The notes below the pieces were generated by a model. That model was given only the letters and a program-made list of their open reading frames with translations, searched no databases and was not told where the DNA came from. A DNA stretch of 62,864 nt, counting the filler, from Rhabdomonas costata (lineage: Eukaryota): NCBI GenBank assembly GCA_019059605.1. It is 51 parts of 51 records of this genome, joined end to end, with 100 filler letters (N's around TTAATTAATTAA, not from the genome) between each part and the next. Parts side by side here need not be neighbours in the genome. Positions count along the whole stretch, not along the records: positions 44,444 to 45,578 come from JAHMHO010026900.1; 50 more parts are not named here. One strand, given 5' to 3'. How positions within the stretch are numbered: the first letter of the stretch is position 1; every line of letters starts with the position of its first letter. Of this stretch, positions 1 through 62,864 are shown in pieces. A program made the position numbers and the translations under genes.

Positions 1-1
1 C

Positions 2-253
2 GTGTTGGGGGTCGGCTGCGGGGCGGTCAGTGTGGACGTCACTGCGGATCTCTCTGTGGTGGCCGTGGGGCTGAGCAGTGGGGAGGTGCTTGTGGCGCGT
101 GGGGTGCTGCAGCAGCCCTCGGGGAGAGCCGCCCGGGTGCGCATGCTGCCCGCACCCTCCGCGACCGAAACGGGAGGCTCCATTGTGGGCACCGGCGGGG
201 ACCCCAATGCCAGCGCACACCCCAACGCCGCTTTTCTCGTGGTCTTCAAGGAG
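2..253 (+). CDS. Vps11-like (HOPS/CORVET) N-terminal beta-propeller exon, partial
   Basis: DLSVVAVGLSSGEVLVARGVLQQPSGRAARVR resembles the Vps11 pattern DLS.lAvGf.nG.V...rGd; probable donor GAG|GTCCTC. Confidence 0.5.
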
Positions 254-891
254 GTCCTCTCGTCGCCGCCGTCCTTGTCCTTGCTGTGCCGTCTTTGCCT
301 CTCTTTTCACTCACACAGTGACTGTCACGGACGTGTGGGCCACCACCTGTGCGCCTTTTCCCTTTTCTCCGCCAAATAGCATCGGGTTGTTGAGTGCCTT
401 TCCGGGCCTAAGGTCTCCTCTCTAGGATGTAGTGTAGGTGGCCGGGTGAGTTTTTGGGGTGTTGGGGTGCATTTGAGCGTTGTCTGCGGTTGGGTCCCGC
501 GGGGCTGGCGGAGATTCCTGTCCTGTTGGTTGGTGAACCGGTACTCCGTAGCTCACAACAAAAATATTGTCCATGAGGTCGTTCACGATCAATAAAAAAT
601 TTGTCGATGTTTGGAAGCAGCATTCACCACTATGTGTACAGGTGTGCATAAATCTTTTTTTCTGTGGTGGCTGCTGTTTCGTCTCACTAGAAAACCCAAC
701 AAAAGGGAATATCGTTAGTTAAGTTCCCTTAATTCTACATTTCTGCCTTTGTGTTAGTTATGTCCTTACACACGCGAAAGATATACGGACCTTGCACACG
801 CGATAAAAGAAGGAGCGGACGTTTGCTCTCTTCCTCTTACCAGTAAGGCAATGGCTGTTGCACCCAGTGTCACAATGTGTACGGGTTTGTA

Positions 892-1104
892 TGAGTGAGA
901 GGCAGACCTTTCTCTGCCATCATCTCCATGTCTCACCATGTCTCGACTCAGTCTTCAAGCAACTTATGTCCCATCCAGGCGCCTGCTGGCCCCATGCTTC
1001 AGTCCAGGTGGGGGCGGGGCCAGAGTTGCCTTCAGCCTAATTCCTCGAGACCGTAGTTCACCGTGAATATGGCTTCGAGCCGATTTCGGTGCCTGGCAGC
1101 GTCC
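892..1104 (+). repeat. Dispersed repeat family B, copy 1 (homologous to 43441-43654)
   Basis: Colinear shared blocks: TGAGTG, GACCTTTCTC, TCAGTCTTCARGCAACTTATGTCCC, CCTGCTGGCCCC, GCCTAA, TCGAG, CGATTTCGKTGYCTGRCAGCRTCC. Confidence 0.85.
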
Positions 1105-1135
1105 AAAGCAGTGTTTACTCTTCACCCCCCACCAC

Positions 1136-1235
1136 NNNNNNNNNNNNNNNNNNNNNNNNNNNNNNNNNNNNNNNNNNNNTTAATTAATTAANNNNNNNNN
1201 NNNNNNNNNNNNNNNNNNNNNNNNNNNNNNNNNNN
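1136..1235. other. Artificial contig spacer (first of about 50): 44 N + TTAATTAATTAA + 44 N
   Basis: The same 100-nt spacer, with stops in all six frames, recurs every ~1235 nt between unrelated fragments. Confidence 0.99.
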
Positions 1236-1327
1236 GTGCTGATGAAGTTGTCCAGGGCCACAGCTCGCCTGTCCCGCCGTGGGGGCTCCGCCAGTATCAA
1301 GGAGGCAACCTCCCCTCGTCCCGAGTA
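1236..1327 (-). CDS. Exon fragment, possibly RasGEF (CDC25) domain
   Basis: Acceptor TTGCAG| then YSGRGEVASLILAEPPRRDRRAVALDNFIS, similar to RasGEF wVas.IL...R...l..FI; short match. Confidence 0.3.
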
Positions 1328-3948
1328 CTGCAATGCCATTTTTCTTGTCTTTTTTGTCTTTTTCTTGCGCACACGATGGAAGAATGTCACACCGCGATAC
1401 GCACAGCTCGCAGGAGAGGCAATGAGGCAACACCGAAAATCGAAAAGCAAAACGTAAAAAGTAAAACGAAACACAAAAAGGTGGTGAGGACTGGAGAGGA
1501 GGTTAGCGATGGAAAGATTGAACTGTGGGCTGTAGCGCACAATTTCGCTCAAGGAATCTTGCTGCTCCGGGCCACAACGAGATATGAACATCCAACTGCT
1601 GCGCGGGCGCGGGGCCCTCAGTACATTTGCCAAAGCCACCGTCAGGGAGTCAAGAAGATTAAGGTCAGTACCCCCTCCAGCAGATTTTGTCGATTATTTT
1701 TGGGGGCGGCCCGAGCGGCCTGGGTTGGGAGATGCCATGGCGACCCTCCGTTTAGCACTGCTAAACGGTCACTTTTTTGGCGATGTTATTTTTGATGCGC
1801 GGGGGCTAAGCAAACTGTGACAACTACCTCTAAGTGCCATATCTTTAAGCATATTAGGGTTAACCCCCCCCCTCTCTTAGTCTGATGAAGGTGCTCCCTA
1901 AGCAGACACTATTTAAATTAAAGGGATCTACAACTTATGAAAACAATGAAAACCAAAAACTAAAACTTATGAAAACAATGGAAAAGTTTTAAGCAGTGTC
2001 AACGTCAAAACGCCCCCCCCTCCAACAAAAACTACAAGGAGCCCGAGATCTGTCCTGCTCCAGTTGGATTCAACCAAACCGCCCTTCGGCATAAGCGAAC
2101 CTAATGCACGAGTCCGCCTACGCCCAATATATTGGTTCTGAATCTCTTCTCAAAACCTTTGGCAAGAATGATCACAACTTATGCGGCTCAAGTTGGTAAA
2201 TCTTGCACACAAGAGTTGCAGTGCTTGACAGGTGTGGAAGCAACACAGAACACGGCCAGAAAAAACAGCACCGCGCTGGAAGAAGAGTCCCCGGCAAAGG
2301 GCAAGAAAAACGGCCCCTAGCCGCATGGGCAACGGTCCAAAGCAAGGGCCGAGTGCACAACAACAACCCCNNNNNNNNNNNNNNNNNNNNNNNNNNNNNN
2401 NNNNNNNNNNNNNNTTAATTAATTAANNNNNNNNNNNNNNNNNNNNNNNNNNNNNNNNNNNNNNNNNNNNGTGTTGGGTGTGGTTGGGGTTTGTGTGCAA
2501 CCTCCCCCCTTTAGAACCATATTGCAACTATTTACCACTTGTGGGGTCGAAGATTCACGTTCCCCGCAGGACTCGCCGGGAAGGGGGAACCCATTAACAC
2601 ACACAACTGTCCCTAAGTCAGAAGAAGAAAACAGTCCCTGCCTCAGCCACCCGCTCCTGCAGTGCCGCGGACTAACCTACGCCCACAACAGTTCCAACTC
2701 ATCCACCAAATACCAAATAGGCGTTGGGAATGACGAAATGAAAAAAGGTTTTCCCCATGAACGATTAACAACGGTTTACGCGGTATAACGTTGTGAGACC
2801 ACAATGGGACGGCACTCCTCTTTACCGGTTAACCCGTTTGTGCGGTTGGGTTTCTGTCGTTTTGTTCAGCTGCGCAGAAGAGGAAAGTCAGTTTCAACAA
2901 CCGCGTTGCCTTAAGGAGGATTTCTGCGGATGAAACCGAACGTGCTGAGGACGAAGCTGAATTTGCAACCGGTCAGGTTAGTTGCCCCCACAGAAGGGGT
3001 GTGGGGTGGTGAGGGCCAAGTGCGTTTCCATCCACGCTCCATCCACGCTTTTTCTTTCAGCAAAGAGAGACGGAGGGAAGAAAGAAAACATCAGCTGAAA
3101 AATTCAGAAAAGAGCAAAAGGATGGAGAATTGTGAATTGGGAATTTCGGTCTCAGGGTCTCAGAGAGGTCATTTGCTCAGAAAGGATCTCCAATGAGGGT
3201 TTAACGCGGTGATCAAAGTGGTTAAGTTGTTTTTTCATTTCCCGGTTGATGGTGCAACCGACTCTCGACTTTTGGAATACCTTTTCTTCGTATTTCGTGG
3301 TGTGTTTATCTTTCGCAGGGGGGCGCTGACACCCTCCCTCTCCCTGGGGTGCCCGTGTCGCGTTCACCCCCACGAGTCACTCACATCCCGCTCGCCCCGC
3401 CGGCAGAGAGTCATCCGCTTCCTGCGCTTTCCCGCCCGCCACCACCAGCGGTTTCTCCCATACCACCTGCACTGATTTGCCGGTCCCCGCCCCCTGCAGC
3501 TGTGCCAAACCAGCCTGAGACCCAGCAGGCCCCAGCGCAACGTCCGGCCCCAATTATCACACAGCCCTCGAAGGTGCGCTTGGGTCCTGCTAGAAAAACA
3601 AACACNNNNNNNNNNNNNNNNNNNNNNNNNNNNNNNNNNNNNNNNNNNNTTAATTAATTAANNNNNNNNNNNNNNNNNNNNNNNNNNNNNNNNNNNNNNN
3701 NNNNNTGTTGTGTGGCTCCTTTCGAAAGGCGAATTTGTCATGCACTCTTTGGCGTGCCCTTTGATGTTGTTGCTCTTTGGAATTGTCTCTTCGCGTGCCT
3801 TTTCTTCGTCTGAGCCTCGAACCACCTCATGTTCCCGCTGTCGTTTATGATTGCAATGCTGTGTGGAGGCTTCGTGGCCTTGCCTCAAAGTAGATGCCAG
3901 CTGAGGGGGGGGGGATCACGTGCTTCACTCCCGATGTGCTGCGTGCAG

Positions 3949-4606
3949 GGCTCTTCGCCGAAGCGTGGACGAGCTCTCGCAGGCTGTGGCGACTCAGGAC
4001 AGGACCATCGCGGACCTGCAGGGCGGCGCCCACCTCAGGGAGTCTGTCTCGCGGTTTGCGAAAGAAGAATTCAGCTTTGATTCTGTGCTTCGATCAGGCA
4101 AAAGTGTACGGCTGCTTGGCAATGATAATCTGTGTTTCGGAAAGTCGCACTGGTCTTCCAGTGTTGTGATTGGCGGCCTTGGTTTTTTATGGAGCCCCTG
4201 TGCTGTGCCGCATCTGTCCGCGTTGTAGTGGTTGCAGTTGGATGTCAATGGATTAAGGTTTCCGATGAATTGGGATGATTCTCAGGTCATGCAACGCGAT
4301 GTTCGAAAGTACTATGTTTCTCGCAGTCCCTAGAAACGTCTTCTTTAAGGATTGGATAACTATTCTCACTTTTCTCGTCGGGGTACCGTCATGCTGTTGC
4401 TTTTTATAGTTTGCCGAAGGTCGGTGTCGTTTGTTCCAAAACATCTGCTGTACATATCCCTGCCAAATGGGGTCGAGGTTGCGGGGGGAGGGGGGTACAG
4501 GCAAGCCGAGGAGGAACTTCGGCAGCTGCGGCAACAGCTCTCGCAGCGGGACGAGACCATCCGTGCACTCTATCAGGCTCTGCACGACAGCGAGGCTACA
4601 CGGAGG
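3949..4606 (+). CDS. Coiled-coil protein, two exons (~3949-4053 and ~4501-4606)
   Basis: CAG acceptors and GTTT donors flank RALRRSVDELSQAVATQDRTIADLQ and QAEEELRQLRQQLSQRDETIRALYQ. Confidence 0.6.
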
Positions 4607-5043
4607 TTTTGCCTCAGACTCCCGGAATCTCCCCCGACACGGACACACACGGGGTTCCTCTTTCCAACCTTCCTTCTGTGGCAGCAATAGCAGGACGATA
4701 TTCTGGCGGCATCCGGCACGTCAGATGCGTTTGCTTTCATCAAAGCATTCACCTGAACACTTTCCATGCGTGCGTGCGCGCATGGAAAGTGTTCAGGTGA
4801 ATGCTTTCCATGCGCGCACGCACGCAGCAGCGAGGAAGGTNNNNNNNNNNNNNNNNNNNNNNNNNNNNNNNNNNNNNNNNNNNNTTAATTAATTAANNNN
4901 NNNNNNNNNNNNNNNNNNNNNNNNNNNNNNNNNNNNNNNNGGGGGAAGGCGGATTGGGGGCGGGCGGACATTTCCTTGCGGTGGTGGTAATGGGTGTGCA
5001 GCTGCTGTTGATTTGTGTTTTTTGCTTTGCTGCCAATGGTTAG

Positions 5044-6017
5044 AGATGAGGTGGGCGGTGCACAGGTGGAGCGCGAGCAGCGGGTCAACCGTGCCCGCCT
5101 GCTGTTCCTGCGGATCCGTGGCAAGGAAGGCAGTGTGCATCACGGATACGTCAGCTTAAAGCAGGTGCGTGCCTCACCCCCTCCTCCAGCGGTTGCAGCG
5201 GTTGGATGGTGTGTTTACCTCAGTTGTACATGCTGGGATATTGAGCCCAAAAGATAAAATAACAGTCGTATGCACCACATCCACAGCATACACATTCCAC
5301 ATACATACAGCATACACATTGGTTTTCATCATCTGATATGACGTCCATGGTAATTGCAACGGCACGCGGCAACTTGCGAGTCAGTTTGCATTGTTATGTT
5401 GACCTGCACTGCGTTATACCTGTGCGGGGTGTGTGGTGTGACAGCTTTCGCTGGTGCTCTCCACGCATCCCGACCTGCGGGCGATCCGCCTTGCAGTCAG
5501 TAGGCTGTTGTGGGACGTCGAGGAGGCCCTGGCCGCCGCGGGGAGGCCAGACGTGGTAAAGCTGGAGGACTTCTCCGCGCTGCTGCTCACCTTTGGCTCT
5601 TTGTTTGATCAGAACGACTTCATGGGCTTTCTGAGGTAGGGGGCGCCACCTACCTGCTTGCTCACCTACTCATTATCCGGAATACCATTGACAAAATTCC
5701 AATTTAGGGCACCGGGACTTTGGACTTTGCAAAGAGCTCTGCTGGTCATCACCCACATTATTTTGATGGTTTCGACTGTGAATTTGAGGATTGCACGACA
5801 CAAGCAGTACTTGCTGACATCCCTCCATCCCAACTCAACCCATGCCCACACACTTCACACTGTCCCTCCATGTCTGTCCATCCCTTGTGCCGTGCATCGT
5901 TCGCAGTGACATCGAGGCAAAGATTGGAATCTCTGTGGAGTCCGACGAGAGTAGGAATGCGATGGCCGTGGACGAGAGCCAGAGCCGAAAGCGGCCAGCC
6001 TCCCCGCTGGCGACAAT
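5044..6017 (+). CDS. Hypothetical protein, three exons (~5044-5164, 5445-5635, 5907-6017)
   Basis: GT-AG introns join DEVGGAQVER...YVSLKQ, LSLVLSTHPDLR...DFMGFL and DIEAKIGISVESD in frame. Confidence 0.65.
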
Positions 6018-6360
6018 GTACGTGCCCGTTTTAGATTGCCACCCACCACCACCCGCACGTGTGTCACCCAAAACANNNNNNNNNNNNNNNNNNNNNNNNN
6101 NNNNNNNNNNNNNNNNNNNTTAATTAATTAANNNNNNNNNNNNNNNNNNNNNNNNNNNNNNNNNNNNNNNNNNNNGGGGGGTGGGGTCACAGTCAGCTTA
6201 GATGGGCTGCGAGAATATGGTTGAGGTAACTGTTTTTCCAATGGAAAGTACGCCAATCTCGGAATCAACCCCCAATTTCTCAACGAAGCCGTTGGTCAGA
6301 CGCGGGGATCAGTAAAAGAAAGAAGCAGAAACGGGAACCCCACAACAACAGAAAAGCAAC

Positions 6361-7310
6361 CTCATCCTTCTTGCGCTTCAGGTTGTCAATGATCACACCC
6401 TGCAGCACGCTGAGGAAGAACCAGTTCCCCAGGAAGATCGCGAAGCAGTAGAAAATGGAGTAAGCCACAGCGTAGTCCCTCTGGGGCTGCAGGTCGAGGT
6501 CCACGATGTCCATGCTACGGTGCATGTCGTCCGGCCACCCCTCCTGCAGGCTGATCACCAGCACCGCCAGCGCGGAGGTGGCGAAGTTGTCGTAGTGCAT
6601 GCGGTACCTCAGCCAGTATCTCGGGCTGGTCACGTTGGGCTGCGTGGGGTCCGGGACGTACCACCCCGTGCACTGCTGGCGGGTGGTCACGTTGGAGTCG
6701 TTGCACTCGTACAGCCGACCCTGGAACAGGGTCATCCCCACAATGGTGAACGTGAGAAGGTAGAACAGATACGGCAGGGCCACAATGGTCAGCACAGGCA
6801 TGGTCCGGATCATCGCCTCCATCAGCATCCGCATCCCTTCGTGCATCCGGGCCACACGGGCGACCCGCACCACACGCAGGGCCCGCAGGGCCTTGATGCT
6901 GGAACCCACCGAGGTCGCCCCCACAATGCTGACCACGGTGCATACCAAGTCTAGGGCCCCCCACCCGGAGCGCAGGTAGGCCTTCTTCCCGAGGAGGCAG
7001 CCATGAACCACGATTCGCAGGCTCAGCTCCACACTGAAGAAGGTCGCCCACACGATGTCCAGCTTGCGGGCCACCACAAGGACGGTGGAATCGTCGGGCA
7101 AGTTGGGAGACTCAAACGCCAGTGCAATGCTGCTGGCAATGATAACCGCGAGGACTAGGAAGTCACACGCCGTGTGGCGCATCACCTTGGTCACCGCGGC
7201 GCGGAAGGGGTTCATTGGAGTAAAAACGAACAGCGAGCTCTGCATCCACTGCTCCCCGCTGCGGCCCAGCATCATGAAGCTGCTGCCCAGAACCCCGGCG
7301 CCCCCAACCC
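6361..7310 (-). CDS. Four-domain voltage-gated Ca2+ channel alpha subunit, repeat III exon (partial)
   Basis: SIALAFES (S1), ELSLRIV (S2), WGALD (S3), RALRVVRVARV (S4), LFQGRLYECND, pore YDNF...SLQEGW, S6 FFLSVLQGVIIDN; donor GAG|GTTGCT at 6360. Confidence 0.95.
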
Positions 7311-9618
7311 NNNNNNNNNNNNNNNNNNNNNNNNNNNNNNNNNNNNNNNNNNNNTTAATTAATTAANNNNNNNNNNNNNNNNNNNNNNNNNNNNNNNNNN
7401 NNNNNNNNNNTGTGGTGGGTGTGGTTGGTTCCCCCCGACGACCCAGCGCTGCCTCGGGGGGTGGGGGTCATCCCGTTGCTGGGGTCGGCCGGATCCTCCG
7501 TGCCCCAGTCGTCGTCCCCAGACCCAAGGTACCCACCAGTCCTGCGGAAAGTGTGCAGGAAGGAAAACTAGGCAAACAGAGTGCGGCATTCCAAAAGCTC
7601 AAGGGCAACCGATACTTCAAAGAGAGGAGGACAGGAGAACCGTTTGTTGAGCCCAAACCAGTGATTTCCAAGTTTACTACTGAAAGCGTCAACCCCGGAA
7701 ACCCCCATTGACACATAGCGCACTCCCTGAGGACTCACGTGCTCCAGAAGGGCGATGGTGGCTCGGGCAAGAGCTTCCAAAGGTGGCGATTAGCCTTCAG
7801 GAGGCCTTACGTGGCTGATGCCAGTTGTGCAGGAGAGTCTTGTGGGTTTGTCAGAGTGTTCACATCAAAAGGGGTGTTGGGTTCTTTTTGAGGCGGACAT
7901 TTCACCACCCTAGAAAGACCAGCAAGCTTCGTTAGGGAACCAAATCGGCAGAGTCAAACCGCAGGGATAATCATACTTTTAGAAAAATGGTTCAGTGTGT
8001 TTTCTGACTGCTCTTGTCCTCTTAAGTTCTATCCCCGCACTTCCAGCACCTCAGGGTAAGAGGTAAGAGGTCTGCACACCCCACAATCAGCTGCAGGGTG
8101 GATGATGCGCTCTCCGGAGGAAGCTGCAGCGGCAGAGCCCCCCGGGCGTACAGCATCATGAAGGCACGGGCGGCCTGGCGGGCCATTGGAACCCACTCCC
8201 CCTTGTCCTGGAGATACCGAATGTACGACTTGAGGTAGGCGTGGCGGCCGCCCAGCCTTTTTGGTGGGTATTTTTTTTTTCGAAATGGAGAAGGGAATGG
8301 GAAAAGGGAATGGAGCACGTCAGAATTGCAGGTGGCTTGGCAATTATCAAAACGCAACAAAGGACATCCCACAACTCCAAATTGAGCCAAAAGCCAGTAT
8401 ATATAAACAGGAGAATTTGATGACAATATAGTCGCAGATTCGTAAAGAAAATTGTAAAGCTCCATCACAGAAGCAATTTATCTCTTTCGCTCCAAATAGC
8501 AGGTCTTGAGGCGCTGATCATCATTAGCGCTTAATACTTGAGTTNNNNNNNNNNNNNNNNNNNNNNNNNNNNNNNNNNNNNNNNNNNNTTAATTAATTAA
8601 NNNNNNNNNNNNNNNNNNNNNNNNNNNNNNNNNNNNNNNNNNNNCCTGGCTCTTGGCCTTTCTCCACCCCAATGACTCCAAAAGGCCTTGGCTCTCGTCC
8701 TCGCCGTAGTCTTCTGCGGTGACGCCCGCTCCGGAATCGGCAACTGCCGCACTGAGGGCTGCACTACGATGCCGGAGGGGGGTCACGGACCGCCCGGAGG
8801 TGGTGCCAGCGGCGAAGGCGGTGGAGGCCTCGAGGCGGCATTGCTCGACGTATCGGTGGAAAAGCTCAGAGAGGTGCTGGTGGGGCTGCTGCTGCGGGTC
8901 CGGCCCCGTGGAAGACGGCTGTGTAGGCAAAGTGGGTGCAACGAGGGTTAGCAACCGATTTCCTTCGCGCTTTTCGGTTTTTATGTCGAACCTGAAGGAT
9001 TAACCCGAACGGGTACAACCTCGAACCTAAATGATAAGGTCAATCGCCTCCTCCAAAGGTTTTGGTCGAGGGAGGGACCCACGCATTCGCCGTGGCTGCG
9101 AGGGAGCAATGGGGGGAGGCACCTGCACAGGCACACTGTCTTCTTCCCCAACGCCCTCGCGAGGAAGGGGCTGCCAGGCCACCAGCACCCCCTTTTCTGT
9201 ACAAGACTGCCGTAGCACCAGCCCAGGGAGGCACGTCAATCGGCTCTCCACCTTTTTGGGGGGGACGGGGGGTGAGATGAGGGTAATAAACCCAACTGCC
9301 GGAATGGTTCTTTGGTTCATGGCGACGGAGGTGCTGTTCCAAAAACACAGAAGGTTGATGACCGCATGATTGATAAGGCGCCAATGTGGATTAGGGGATC
9401 ATCACAACTATACCTTTCTAAACCGAAAAGTCCGGGGAAGGAACCCATCGAATCTGATCCATCTGGCAACGACACTGTCGAAAGCACAAGAGAATTCTGG
9501 CAGGTGCTCACCTCGAGATCGAAAAGAACCCTTACCAGACCAACAAGCACGATAATGATAATCGCCGGTAGTTTCGAGGAGGCATTCACTGTGCACCACC
9601 CTCCCCATGGACACACAC

Positions 9619-9779
9619 CTGCGCCTTCACGGCCTCTGTGACCAGCACGGGCGCTCCAATCGCCCGGCAGCCCACCTTCTGCAGCGCAAGGGCCTCGCTG
9701 ACGGCCTCCCCGACCACCACAAACCAGCTCAGCTCACTGCTGCCCACCTTCCCATATCTCACCGCGGAGCGGGCGATGC
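9619..9779 (-). CDS. Class III adenylate/guanylate cyclase catalytic-domain exon; further exons probably extend down to 8645
   Basis: IARSAVRYGKVGSSELSWFVVVGEAVSEALALQKVGCRAIGAPVLVTEAVKAQ fits G.vG.....f.viG.aV..A..L....vLvt; donor CAG|GTGTGT. Confidence 0.75.
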
Positions 9780-9898
9780 NNNNNNNNNNNNNNNNNNNNN
9801 NNNNNNNNNNNNNNNNNNNNNNNTTAATTAATTAANNNNNNNNNNNNNNNNNNNNNNNNNNNNNNNNNNNNNNNNNNNNTGTGGGTGTGTTTGGGGTG

Positions 9899-9966
9899 TT
9901 TGGGACTTGCTTCTCGTCCGCAATCAGGCACACGCTGACCATGCCCTTGTACGACAGAATCGAGAC
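9899..9966 (-). CDS. Wax ester synthase/diacylglycerol acyltransferase (WS/DGAT) C-terminal exon fragment
   Basis: Acceptor CTCAG| then VSILSYKGMVSVCLIADEKQVP, matching the WS/DGAT C-terminal motif isilSY.G.l...v.aD...vP; only about 22 aa. Confidence 0.55.
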
Positions 9967-10951
9967 CTGAGCGAGTTTGGAAGGGTTTGTGCTTGTCGTT
10001 GGCAAATGCGGCTGGTGGTTACATCCTAAATCGGCAGCAACACGGAAGTGAAAATGTGACGCGGGGGTCCGTATTTCGGTGACCCACGGGTGTCCCTATG
10101 CTTTTGGACGGATTCTAGTACTCTCTCTATGGACGACTCATGTTGGGCTACCGCACTGCACTATAACAGGGTCTCGCAATTGGAGTATTCGGAGCAGCCG
10201 GAGCCGCACTTGCCAGGTTTTTGGATTTCCTTTGGCGCAGCAGTTTTCCCCAACCCCAGGTGAAAAAATCCGTCTGCGAAGCCTTTCGCGCACAGCTATC
10301 ATCCACATTTCCGGAAACTCAAGAAGAAAAAACAAAATGGCGGGCCAGCTCGGCTTCCCAGATACACCACATCCCCCACACAAATCAGTACATAGAACAC
10401 CAATCAATCGCAGTGATCCTCACTTCAAAGAAAACAACAAACCCCACACTCCTCCCAAGCAAACCATTGGCGTCAGGCGCCGATCCGGGCACCCACCGCT
10501 GCAGCAGCACAAGCATCCCTCGCAGCTCGGCCACGGAGTGCCTGCCAAAGGTAAGGGTGGTGTTTGGACCACTAGCGGCCTGAGGAAGCGGGATAGATGA
10601 AGTGGATTCCCCAGGGGTCCCAGCACGGCGCAACGCCCTCACCCACTCCAAGGACTTGACAGCCATCCCACCAAAACAAACCCGAGCACACACAAAAAAA
10701 TTGTCAGAACTGTGAAACGAAGTGGGGAAACTGAAATGCGAATGAACAACGAATGCACAACCCCCTGGCGCCAAAATTGCAGATGAGGCGACTGACGTAA
10801 CCATTCACCGGTCCACAAAACAGAAAAGGAGCAACCCTTTGCATGAATAACCCCTTTCACACACCATGGCACCGACTTAATCATTTTCGTCTTCTCGCCA
10901 TGCGTTCTCAGCTTGCGACAAAGAAGCCAAAAAAAAAGAACGACGAAGCAG

Positions 10952-10953
<2 letters not shown>

Positions 10954-11004
<51 letters not shown>
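10954..11004 (+). repeat. (CAT)17 microsatellite
   Basis: Direct count; explains the spurious poly-M and poly-H ORFs. Confidence 0.98.
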
Positions 11005-11353
11005 ACACACCACANNNNNNNNNNNNNNNNNNNNNNNNNNNNNNNNNNNNNNNNNNNNTTAATTAATTAANNNNNNNNNNNNNNNNNNNNNNNNNNNNNN
11101 NNNNNNNNNNNNNNGGTGGTTTGTGAAAACGGCGTATCGGAATCAGCCCCACAGAACGATGCAATGCCGATGTCGGGTTCTGTCCTGAACGGGCGTTGTT
11201 GCATTGTCGCATTGTTGAGGCCTTGTTGGGTCTTGCTGGCCAGGGAAAGGATGAATACATGGTAGTGTGCGCAGCACAAGTTTTGCGTTTATGTGTGGTT
11301 TTGCGCGCAGTCCTCGGCGTTCATTCCCTGTTTGTTTTCTTTCTCCGTTCAGG

Positions 11354-11787
11354 TGATGGACTTGCAGAACGTCGAGCAGCTTCTCTCGGACTGTGAGGGC
11401 TTCCTCGCTGCCAGCCTGCAGGTTCTCGCTGGCTCATTTCAGATCGTTCTTTTTGGCAACTAGAATTTGGGAGGGGCTTTCGCTGCTTCTGTCCCTCACT
11501 TGGCTGAAACGCTATTGGAAGGCCACTGCACCTCTGGCCGGCCTATTTGCTTTGCCATGTACTGTTGTTTGGTGATCGCATTCTGCCCGATCTCCGCGCC
11601 CGTGGGTAAGAAATCCGCTGCGCCAGCGGTCCTCAGAGGCTCTCCATGAAGACCTCAAACCACCCTGAAAAACAGGAGATTGTCGCCAACCTCCAGATGT
11701 ACCTGCCCTACCTCCCGGCCGCCGTGGTGTCCCTTGTGCGGGGCCATCAAGGGGAGGGCGAGGAGCAGATGGACTGCCCTGCCCAGC
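11354..11787 (+). CDS. Euglenozoan-style receptor nucleotide cyclase juxtamembrane region, two exons (~11354-11421, ~11677-11787)
   Basis: Spliced VMDLQNVEQLLSDCEGFLAASLQ|EIVANLQMYLPYLPAAVV matches the mdL...Iv.nL..Y..yLP linker that precedes class III cyclase domains; GT-AG intron. Confidence 0.55.
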
Positions 11788-14700
11788 GTGAGGGTTCCCG
11801 GCGGCTGTTTTGCAGGTTGGCGCTTAACATGACAAATAAGAAACCGAGCCCTGAAGAACCGGCATGTACGCATACGCAAACACGCACAACAAACTTCACC
11901 CCCCCACACACACACGCCAAACGATTTCATGGCCGGCAGCTGCACTTCCGGGGAGGACATAACGGGCAATACGGTCACCCGTCTCCCTGACGAACCCCAA
12001 TGTTTTTGTGCGCAGTTGCGGTTGCCTGCGCCCCCCACCCCCCACGTTCTCAGCGGGCGCGTGTAGCAACCCAGTCCGCAGGCTGCGGGTCCCCGTACCG
12101 GTCCTCTCAACACGCGGTAGGGAACAAGACGACAACCGAGCATCACCACCCTTACACCCAACACACCCATGCATGTTTCAGATTGAGGTAAGTGCACAAC
12201 GCAAGTTCACTCGCCCGCTCATGGACCACCAAAANNNNNNNNNNNNNNNNNNNNNNNNNNNNNNNNNNNNNNNNNNNNTTAATTAATTAANNNNNNNNNN
12301 NNNNNNNNNNNNNNNNNNNNNNNNNNNNNNNNNNGTTGTTGGGGAAGCCCATTCCATGCACATACTCGTCCTGAATCAGTGCCCAGGGCTTGGGCAGACG
12401 ACGATGATGCGCATGGAATGGGCTTCCGCAGCACCTCAAGGTAAGCCTGCATCGACCCCCCGACCTACCCTAATATCAACAGCAGCTCAAACAGCACACA
12501 CTTACTCGCAATTGCAATTCTGTCAGCAGTTTAAGGTGTCCCAAACCCCAACATAGGGACAACAATACCGCGCAGCACGCTAATAATCACAGAGGACCAC
12601 AAACGGAAAAACATGCTATTGGACTCCGGAGCCTGAACTCAAAAGTGCTTGCACGCACGGCGTTGCAACGGTCATCATCCAGCGAGGGTTGTGGCAACAC
12701 CTCTACCGGTGCTGATGGCTGAAGCCTAACTTTCTGCCAAATAACCAGTGAAAGGTGGGCAGACCAGCGAATCAATGAAAGAAAATGCGAAGCAAACTAA
12801 TACATGGAGTGGGCGGTTACAACACCTGTACTTTCGCCACAACCTCTTACGTTAGCAAACCTGGTTGCAACATCAGAGGCATGGTTTGCAAGCTCCCTCG
12901 TAAAGAGACACCTTCGAGGGGCAAACCAGAAGAAGCACGTCGAGCTGCCGAAACTTACGCCACGGCTCGGGGTTCAGAAGCACCGCAGACGCCGCTCGGG
13001 GCATCGAGCCGTCCCGCACCCCCAGCAGGAGCACCTCCCCAGCCTTGAGCAGGTAGCAGCACACCTCCTGTGAGGGAAAACCAAGTACCCCGAGAATGCA
13101 TCATGCCCCAAGCAGAGGTTGCCCCTGAGCAGTCCGGTTGATGTCAAAGCATTTACCACTCCAGCCCCACACCTCTTGCTTTTGCATCACGTCGTCGCTG
13201 ATGGATATACGCCCCTCGTCAGACAATGCACAACCACAGTACCCGGTGACCCCACATCTTATCCATCCATCCCGCCAACGCCCACGTGCAGACTCTCTTC
13301 CAAGAGGGTAAAACCGTCCCTCACCCTCCTTCACCGTCCTTCACCCATAAAAACCCCCCAAGGGAGAAAAATGCCCCAGCAGCAGGACATTGCCCCGGGT
13401 TCGCTCGCCCGCTAGCTCTAAACTCGGATGCATGCCAGCGCGAGGTTTTCCTCCACACGAAAAAAACACNNNNNNNNNNNNNNNNNNNNNNNNNNNNNNN
13501 NNNNNNNNNNNNNTTAATTAATTAANNNNNNNNNNNNNNNNNNNNNNNNNNNNNNNNNNNNNNNNNNNNTTGTGTTGTGAAGTATTGAGAATTTCTGTCA
13601 GTATCGAGACATGGGCACACCAACCGAGCCGCGGGCAATCCTGAGGACAAAGGTCATTGGTTTTGGTTGGTGGAGTGGTTGACGTGGTCAGAACAGACAG
13701 AAAAGACACCGAAAAAATGACATTCTTATTTAAAAAAACCGCTCTCAACTCCATCCCACGGCTCGGTTGGTGTGCCCATGTCTCGATACTGACAGAAATT
13801 CTCAATACTTCACAATACCTCTGCATTCATCACACTGCGGCAGGGAATATCGCGCATCGAATGCATGTACCTTCAAAGAGGTCTTCCCCGTGCCACAGTA
13901 GCAGGTCACAGGCTCCAGCGACACCCGGCAGGACGGGCTGAACTGCCTGCAAGGGAAAATACCGACAGCCCTGTGCAACCTTTTCAACCGATAAGGTGAA
14001 GGAAAACCACACAGCTCACTTCTTCAACATGCATCCACTGCTACATCCAGACGCACACATGCGCAAAAGTGCCAGGTCCCACATATGCGGTAATTATGGC
14101 CTCCCCACAACATGCTATACTGATGTGGTTGTGGACAAAAAAGAAAGAAACGAGTGTCGCACAAAATCTCAGAGAGTTCTCAAAAGTCTGCCTTCAGACC
14201 ATGCTGCGCACAGGAAAAACAAACAAAAGTCGCATTCACACAGCCCAAATTTCTGCATCTTTCCCCCATAGAAATATGAACGTCCCTCCCTCCACGGTTG
14301 CGCAGACTTTCTCATTGAGCTGTCACTACGGGTGAAAACGGATGAAGTTCCCACCTCTCTCTCTCTCTCTCTCGTCGGGCAACATAGGCCATTCCCTCCC
14401 CTCTCCTCTGCCACGCTCGCTTACCTGGAGGCATTCCGCTGGAACACCGACACCAGCGCCTCAAAGTTCGCCACGTACGCCTCGTCACGATACCTCGGGG
14501 TGCCCCCACCAGTAGCCCCATTCCCAGCGTAGCCACTACTGTCTCCGTTCCCCACGGCAGTGCCATTGCCCATAAACCCACCTGCTGCTGCACTGCTGCT
14601 ATGCCCAAAAGAACAATGGCCGTGGCTCGCAGGGCCCACGCCGCCGCTGTTGCTGGCGCTGTTGCTGGCGCAGCTGCACCCGACCCCAGGGACCCCCAAC

Positions 14701-15826
14701 ATGGNNNNNNNNNNNNNNNNNNNNNNNNNNNNNNNNNNNNNNNNNNNNTTAATTAATTAANNNNNNNNNNNNNNNNNNNNNNNNNNNNNNNNNNNNNNNN
14801 NNNNTTGTTTTTGTTTTGTTTATCGCCCTCAAATCCCGCGTTTCTTCTTGTAACTTGTTTGTTTTTGACGCTTCACCCCAGACACTTCACGCACTCCTGA
14901 GCATATGCCGCAGTGCACAGGTCACAACCGAAAACGACGGATACAATCACATACGCCCCACACCGGACCTCTTTTCATTGGTGTGTCCTCACCCGACTTC
15001 TTGTGTCCACGGCTTGTGGGAAACACATTAACGAGCAAAGATTCACGACCTTCGACGTTTTTTTTTTTGATAATAACGTTTAATCGTTCAACACCGTTTG
15101 GTTTTATGGCCCGTGTCACCTCAAAAGTAAGAGGTACGGGTAGAAGATCAAATGAAGAGTTCAAAAACAGACACAACTATGATGCTGTCGCAATCCATTT
15201 TTCAACACCAGTTTTAGTTTCTAAGTCCGAAATCGGATTTTAGTGCACACCTTTTCCGTTGTGAAATTCTTGAGGGGACGAGGACAAATCAAGCACACAC
15301 CCTCCTTATAATGCAAACTCAAAAAAAGATACCCAAGGTCGGGGTGCCGCGAGGATACACGAGGGTCCCTGGTCACCCCCCTTCCAGCCATGGACGGCGA
15401 GAAGGTCTGCGCAGAAAAAATAGAGGCAACCGGCAATAGAAGACGAAAAACCCACCGCTTCTGCCGTGCAGTGTGGCAAATTCCACCAGGGATGATGGGG
15501 ATGATTGTGGCGGTCTGACCGTCTTCGCCCGCACTGCCTGTTAGCCTGTTAGTTGCAAACAGGACTGCTTCACAACGGTCTTGAGTTAAAGCGAGAAAGA
15601 GAGAGGAGAGAGTTCCCGCAGTGAAGTCCAAAAAGATTGAGGAACAGCAGAGGGCACGCCACACCCTTGTCGTGGGGCGAGAGGAGACTGCGAGCTGCGC
15701 AGAGCGGCTGCGTTTGCTCTCCGACGCAGGGGTGGACTGAGAAGGCAAAAAAGAAAATAGAAGAGCAACAGAAGAAGAAGAGGAAAGCTAAAAAAAACAC
15801 TGCAGCAATGTACGTTTTTCATCTGA

Positions 15827-15932
15827 GGGAAGGTAAAGCAGGCTCCAGGCCTTTTGTATGTACAGTAGGCCATACGGTGCTTCGGGAGGCCTACTGTATA
15901 TACAAAAGGCTTGTAGCCTGCTTTACCTTCCC
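15827..15932. repeat. Imperfect inverted repeat, 45-bp arms, 16-nt loop
   Basis: Arms 15827-15871 and 15888-15932 differ at 3 positions. Confidence 0.9.
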
Positions 15933-16286
15933 ACAAAACNNNNNNNNNNNNNNNNNNNNNNNNNNNNNNNNNNNNNNNNNNNNTTAATTAATTAANNNNN
16001 NNNNNNNNNNNNNNNNNNNNNNNNNNNNNNNNNNNNNNNTTTGTTTGTGAAGATGCTTCAGAGCTCGTATGCTGCTGACAAAGTGCAAGGTTTGCTTTTC
16101 TTCGTTTGCATTTTCCTGTGAATACCCTAAATCCCTAAACCGCTTTGCCTGGTGTTCTGCTATCCATTTCAGTGGGAGCTTTTGGCGAGTACATGTCGGT
16201 CTCCATTGAGGTCTGCCTTTCACCTGTTTCTTCTGCGATTTCCTATATTTATGTGCCTTGAGCTTTCCCTTTTTTTCCCTTTTCAG

Positions 16287-16382
16287 AACGATGGCCCTGT
16301 GACACTGACCCTGGAATCCCCTGCGCGAACGCCGGTCACAGCGACCTCACCGCAGCCTTCTTGCAGCGGTGAGGCGGAATAG
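16287..16382 (+). CDS. DTD1: D-aminoacyl-tRNA deacylase, last exon
   Basis: Polypyrimidine tract + TTTCAG| then NDGPVTLTLES, the conserved DTD C-terminal NDGPVT motif; TAG stop. Confidence 0.85.
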   Translation, partial: NDGPVTLTLESPARTPVTATSPQPSCSGEAE

Positions 16383-19300
16383 ATGGAATAGTTGTGAATG
16401 TGAATGGGACTGGGAATGGGAACGGAAATCATGCTGGTGACTGCCTTGCTGTTGCTGTCTTTCTCAAATTTCTTGGAGGTCGTCGTACATAACTGCTTTT
16501 GCCACTCACCGGAAGCGCCGGGTCGCGCTTCAGGGCATTGGAAAGGCCCGGCCCTTTCCCCACCCCAAAGGGATGGGTGCAAACGGAAAATCCTGCAGGA
16601 CCTGATTCCCGACACACGGGAGCACTGCGTTCCTTCCCGAAAAAAATAGGCGGACGGGGCACGCACGGTTTACTCGCCCCCCCCCCCCGCCTGGCTCTGG
16701 TCTGGGTGTTGCGAGGGGTTGGGATGGATTGGACGTTAGAGACTGAACTAATGTTTTCGGGTTTGAAATTATTTTTTTTTGCGTCTATTTTGCTTTTATT
16801 TCCGTTCGACTTAAAAACTTGGGGTACACTTACCGGTTTCGGACAAAAAGCTGCAAATGCAATAATAATCACAGAGAAAGCAAATTGATACAGATAAGCG
16901 AAAAATAAAAAGCTGCTTGTTTTCCCACTCTTACCTCCCCCCCTAAAAAGAGCGCGTGCGTGAAGGCGGATTTGGAACGAAGAAGAACGGAAGAGCGAAT
17001 GAGAAGTATGAAGAGAGTGAGTGAGTGAGGAGGGGGCGGATAGAATGGAAGACCAAAGGAGATCAGCAAAGGGCCCAGCCCTGCTTCGAGTTTGCCGGAA
17101 GCCCCGGAAAACCAGAAGGGAAAAAACAAAAAGAAAACCAAAAAAAGGGACAAAACCCGGTTAAAAAAACACAANNNNNNNNNNNNNNNNNNNNNNNNNN
17201 NNNNNNNNNNNNNNNNNNTTAATTAATTAANNNNNNNNNNNNNNNNNNNNNNNNNNNNNNNNNNNNNNNNNNNNAACGGTAAAAGGTATGGTCATTCCAC
17301 AGCCTTTGCCACTACCCCTTGCTCTTGAAAGCCCGTTGTGGAAAAACAACGCCACGTCGGCGGCACTTTTGAAATGGGAACGTGGTACGTTCCCGTTTAC
17401 GACGCAAAAAATGACAGGAGGACAGCGACCGGGACAAAAGAAAAGTGAGAGCGCTCGCTCTCCCGAACCTCGTCCCGGCCCCGGTTTCAGAATACTTTCC
17501 CCCGAAAACTTCACTGCTTTCGGTTGGCTTAAGTTTTAAGATTGTTTTTTTGGTGCGCGTTTACGTCAGTTGCGTTGGAGAAGCGCCGGGTCGAAATAGC
17601 CCGCCCAAAACCAAGAAGGTGAAAGGAGCTGTGACTGGATCTTTGGCTGCTGTGGTTGTAACGGCTGCCGCGCGAAGTTTCAACTGAAACATCAGTTAGC
17701 GAAGGGGCGGTGGAAAGAATGCTCTGCGCAGTGGGGCCTACACAGCAGTTCGCTGGGTGGGCGGTGCGGTGCACCACCAAGTATGGTAATGAGCGCAGAC
17801 AGTCAAGGAAGGGCACCAAGAGACTGACGATAACTTCAGTTTCCATTGAAACCTCCGTTAGCGCAAGGAATGGGAAAGAATGCTCAAAACCCAAATTCAT
17901 CTCATTGTGAAACTCGGGGGGTCAGACAAAAGATAATCTATGCCACATGGTGTGGATGCACGGTAACTAGAGTGGTTTGTGGAAAGCCAATGGCTGGTGT
18001 CGATGGGATTCCCTCTGGCCGTGAAAATGTGTCTGCTGGGTTGGATGGCGCATGTACCCCTTGCATGTCAAGATTTTCTGCGAAACAAAAGCGGGAAGTT
18101 CGAAAGGAAACCCGAAAGTTTTGTTGAGTGAAAGAAGAGAGGTTGTCGGTAAAAATACTTGACGGAGAGCAGGTAAGGTGGCATAGAGCGCGGCGTCCTG
18201 CTGAGATCTCCCCGTGACATGGACTGTGGTCGCAAAGGAACGATGGAGAAATGCAGACACTAGAAAGGTGGAACCAAATGGCGCAGCGTCCACAAAAACT
18301 GGAGGCATGGTTACCGGTGTATGGACGGGTCGGGGACGGGATCGAATCAGTGTATAAAAAATGCCGTAAGAATGAAAGAGGAGGTGCGGAGATGTAAAAG
18401 AGAACCTCCNNNNNNNNNNNNNNNNNNNNNNNNNNNNNNNNNNNNNNNNNNNNTTAATTAATTAANNNNNNNNNNNNNNNNNNNNNNNNNNNNNNNNNNN
18501 NNNNNNNNNGTGTTGTGGGATGAAGTTCAATTCAGGGCGGTGAGGGGTTGAACCCTGCTATTTCGCGAGCTACTGGGTGTCTGCCGAAACGCCGCCCAAA
18601 TTACATAGTTGGCGCAAGTTGGCGTAAAATGGTTTTTCGGCTATACCCATTGAACAACTCTAAGCAGCGCTGATTTTGCGTTTCACATGCTGCACATTTT
18701 TCGTTTTTGTTGCTGATATCGTTGCTCTTACAGGCTTACCTTCTTCCCGGTCCTGTTAAAAAGAAAGTTGGTATGTGCTTTTCTCCTACTTTCACTCACG
18801 GGTTGCGTCGAGCTCAAGCAGCAGCCTTTCCTTCTCTTCAGTGCACCAGATTGTTACGGGAACTCGTACCATGGTGTACCATGGTGGCGTGCTCACACTT
18901 TCTTATTAGAGTAACCTGCGACAATCACAAAAACGAATTTACCGCTTTGCACCTTTTAAACTTTTTATTTTCTCAACTGGTGAATTGCAAGGTTGGTGTA
19001 CAGTTGGTGTAAGGTCTTATTCCAACTCAAGTTGTTGCTCTTGTCTCTTCTGTGCATGGTTTATGAGACCTTTGCAATTGCTGTCATTTCGTTTTTTCAA
19101 AGGTTATGTGGTTGGACTACTGGCAAATCTTTTATTTGCATCCGCTCGAGTTGTGCTTGCGGTTTGACCTTCACGGCGGTCTTGGAATCGTTCTGGACAA
19201 TCGTTGGGGGCAGCGGTGTCCTCTCGTTTTGACGTTGTTAAAACTGTACTTTACCTGCAACTTTGAATGTATGGTTGTCCCATTCCCCTGGGAAATGACA

Positions 19301-19919
19301 AACAGCAGATTCTCGATTCGGAAGCGACCTAGTTTTCAGTTATGTGTGGTGCTCTGATTAGAGTCAAGGAAGCCCTCCAGATGCTGTGGTCCAGCGGCCA
19401 AGTGTCACTGCGGGCTCCGCCAGGGACTTTAGGCCACCCCACACTGACGGGCCACGTTCCCGCGCTGCGCCGCCAGCCCAGCTCCACACCAAACCCCATG
19501 GGCACGGGGTGCGGAGCCTCTTTCTTATTGAGCTCTGCTTAGCTGGACAGCTCGAGCTCGACTTAGGGAAAAGGTGACTTATTCACTGGTCAGTTATTTG
19601 AAAAAAATGAGAGAAAAAGAGGAGTGGAGGAGAAACAAACCAACNNNNNNNNNNNNNNNNNNNNNNNNNNNNNNNNNNNNNNNNNNNNTTAATTAATTAA
19701 NNNNNNNNNNNNNNNNNNNNNNNNNNNNNNNNNNNNNNNNNNNNGTTTTTGCGTCAGCGCTTTCTCGCTATCTCGCTCTCGCTCTCTGCTGAAAAGCCAC
19801 ATTGGCGGCAAATGCTGGTCTGGCCGCTTCCTTTGGAGCGTCATCAGCTCTCCGGTGCACTCAGTGCGTGTGCATGTGTGTGTGTGCGTGTCCATTTTGC
19901 CTTTGTCATGGTGGGGCAG

Positions 19920-20878
19920 GAGCTTGAGAAGGAGACGGTGTATGCCGACGGGGAGGACCTGCAGTACGAGGTGGTGATCTTCGGGAAGATCGACGCCCAG
20001 GTCTTTGGGGGGGAGCCCGTTCCCGGGCCTCAGCCCCCGGTCTCCCCTTCCTCCGCCGTCTCCGCCCGCACCTCGGAGGACTCCACCGCCAGCAGCCCCT
20101 TCCGCTTCCGCAAGCTGCTGCCCAAGGGTACCACTCACACTCCATTCCCAAGCCACTGTGCTCCCCATAGGATCCCCGATGAGTGCGAATACGCATTTTT
20201 TTTCCATTTTTTTAAGACGCTGAAGAATTTACGGTTTGGGGGGATTTTTTTGCTAGTCAACAATAGGAGAAATATGAGTTGCGAATTTTTGTGTTGGACT
20301 TCAGACTGTCCGTGTTTCCTTGGTCTGTGTGCGGGAACACACATGGTCGGCGTCAGTTTTTCAGCCTCGGCGGTGCTTCATGGCGCTCATCTCCTTGTAC
20401 AGTCTTGTACAGGGTGGGGGGGCTGTTGTGAACTGGAATGGCTGGTTGTTGTGGTTACCGGAGATTAAAGGTGAAAGGTGGCATACCACAATATGTGGGG
20501 ACACCCCCAACACGCAACACGGACCACTTAACACTAGGACCCCGTGTGCCGATTCAACCCCTGTCTCTCTGCCGCCAAACAGGGGTGCTGTCGTGCAAGA
20601 TGGATGGCCTGTGGCCGCACTCCACCTACACTGTCGCCGTGCGAGCGCTGTACACCAATGGCTACGATGTCTCTGGGCTCTCGCTCTCCGCCTACCTCGC
20701 CGACCTCGAGCCCCCGCACGGCCCGACCGCCCTCCTGGTACACCCCAACCCTGCCGGCAGCACCCCTGCGGCCACCCCAAGCATCTCATCGGCCGAAGGT
20801 GGCGCAGGAGCTGCGGAGCTGGAGGTGCAGGAGTTTGGGGAGGCCGCCCGACTGCTGTGGGGACCATGGGCCGAGCCA
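19920..20878 (+). CDS. Fibronectin type III-containing protein, exons ~19920-20128 and ~20583-20878
   Basis: LQYEVVI and CKMDGLWPHSTYTVAVRALYTNG (FN3 pattern L.P.t.Y.v.VrA); GT-AG intron. Confidence 0.6.
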
Positions 20879-23800
20879 ANNNNNNNNNNNNNNNNNNNNN
20901 NNNNNNNNNNNNNNNNNNNNNNNTTAATTAATTAANNNNNNNNNNNNNNNNNNNNNNNNNNNNNNNNNNNNNNNNNNNNGTGGGGTGTTTGTGTGTGTGT
21001 GTGTGTGTGGTTTGAAAAGCTCCGCGTACACCATCGGCCTAGGGGCCGCCAGCCCTGCGAGGAAGGTAAGAGTAGGCAGCGAGTTTTGACGTTAGGCGGG
21101 GGAAGGGTGGGGAAAAGGGACCTTGCAGGAGGGTGGCCTCCACCGTGATCCCCACCAGTAGCGCAGCCGCCAGCCCACGAGTAAGAAAGCGCAACCCTTG
21201 CAACATCATTTTGCTTCTTTTGCGGAGGATCGTGTGAAGAGAGTTGAAGGACTGCAAAAGTTGAAGGACTTGAAAAAGGACTGCAAACTGCAAACCGAAG
21301 AGCAAATGCGGTAGAGGCAGCGGAACGCGCTGGATAGTTTTCCAACGTTAAGGACCCAGCTAAGACCCTAAGGTGTCCAGTCGTTGATTCTTCATCATTT
21401 GTGACTGGATTTGTGACGAATCCAATAACAATGAAAAAGAAACCCAAGAAAAAACTTGAAAGAAACTCCAAGAAAGCTCCAGACCTCAAAATAAGGGTAA
21501 AACAATTCGCACTGACTTTAAAAAGTTACACAAACTAACGTGCCAACACATTTTGCGTGCCCCGAGGCGTGCACGATGCGCGACCCACGCCATGAATCAA
21601 CACGCAGGATGGCATGCGGAGCCCATGCAGCGCTTTCGACGCGTTTTCGGGAGGGTGCCGGAGGAAAAATTTTCTGCCTCATTAGCAGGTACGAAGAAAG
21701 CGATGCAATTTGGGAATGACCCAGATCCCCCCGCTGCTTTGTATATCCGTTGTTTGCGCAAAACCTGGGGCCTTGGAGTCCCCAATCCCAAACCGAATAG
21801 AGGAAAAAAGGGTCGATTGCGTCTGAACAGCCAACGAGAACCGATACTCTTTCAGCTTTCCAACTCTGTACTGCTCCGATTTTGGTTTCGTGACCGCACT
21901 CCCCTACCGCGCGTTTCCCGTGCAACAAGCCCTACAAAACGCAAGCACTGCAGCAAAGACACAAGTTGGCATGAAGCTGTGCCACCGAGGGTTCACACGG
22001 AAAGCCCAAACCAACAAACCAGCAGAAGGAAAGCGGGAGAGAGGGGCTTTCATGGAACACGGAAAACGAGGAAGCCATAACCACGGGCAGCCCCGTGGCC
22101 ACACAACCCCCAAANNNNNNNNNNNNNNNNNNNNNNNNNNNNNNNNNNNNNNNNNNNNTTAATTAATTAANNNNNNNNNNNNNNNNNNNNNNNNNNNNNN
22201 NNNNNNNNNNNNNNGTGTTGGGCGCGCAGCAGGAAGTCAGCGGGCCGCTTGCGCCCCCAACCAAGGGCGAAAACCCGCTGCAGAAGCAATGGCCGCAACA
22301 GAGTCACGTAACGCGCTATTATGACCCCAGAGACCAGCGTGGCGACATTCGACGACGTGAACGCCGAGTACGTCAAGAGGTTCCCCGCAGTACTCGCACG
22401 CACACCCCGCCGCTTCAAGTGGAATTGCAGCAGCAGGCGGTATTCGGCGGCACCGAAGTGAAGCCCAAGAACCGTGTTCGGCTTAACACTCAGAGAGACT
22501 CACCTCGCCTCTGAAGGCGAACCCGGTCACGAATGGGTAGTAGGTCCTGCGCAACCTTGGATTACATCTGGTCGCCCCAGAACAATTGTTCGTGCAGCTT
22601 CTGCTCAACCAGAGCCTCTGCGGCGGGAAGGGTGTGCGAAGCCACGATGAAAGGTGATAATCATGGTGGAGTTGAGACAGAACCTGAGCAGCGGCAGCTC
22701 AGTATTCCGAGTTCGGAGGAACAGAAAGCAGTCATCATGGGGGCGCCCGTCGCTGGCATGGCGCTCGTGGGGCCACAGCAGCCCAACGCAGGTGCAGGGG
22801 AGTAGTACACCGTGGGGACCATCCGGTAGCTGACGGAGGGCACCATCGTGCCGTTTCAGCTGCTGCTGCCGAAGCCCTTCTTCTTGAATGGGAGTCTGTT
22901 GCCCATTTCAATCACCACCGGGAAGAAAAAGAGCACAGGGTCTGCAGGGTCACAACAAAGAGACCGACGAGTAACACCCAATAACATTACCAGGTATTTC
23001 CCCTTCCTTCAAGCTCTGGTCAATTTGGCCAGCGCGTCTGGGGATCCCCTGTTCTTCAGCTAGCCAAAGATGGGGTGAGTGAGCAAATACTATTTGATGT
23101 GCAGCATATACAACCGAATTATATTCCCACCCACAAAGCTGCAGTGCCCCCCCCCCAGGCGGGATGCACGTGCTTCTGAGAATCGGAGAGGTTTTTCAAA
23201 CTGAGAGGTGGGGAAAGAACTGGCCGAGAGTGAGGAAAAAGCAGGGAAGGACTTTTGTACAGTTCAAGAAATTTTTGATTGCCAAATATGGGTGGGGCTT
23301 CTCGCGGTCTTTCCTGGAAGAAGCCCCACCCATATTTGGCAACCAAAAANNNNNNNNNNNNNNNNNNNNNNNNNNNNNNNNNNNNNNNNNNNNTTAATTA
23401 ATTAANNNNNNNNNNNNNNNNNNNNNNNNNNNNNNNNNNNNNNNNNNNNGTGTTGTGGGGCAGAGGAGGCAGGCTCCCTGCAAGATGGCAAGTGATGACA
23501 CGCTCCCTCTCCGCAGACCCCAGCCCTCCTAGAGGGACTGTGCAACCTCTCCCCGCGTGTCAACGAGTGGACCCGCGAGCGGATTCGAAAGCGAATAAAA
23601 TTTTGCATTTCTAGGTGGCACACCGGCAGCGCCTCAAGCGTGACAACATCTGATTTTTTTATGTGTGTGCCTGTGGCGGTGAAGGTGTGAGGCAAGTGCT
23701 GACGATGTTGAGGCGGAAGGTAGCCCATGCGATCTTTACGAGTGTGCAAGAGCCAAATGACCTCATAAGTTCAAAAAAATAATGGCCTGACGTAGGAACT

Positions 23801-23909
23801 GATGAAAGTGACCCTCCCCATTTCGCTGGTCCGGAGGCGGGCAGAGAAGGATAGACTGGTATTACTGCTGGAAGAAGAAGGACGAATAAAGCAAATTGTA
23901 AACCCACAC

Positions 23910-24584
23910 CTGGGGCACCGGGCAACTGGTACACCGCACGCAACCACCCGCTCCCCAGGGCGTCGCCAGGCAGCAGGTTCTGCACCAGGGCCTCGAACTC
24001 GGCCGGGCCCTTCACGGTGCGCACTTTGCTGAGGGTGTTCTGCGTGGCCAGGGGCTGCACCACCTTCAGCATGGCGTCAAGAGTCTTCGGGGGGTCCACC
24101 AGGTACAACGCGTGCATCCGCTCCCCTGCCATTATGCCATGCATTGGGTTATCTGTTGCCTGAGTTCTCAGGAAGGGGAATTCTACGGGAGATTTTTTAA
24201 AAATAAGTTGAGATGTGACGCTACTATTCAGCCACAACCATAAGAACGTTAAAGCCGAAGTTCAGGCGACTTAACTGTCTGTGGAGACATGGGTGAATTG
24301 TGCTGGGGTGTGTAATGGTGCCATTCTTTCGTTGAGTTCAGTTGCCTTTCTGTCAGAATGACTTTGTTGGCACAGCGCACCCTTGGCAGGCCCTGTTAGG
24401 GAGGAAGGCTCTTGTGGAGTGGGAAGAAAAGGTGTAGAAAAAGCGCTTGCAGAAGCACTGCCCGTCGGTGGTGTGTGTGCCTTTACAGTGACAGGGACAG
24501 CCACACGAGGACCTTCCCAAACCCACGCAGACATACGGTAGTGCGCCTTGAAAACCTTGGCCATCTTCACCGCTAGGGGGATGT
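23910..24584 (-). CDS. CRAL-TRIO/SEC14 lipid-binding protein, two exons (24537-24584 and ~23910-24125)
   Basis: Spliced KVFKAHYRERMHALYLVDPPKTLDAMLKVVQPLATQNTLSKV matches HYPERl..iyiv.aP......vkP.l...T..Ki; GTATGT...CAG intron. Confidence 0.8.
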
Positions 24585-26371
24585 NNNNNNNNNNNNNNNN
24601 NNNNNNNNNNNNNNNNNNNNNNNNNNNNTTAATTAATTAANNNNNNNNNNNNNNNNNNNNNNNNNNNNNNNNNNNNNNNNNNNNTGTTGTTGAGGCTGGG
24701 AGCGTCCATACTGGAGACATGCTATCCATATCCCCCTCTCAACGGAAACACTGAAAAGTAGCGGAGAGTGTGAAAAGGCTGAAGCACACCACCGTGCTCT
24801 CGACTGGCTGGCACTGAAGCTCAACACTCACACTCTGACGCCCTCTCAAGCTGTAGCTTTGGTCTGCTGACAGAAGGAAGGAAGGAAGTAGTTTAGCTTG
24901 GTGAGGAGAAGGAAGGAAAGAACGAATGAACTTCCTTTTTTATCTCCCACTGCTGCTTTGAAGATGAGGGGGGGGAGCCCCCTTATCCTCCTTTTAGCCT
25001 TCTTCCGCTTTGGGTGGGCTCATGATGCGCAGGGGTGTGAGGTGGGGAGGAGGGAAAGGTATAACCAGGCCACGCGCACGAGGAAGCTCAAAGAGCACCC
25101 CGCCGCTCTTGCAGGTTGAGTGGTGGGCTGCCTGCAATGGCGCTGTTGGATTCCGTGATCGAAATCTTCTTACCCTCCAAGATGGCATGGACGTGTTCGA
25201 TGTGATCCGAAAGGGCCGAAACGTTGGGTTGTCGAGTAGCAACTTGCGCAGTGTCTTAGCATCCAGTTCCACGGTTCCAAGGCTCTAATGGGAAGAGTAG
25301 GTGTGTATCCCAGAAAGCGAAACCCTGAAACCCCGAAACCCGGAGTTCTGCTCTGGGGTGTGATCGTATACCGTCAGCATGTCGAAGAACGAGGTGGCGA
25401 CGAAACATTTTTCAAAATTCACCTCTAACAAGCAGGCAGGTCGCGGGGAAGCAGCCAGTGCAATCTCATGTTCAGGAAATATTTGTCAGTTCATTCGGAT
25501 TATCTCCCCGCGGTAATTATGTCGGATTATCCGTGAACTGTCGCTGTTTACTGGGTACACCCTCGTCTTCAGAAAAACGTCCTGCTTCGTGTGCGCCAAC
25601 TTGACTGACTGATGGTGTATATGGCTCAGGATCTGTCTAGGGGAAGGGACCAGCTTTTTCATGATCGTTTTTTTTTTCAAGGGCGCCCTGAGGAAGGAGT
25701 GGGGTCAGCTGAAATAGATGCGAAAGTGAAGCGCTTTTGCCGGCTGCCGATCCAAGTGATCGTGATCCGATTTTCCTGCTACAACAAACTACCCACCTTC
25801 CTCGACCAACCCAACNNNNNNNNNNNNNNNNNNNNNNNNNNNNNNNNNNNNNNNNNNNNTTAATTAATTAANNNNNNNNNNNNNNNNNNNNNNNNNNNNN
25901 NNNNNNNNNNNNNNNGGTTTGGGTGCCCGAAGAACCGCATTGCAGCTCTTCGTGCGTTGAAACCCTCACAAGGCGTACCTTCAAAGCCCCCCAAACTCCC
26001 AAAAGAACTCCAATGCGGTTCTTCGGGCATCGAAACCCCCACGAACCATAGTACTGGTTGATGGGGTTGATGTTGATGGTCCAGGTGGTTGAGACTGCGC
26101 TTCTGCTGTCAAAGGTTTGGAAGAACAAGTCTTTTTGGAGGGGGGGGGCGATGCCCCTTAGGCGTTTGAAGCGGCACATGTGGAGCAGTGTAACCACTGC
26201 CCGGAGGACGAAATAAATGGGTCTCGCAGGGGGTTAGGGAGATTTACATGAGGAGGGGGGTTCCCCCCCGGGAACTTATTCCGTTTTAGTGTTCTTTCCA
26301 CAGCTTTTATTTTATATAATGTTTACTGTTGACCATTTAATTTCCAGGATGGGAGACCTAAATGTTGCCCG

Positions 26372-27049
26372 GTGAGTGGTTCTGATTTATACGAGAAGCC
26401 GTGCTTGCATCGGGGCAAGGAGCACGGGAGATGCAGACGCAAGGCCTGCCATAAGCTCATTCCTATTCAATCAGGACAGCTAGATACAAAGATAGCTAGG
26501 TACAAAGCTACCCCCCACAAGATAGCTCAGCTATTGTACTTCTGGGCAAGGGATACCCACCATTCTGACACTCTGCTGGGACTGGACAGACTGTTGCGGA
26601 ATTGGTCTGCACGTCTCAGGTTGTGTGTGGCCAATGGATTGGATGTAGAAAGACTATCTGTAGCAGGTCGTGGCCACATTGTAGAAGCGGATGAGACAGA
26701 GATTGGACGCAGACAAAAGGGTGTGCATGGGCACAAGACCCTTATGAAGGGGGACATATGGGGTTGTGTGGACCGTGAGACAGGTGTCCTGGTCTTGGAG
26801 GAGACAAGGTGAAAGTGGGTGACCTGCGGGAACGCCACTTCGGCCCTCCCAAGGCTGATGAGCTCACCAACTTGTGCCAACATTACATTCGCAAGGGTTC
26901 CACCTTGTACACCGATGGGGCAAGAGCCTGCGTCATCATTGCGCAGCAAATTGGGTGCAAGCATGACTATGTGGACCACAGCTCCGGACAACATGTGAAA
27001 GGTCACGTGCACACCAACACTATCGACGGATGGTGGGGCCGGCTCAAGA
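26372..27049 (+). mobile_element. Merlin/IS1595 (ISXO2-like) DDE transposase remnant, frameshifted
   Basis: IVEADETEIG, WGCVDRETG, YIRKGSTLYTDG, HDYVDHS, VHTNTIDGWWGRLK; frameshift near 26810. Confidence 0.9.
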
Positions 27050-27149
27050 NNNNNNNNNNNNNNNNNNNNNNNNNNNNNNNNNNNNNNNNNNNNTTAATTA
27101 ATTAANNNNNNNNNNNNNNNNNNNNNNNNNNNNNNNNNNNNNNNNNNNN

Positions 27150-27535
27150 ATTGTTTTGTTGAGACGCTCGAGAGGCGGCTGTGCGCCCAATCCTGGGACT
27201 ATAATGTTGTTTGGAGGTTGGAGCAGCTGAAGATGTCAGAAGGAAACTTTCAGTTTTACCATCAGCAGTTTGTGACTGGGATGAATTTGCTGAAGGGAGC
27301 GATGTTTGAGAGCGAGACCTTATTGCAGTACCTGTTTGTAAGAGGCTTGGAAGGGGACATCCAGGCGAAAGTGATGGCGAAGAATCCGAGGAGCCTGAAC
27401 GAGGCCATGGAAAAGGTCTGGGAGTATTTCCTCAAGCCGAGACCCACTCCACAGGTAATCGTTGCTGTACCAGAGGGTGCAGTTCAGAGAAGCATAGCGA
27501 CGGGTGGCACGGCAATGGATTTAGACGCCATATGA
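27150..27535 (+). mobile_element. Ty3/gypsy-type retrotransposon gag remnant
   Basis: LEQLKM...YHQQF...LFVRGLEGDIQAKVMAKNPRSLNEAM...AMDLDAI fits the gag capsid C-terminal region and the (P)MDLD motif; a stop follows. Confidence 0.75.
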
Positions 27536-28385
27536 TACGGGTACACCCCGTTTTTGGGGAGTACGGCATTTCTGACGTCGAGAGAGCGGAGTGCAGCCGG
27601 TGCCAAATCCACAGCTTCAAGAGGGGTGTCATATGTGAGCATGTTGCGGAGGAATTCGAATCTTTTTGAGATGTCGGCGTCTCCGACACTAGCCGCAACA
27701 GTGCCAGCTAGTTCAGTGATGTTTTCCACCACACCACATCATCAGTTCAACGTGGCGCGCACCCCATCTCCAGAAAGAAGGCCGAGCAAAGGCAGAGGAA
27801 TGTCGGTGTTTCGAGGTCGGGGTTACATGGGAAGAGGACGAGGTTGTTACCGATCACCGTCACCATCCCGAAGTGGAAGGCCCAGAATTTCCTGGTTCCC
27901 TAGGAGAGAAGATTTTTCGACTCGACCGTCAAGCCCAACTTCACAGGGGACTAAGAGTAGTCAGCCGTCGCCATTCGCAAGGTCAAGTTTGGAAGTCACG
28001 AAGCCGTTGGTCCCTCCAGAGTCTGTTTATATTGCGGAAGTTCTAATCATTTCTACAGAGACTGCGAGCTGGCTAAGGCATACGTGGTCCAGAGTGTGCC
28101 TAAGGGGCCGGGAGAGAATCAAAAGAGTGTGGATCAGTCAAACTAGTGGGGGCAGGAGACAGGGCCACTCCCGCCCCACCCAAGAGGCCCGCTTCAGCCA
28201 CAGTGAGGACCCCAGCCAGCGCAAGTAACGTGCAAGATCGACCAAGTGTTTCAAACACCGTTCCGCTAAGAATCTTGAAGAGACCNNNNNNNNNNNNNNN
28301 NNNNNNNNNNNNNNNNNNNNNNNNNNNNNTTAATTAATTAANNNNNNNNNNNNNNNNNNNNNNNNNNNNNNNNNNNNNNNNNNNN

Positions 28386-29520
28386 GTTGTTTGTTGTAGC
28401 ATTACCATTGTTTTTTGTTGTAATACTAGTTCCTGTATTTGGTGATGATGGAAGATATAATGTATATGAATAAATAGATGTATCACATATAATATTTGTA
28501 TCATTTTGATCTAGAATTATGTTTGATAAACTTGAACCTGTCCATTGTGTTCCGCTGTAAACATATGAATAAATAGCATTATTTACCGAAATGACTCCAT
28601 TTGTAATCGTATCGCTTCCAGATGGTGATACTGATATATTATGTGTATTTGAAGTACCTGTTTTATCAATAATAACAACACAAGAATTTTGTAGTGGAGC
28701 AGGTGGAAGAATAACTGTATATGCAGTTGCAGTATTTATTAATAAATAATTGTTATTTATAATTCCATCTGTATTTGCTGTTGTTGTATATGGTGTTGAT
28801 GTTGGAGAAAATACTTTTTTATAAATATTAACAAAAGATTTTGGTTTGTTTTTCCATTTTGAAGAAGAATAAACTAATAAATTCCCATCAGCAACAGAAG
28901 ATAAGGAAACATCAGTTGTTAAACTAGATAATGCTGTTGTATTATTAACTGTAATTAATTTATTTGTATCATCAAAAGATACACCAGAAATAGTGTATGG
29001 TGTCCATTTATTTAATGAATTGTTAGTTGTGTAAACAAGGACTTGATCATTCGATGTACTAGAAATAGAACAATCAGCTGCAGTATTTAATGCAATTGTT
29101 CCATTAATCCATTTTATAATTGGCATATACGTCATATAACCAGACATTGTACCTGAAGGAACTGTTAATAAAGTCCATGTAGTACCATTTGTTGTATATT
29201 CAACACTGGAACTATTAACATATTTTATTGTATATATATCAAAAGTGAATAAGATTCCACCTGAGGAATTGTTCATTGTTGTTATTTTAGTCCAATTTAT
29301 TAAATCTGATGAAGAATATACTGAATCAAAATTACAAGTCATAAAGAATAATCCAATATTTGCATTGTAAGTACATAACGTCATAATTGTTACTCCACTT
29401 ATTGTTACTGCACTAAAAGTAGTTCCATTATCAAAACTTTTATAAGCACCATATGATCCACGACAAAATAGCAATGTATTGCCATTACAACAGCAATTTT
29501 GAAAAGGAGAACCACCAACA
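28386..29520 (-). CDS. AT-rich intronless ORF, virus tail-fibre/adhesin-like, open at both ends
   Basis: Whole contig is one reading frame; Asp-box-like SFDNGTTF, SSSDLINW, TTNGTTW; LSSLTTDVSLSSVADGNLLVYSSSKWKN; repeated T(V/L).LP..P module. Confidence 0.7.
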
Positions 29521-29636
29521 NNNNNNNNNNNNNNNNNNNNNNNNNNNNNNNNNNNNNNNNNNNNTTAATTAATTAANNNNNNNNNNNNNNNNNNNNNNNN
29601 NNNNNNNNNNNNNNNNNNNNGTTTTTTGTTTCTCAG

Positions 29637-30066
29637 GTGTGCAGGTTTCCAAGCCGTGGTCCTCCCTTGTGCTCTGTAACAGCCACCGTGACAAGAGTGT
29701 GATTCGGCTCACGGGAATAACCCCGCAGATGGTGAACACGCCTCAGTATGGTGCCCGCCCGCAGGGCGAGGTTATTGCTGAACTGATGCAGCACTGCTTC
29801 AGCAACAAATGCAGCGCCGTGTGTGGCCATAACCTCTCCTTTGACCTCAACTTTCTTCTGCCCCACTTGGAGAAGTTTCCAGAGGAGCAGACTCGCTGTT
29901 GGAGACTGGCGCTGGACACGCGCATTTTGGCCCACAGAATTTGGCCTTTGCAGAAGAATTGTGAACTCATCGCGCTCTGCAGACACTTGAGGCTTCAGCT
30001 ACCCGCTCATCGTGTTGTGGGAGACTGCACGTCGACCGCACTAGTTCTTCAGCGACTTATTTCGGG
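29637..30066 (+). CDS. DEDDh 3'-5' exonuclease (DnaQ/epsilon-like) exon
   Basis: LTGITPQMV, CGHNLSFDLNFL (ExoII), LDTRILA, AHRVVGDC (ExoIII); acceptor TTCTCAG. Confidence 0.88.
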
Positions 30067-30872
30067 GGTTTTGTGCGCTGCCTTTTTTTTTTGCTGTGTA
30101 AACGGTTTTCTTGTTGTTTTCAGCGTAACTGTGTCTTGATTGTTGCCCAGTGCTCTCTCGGATCGCACAGGAGCAGCTTTGGTTAACCCCCCCCCCTCCC
30201 CTGGCGTTAACGGGTGGTTGGAAGAAATGTTGAGTAGGGGCCATTCAAAGGTGGAGGGCGTCAAATTTGCAAAGCGTCATTCGGCATAACATTATTATAT
30301 GGCGCGGGTCAAAAATGAGAGTTACACCTGAAATGACAATTCCGCAAAAACTGACCACGGAACCTCTAATGCGACATGTGATGACACCCGAAATGGGTGA
30401 AGAATTCCTGAAACACCCCAGAAAGCTGCGTGCGGTCAGAGAAAACCATGTCACCATGTCGCCTCCTTTTCAGTCCGCCGTTTGGGAAGTTACCTGTTCC
30501 CGACAACCATGCCAAGCATGCAGCATTCCAACAGAAATTTTACGGTAGACTTTTTCCTAGGAAATGTTATTTGCAAGGTAAATATGCCTCAGTGCATCCC
30601 AAAAGCTCTCTAATTTATGGTGGCGCTGCAAAGATACGCAAAGAAGGCCAAGAGACGCAGAGAGAGGAAGCCAAGATGACCCAAACACCTGACCCAGAGA
30701 CCCAAAGCAAGCACCAGAAGCCAAGAGAGCGAAACCGCAACCCCACACCAACCCCNNNNNNNNNNNNNNNNNNNNNNNNNNNNNNNNNNNNNNNNNNNNT
30801 TAATTAATTAANNNNNNNNNNNNNNNNNNNNNNNNNNNNNNNNNNNNNNNNNNNNTGTGCAGCAATGCCACA

Positions 30873-30923
30873 AGCACCCGTGGCCAACAGCGCGTGCGCC
30901 AGTCAGTCCCCAGTGGTCACCAC
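30873..30923 (+). repeat. Dispersed repeat family A, partial copy, between two copies of TGTGCAGCAATGCCACAA (30856, 31011)
   Basis: AGCACCCGTGGCCAACAGCGCGTGCGCCAGTCAGTCCCCAGTGGTCACCAC is identical to 56644-56694. Confidence 0.92.
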
Positions 30924-31554
30924 CAACCAGTCAACCAGTCACCCAGGCAACAGCCAGCGCGCAATGCGCCCAACACACACACGCACAGTGAGGTGAGTGG
31001 TAAGCATTGGTGTGCAGCAATGCCACAAAGAGACCGAGAGTGTGGACCTTTGAATCGAGGAGCGTTGTTGGGAAGCTAACTAGAATTGGGAGAGGGGGGT
31101 GGTCGCAGCACTCTCTCTCCCTCCTCCCCTCCGCAGGAACGCTGATGATCTTCCGACTTATCTCCATCAACTGCCAACCTTCCGTCAGCTACATCGCGTT
31201 GTCCATGACCAGTGTGTGTGCGGATTTTTTGCGTGCGCTTTCAGGACAACTATTCACACACATACACTCTATTCAAACACATACCTTCTGATCGATTTCA
31301 CCGCCTTAAGGTGCTTAGGACACCTCACCAACGCAGCTTAACGCGGTTTGATGGGCTCCTTTCCTTTTGGCCAACCTTTTGGGTCGGACCAGCCCCGTCT
31401 GCTTCTCGAGGAAGGTCTCAACGGGTGGCTCCTTGCCCGCTGACTCTCCATCTTTGCCATCGGAATTTTGTTTACTCTGTGGCTCGATGCCTCTCTTTCC
31501 TCCTCTTTGTGTTTGGAACTCTCAGACGAGCTCTTTCGCAAAATCCATGAAACA

Positions 31555-31606
31555 AACACTCACTCACTCACTCACTCATTCACTCACTCACTCACTCAAT
31601 CACTCA
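31555..31606 (+). repeat. Imperfect (CACT)n microsatellite
   Basis: About 13 CACT-like units. Confidence 0.9.
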
Positions 31607-33559
31607 TCTATGGTGGTATCCCGCATTGCCTTCGCCCTGAAAAAAAAAACAAAATAGATGCCAAGAACGCCTCCTACGCCAACTTCTTCAACAAGCAGTT
31701 CGGAGACGTCGTGGAGTACCTGGTGCGTGCATATGAGTGTGTGTTTTGTATGTGCAGTGGGCAAGCGCGCAGGTTGGAGCTACCTGAAATCGGGGCTCAA
31801 TGCGCCATTGAGGTTTCCCAAGAGCCTGCGCACCACGGCGCGCATCATCTCAAACTTTTTGTGTCATCACTCGCTGTTGTGATAAGCACGGGTTCAGGCA
31901 TTTGCCGTTGCCAGGCAGGTTGCATCTCTGAAGTGCAACTGGTGTATTGGTGATCGAGTCTCGTCCAGAGGAGTGGATTTACACAAAAAACNNNNNNNNN
32001 NNNNNNNNNNNNNNNNNNNNNNNNNNNNNNNNNNNTTAATTAATTAANNNNNNNNNNNNNNNNNNNNNNNNNNNNNNNNNNNNNNNNNNNNGTGTTGGTG
32101 GGAGCAGGTGGTGGCGGTGGTGGCTGAGGTGAAGAGGCGGCGGCAGGGACTTGCCCCGGCAGCACCTGTAGGAGGAGGGGCAACGTACAAAAAGGGGTCC
32201 CACCGGCCTATACCAGTGAAGGCACCGCTTAAACGCGTTCTCAAGGCGAGTGCTGGCACAGCTCTGGAACCAGAGCAGGATTTGCTAACGAGCACTGTTG
32301 AGCAAGTTTTCCGAGTTTTCCCATCAATTTATTCACCATTGTCTGCCACTGCGCACCCTTATCCTTCACCACAAGTGGCAGCTACGTCCCAAGTAACAAG
32401 GCGGCACGATGGGCATCTTCACATTAGTGTGCGTGTTATATAAGTGGGATGCAGCACACAGACAAAGGCTCCCAATAACGATCCCCTGCTTCGGTTGAGT
32501 CCGCAATGGCTGAGATCTGTGTAAAGCTCAAAGTCGTCAAAGGGGATTGATGATGGTCTCGACCCTTGGGCTGACGGCTGGAGCTCAAGGAAATACGAGC
32601 GACCTCCTCACTGGCCCTCCAGTGTGCACCCACCCCATCCTCAATAAGCGAGGCTTGTCCGCGTTTCCAAAGAATACAGCATTACATCGGAGTTACTCTA
32701 GGATAGCAAAATTTCTGTGAGACAGCTCATTCCAAACCTTGGTTCAGGATAACGTGTCTTGTCGCCACAAACCTTTGTGCCTTAACACCTTACCCCTAAC
32801 CCCATGTCCTTTCCGGATCATAACCTTTTCTACGATGAAGCTGCAGCCCTATCCTGACCATTGATGACATTCACACATGGTACTTTATGTAGGCAAAGCA
32901 TTTCCACACGATGCTGGCAGTTTGTCACTTACTTACCCGTTCTTGAAAACCTGTGTAATGGTCAAAAAAGGGCGAGTTAGACCTTGCACCAAGAAGAGCA
33001 AGAAGTATTCCCCGCAATCCTTTCACGGCATAGCAGAGATGGAATGAGAGGGCCAAGGTGACGCAGGGGACGATGGTTACACATCACAACCGTTTCGACT
33101 CCGATGCCTTCCACGGCTCTGCTGTGCTCCCCGCGGGGAGCGGCCTGCCGACACGCCGCCGCCGGGAGCACAGCAGAGCCGTGGAAGGCATCGGAGTCGA
33201 AACGGTTGTGATGTGTAACCACCACCNNNNNNNNNNNNNNNNNNNNNNNNNNNNNNNNNNNNNNNNNNNNTTAATTAATTAANNNNNNNNNNNNNNNNNN
33301 NNNNNNNNNNNNNNNNNNNNNNNNNNGGGTGGTTGTTGGCAGCTCCTCCATTCCCCTGCGATGGGAGGGGGAAGGAGCTGCACCCGAGAGAAAAAGAATG
33401 GAAACGGATGTTGCCTGTGTGAACTCTTGTGGTGGTGGGTGGTGATGCTGGTACCGTGATGCTCCGTGGGATGTGCGGGAGGTGTGTTGGTTTTGATGGA
33501 TTCCCTATCGGCTGTCCGTTGGGAATTTCTTCCGCCTCGGATGACGGTTAAGAGGAAAT

Positions 33560-33690
33560 ATGAGAACGGGAATGCAGTCTCTGGGTCAGGAGCCCAACCC
33601 GTGGGCAAGCCCCCGCGCTGGCGGGGCCAATTCCGTGGCGTGTGTTATCGCTGCGGCGGTGGAGGCAGAAGATGCGTTAATTCTCTGCCC
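33560..33690 (+). mobile_element. Possible degenerate gag zinc knuckle
   Basis: RGQFRGVCYRCGGGGRRC resembles a CX2CX4HX4C knuckle lacking the His. Confidence 0.3.
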
Positions 33691-34949
33691 TCTGAGGCAA
33701 TGTTCACTGTCGGTGACCAGGCGGAAGGTACTGCGCTCTCCTCCGGATGGGCCGCTCCCGTGTACTATGCGTTGGGTTCTTTGCCTCTCTTACATGGGCT
33801 ATACATCGATACAGTGAGGGGAGATGAGTACAGGCCTCCGTGTAGTTCTGCCTTTGAGGCGCAGCATCCGAGTGAACGATGCTTCAGAAAAGCAACTCCG
33901 GATATCAACCTTAGATTCATATGTGAGATGAACAGAACCACTACACCACTTCACCACGGGGAGGCTAATTTATACATAAGTGCGGAAGAGTGATTCCGTC
34001 CCATGTCACCACTGCGCGTCCTCTGACACTCAACTGCACCGCTCTAGGATATCTTGAAGGAGCGAAATGGGGAGCTGGACGACAGGCTTGCGAGCGGACA
34101 GTCGAACATTGGTTGACAATTAGATGTGCGGTATACGCGAGTGTGCAACGACCTGATGACCTCATACGATCATTACGGCCCGTTGCCTGCTTAGGGAGAG
34201 GAACCCTAGCAAAAAAGCCCTATACTGCGTGAAATCCCACCTGCGAGTCACCGCTAATAAGCAAGAAGGCTACACCTATGCCATCGAGGGGAATCCCAAC
34301 GTTGACCTTGATTGGGATCCACTCTAGTTGCCCCCAAAAAATCAGAAACGTCGCAAACTGAGCCAGAGTACACAAACAACAAAAAGGCACACCCAAGCAG
34401 CCCGAAAGCCCAAAAGTTCCGTAGGATGAGCTGCAGCTCACGCTCACAGTGCCAAAACCACNNNNNNNNNNNNNNNNNNNNNNNNNNNNNNNNNNNNNNN
34501 NNNNNTTAATTAATTAANNNNNNNNNNNNNNNNNNNNNNNNNNNNNNNNNNNNNNNNNNNNGGTTTGGTGTTTTACCGCCCGTTTTATATTATGCGCTTT
34601 CACTCTTGCTTAGATCGGAACATCCCTATTCGAACTTTCTTGTATGGTGTTTTGGTTCCTTTAGTCTTCCTTTAGTCAAGTGTGCGGCTGTCTTCAACCC
34701 CACAGTTCTGTCGTGTGCCATTGAATGTGTGTGCCAGTGGTGTACCGCAGCGAGTCGCCCTCGTGGTCTCAAAATTGAGAACTTTCTCGTTGTACGTTAA
34801 AGTGTATGATTGTTGTGGGGGTATCTCGAAAAATTGAGAAACGAACTGCTTTGAACACTATATCCGAAAGGCGGCTTTTCCGGATGGGTGGTCGTGGTTT
34901 TGAAGTTCTTGGGGTAATATTGCTCGACCGGGGGGTTGGTATTCGTGCA

Positions 34950-35696
34950 GAGTCTGCTTGGGATGCCTTAGTGGAGTTTGGCACTCATCTCTCGAATTGT
35001 GACCTCTCGAATTGGTTCGACCGAAACACCACCCCCTGCGAGGGGAAATGGGTTGGCATCTCGTGCGACGCCGATGGCCGCGTGGTGGGCTTGGACCTCT
35101 CTGGAATGGAGTGCATAGGGACTCTGGAGGAGAACGATTTCATTCTCTTGTCCTCACTGTCCTCTCTCGAAGCACTTAACCTTAGCGGGAACAGTTTTGT
35201 AGGTGTGTTGAATGTGCTGCATTTGCCGACCACGCTGCGGAATTTGTGCCTTTCTGCAAATCCGTTACTCGCGGGCAGCCTTGACCTAACTTCTCTTCCT
35301 CCTCAGCTGGAGACCCTCGACCTTAGCCGGTGCAAGGTTTTTGGGTCTCTGAATCTCAGTGATCTTCCCGTCTCGCTGCGCACCCTTAACCTTTCTTCAA
35401 ACATGTTCTCCGGGACCACCGTCTTCTCCCAGCTTCCTCGAGGCCTGCAAACCCTCGATCTTAGTTACAACGCACTTCAGGGGAATATCTCGCTTGATGA
35501 GCTGCCAACTTCGCTCAGCTTTGCCGATTTGTCTTTCAACTTCCTGTCGTGGGGCCTGGGCCAAGGTGCCGGTGGGTTATGCTTGATGTACCTCGACCTG
35601 AGCGGGAACTCTTGCAAGCAGGACTGTAACATAAGCAGTTTCCCTTCGTCCCTTCAGGTGCTTCGGCTTTCAAGCTGTAGTTTAAAGGGACAGCTG
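34950..35696 (+). CDS. Leucine-rich repeat protein with plant-type LRR N-cap, 3' partial
   Basis: LSNW...PCEGKWVGISCDADGRVVGLDLS cap followed by about 8 LPxxLxxLxLSxNxxxG repeats; start uncertain (ORF open from 34806). Confidence 0.92.
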
Positions 35697-36518
35697 NNNN
35701 NNNNNNNNNNNNNNNNNNNNNNNNNNNNNNNNNNNNNNNNTTAATTAATTAANNNNNNNNNNNNNNNNNNNNNNNNNNNNNNNNNNNNNNNNNNNNTTTT
35801 TGGGTGCAACGCCGTTTTGCGGGCCTTTTGCTGGTGAACGTGGTCACCTTCGGGCAGCACCTACAGTGTGTCCAAATGTGGCGTTTGTTTGTTGTGAGCA
35901 CATATTTTTTGAGTAATTGCATTCTGTTTTGTGGTGTATTATAGAGTATTGTATGTTGTGCTGTGATTTATTTTGCTGTTTTGGAGGCGGAGGGATTGCT
36001 GAAAACATACAGCATAAAATACTCAGCGACAGTTGGATAGGAACGCTAAGAATGTGTTAGCATCTCAATCTGTAAGGTCTGTGCGCACTAATCTGGCAGA
36101 AAAGGAGGGAGATCTCTCTGGGACATGGAAGGGACAGGCTCAAGCTGACGAACGACGATAAAATGAACACTTAACCGCAATCACGGTTTGATTGCACGAA
36201 CGAATGTTGCAGAAGAGAGAAGAAAAGGAGGAAAGATAACAGTGACGCCAACAGCGCCGCCGGAAAACTGGAAATGGGTGTAAAAGCAGTGTGGTGGGAT
36301 CGGGATGCAGTGTCGTCGGAGCGGGGTCCTATATAACGGACCCACTCCAAGTAGGGTAAGTGTGACCGGTTGTAAAAACCTTCCATGAAATGCGTGAATG
36401 TACATTCGGTGAGTGAAGGCGGGCAGCAGGCAACCGAGCAGGTGTGCACCGCCAGAAGACATATCTCGGACGTGACTGTACACCATGCGGGTAGGGGGGT
36501 GGTGGGTAGGGTTTCCGC

Positions 36519-36789
36519 CTAAAGGGACTTCGCGATCTCCCCCAGCCTTTGGGTGAGCTTGAGATTCTCGCGGTAGTCGATCTGTTGCACCACCATCAGG
36601 GCGGGACCTTGGCGCGCCTTGTTGTGCGCCAGGCAGCGTTCCAGAGCACCAGCCACGGCGGCGCTGTGGCGGACGACCTCCACATGCCACCCAAAGGCAC
36701 GGCCCAGCTGCACCCACTCGGGGTTGCCGAACTCCAGGCTGGTGTGCGCGCCAAACTCCGCCATCTGCTTCCACGAGATCAGTCCATAC
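36519..36789 (-). CDS. Acetolactate synthase large subunit-like TPP enzyme, last exon
   Basis: YGLISWKQ...FGNPEWVQLGRAFG...IDYRENLKLTQRLG; acceptor TTTTGCGCAG|; TAG stop. Confidence 0.88.
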
Positions 36790-39582
36790 CTGCGCAAAAT
36801 GTGAAAGATTCAAACAAGTGCATAACGGTGGGATTCCTTTGGCAGCCCATGCAAAAGTCTTGCCAGGAGCACCGCTGAACATTGCAATTCTTTCGCTGAG
36901 AAGCTGCGTCCGTGAAGGAGCCAGCAGAAGCNNNNNNNNNNNNNNNNNNNNNNNNNNNNNNNNNNNNNNNNNNNNTTAATTAATTAANNNNNNNNNNNNN
37001 NNNNNNNNNNNNNNNNNNNNNNNNNNNNNNNGGTTTGTTGGGGTGCCCCGTTCTCACATTTCTCTGCATGATTCCTCTCCCAAGACTTCCAGTTTTTTAT
37101 AGCAAAAGTGGAAAACTGGAAGTCTTGGGAGAGGAATCATGCAGAGAAATGTGAGAACGGGGCACCCCAAAAAGTTATCCCTGATTTTCCCATCTCAGAA
37201 GTGATGCGGCAGGTGTTCAACTGAGTCTACAGGGCTGCACCTCGCGATGGTGAATGATCATGCCGAAGAAAACCTTCCCTCCTCAGTAACCTCGGAACTT
37301 GTGTCTTGGCTTGTGTCTGCCTTCGGCAGTCGCAGCTGCAGTCCTTCCTCCAAAACAAAGTTGAAGCATTTTTACAAACTTGCAGCCTGCCTGCTTCATT
37401 ATATACGACGTCTTTTCAGAGTGAGAAAAGTTGTGAAAAGACCTCTCCTATGTTCAGCGTTTTGTGTGCTTGTACCAATATGTGTGTGAGGATTGCTCCA
37501 TGAAGGGCAGAGCGGGGCTGACTGCAGCGTTATCCCTTTCTCTCTTCATGGCTGCCCCTCATCTCCGCTCGCTTTGAAGGACCATCCTTGCTGTTCAGTC
37601 TTTGCAGCTTTTTCCAATGTGTGCTGCCTCACTGTACCCTATCTTCCGCACCCATTTTTCCCTTGTCTGTTTTGCTGTGAGGCTTTGCATTTGAGCCTTT
37701 TGCGGTGGCAAAGTGCTTGGGCGACTGCCGAATAGACAGCGGGCTTTGAAAAATGTTGACGGGTGTCAAATTCATTTGGCAACATGCCGCATTGCAAAAA
37801 TGGAATACTTCCACGCTAACCACCACCGCGACATCTCGGCATCTCACCACTCAGCGACCTTGGCACCGAAGTCTGGAAGGTGATGGACAACCATGTTTTC
37901 TAGTTCGTGGACAGGACAAATTTGTTTTTCCATTCCAATTCTGGTGCCTGTCCATTCTCCTTTGATATGTAATTTATGCTTCCAGATGATTATCCCATGC
38001 TTTGGCCACATGGAAACGGGGAAGGAGTGGAGATCGGGCAAGGATAACATTATAGCAATTGAAAAAAAAGGGGGGGGGGAATGTTACCATAGAAATCCCT
38101 GACCACTGCCCTTGCTTCCCTGTATGCAAGGACTCCTTTGGAAATGCTTTTGCCCCCCCAAAAACCNNNNNNNNNNNNNNNNNNNNNNNNNNNNNNNNNN
38201 NNNNNNNNNNTTAATTAATTAANNNNNNNNNNNNNNNNNNNNNNNNNNNNNNNNNNNNNNNNNNNNGGGGGTGTAGTCGGCGCTTAACGCTTGAATGCGA
38301 TAGCGTCTACTGTTTCCCCAAATACTACCTAGTCTGGTGTGACGAGAAGAACTCGTGTGTAATGACAAATGTGATGCAAAACAATGGATTTGAGTGTAAG
38401 TGTGTGGTGTTGCATCAGTGTAACAGTAGGAATTAAAAGCGTTGGATCATGTAGATTAGCCCACGTGTAGTTGTCATCATGTAAAACGTGTTATGGAATC
38501 TCATGGTTCTCAGCAGAAGCAAAAATGTCAACTTGTTGAGCAAAGGAGGAAATTTGAAAGATTGCATGGAAAATGTGTGGTGATAGCATGACACTCTATT
38601 CTGGATAAAAAGGTGGTAACTGAATTCGTTAGTTTAACCGAGAGGGCAAGGTGCTTTTGCATTTGTTTTCTGGCTGTCATGTAAAGTGGTGAGGACGCGT
38701 TAAAGACGATACCGAAGTCTGTGTGGGCAGGACGACACGAGAGAACTTGTTGAGTTGAAGCTGTGCGCTTTTGAAAGTTTTTGTGTTATTCGCCGAAAGA
38801 AAGTGTGCTTCTGGTGTGGTGTTTTATTCTATTATTTTCATGGAGGTAAAAGCGGATGCATGTCTGGTGGAGAGAAACGTGAGGTAGCACTGGTTCGTTG
38901 CATCTGACCTTACAGAGTGTACTTTCAAGCACGGAGTTCAACACAAGACATCACAAGATGCCGTTTTGGTGTCCCAACTTAACGAGCGAACGTGGAATTA
39001 ATTTTTGTAGCCCATCAAACGAATTGTGAATTGCACGAATCCTGGTCATGGTCTACTCGATCAACTCTGACGGGTGGGTACCAGACACACCGAATTCTCC
39101 GCCGCGCCGCGGGCCCATGGCTGCGCTGCACGGCGAATCCGATCAGTTCTCTGTAGAAATCAAGGAGAAATTTAGTCATGTGTGGAGAGCGACAGTGAAG
39201 CAAGCCGAGGTGGCAGCGCTAATTTCAGCCGCCCAGGAGTTTCTGGAGTCTCCTCATGTTGGATAATGCACTCAGCAAAGTTTAATGAGTGAAATGTCAG
39301 TACAAAAGCCGAATGTTTTTATCAAGAGAAGACATGGTTATGTTAGGATAAATCTAGTGGGACTCTTTGCCGAATAGTTGTGCTAGGAGTCCCAAAAAAA
39401 CNNNNNNNNNNNNNNNNNNNNNNNNNNNNNNNNNNNNNNNNNNNNTTAATTAATTAANNNNNNNNNNNNNNNNNNNNNNNNNNNNNNNNNNNNNNNNNNN
39501 NACGCTGGACCACAAATGCATTTTGAGGTCGGCAACAGCGTTTTCCTCTTTTTAGGCCCCCCTCTCCTCTCGCTCCCCGCAG

Positions 39583-39961
39583 GCCCACCTCTTGGATCTT
39601 CTGGTGGACGTGGACTGTGGATTTGAGGCCTTACTGGTCGCTTCCAAGACCGAAGGTGATGCTTTGCGTTTCGTGTCCGTTGGTTGGACTGATTTCGTAC
39701 GGGCAAACGCTCCGGATCGTTCGATGAAAATGGCAGCGAGGCGTTGCGATGGTTCCAACGGAGAGGTTTTTTGTGGCCAACCAACAAAGACTTTCGCGGG
39801 CGAAAGCGCCGCACAGTATTCTGCTGTTTTCTCTGTGGGTAGACCAGCGGAGGATGTTCGTTCTGTGCAAGCGCGTCGACGGAGGGCTGGCAAAGATGGC
39901 CGATGTGCTTCGTGAACTCATCTGCAAGGAGGGCATCAACCTCAATGCGGCGTTCTGCAAG
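39583..39961 (+). CDS. Cullin (CUL1-like), two exons (39583-39655, 39843-39961)
   Basis: Spliced AHLLDLLVDVDCGFEALLVASKTEDQRRMFVLCKRVDGGLAKMADVLRELICKEG matches cullin H...Ll....G...LL..dK.eDl.rMy.L..Rv..GL..EG; phase-1 GT-AG intron. Confidence 0.8.
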
Positions 39962-40363
39962 GTTGCCGTGCCTCCGTCCAGCCCTCTGCTTCACTTCAGT
40001 CTGTGTGCTACGGGGCGTGTCCGCTGCGTGCTTGGATAGCACCAGCCCACGTGGTTCCCGAGATCAGCAATGCTTTCGAGTATTTATGTGGCGTGGTGTT
40101 TATGGAAACTTTCGGTTTTGGCTGTTTCCGACCCCAAGTTCACTGAACACCCGAGCGACAATCCGTGAATCCGTGTGTGCGTTTACCCTTTTTAATTCGA
40201 AACTTTGCGAGCTTGCTTTGCTAGCGTTTCTGCTTCAGGTTCTGGTGTGCACCAAAACAAAGGCACACGGTCCCTGATGGTCATACAACGTCATCGCTGT
40301 GGAATTTGAAGAGCACACACACACACACAAGAAGAAAGCAGATACCGGTGCTGCCCGTTCACC

Positions 40364-40637
40364 CATCCGAAAAAAAAGCCCCAAGGGCCGTTCCCGGGAG
40401 AAAAGACCCCACCCCCCCAAGGAAGGAGTGTGGAATCGCAGAGACCTGAGCCGCAATGGAGCAATGCAGGTAGCCGGTGGAAAAGAGCAGCTGCGCGACA
40501 ATGGCCCGGGTCCCGTGGGGCAGAAGGGAGGTTACCAGATGTGGAACGTTCGGTGGTGAGCCGTTTTCGGTTCCCCACGGCACCGTTCGCTCCAACGGCA
40601 CCTCTCGCGAGCACCCGTGGCCAACAGCGCGTGCGCC
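40364..40637. repeat. Dispersed repeat family A copy, with (CA)n upstream at ~40313-40329
   Basis: Near-identical to 56398-56672; runs off the contig end. Confidence 0.95.
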
Positions 40638-41973
40638 ANNNNNNNNNNNNNNNNNNNNNNNNNNNNNNNNNNNNNNNNNNNNTTAATTAATTAANNNNNN
40701 NNNNNNNNNNNNNNNNNNNNNNNNNNNNNNNNNNNNNNGGTGTTGGGTAAGTCACACTATTGCTCCTCCAGTTAAACTGATAGGGGGTTCTGACGCTTCC
40801 CCTTGGCAGAGCCCTCCGCGGAGTTTCGTTTTTGCACATTCGGGCGTCTTGGCAGAGGATGTGGCAGGATGCCTTGGGTGGCGCAAGCTCCCAACTTCTT
40901 TTTTGACGCTTTCTTTTTCAACGGTTTTGCGGTGAAGTCATGACGTGTCTGTGTGGGTGTGCCTATATGTGCCTCCTGGTGGGTCATGCAGGTCAACGCT
41001 GTTGAACGCAAACCCGAGCAAGTTGCTCTTTAGAGTGTCCCCGTTAAAATGTACCAAAAGGCTTTCTTGGTTGTTGGTTATGACTCTATGACGGGCGAAA
41101 GTTCCACACTGGTTGGGAATACGATTGGTGTGAGTAGCAGTGCCATGGGAATTTCGCTGGTGGAGGTACGGCAGGCAAGGCAAGCGTCAGATCTAAGAGG
41201 ACCCTGCAAAAAAGGCCAATACGTGGGTTGAGCACCGGAAAGGCGGCAATTTTGTTTTATTAGACTTAGTCAGATCGCTGAGCGCAGAGACATAACCTCA
41301 CTACTGCGAGAGTATTTCTACTGAGTTAATTGCATTGTACCGCAACACCCGCGATCACCTCACCCGTCAGCCGCCAAAGAACCAGGTGCAAGCCATGTAG
41401 AAGAACCGCTCATTGAGGGAGACATACCATACCAAGGGAGACAAAGCGCGAAGATCGGCATCAGATGAAGCCCACGGCATCACGCCGCCTTGCTCACGTG
41501 GCAGATCATTGATGCAACCTAGCCCGGACGAATGCACCAGATCAGCGCTGACACCAACACCTGAAAGAACTATGGAAGGCCAGCAAAAGTTGAATCGCAC
41601 GCAAGGTCAGCAATGGGAACTTCGGAGAGAGCAGGTGGGATGTGAAGACCGAAACCTGAAAGCCCATCAACACCACAGCACCACCTAAGCCATCACCAGC
41701 ACCACAGCCCGGAGAGTCCACCGTCACACCAATTACACCTCGCCCAAAGCATAGAGATATAGCCAGCCCCGACAACAAGCACCGAAGACCAATACACACT
41801 CACCACCGGATACCAACCACACCTTCAAGCCGACCCCAACACCTCCACCAACTGACCATGTCCACCCCAACAANNNNNNNNNNNNNNNNNNNNNNNNNNN
41901 NNNNNNNNNNNNNNNNNTTAATTAATTAANNNNNNNNNNNNNNNNNNNNNNNNNNNNNNNNNNNNNNNNNNNN

Positions 41974-43108
41974 AGTCTAGCCTGGCTGTACTTGTACCTG
42001 TATGTCAAAAAGACAAAACATAAGAAATGAAAGACAATCCAAGGAGTTTCTGCCCCCAAAATCCGCGACAGGAGTTTGGGTACTGCTGGTGGGGACCCGC
42101 TCTCAACCCAGAGCAAAGATTCGGCTATAGTTTAGAGAATGCGAAAATTAAACGCGAAAACACATCGCGAGATGCATGCAAACAGCCGAAGAAGCACTGG
42201 AGTTGGAACACTCGGAATTGGCGAGCAAGCACGGAGATGAGAAAATGAATGAACAAGGAGTGTGCGAGTACATAGGAGGAACAACCAAGATGCAGCAATA
42301 AACAAACAACTGAACAATTTTTATTTGAAAAATTCCGTCCTACAGAAAGGTTTGAGCACAACGAAGTCCACAGCATCACAGCAGGGCAGCCGAGGGGATG
42401 CGATATTCGTTGTTCGCTTCGGTCACACTACGGGCGAGCGAGAGGAACCGTAACGTGACCTGCGCGGGGGTGAAGGAAGGGTTACACATGGCCGCAAACT
42501 ACAGTTTCCTTCACTTGGGTGGAGGTGGGGAACGGGGTGTACGCGTATCTAGGGCAGACTCAGATAAACAGGCTGACGGCCCGACAGCACACCGGTCCTT
42601 ACCACAGAATGCGGCGTCGAACCCATTGGCTGGCCGTGCCATTGTTTTGGAAGGCACCACGACATCCCTTGTTCCACTCAAAGTCCTTGAGTTTCTTCGA
42701 GCTTTCCCGTTTTCGTTTGCGGGAAACATGCTCCGTCCGCGAGGATCGGGACATTCCCAGGTACACGCTGGACCGTTCACACACAGCAGCCTCCAGGATG
42801 CCCAACTCTTCTCGGCCCAGGCCCCGCACTTGGGCCCCCAGAACATCCGTTCGATTCACCAGCGTGAACTGAGTTATAGAACGCCATAAGCGGAACTCAG
42901 GAAATTGAAAAACGCTGTCGCCCACCGAAACCCATATCGGCAGGCTGAGGTTTCCAAATCGCTGCCTCAAGCACGTGCCACAGTCTAGCCTGGCTGTACT
43001 TGTACCTGTATGTCAAAAAGACAAAACATAAGAAATGAAAGACAATCCAAGGAGTTTCTGCCCCCAAAATCCGCGACAGGAGTTTGAGTACTGCTGGTGG
43101 GGACCCGC
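41974..43108. repeat. Contig with 127-bp terminal direct repeat, implying a 1008-bp circular or tandem unit
   Basis: 41974-42100 equals 42982-43108 except one base (42079 G vs 43087 A). Confidence 0.92.
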
Positions 43109-43272
43109 NNNNNNNNNNNNNNNNNNNNNNNNNNNNNNNNNNNNNNNNNNNNTTAATTAATTAANNNNNNNNNNNNNNNNNNNNNNNNNNNNNNNNNNNN
43201 NNNNNNNNGTTGTGTTGTTGCGTCCGCCTGCTCTTGGAAGATCTTTCTCAAGGTGGGTTGCTCTGCCACCAG

Positions 43273-44334
43273 GGGGATCGTGTTTGTCGAGCGTGTGCTG
43301 CTAACGTATCCCCTGGCCGAACTGATTAACAAAGAGTTTGCCCGGGAAAAGGTCACTGCGCTCCCTGCGAGTGGCGGGGGCAGCATGAAGGACTCCGTCC
43401 GGCTGAGCCACCTGGATAAGTTCAACAAAGGGTGCGCGTGTGAGTGGGGAGGGACCTTTCTCAGCAACCATCTTAAGTCTCGCGAATGCTCTAGACTCGG
43501 GTCAGTCTTCAGGCAACTTATGTCCCCAAGCTGAGGCTCCTGCTGGCCCCCATGTTCCACAGGGGAAGATCTGGTTGTGATGGGGCCTAACGTTTAATCG
43601 AGGGCAGCGTGTTAAACCGTACCATTTATTCGATTTCGTTGTCTGACAGCATCCGTACCATCCAATGGGGGAGGGGGAGGGGAGTATAATGTCAACTTGT
43701 CGTTGGTGACGTCAACTAATTGTCAGGATTCTGGTTTGATGCAACAATTGTGCATCTAGATACAACCGGGTGTTAACGTTTTCGGTTTTCCAGAACTCAG
43801 ATGCCCTTCTGCTGTGACTGTTTACGTCATAAAGGGTGCTGCGATGAATTTTCGTGCCATACTCACCATGAAGCTTTGTCCACACGTCCAGCGTTCTCGT
43901 TCGTCTGCGGGTAGTTTTAATTTTACGGTATGTTTGGTTCTGCGAGTTGTGTATACCCTTGTCTTCATCGCCATGCATATTCCATATTCAGACAGACTTA
44001 CCATCTGAGGAGTGGGGGTGGCAGCATCCTCTCCATCTGTTGGAGTTTTGCGCTGTTATTTTGTCAACAATCAACAATCGTTTTCCTTTCCAGCCCAAAG
44101 AAGACATTTTCTTTGCGCAAACATACAGTTCGCTCTGGCCTCTCGTTCCCTTTCCTGCTCCATTTGCATGAAACCTGGTTCTCGAACTCTGGAGCCACTT
44201 TCTATGTTAGGGGACGACTTCTGCGCACGCTGTGCTCCAGGGAGGTGCAGCTTCTTGTCTCCACCAACGCCCTGGAGGAGGGCATCGACATCCGTGCCTG
44301 CAGCTTTATCATCCGCTACGACAAGTTTAACACC
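43273..44334 (+). CDS. Dicer/RIG-I/FANCM-like SF2 helicase C-terminal domain, two exons (~43273-43431, 44241-44334)
   Basis: RGIVFVER (motif IV) and LDKFNKG|EVQLLVSTNALEEGIDIRACSFIIRYD (motif V); phase-2 GT-AG intron joins in frame. Confidence 0.87.
43441..43654 (+). repeat. Dispersed repeat family B, copy 2, at the 5' end of the helicase intron
   Basis: Colinear similarity with 892-1104. Confidence 0.85.
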
Positions 44335-44443
44335 ACACCCCCCNNNNNNNNNNNNNNNNNNNNNNNNNNNNNNNNNNNNNNNNNNNNTTAATTAATTAAN
44401 NNNNNNNNNNNNNNNNNNNNNNNNNNNNNNNNNNNNNNNNNNN

Positions 44444-45577
44444 GGTGGAAGCCGCAATGCGATCGTCTTTCCCGTGAAGAGCTTCACGAAGAATTGAATA
44501 CTCGCTGGTGTGGGTTCCACCGTGCAGAGGGCTGCCAAGGGAAGACCATGGGGACTGTCGATTGCAGCATGCCGAGCGAGTTGGTAGGCTGCCCGGAGAA
44601 CAATCGCGCAGGAAAGTGTGCTCCAGATAGAGCGAGACACCTCTTCCCGGGTCAGTGGAGCGAACGAGGACGCCTGGCGCGATATTACCGCTGAAATAAA
44701 GTTCCTGGCGTCGCACCGGAGAGCGCCGAAGGTATCGGCCACAAAGGGAAGGTATCCCCATCCCGCCGATTGGCAGAGGTCGCGGGAAAGGCGGACTTTC
44801 CGTAGCGCCGCGGAGTCCACCAGGAGTTGGTCTGGGGGCAGTTTATTCGAGGGGCAGACTGGTGTGACAATCGTGACGTCAATGGCCAGAGGGCGGCCTT
44901 TGTAATTGCCCACAAGTATGTCCGCTGGTACCCGGTCTGTCACCCCCGGCGGTGATTGCTCTGTCTTGACTGCAAAGCCAGCTTTGAGGAGGATCTGGAC
45001 CAGGGCTTCCTTGAGCGCCGTGTGACTCCGTCCAATGGTTCCAGTTTTCTGGCAGCATACTGCGTGGATTCCACGAGCGTCTGCGGTTCGTCCAAAGTCT
45101 GGACAACGGTACGGCGCCGCACGTAGCGGAATGCCCAGTACCCAGCGAACTGCTGCACGGAACTCGTTGGGGGTGAGCTGCGAGATCATCGGGGAGTGGG
45201 CAATCCAAGAGGTGGAGTGGGCGACACAGAGTGACTCAAGGCGCTGCTTGTCGACCAACTGCGCGCGCTGAAGAAGAGATCGCTGGGCTAGATGATGTAG
45301 CGGCTCCGTCAGTGTGGCTTGAAGGTGCTTGTCCGGAAAGAGGTCGGGAATGATGGCGGTGTCAAGTCGTGTCAGATAGGCTGTCAGCGCCTTACGTAGC
45401 TCCTCCTCCTGCGCTGCGGCTGGGACTCCCACTTCTATGGCCTGTTCGGCCGTGTTGACCGTGGTTGCGAGGCGTGCTGCTGGGCCGACAGTTGTGGGGT
45501 CACGGAGCCCTAGGCCCCCGCGACGAAGAGGGAGAGTTGCATGTTGCCACGTTGCGTCGTCCACGGAGGGAAGCTGC
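44444..45577 (-). mobile_element. CRE/SLACS-clade non-LTR retrotransposon ORF C-terminal part (post-RT region, Zn knuckle, REL endonuclease) continuing into a ubiquitin-like sequence
   Basis: ATLPLRRGGLGLR; FRAAVRWVLG; CPDFGRTADARGIHAVCC; PADIL...LAIDVTIV...K; YLPFVADTFGAL; ends IQFFVKLFTGKTIALRLP. Confidence 0.9.
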
Positions 45578-45678
45578 ANNNNNNNNNNNNNNNNNNNNNN
45601 NNNNNNNNNNNNNNNNNNNNNNTTAATTAATTAANNNNNNNNNNNNNNNNNNNNNNNNNNNNNNNNNNNNNNNNNNNN

Positions 45679-46813
45679 ATGTCCCCACCAGCTTCACGGC
45701 ATCCACTTCAATGTAGATTTGGGAAACGCTGCAGTCAAACTCAAGCCGAAGGATGTCCACGGGAAAGGGTGTGGCACAAATGGGAATCGATCGGGCTATG
45801 GGAGCGATGGGGTCCACCGGGAGCGTAGCACCCATCCAAAGCGTGAGCCACTGTCCGGGGGTGTAGGGGTTGGGCGTGCGCACCCGCACCAGCGAGCGAG
45901 GACCATCCGTCTGATGCGAAAAAGACAGAAAAGGGTTGTAGGAAACAAAAAACATATAAAAGAGGGAGAAAGAAGTCTGCCCGTAGAAGGGACACGATAT
46001 CATTTGAAAATACCTCAAAAATGATCAGATCTGTGGGATACAGCCGCGCGCCAAACTTCACAGTGATGAACTCCGTGTAGCAGAACTGGGCCTCAATGCA
46101 AGAGTAGTTGTTGCTCCACGTGCTCCATGCCCCTGCATCATCACCGTACGTGAAGACATTCTGAGGCCCAAGAATGCTCGATGCGGGCTCGTTTGGGTAC
46201 TCGCTACTGAAATCCAGCACCTCAGACGCCCACAGCCCGGTGGTGTTCGTGGCAGGTACCAGGGAAACCACCGGCTGGCCATTATGATACAACGTGCCCT
46301 TCGTAGGAAGGCTATTGAGCAGGACAGTAGTGACATCCTGTGGAAGCAGAGAAACAATCTGGAAAACGGCCACAGGGTTTCTGTCAGTCACAGACTACAG
46401 GGACACATACTGAGCAGAAATGAAAGGCGTACCGTCACTCCTATATGTGCTGGAAAAGCCATCAAACAAAATAATTCGTTCAAAACGCCCGGTCCTATAG
46501 GGCCCGGTCCTGCCTTCTGCGCAAGGGCACCCACTAGCACAAACCATGGGCGATGGAACCCTCCGCCCGCTCCTTCGTAGTCAAGCACACAATGCACAAA
46601 AAAAAAGACGCACCCCTTGAGGATCACTGGCGTTGACCGAGATGTTTACACCCGCCGAGTCCTCCAGCAGCGTCGCGTTTGCTGTACTTCTTAGGAAAGG
46701 CAGGGTGTTTGCATATGTAACGTCTATGGTAGCGGTGCCAATGGCCGCAGGATAGCTGATGTTGGCCTGGTAAACAGCTCGCTCCAGCACACCGTACTGA
46801 AAGGAGGCGTAAT
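45679..46813 (-). CDS. Extracellular protein with cadherin/Ig-like repeat and pappalysin/FBXL4-like beta-sandwich domain, three exons (46614-46813, 46014-46337, 45679-45910)
   Basis: N..P...TLLED...NASDPQGD...SLPTKGTLY; WASEVLDFSSEY...ILGPQNVFTYGDDAGAW; LRLEFD...EVDAVKLVG; two in-frame phase-0 GT-AG introns. Confidence 0.75.
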
Positions 46814-48357
46814 NNNNNNNNNNNNNNNNNNNNNNNNNNNNNNNNNNNNNNNNNNNNTTAATTAATTAANNNNNNNNNNNNNNNNNNNNNNNNNNNNNNN
46901 NNNNNNNNNNNNNGGTTTGGAATGGGTGGTCGACGAAGGTTTTCAAAACTAGGAGATGAAAACTTACCGTTCTCCTGGACTGCGTCGATCAGAGGGTTGA
47001 GCATAAAAGATGGATATTTCAGAGTGATGCAAGCTTTTCAAGATTTGTCGTGACTTCCTTGATTTTGGTTAATTTGGGTGCTTGGGAGTGTTTAGATTGA
47101 GCGTGCTTTGCCCGCCACGCCTTCCCTGCATTTTTACAAGGCGGGGCCTTCACGGGCATCAACCTCTCGTCAGTACAGACGTTTTGCTAGCGTCTGCAGC
47201 GGTCCGAGTTCAGTACAGTGCAAAGCAAAAGTCCTCCATGGACCAAAAACACAATCGTGTTTTATTTTGAGAGGAAGGGATCAGGGTAGCCGCAGCAGAC
47301 AATCGTTCATTGAGCAATGGTCACCACACGACAGAAAAATCGTGAGGCGCAAGTAAATAGGAAAGAGGCAGGAAGGGAAAGGTAGGTGTTGCGATTTTCG
47401 AAACAAGAAATGCATGGTGGGAGTGGGGACGAGGGCACTGTACTGCGGACATACAGGAGCACCACTTTGAACATGGTAAAAGCAAAAGTTATGAAAACAG
47501 AGTAAACGGGAAGAGGAGAGGCCTGCCAGACGACGATATCACGGGTCCAAACGCAATTTTCGAAAACAAAAAAAACCGAAATGCAACACAATCGCAGCCT
47601 GGCAATGTCAAGGAAGCAGATCCAGGGTGGAGTTAAAGGGCACAGTTGAAATTTGGGACACCGCCTCGAAGGAAGAACTATTTCACACAGGATTTTGCGT
47701 AGCGTACAACAAATGAGCAAGGTAAAAAAAAACAGGGGGATAATTTGTGTTAATGCTAAAAACTGCTTCCAAGCTCTTGTGTACGACGCGGAGGGGCGTC
47801 TTCTGAAAGTTTTTGACTTTCCACCATCTCAATAGCGCGTGCTCAGCAATCACATTGGTGAAATGAGGGAAAATTCATCAGCGCGATCACATTTTCAAAT
47901 GTGTGGCGGTAGTCGATAGCGATTCAAAATTTTCGATGGGGCTCCCTTTCGTCTTTGGAAGACACTGGCGAACGCTTCCACCAGGGAGTGAAGACGAACG
48001 GACATTTTTTCTCTGTTCCAAACTGTTCCAAACTATTCACCCCCAACCNNNNNNNNNNNNNNNNNNNNNNNNNNNNNNNNNNNNNNNNNNNNTTAATTAA
48101 TTAANNNNNNNNNNNNNNNNNNNNNNNNNNNNNNNNNNNNNNNNNNNNTCAAGGAAGCACAGGAGTGAGCAGAACGACATGAATGCACGCACAAAATCGA
48201 AATTGAATGGAGTGTGGCAACGAGCGCACGAATGCTCACTCATGCCCTTCTGACATCCAACCCCCGGGCGTATCCCTCTCAGAGAATGGTTTCAGGACGA
48301 CGCGCACCCCACTACTGTGGAAGACGCGGGCCCCCCGATCACACAGAGAAAACAAAC

Positions 48358-49284
48358 CCTTGCCGGCCTTCTTGGCGTCGTTGGCAAGACGGGTTCGGGC
48401 GTAGTCCAGGGAGTACACGAACACCAGCGAGCTCGCGCCGGCCAGCCCTCCGCTGATCATGTTCCCGCAGAACCACTTGAAGTAGCCGTCCTTGTCCTTC
48501 TTCCACGGGAACATCGTCTTGAAGGTGTCACGGAAGGCGAAGTTCAACGCCTGGGTGGGGAAGTATCTGCGGGGCGGAGGGGATGGCCGGTGGGTGCGGG
48601 TGGTACGGTTCGCGTTTACATACATACATGCCAAACCTGGAGCGCACATCCGAGTTACTAAAAGTCCGCAACCGCACAGTCGAACACAGTTCTGACAGCC
48701 TTTCCTGAGAGATGGCAGCATTGCTTTTTCTTTTTTTGGTTTTCCATAGGCTGGTCTACACATCCCAACGCTGTGCCTTTTTACTAGCTCATCACCATCA
48801 GTGCTAGACTTCGGCAGTCATGCATCATCACAGAAACCCAAACCCTCACATAAGCTCAGGCAACCCACCCACGCAGTAGAAAGCTGAAACGTCTCTGCAA
48901 CTTCCCCATACCCACCACCCACAACCGCAAGACGCAACCCCTCCATGCGCACACTTCATATCAATGAAGTTGGGTAATTTACTCCGGATCGCCCCGTACT
49001 AGCACATCGTCATAAGAGGCTGCCCATGAAGTTCATTCGCATACACATAGACACAATACAAACCGGATGACGTTGGCCCAGTTGCCTCTCCAGAAGCTCT
49101 GGAAGCCCTCCTCGACGTACACCCGGCGGAAGCAGTCGGTCATCCCGCTGTAGGGCTTGGCCAGGCGCCCGGCCTTGATCATCTCGTCCTGGTTCTGCAC
49201 CATCAGCTTCACCCGCTCAATGGGCGCGGACACCGTCTTGCTGATCCCAGCGGCCACCCCTCCGATCATGAACTCCCCCCACCA
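48358..49284 (-). CDS. AAC: Mitochondrial ADP/ATP carrier, two exons (49064-49284, 48358-48566), partial
   Basis: [20 protein letters not shown]...[24 protein letters not shown]...[18 protein letters not shown] intron splits an Arg codon. Confidence 0.98.
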
Positions 49285-49461
49285 NNNNNNNNNNNNNNNN
49301 NNNNNNNNNNNNNNNNNNNNNNNNNNNNTTAATTAATTAANNNNNNNNNNNNNNNNNNNNNNNNNNNNNNNNNNNNNNNNNNNNTTGGTGTTGTTTATAG
49401 TGGTTGCGGTTTTGCGATTGAATCATCGTCGTGCTTGTGTGTATCTTTGCTTGCTTTCCAG

Positions 49462-50512
49462 GCTCAGACAGTCCGGTTCTGCGACTTCTCTCTGGTTGGA
49501 GAGCCCCTGATGTACCCCCACATCAACCAACTGGTGCAAGAGATGCATGCCCGCCGCGTCTGCACCATCATGTACACCAACGGGATGGTGCGGCCCTCCA
49601 TTTTCATCACACCCCTCAGTGGAGTTTTCTCCCTCCCTCACCTCCAGGATCGCTTTGCTGTTCCTTGATACCTTGGTGATTGTTGATGCCTGTGCAGCCA
49701 TTGGTCAGAGTGACATGGAATCCCCACTCCTGGCTGCGGGCTTTCGGCGACACATGTTCCTTTTTTTCTCAGTATCCTCAGGCTTTGCAACGGCTCTGCC
49801 CAGTGACGCAGTGTGTGCTCACTGTGGTGGCCCCCGACGCGGTCCAGATGAAGACCGTCACAAGGCCGCTGTTCGATGACTTCTGGGAGCGGTATGTGTT
49901 GGGAATTGGCTCCCTACCCATCATTGCTAATTGCTACGTTGGGTACCCAAAGGCAATTTCCGATGTGGGTGCTCTCGTTTCGAAGATTTTACGCGGCGGT
50001 ATGCCTCATATTTGTGAATTTGAATTTTTCTCGGTCGCCTTTCTTCGGTTTTGCCCCGATCCTTTTTTGTTTTTATATACTCAAGAAAGTTAAGACAGTT
50101 CAGAAAGTAGTTCTGTCAAGAGGTAGGGAAATAGAAACGTAGCATGCCAATTTGATCCGAGCGCCGTTAAACCATGTGCTTGGTTTGATTTTTCTATTTT
50201 ATAAACGTGACCGTTTGTTGTTAAGATTGGGTTCAGTCAGATGCGTGTCAGCGAAACTGTCTTGAATGGGGACTTTGGGGGGCTGAGGCCCCCATGTTAT
50301 GAATGTCTTGTTGGGGCGCTTTGCAGAGCCCTCTATCCCCTCGCCCATTTCAGAATAGTCATTCTTAGAATAGCGTCCACGTGTATTTGAACTCCGCGTC
50401 TTGGGTACTGTGTGAGGATCCCTTCCTGTTCAGGTTCATGGCGAGTGTGGACGCCCTTGCCGCAATGCCCCACCGAACCTCCATTCGGGTTGTAGTGATC
50501 AAGAACATCAAC
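49462..50512 (+). CDS. TYW1: TYW1-like radical SAM wybutosine-synthesis enzyme, three exons (49462-49587, 49773-49891, 50434-~50512)
   Basis: VRFCDFSLVGEPLMYPHIN...TNGM|YPQAL...VTQ...RPLFDDFWER|FMASVDAL...RTSIRVVVIKNIN is colinear with TYW1; both introns GT-AG and in frame. Confidence 0.88.
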
Positions 50513-52651
50513 AACCAACNNNNNNNNNNNNNNNNNNNNNNNNNNNNNNNNNNNNNNNNNNNNTTAATTAATTAANNNNNNNNNNNNNNNNNNNNNNNNN
50601 NNNNNNNNNNNNNNNNNNNGAAGCTACTTACCGAGAATCACGAAAAGCTCGAAGTTTTCTCCAGGGAGGCAGGCCAGTTAATCACAAGTAAGAATCGGAA
50701 GTTTCTCGAAGAGCATCATAAACGATGGCAACAGCAAACGTAAGAGAAGGCCACACTTTTGACAGCAGCACTCCGTTGCGCACCTGAGTTCACGGATCGA
50801 TTTTTTCGTACGAGTCAAAGAAGTTAACCAGCTTATCCAATTCACAATGTGAACCAGATGGCCGGTCATCATTTCCAGCATCGTGACACACAAGTACACC
50901 GGACAGCTTGCCAATCAGGTTTTCGACAGCCCTTCCAAGGAAGGGGGTATGGTCGCGGCTAAAGCCGTAGAGGTGGCCGCGGTTGGATGTCAGGTAGAAT
51001 GATCCGAGTCCAGAAACCACACAACACAACGTATCAACCTGTAAATCAACCAATGGAGTTGGGCCCACCCTCCGGTAAGTGGTCAGGACACAGACTCTGC
51101 CGGTCGTGGCAACGGACTGGGTCCCCACCGAGACGCTGGTCATATCAGGACGTCGCATGCTCCAACTGCAGACGGAAGTGACACTTCGCAAATAATTGCC
51201 ATCTGAAACGACAGCTGGAGGATGCAGCGCCTACGCAGTCAAGACAGGAGTGGCAGCAGGAAGCACCCACGCCACACCCAAATGCGGTGGCGGTAGCGCA
51301 GTGAGGGAGTCCAGCCATGTCGCCACAACAACGGCCGCCCCCCATTCCCAACACCCCCCACATTCACAAGCACTACATCGACCTCATCCATCATTCCCAC
51401 AACCCAAATCCACGCCGCAGTGTTTTTTGTTCTCTCGTTATGTTCCTCGTTTACATAGAAAAACCTGTTCACACGTGCATGCTTCACTTCGCAAAATGGA
51501 GCCGAACCGCTCGGCTTCGTTTTTTCGGTCACTAATTCGATGGAAGAAGTTTGAGATGTTGGAGTAGTGGAATTATGGTGACCCCCCGTATCAAGTATAT
51601 TTGGTGACTCATCTAGGAATACTGAAAGAACGTGTGGTACTGGTCATGCCAGTCACTCGTCGTAGTGTTTGTCCATGCGGAATGTGATTAAGGCGTCTGG
51701 CGGTTTATGTCATCTCGCGGAGGTATGCGAGACGTGGGAACCAGTGCTTAAGTGNNNNNNNNNNNNNNNNNNNNNNNNNNNNNNNNNNNNNNNNNNNNTT
51801 AATTAATTAANNNNNNNNNNNNNNNNNNNNNNNNNNNNNNNNNNNNNNNNNNNNGGCCTTGAGAAACCTGGAAGTCAAGCGTGGAGAGCAGCGACCAGTT
51901 CGGAGCCTCAGCCATTGCCATTCCGGCCACCACCACCTCCGCTCTCTTCTCGGGAGATCTCCTCCCTCGGGATGGCAACGAGACGGAGGAAACAAAAAAG
52001 AGCAGTACTGCCTCAAGAGTTTCAAAAACACAACAATGGACACCAACCTTGGTTCATGTTAGGTTCAGGGTTAGAGAGGAAGCCGGAAGCGGGCATTGCT
52101 TCAGTTTCAAACATGACCCATCTCACAGCAACCATACAAGCAGGCCAACAATCACAAGCCGCTTGAGATCAGAGCATTCATCTTTTTAATGAGGTTCGAA
52201 AAAAAAAATGGACCGGCAACGCCACCTCCCTCGATCCCCAAAACTCAATAGCCACAGCTGCATCGAGTGATTTATTACTCTAGCATTCCATTCCCTTTTT
52301 GCTGCGGTGAGATCACATTGAGTACGCAGGGCAGTGCTCCCCACAGTGAACACACGTGGCTGAGCTTTGCTACAGTGCACAGTAAACAGGGCCCTCATAG
52401 CCCCAGTCGCATGGCATTCACAGAAGAAAGCGACCACCTCTTTTGATACACAGCGGCAAAACGTCGTATATAGCAACTCCATCACAACAGAATATACTGG
52501 TATGCATAAGGTTCGACGTCAATCCAATCCCTCCCAATTCTTACAGACCATGACCTCACCACAAACATCGGAAATTTCCCTTCAAAACCTTATATTGCAT
52601 TTCACTCTCCAAATATTCGTCCAACAAGTCCCATCCGCGGGTTCCGAACGC

Positions 52652-52913
52652 TCAAAACAGCCCCAGGATCTTCTCGTCGTGGTCAAAGTCAATATCGATT
52701 CCGTAGAACGCGGGACGGGTGGGCAGGCCTGGCATGGTGGACATCTCACCCAGCAGAGGGTACACAAACCCCGCGCCGGCGCAAACCCGAACATCCCGAA
52801 TGGGCACCACGAAGCCCGTCGGAGCACCCTTCAGCTCAGGGTCATGGCTGAAGCTGTACTGCGTCTTCGCCATGCACACTGGGAACTTCCCGAACCCCAT
52901 TTCCTCAAACTGC
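52652..52913 (-). CDS. fhs: Formate-tetrahydrofolate ligase domain, last exon
   Basis: [15 protein letters not shown]...[24 protein letters not shown]...ILGLF stop; acceptor CACAG|. Confidence 0.96.
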
Positions 52914-53089
52914 CTGTGCACGGTGAGGGAACCGAGACAAGTTCCTCCACATATACACGGTTTGCCATGGGCATCCCATCCTCCAACAANNNNNNNNNNN
53001 NNNNNNNNNNNNNNNNNNNNNNNNNNNNNNNNNTTAATTAATTAANNNNNNNNNNNNNNNNNNNNNNNNNNNNNNNNNNNNNNNNNNNN

Positions 53090-54046
53090 GCGGCGATGTG
53101 CTACCGGCCTCGCTGCGGGACTCACTGCCCGTCTCCGAGTCTGTGGTGCTGATTTCCCACTCCAGGGCAGAGACGTGGTCCAGGGGCTGAGTGCATGCCT
53201 GCGTGATTCGGACAAGCTCATGCAGAGCCCGTACGCAATACACCACAAGGGTGGTGCGGTCGGCACGGAGCTTGGAAACGTCCTCCAACATGGCGTCTGA
53301 AATGTTCGAAAAGCGGAGAGGGGGCATCCACAGATACAAGGATTGCCTTAGGTGAAGGGGATGCAACGCGGCTGCAGTAACATGGCAGCGTTCGAATGCC
53401 TAATCTACCAAGCAAGCTGGTGTTTATGGTGGGATTTTCTCTGACTGCCCCTCCCCCGTCAGATAGGGCTAGAGACCTGCGTAAGCATTTGAGATGAGCC
53501 TGAGATTACAGCCGCCGTGTGGTGGGTGCGTGGGGGCTCGGGGGTTTAGCTTCCGTGTTTGCGAGTTTGGAGGCCACTGAACGAATGAGGTGTACCAAGA
53601 CGTCCCCCGAAAAATGGTAATAACGTGAGACGGTCTAAAACAGCGAAGACGATGAACAAGGTGATGTTTGTGGTCGAGGTGGAAGTGGCAGCCCCCTCCT
53701 TCCCGCACCTCTCTCGTACAGAACAATCACCACCACCGTCAGCAGCCCCACCAGGGCGTCCACTCGGTTGCTGCACAGCCCCCAGAAGTCCAGCCACCGG
53801 CAGCCATACGACAGCAGCCGCAGCCCCAACTCGGCCAACGTCAGCCCGGCCACCCCCACCGCCGTGCCGTGCAGCACGGCAAATGGGAGGGCCTCCCACC
53901 GCCTCCACAGCACCACGGAGAGCACGCACAGGCTGCCCAGCATGGCCAAGTGGTATAGGAGCTGAAGGTATAGCCCCAGCGGGGAGAAGCACGTCGCAAT
54001 GACGCAGTTCTCCATGCTGCGGCACATCTCTAACTCGCTCTCGCAC
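53090..54046 (-). CDS. Voltage-sensor-like membrane protein, exons ~53710-54046 and ~53090-53349
   Basis: Hydrophobic segments with AELGLRLLSYG (S2-like) and SNRVDALVGLL (S3-like); donor GAG|GTGCGG. Confidence 0.5.
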
Positions 54047-54618
54047 TCTAACTCTCGTTTAAGATCAACCAAGACGCCGAGAAAAGCTTGTGAATCCTTT
54101 ACAGGGCAGGCATGGCAGGCGAGAACAGAAGCACCACACTCCTCACGCCGTCCCACGGGTCGCCCAGTCCAGCCCACCTCTGGCCCAAAAAAAGAGGTCA
54201 GAGCAGGAACAAGAAAAAAACACANNNNNNNNNNNNNNNNNNNNNNNNNNNNNNNNNNNNNNNNNNNNTTAATTAATTAANNNNNNNNNNNNNNNNNNNN
54301 NNNNNNNNNNNNNNNNNNNNNNNNGTGGTGGTGTATGCTGCTGTCATCAATTGGCGGGAAGTACCCATCCAGCTCTCGTTTCAAGCAAGGGGATCACGAC
54401 ACAGCGACCCCAAATATGCATGGGGGTCAACTTCCGGCCAATTGATGACAGCAGCATACAGCGACAGTCACCGACTCAATTGCAATGCTTTGCTCGCATC
54501 ACATGAGAACATCAGCCTCCGAGGCTCGAATGCAACGAAACAACCCGCAAAGGGCACACGAAGAACCAGCAAGCGCGGATGAAGAAGAGGGATGCTATGT
54601 GCAAATTAAAAGATGCAC

Positions 54619-55071
54619 CTCCGTTGGTGCCGGAGCAAGCGGCGGCGGATTGCTCTCAGGTGGAGGTGGCGCCTGCGCAGGAACGTGCTCAATCTGCCCA
54701 AGACACGCGATAAACGTCAGCTGCTTTAGGTGGGTTCTCCTCGAAAGCATCACGCCTGACTAAAATGCAAATCAAATCTCCACCGGTCGTATTCATACGA
54801 CCACCTCAGTCACACAGGGCTCTGGCCGCACAGACGTTTACAAGAGAGCTGTGGAGATTTATGCTAAAATGCTCCCAAAGACTACAATGGTAGTGGATTG
54901 CACAAAGATGTCCGCGCACGTGCTGCTCCGGTGGGAAAGGCGGGTGAAACGGGCGGAAACCAGCGATGGTGAGACCTGTGTTGGGGGTTGCACCGGCGCT
55001 GGCGGCGGAGTAGACTGCGACGGATTGCTTTCAGGTGGAGATGGCACCTGGGCAGGAACGTGTGCGAACCG
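54619..55071 (-). CDS. Proline-rich protein with two duplicated phase-0 exons (54976-55071, 54619-54693)
   Basis: RFAHVPAQVPSPPESNPSQSTPPPAPVQPPTQ and IEHVPAQAPPPPESNPPPLAPAPTE, each bounded by CAG and GT. Confidence 0.75.
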
Positions 55072-56397
55072 CTGAAGAGGCGCGAAATTGATCAGGATCT
55101 TTCACGCTACACATCCTAGCCTGTTTGCACATCTCCGCATACGAGGATCCCCATTTCACCATTGACTGCGGACCCAGGGCCCTCTCATTGGGTAGAGACC
55201 TCATCAGAGCCCATCGCAGCGTGTGCCGTCTCTAAGTTCCGGATTTCCAGAAGGCGACTGCAGCCATAACAGCCATCGTACAGCACCAACACTTCAGAAC
55301 AAACGGGCACACTCGTGATCGTCTCCTTCCTGGTAAGCAATAATGGGCTACGGCCTGAAACGATCGCTCACCATCACCACAAACCTCAGCTTCCGGTGCG
55401 GCCTCAAACGTGGCCAGCTCCTCATCCTTGACGTAGTGACCCCCAAAACCCTAACACANNNNNNNNNNNNNNNNNNNNNNNNNNNNNNNNNNNNNNNNNN
55501 NNTTAATTAATTAANNNNNNNNNNNNNNNNNNNNNNNNNNNNNNNNNNNNNNNNNNNNGGGGTGTGTTGTCATAGGGAAAGAATTTAAATGGCGTGCGAC
55601 TCTTTTCCTCTGTGGTGTTCGCTGCGGGAGGGGGCGCGTCTGGGTTGTTCTTTGCATGTGCCTGTCGGTGGGATGCAGCGTACCACACCAGTGCCTCTGT
55701 TCCGTGGTCCCTCGCCCGCGATGAGTTCGTGGAGTGCTTCACTGAGGCAGGGTTTGTCCTTGCCGTTTTTCACCACAGCCGTCGCTTCCTCTAAATCGAA
55801 AGCTCCTTTTTGTGAGTTTTTTCGTGCCCTCTCCTCCGATTCTGCACCACGATTGTGCCCGTGGCCCTGGGTCAGACTTTCCTTCTCAGCAACCTTCTGT
55901 TTTCTGAGTAGCAAAAACGGTGGTGGAGATCTGGGATCTGGGATGAAGGGATGGAAAATGAAAAGCAGGGTACAAGACTCATGGTGAATAATCGGGATTC
56001 CGTTTCTAACCAATCAAACCACCCAGAGATTCAAAAGCCGCGAATTGAGATTTCTCGGTGTTCTCCACCGTGGAGCCGAGGTAGACATCGGCGGAGAGGG
56101 GGCGGTGGCTGAAGGCCGGTAGGCCTCGGGGTTCCCGCGGCTGTGGCGGGCCCGTATTGATATTGCGTTTAACTTCTCCTCTTGGTTTTTTTAGGGGGCG
56201 TCAGGTTTGATTTCTTATTTTTTTTTCTAACTTTTGATCTTCGAGTGCAGAAGATCTCTTCGCAGGGCGAGGTGTGGCTCCGGTTGGGCAGCAGCATTTT
56301 ATATTTGACTTAGGGACCGTTGTTACTGTTTGTTGGTGTGAATGTCTGTGCGATGAAAAAGCGGAAAAGAAACACACACACACACACACACGGAGAG

Positions 56398-56694
56398 CAT
56401 CCGAAAGAAAAGGTCCAAGGGGCGTTCCCGCGAGAAAAGACCCCAGCCCCCCAAGGAAGGAGTGTGGAATCGCAGAGACCTGAGCCGCAATGGAGCAATG
56501 CAGGTAGCCGGTGGAAAAGAGCAGCTGCGCGACAATGGCCCGGGACCCGTGGGGCAGAAGGGAGGTTACCAGATGTGGAACGTTCGGTGGTGAGCCGATT
56601 TCGGTTCCCCACGGCACCGTTCGCTCCAACGGCACCTCTCGCGAGCACCCGTGGCCAACAGCGCGTGCGCCAGTCAGTCCCCAGTGGTCACCAC
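56398..56694. repeat. Dispersed repeat family A copy, with (CA)10 at 56372-56391
   Basis: Near-identical to 40364-40637 and 30873-30923. Confidence 0.95.
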
Positions 56695-59600
56695 NNNNNN
56701 NNNNNNNNNNNNNNNNNNNNNNNNNNNNNNNNNNNNNNTTAATTAATTAANNNNNNNNNNNNNNNNNNNNNNNNNNNNNNNNNNNNNNNNNNNNGGTTTT
56801 GTGGCGCTGTTGGCGCGATTCAAACCCCGCGCTAGTTCCGTTTATGTATTATTTATGTCTTATATGCATATGTCTCCTGCCTTAGTGGGGCATACCTCAC
56901 TGTTTTGTTTTTTGACATATTAGTAAACGGTCGTTAATTTATAGGCTTTTGAAACGACTATAACTATGGTCCCTCGGCGTTACCTCAAAAGCAAGCGGTG
57001 GGATCAGAAATATAAGAAATATAATACGGAGTCCGATAAATCCCATTTCTCAACACCCGTTTTGGCTTCGAAGTCCGAAAATACCTAATTTAAATGCACT
57101 TTACAATTTAGTTCAAATGCACTTTCAGTTGAAGTGACAATACAATGGGGTCGCGCAAAGGAGAGTATTCGAACAGGGGCGGCTGCAAAGTTGTGTTCAC
57201 TCCCTCCACCCCTGCAATATCCTCACGGAACCCTCTCAGGCACCATAATCAGCTGGTCACCTTGGCCAAGGCCTGGACAGTGGCTCTGCTGACCAATCGT
57301 ACGCACCGCTTTTGCCGCTCACTCGTGTGGGTCGGTTCTTGGCGGAGCGACACACTCACTCTCACTCACTTACTCGCTCACACCCTACCGTACCTGTTCT
57401 ATCACTGAGCGGATGCCCGCAAGGGCAAAACCATTGCGAAAAGGGTCCGAAATTGGTATTCCTCCCATCTTATTTTGGGGGCGGTAGAGTAATCTGTATG
57501 CTCGGTTGGAAGGGGTTGGCAGCCCTGAAGCCTATCTGTAGAAATCCCAACCCAAGGCTTCGGAGTCAAATGCATTTGGTCGCAGAGATTTTTGCTCTCA
57601 GTCCTTGCTTAAAGACATGGGCATCGCTGAGCGGCGCCAAGAGTGGAAGGAAGAGTTGGTGTGGGGCCGCGACCGGCAAAAAAAGCATGCGGCTCGTTTC
57701 GATGAGCACCGCAAGAGTACCGTTTGTACGCAAACTGCAACAGTACCCAAACTGTCTGTCCCCCGTCCCTCTCTGGATCTTTCCGACTTTCACTTTTCTG
57801 CCTGCGAGCGAATGAAAGGGGTGCCGGGGGATTCACCCCGTTTCCTCTGTTGTGTCTTCTACCCTCCCTTCCCAGACTGCGATGTGTCCTCTCCAAAGAC
57901 CCTCCAACCTCCCTCATGGTTCACCTTTNNNNNNNNNNNNNNNNNNNNNNNNNNNNNNNNNNNNNNNNNNNNTTAATTAATTAANNNNNNNNNNNNNNNN
58001 NNNNNNNNNNNNNNNNNNNNNNNNNNNNTTTTTTTTTCCCGGAGACCTAAACAGGGAGAAAAAAAGAAAAAAAAACGAAGAGTTCTGCGCGCGGGGGGTG
58101 TCTTCCTTTGGGTTCCCCCTTGCGAACCCCTCCCTGAGCAAAAAATCAGACTGGGCCAACTGGGCCAAGGTGTGTGAGGTCTTTAAAATATAGCTCGCAT
58201 GAGTGTGGGAACAAACTCTACTGCCCGAAGTGTTATTTTTATTGGAGGGGGGGGCAGCATCCGATACACGCTTTACACTCGCCCGCCACGTGCAGATCAC
58301 AGAGTTCACGCATCGAGCACAGCCAGCTCAGCAGCCTAGGCGCTCCGTTTTTCCTCGGTGAGTAGGTGCTGAGGGGTATACGATTGGCTACGCAGGAGGG
58401 AGCCGATCACCACCTGACTTTTCATTTAAGTTTCCTTTCAACCACCCAAACATGGCTTCCGCTTTTCAGTGTGTATGTGCTCTGCCTCCCCCACAAATCT
58501 GCCAATGGAGTCTGAGGGAGGGTGCATGACGCGGGTGTTCGGCTGAGGCCGCGCCGCTGCTGTGTTCGAAGGAAATCCACCCCAGGGCCTCCTGAGCAGC
58601 GAATGTTGCCAAGGGCGGGGGGGGGGGCTAGGCAGCACTCAGTCGCTCACCCCCGTTTGCAGTTCGCCCGTCTTCCCCCATTTTCGGGGTAACCCCTGCC
58701 GATTGGTGTGCAGGTCCGGAGGCCGACAGAGGAGCTTAGAGTGGTCCACGCGGCTAACGCCACCGCACTGGTCTTACACAAAAACCATCTAACCATCTAA
58801 CCATCTAAGATTACTTTATTATATTGCTCGCGCCACCATAAAAGTCAAAGTTCTTGATATGTACCCTGAATGAAACTTTTCTTCATACAGGCGGTGCTTT
58901 TGTATAAAAAAGTGCACTTTAATTTCTGTTGAATTGTTGCATCTGAGCAGGACAGTTGTTGGTTACAGGTGTCTGCGCAACGGCGCACTGAGAAAGCAAC
59001 ATCAGGACATAATATTCTTTGATGGCACGCTACTTTATGGGGTGTTTCAGGGATTTTTCATGCTTTTTCAGGCATTTAAGGAACTTCATGGGTGTAATTG
59101 AATCTCGCCTTTGAGTGACCAGTTTTTTTTTACAGAATTACCTTTTTGACTGCAAAAAAAAANNNNNNNNNNNNNNNNNNNNNNNNNNNNNNNNNNNNNN
59201 NNNNNNTTAATTAATTAANNNNNNNNNNNNNNNNNNNNNNNNNNNNNNNNNNNNNNNNNNNNCACAGAGACACAACTCTGAGCCATTGGGATGGACGAGG
59301 ACGTCGACAAATGGACGAAAAACATGCGCTGCTTATTTGCAGGTTGGGGCCCGCTTACCTCCCCCCCTCCCGTCACACACAAATGTAAGTTTTTGATGTG
59401 ACGTTTTATCAATTTGAGAGCAAAAGCGTTCAGCTGTAAAGAGGCAACAGATCTGAGGCTCAAGAGCTGAGATTTCAATATGAAAGATCTTTGTAATGAT
59501 ATGAACTTTGGGAGGATAAAAGTGTGTGACAATGGAGCGTTTAAAAAACAAACGCCTTGGAGAAAGAAGAAAGTGAAGAGCGCAGGTATCGAGTACGGCA

Positions 59601-61730
59601 TGGCTTGATGACCACGCGGTTGGTAAGCAAGCTGTGGACGGATAGTTTGATGATTAGCGGCGGACGTTTTAGAGAGGGAGTTTTCGAGGAGTCCTGGAGC
59701 AGCCACTGATTGCAGTGGAGGGCAGCGTAACAAGGAGAAGCAGACAAAGTGCTGTTTGAGACCTATGGGCCACTGCAGCGCCAACACAAGCGGGAAACCA
59801 AGGCATTGCAGAGCAGAGTGACAGCTGGAGACCAGGGATGATCCAAAGCAGCTAATGATGACGTCTCTGTCAGAGGTAAGCGCAAATGAAAAGAAGCAAA
59901 GAATAGAAGATAAAGCAGAGAAGGCAAGTTGCAGGACAAAGTTGTGGAAGAGTCCCATTGCAGAGTCGAAAGAGGATAAGTTAGAAGAGCAATGCGGAGG
60001 ACTGATGGTGAATGTACAGAACGTTGATCTAAGGCAGTGGACTCCAGCAAAGAAGAGAGTATGGCGAGACGAGCAGGACAGGAGGCCTGAGTATCGCAGC
60101 TAGGCGGCTGTATGGATCTACACCCTTGGATCTGATATTGTTGCTGTCCATGTTATCCAATATGTCCACCATTACATTCTTCATGCGACCAATGTTGTAT
60201 GCCACCGTTACAATATCTTGGAGCTCTTGTTAAATACTGTGGAATTCGTTAATGACAGCATATATTCGGTTCACCACCTCGCGTTCTCTGCATGCTCGGC
60301 CTGCTCGGAGGTTTCTGCCTTTGAACGCCATTAAAAAGTGGATTTAAGGCCACTTTTTCACGCCATGGCGCCACAGCTGCACCATGATCCAGAGGANNNN
60401 NNNNNNNNNNNNNNNNNNNNNNNNNNNNNNNNNNNNNNNNTTAATTAATTAANNNNNNNNNNNNNNNNNNNNNNNNNNNNNNNNNNNNNNNNNNNNGTGG
60501 GTTGGTGGTTCTTTCTCTCAGCGCATTCCGGTTTTTTTGTTCTTTTTTCTTCCCGGTCTCAACCACTTTCTCTTCAGTTTCTGCCTGATCTGCAGCGTGG
60601 CTCCTTGTACAAATGCCTGGATTGTGCCGGTCGGAGACTGGATGGGGAAAGGCGTACTTTTCACGTGCCTTTTCCCTCGGCAGTCAAAGCTTGAAGTGCG
60701 TGTTGCTCGCATTGCTGCGGGACTTTTTTCTGCACCCTGGGGGTGCATAGTGCGTCGTTGCCGTCGTAGCCGTCGACATGGGTACATACCCGACCGAAGT
60801 GTCATCACTTACCCTGGGCCAACTTGCCTTTTTTCAGGGTCCTTGTGTGGCATTTTATCATTCTTCCACTTCCAATCATATGGCCCTTCTTTTTGTGTTA
60901 CACGACCGGAACCCTTCTCGCTCCGCACCGCTCCGGGGTTTCCCTGCTTCACCACTTCGGGGTTTCCAGGCGTTCTGGTCCGAAGTTATTCTTTTTCCAA
61001 CAACCGTGGACTTCGTTGTCAGGGTGTTTCACTTGTGTTCTTGTTCAGCACTGCTGGCCCGTTTTTCACATGCATGGTTTGCAAAGGGTCAAGTGGTGCC
61101 CAACCTCTTCTCATTTCTTCTCTGTATCTCAACCCCGCTCACCCCTGTGAGACGTTTTTGTCACCAACAACAACAGAACACCGTCCCCTCCTTTGATTAT
61201 TCTTATCTTCCAGCTCATCCCATTCACTTTGCTCCGCTGCCCCATTCACGCTTCAACGCTTTCCCCCTCTTCAGCCTTTTTCTCGTTCATGGCGGGTGCA
61301 TTGGAGAGCTCTGCGTCGCGGCCATGTCTTCTTCAACTTCGTGTCTTTGAAGCTGAGCTGGGACGGCTCCTTTGCCACCAATGTGGCCCGTCATCACTGC
61401 TGGTGGTTGCATTCGTCCCTCCCCCATTTTCTGGCTCTGACGCCGTTGTTTCCGTGCCTTTCCTTTCCGCGATTTGTCTGAGCTTCAGGGGAATCTTCAG
61501 TGGCTGGCAGTGTGCTGGCATAATAGGGGCTGGAGGTTGTCCAGCCCGGACTCGGAAGGGAATGGTCCCCCGCACCGCACCGGTGATGTTGAGCTCATTT
61601 GTGGGTCAAGTGGATCTGCCCCCCCACCACNNNNNNNNNNNNNNNNNNNNNNNNNNNNNNNNNNNNNNNNNNNNTTAATTAATTAANNNNNNNNNNNNNN
61701 NNNNNNNNNNNNNNNNNNNNNNNNNNNNNN

Positions 61731-61913
61731 TTGTTGTTGGGGCTTCCAGAGGAAGAGCAGGATGAGCAAGGAGCGCTTGCAGCGAGAGAATCGGCGCCGC
61801 CCGGGCTGGCAGCACTGCTGCCATCCTCAGCTTGGGGAGCAGAAGGAGCAGAAGATGACGATGACGAGGACGATGACGAGGACGCGTCTCCCGCAGAGTC
61901 CTCTCCTGGGAAG
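61731..61913 (+). CDS. Acidic low-complexity exon of an unknown protein
   Basis: EEEQDEQ...EDDDDEDDDED...SPGK followed by donor AAG|GTAAGA. Confidence 0.5.
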
Positions 61914-62864
61914 GTAAGACAAACGGAACCTTTTTCACGTAAAATTTTTCGCAGGGCTTTGCTTCTTCAATTCTTGGACCCAATGGAAGCTGGGAGGGGG
62001 GTAACGATTACCACCGACAACTGACTTAAATCTTTTGCTAAATAACAAAAAACCGGTCAGCACGGTAAAACATGTCAGCACCGTCGAAATGTCTTTATTT
62101 TTGTGTAAGGTGATAAGGTAAACTTTGCCAGTGCCCCTTAGATGATTCCTTGCATAGCAGCTAAAATCTAACGCCAGTTAAGGGGGGGGGGCTATGCTGC
62201 CAAATTCTCTGTGTACTGGTCATCGCACCGTGGGCAGAGATGTGTGGGCAGCGCGAAACATTTTCCTGCCCCTTGGACTTTTTTCTGCACTGAGGGAAAG
62301 GGAAGTGCACTGGCAGGTGCAGTGGTGGGTGTGGGTATCGGTACCAATGCCGGGGAGTTGGGGTGTCAAGGAGAAGACAAGGAGAAAGCAGAACCTGGTG
62401 TGACCTTCTTCGATTCCCTGAGCATTGCAGCTCTGGACTGTGAGGAGATGAAATGACACACGATAACACTTCGATGGCTCCTCTCTTCCAAAACAAAGTC
62501 GAACAAAAACACACAGAGAGTGGAGTCGCTAACGCGCGCTGCTGATAGAAAAAGTCCGCTAGGGACGAAAAATTTCAGATCAGCGTTTCCGATGAGAGGT
62601 GTTTCACAGAGAACCATAGGGACTATGAACGACAAGAGTTTCGTATTCCGTTGCAAGACACAATGAAGAAGCACTTGGTCCATTTCCCAAATACACACAT
62701 ATGTACATATGCAAAGGCAGGTGAAATCGGATTCCATTCTCAAGAGCGGGGATCGGGATTTGTCGACTATCCCCCCCCCCGGTTTCGATCGTTAAAGTTC
62801 ATTGTGGCAATCGTTAAAAATTTCGAAAAGTCACAAAAAAAATTTTATGGCACAAACCCCCAAC

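Follow-up and report, generated by a model that had tools for sequence, protein, structure and literature searches.

LINEs that encode a restriction-like endonuclease (RLE) fall into five clades, which in the available text of the source are defined by reverse transcriptase (RT) phylogeny together with domain structure (PMC4640811). The element described here can be placed among these RLE-type LINEs from its PD..D..K nuclease and from the RT of its relatives, the window itself (the whole stretch of DNA that was analysed, 62,864 bases) holding no RT. The nearest solved proteins are those of R2 (PDB 9dou, 9nl3, 8gh6 and 8iby), with which it shares the arrangement of an RT, a linker, a CCHC zinc knuckle and a C-terminal PD..D..K restriction-like endonuclease in a single ORF. 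The RT of L001, a related element on a metagenome contig, matches R2 proteins at E 4e-7, PDB R2 chains being the sole named references compared, and the linker/RLE model of the related protein P0028 matches R2 chains at Foldseek E-values of 5e-6 to 1e-4, with seven matches at E<=0.001. Unlike the element, R2 has no ubiquitin-like domain (Ubl) after the nuclease in its ORF and, in the descriptions available, has DNA-binding domains of the zinc-finger/Myb kind at its N-terminus and takes rDNA as its insertion site, a context not seen for the element. In P0011, P0017 and P0010, the three longest members of the element's clade, whose ORFs are possibly 5' incomplete, no C2H2 or CxxC motif was found ahead of the RT motifs (YxDD).

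The preliminary description assigned the element to the CRE clade. Membership there is decided by whether the RT groups with CRE1, SLACS and CZAR, so that for a contig holding no RT the assignment is a candidate one only. A C-terminal CCHC plus RLE architecture, together with N-terminal zinc fingers, is found in the CRE clade, whose elements insert site-specifically in spliced-leader genes; no spliced-leader target was seen for the element, and no CRE element that carries a Ubl is known to us. This clade (CRE1/2, SLACS and CZAR) is also a group of RLE-type LINEs, and in the same partial text the RLE LINEs NeSL and Utopia-1_TSP carry a component of the ubiquitin/SUMO system, an Ulp1-like cysteine protease, as an accessory domain (PMC4640811). 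As far as that text goes, theirs is an N-terminal protease specific for Ubls, whereas the element described here encodes the Ubl itself, after the nuclease; no Pfam protease domain was found in P0010, P0011 and P0017. A cellular parallel is provided by the ubiquitin precursors (polyubiquitin, ubiquitin-L40 and ubiquitin-S27a), in which a ubiquitin fold ending in RGG is likewise followed by further residues and which deubiquitinases cleave after Gly-Gly. The element's unit differs from these in that it follows a large enzyme, is ~46% identical to ubiquitin with I44 and R72 lost, and precedes non-conserved sequence, where theirs precedes a ribosomal protein.

No natural stretch of a chromosome, the window was put together as a pseudo-molecule from 51 contigs, each ~1135 bp long. 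Its contigs, which are apparently ordered by size (1-62864), are joined by artificial 100-nt linkers (44 N + TTAATTAATTAA + 44 N), so that any feature spanning a linker is an artefact. The locus lies on one independent contig at 44444-45578 (1135 bp, GC 0.60), delimited from the segment table and the sequence and flanked by an artificial 100-nt linker on each side; as the neighbouring contigs are unrelated, its local context stops at the contig borders. Compared with Rfam, the whole window gave no match.

On the minus strand, the contig is read by a single ORF, P0001 (44446-45576), with 377 sense codons, no stop, and an open frame at both contig ends. The remaining five frames of the contig contain 6-11 stops each, and none of 5000 base shuffles was free of stops (mean 10.8). 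The ORF runs through the linker that follows the RT, a CCHC knuckle and a nuclease of the PD..D..K type and, after a further, short linker, enters the beginning of a domain derived from ubiquitin. By its sequence, the contig represents the 3' portion of an ORF, the only one of an RLE-type LINE (non-LTR retrotransposon), and it begins downstream of the RT; among relatives whose alignment covers the window ORF completely, an RVT_1 domain is found in P0009, P0010, P0011, P0002 and the ORF of L001.

The post-RT linker motif, ATLPLRRGGLGLRDP, lies at 45496-45540 (minus strand, as are all features of this ORF) and is conserved in relatives as ATLPLRxGGLGLRDPT. The CCHC zinc knuckle, CPDFGRTADARGIHAVCC, occupies 45052-45105, and its residues C158, H171 and C175 are invariant in an alignment of five sequences. 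Its second Cys is Phe in the window copy (CPDFGR, codon TTT, 45094-45096), where close relatives have CPDCGR, and the regular C-x2-C...G-x-H...C pattern is present in 122 of the 159 related proteins examined. Because of this replacement the window copy may be inactive, its ORF being otherwise intact. The catalytic core of the RLE spans 44797-44928 and consists of P217-A-D219 (PAD, 44911-44928), D233 (in AIDVT, 44872-44886) and K260 (44797-44799); D219, D233 and K260 are invariant in the five-sequence alignment of close relatives. The conserved RLE domain ends, judging from alignments of relatives, with IDSPHGLPLAA at 44530-44562, and is followed by a Pro/Thr-rich linker of 10 residues (44500-44529), which in relatives measures 19-57 residues.

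Directly after this linker, at 44446-44499, come the first 18 residues of the Ubl, IQFFVKLFTGKTIALRLP, corresponding to beta1-turn-beta2 and cut by the contig end. They align without gaps to residues 1-18 of the ubiquitin of a stored protein, with 10 of 18 identical and a pairwise E-value of 8e-4, and their start lines up with that of the Ubls of P0009 and P0154. Taken alone, the match of these residues to a Ubl HMM is weak (E 0.053), and Pfam returned no ubiquitin match for them, the only hit on the window ORF being a sub-threshold DUF7284. The uninterrupted ORF with a post-RT motif and a PD..D..K nuclease, and a ubiquitin-like start at 44499 after a short linker, had been recognised in the preliminary description, and both are borne out here at the positions given above. 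The zinc knuckle it mentioned is likewise present, with the loss of the second Cys having escaped it.

A profile built on the linker/RLE region and extending into part of the RT matched 8454 proteins at E<=0.001 among 1.84 billion representatives, a large family, of which the best 150 matches were examined. An RLE that reads into a Ubl in one ORF was found in 12 sequences from independent assemblies, the window included (P0001, P0009, P0170, L001, L002, P0160, P0177, P0154, P0004, P0028, P0044 and P0175). The most informative is P0009 (961 residues), which aligns to the window ORF at 55% identity and 100% coverage and continues from RVT_1 through the nuclease into a full ubiquitin domain. Residues 594-669 of this protein match the Pfam ubiquitin family (PF00240) with an E-value of 1.2e-13 and 51 bits (cutoff 25.4), and align to ubiquitin 1-76 without a gap, LRGG included, with 35 of 76 residues identical (~46%); the top PDB matches of this Ubl are the ubiquitin precursors, i.e., polyubiquitin, ubiquitin-L40 and ubiquitin-S27a. 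P0170 also reaches 51 bits against the same cutoff. In a second lineage above the Pfam threshold, P0177 has a complete Ubl (E 7e-15, 55 bits, cutoff 25.4). Together with P0160, P0177 represents the intact version of the L001 type: on its 3344 bp contig, L001 encodes RT, nuclease and Ubl in one frame up to a frameshift within the Ubl, whose remainder, ending in LGLPGG, lies in another frame. L002, a separate metagenome record, shows the same junction in DNA, with the start of the Ubl at its contig end, and P0154 retains the first 23 residues of the Ubl, beyond which similarity is lost.

Other members are far more diverged. The Ubls of P0004 and P0028 end in GRGG and VRGG, respectively, and P0028 remains below the Pfam ubiquitin threshold (14.3 bits, E 0.035), while proteins of the P0044 type give only weak YukD and Rad60-SLD matches. 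A phmmer search with the P0009 Ubl against the 159 proteins recovered, besides P0009 itself, only P0154 and P0044, and an HMM built from four Ubls found no carriers among the related proteins beyond P0154 and P0001. In structural models, the Ubls of two of these divergent lineages match the ubiquitin (beta-grasp) fold. The model of P0028 is confident over the nuclease; its Ubl has a pLDDT of 87-94 and matches ubiquitin and ISG15 chains in the PDB, with a TMt of 0.57-0.67 and an rmsd of 1.6-3.8 over 57-62 columns. The model of P0172, of the P0044 type, matches ubiquitin at an E-value of about 1e-7, with a TMt of 0.8-0.9 and an rmsd of 1.3-2.0 over about 76 residues for single-ubiquitin chains.

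In a tree of 71 proteins that cover the RLE region, all five rows with a Ubl fall inside one clade of 26 rows (SH-aLRT 100), and four of the five inside a subclade of 14 (support 96). The distribution of the Ubl requires three changes on this tree, which only 1 of 500 shuffles of the label does as well. Most other rows end too early after the nuclease to show a Ubl; among the seven clade members with at least 150 residues past the nuclease, it is present in four and was not detected in P0011, P0058 and P0017. P0022 was left out of this count because of a spurious alignment. Five loci of relatives were located in metagenome contigs by a profile-alignment search, which gave none in prokaryote genomes and none in viral contigs, and an Atlas search returned eukaryotic clusters only.

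The Ubl diverges about in step with the nuclease, as a constrained, co-inherited domain does and a host ubiquitin gene would not: between P0009 and P0160, the RLE is 87% and the Ubl 79% identical, and between P0004 and P0028 the values are 49% and 45%. The element Ubls are not host ubiquitin genes, since they share no more than about 46% of their residues with ubiquitin and their divergence follows that of the element. At the recent end of the scale, P0009 and P0170 are identical at 588 of 590 positions upstream and have the Ubl and about 200 tail residues in common, beyond which the count of 22-residue repeats and the flank are no longer the same. Two recent insertions of an element with a Ubl would account for this, and near-identical copies at different loci suggest recent activity. 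The two P0009-type copies have unlike 3' flanks; the window contig holds none. In P0170, the ORF leaves the 3' tandem repeats and enters, at residues 879-932, a fragment resembling a sulfotransferase (sub-threshold in Pfam, E 5.5e-4), which suggests that this copy inserted into a host gene or beside one.

On these grounds, the Ubl is an inherited part of one lineage of RLE-type LINEs, and because related elements from other assemblies carry it complete, the fusion is a real trait of that lineage, one that appears undescribed. The preliminary description had raised the possibility of a family with a captured C-terminal Ubl. The family itself holds up, with the junction in independent assemblies, a full fold and a di-Gly; the strictly C-terminal position does not, as past a visible Gly-Gly the frame stays open for 62 to >400 further codons.

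Gly-Gly is found at the exact ubiquitin position in four lineages, as LRGG (P0009/P0170), LPGG (L001/P0177), GRGG (P0004) and VRGG (P0028), and the Ubls of these lineages are mutually only 25-29% identical. In no copy where Gly-Gly is visible is there a stop codon next to it. The open frame extends past Gly-Gly for 62 residues in P0177, 146 in P0028, 153 in P0004, 181 in L001, 292 in P0009 and 404 in P0170, and in L001 the 181 open codons have a shuffle P of 0.012, with 4-5 stops in the other forward frames. The sequence that is read through is non-conserved and partly tandem-repeated. Between P0177 and L001, which are otherwise near-identical, the frame switches 24 residues into the tail and P0177 stops after 62; the tails of P0004 and P0028 could not be aligned beyond a local match of 17 residues. 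A conserved coding tail past Gly-Gly was rejected on these two comparisons. In the P0044 type, all four proteins end in ...LVLST, on contigs of four lengths and three residues short of the expected Gly-Gly, which may reflect a stop codon at this point or contigs that all break there. The read-through tail of P0028 includes, at residues 405-444, RDKILAWRWRL-type repeats predicted to form one long helix (pLDDT about 88-92), followed by GTRSSRGGGGC repeats.

The explanation that we consider probable as a whole is that of a lineage of RLE-type LINEs with an inherited Ubl, captured once, which is trimmed at Gly-Gly and has a docking or stabilising role. The ORF would have gained a ubiquitin coding unit at its 3' end by a single capture. 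Host proteases specific for ubiquitin or Ubls would cleave the protein behind Gly-Gly, in the manner known from cellular ubiquitin precursors; the mature RT-nuclease would then end in the Ubl regardless of the sequence downstream, and the Ubl fold might serve as a docking or stabilising module. The retention of Gly-Gly in four divergent lineages, with nothing constrained downstream, suggests a protease cut after Gly-Gly, and a mature enzyme ending in the Ubl would explain the lack of conservation of both the stop codon and the frame downstream. Cleavage by host proteases is the tentative part of this account, and may well not take place. Several observations weigh against the explanation: the window holds only 18 residues of the Ubl, its contig ending before Gly-Gly or any stop; in P0009, the surface by which most receptors bind ubiquitin and an E1 determinant are changed (L8V, I44R, V70S, R72G); one sublineage has LPGG instead of LRGG; the P0044 type ends three residues before the expected Gly-Gly; and three of the seven long clade members have no detected Ubl.

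Cytopathic pestiviruses carry ubiquitin inserts, which lie in front of the protein that is released. These resemble the element's Ubl in the way they work only, as a short module that lets one ORF yield separate or trimmed products, and differ from it in that nothing conserved lies behind the latter. The 2A peptides found in LINEs (PMC3708506) are similar in the same restricted sense, a short module by which one ORF gives separate or trimmed products, and differ in acting on the ribosome, with no host protease. A stronger form of the cleavage reading, which we regard as speculative and distinctly unlikely, would make Ubl-Gly-Gly a stop signal at the protein level that is operated by host deubiquitinases in place of a fixed stop codon. 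Ribosomes would translate the 3' region and its tandem repeats, and in two copies even flanking DNA, and the cut at Gly-Gly would release the RT-nuclease near the 3' end of its own RNA while the junk tail is discarded. If this were true, the element could do without a stop codon and still obtain an enzyme of defined extent, perhaps with cis-preference as well.

The serious rival to Gly-Gly trimming is an uncleaved docking domain. The Ubl would then act as an interaction or stability domain of the Rad23 or parkin type, in which Gly-Gly is only a relic of a ubiquitin origin, and we consider this rather unlikely, if by no means far-fetched. In its favour, Gly-Gly is not visible in any of the four proteins of the P0044 type, which yet have a good ubiquitin fold, the LPGG of the L001/P0177 type would make a poor protease site, and P0009 has changes in the I44 patch and at R72. 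A mere relic, however, sits uneasily with a Gly-Gly that is kept at its exact position across four lineages whose Ubls have diverged so far, and the missing stop beside it, with a downstream frame unconserved even between L001 and P0177, is easiest to understand if that sequence is removed.

Trimming might also serve a different end, in that a free Gly-Gly would let the whole RT-nuclease be conjugated to host proteins, e.g., of chromatin, and so be tethered to its target. N-terminally extended ubiquitins can be conjugated, which speaks for this possibility, as does P0009, which keeps both the LRGG end and K48. The determinants by which ubiquitin is recognised by E1 and by its receptors are R72 and the L8/I44/V70 patch, respectively. 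In the gapless alignment to ubiquitin, P0009 lacks all of them, having V8, R44, S70 and G72 instead, and because of these residues and of the LPGG in one lineage, conjugation by the ubiquitin E1 looks unlikely. P0004 and P0028 are far more diverged still, which makes use of the ubiquitin E1 unlikely for them too, and we regard conjugation as improbable overall.

A purely local origin of the window's junction by accident, be it through one insertion that reads into a ubiquitin(-like) gene of the host, through a family with polyubiquitin genes as its target, or through a chimera formed in assembly or amplification, would be compatible with the 18 residues, the single copy in the window and the tiny contig, and is nonetheless very improbable given the same in-frame junction in 11 further sequences from other assemblies, the alignment of the window's 18 residues with element-borne Ubls, the ~46% identity of element Ubls to ubiquitin and their divergence with the element, and the different flanks of P0009 and P0170 beyond the Ubl and tail. 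The preliminary description had offered a single insertion fused to a ubiquitin-like gene as its alternative, which the in-frame junction in relatives from independent assemblies contradicts. It had also considered that the junction might be an amplification chimera absent from independent data, that a single copy might carry it, and that similarity might stop after 17 residues; at the level of the family, the junction is present in other assemblies, several copies carry it and relatives have a complete Ubl. Targeting of polyubiquitin genes was rejected as a candidate of its own, given that Ubl and element diverge together and that the flanks are not alike.

RNase H, an esterase and an Ulp1-like protease are known as accessory domains of LINEs. 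No paper on a LINE-encoded ubiquitin domain was found in full-text searches of the openly available literature, and the word 'ubiquitin' occurs 0 times in the available text of the Utopia paper, which lists RLE accessory domains including the Ulp1-like protease (PMC4640811). Within the literature searched, ubiquitin as a built-in, conserved domain of a LINE enzyme thus appears undescribed. It points to a retrotransposon protein that makes direct use of the host's ubiquitin system, be it in processing, in stability or in recruitment.

Several further observations concern relatives in which no Ubl is recognisable and the remainder of the window. The C-termini of P0017, P0019, P0010 and P0075 have in common an 'IRVRVRP'-like strand followed by 'VW(S/T)DG(E/Q)G(A/C)RVWA', which may represent either a remnant or some other small module of the C-terminus. 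Among distant relatives, domains of other kinds precede the RT: a Dam-like methyltransferase in P0113 (31.5 bits, cutoff 28.1), a Prim-Pol in P0121 (27.3 bits, cutoff 22.8) and, below threshold, an OTU protease in P0083 (17.7 bits, cutoff 23.3). Within the window, the RLE-Ubl sequence occurs in one copy, to which a weak CCHC fragment at 22221-22428 can be added. The latter, on the minus strand at a contig edge, is a second, different RLE-LINE fragment, comprising a CCHC knuckle and the start of a nuclease, with ~38-40% identity to P0001 and P0009 over 53 residues (E 8e-5 to 2e-4). The contig at 28386-29520 stands out by a GC content of only 28.5%, as opposed to about 50-60% elsewhere; it is open from end to end on the minus strand, encodes an Asn/Thr/Ser-rich protein and may come from another genome or compartment.
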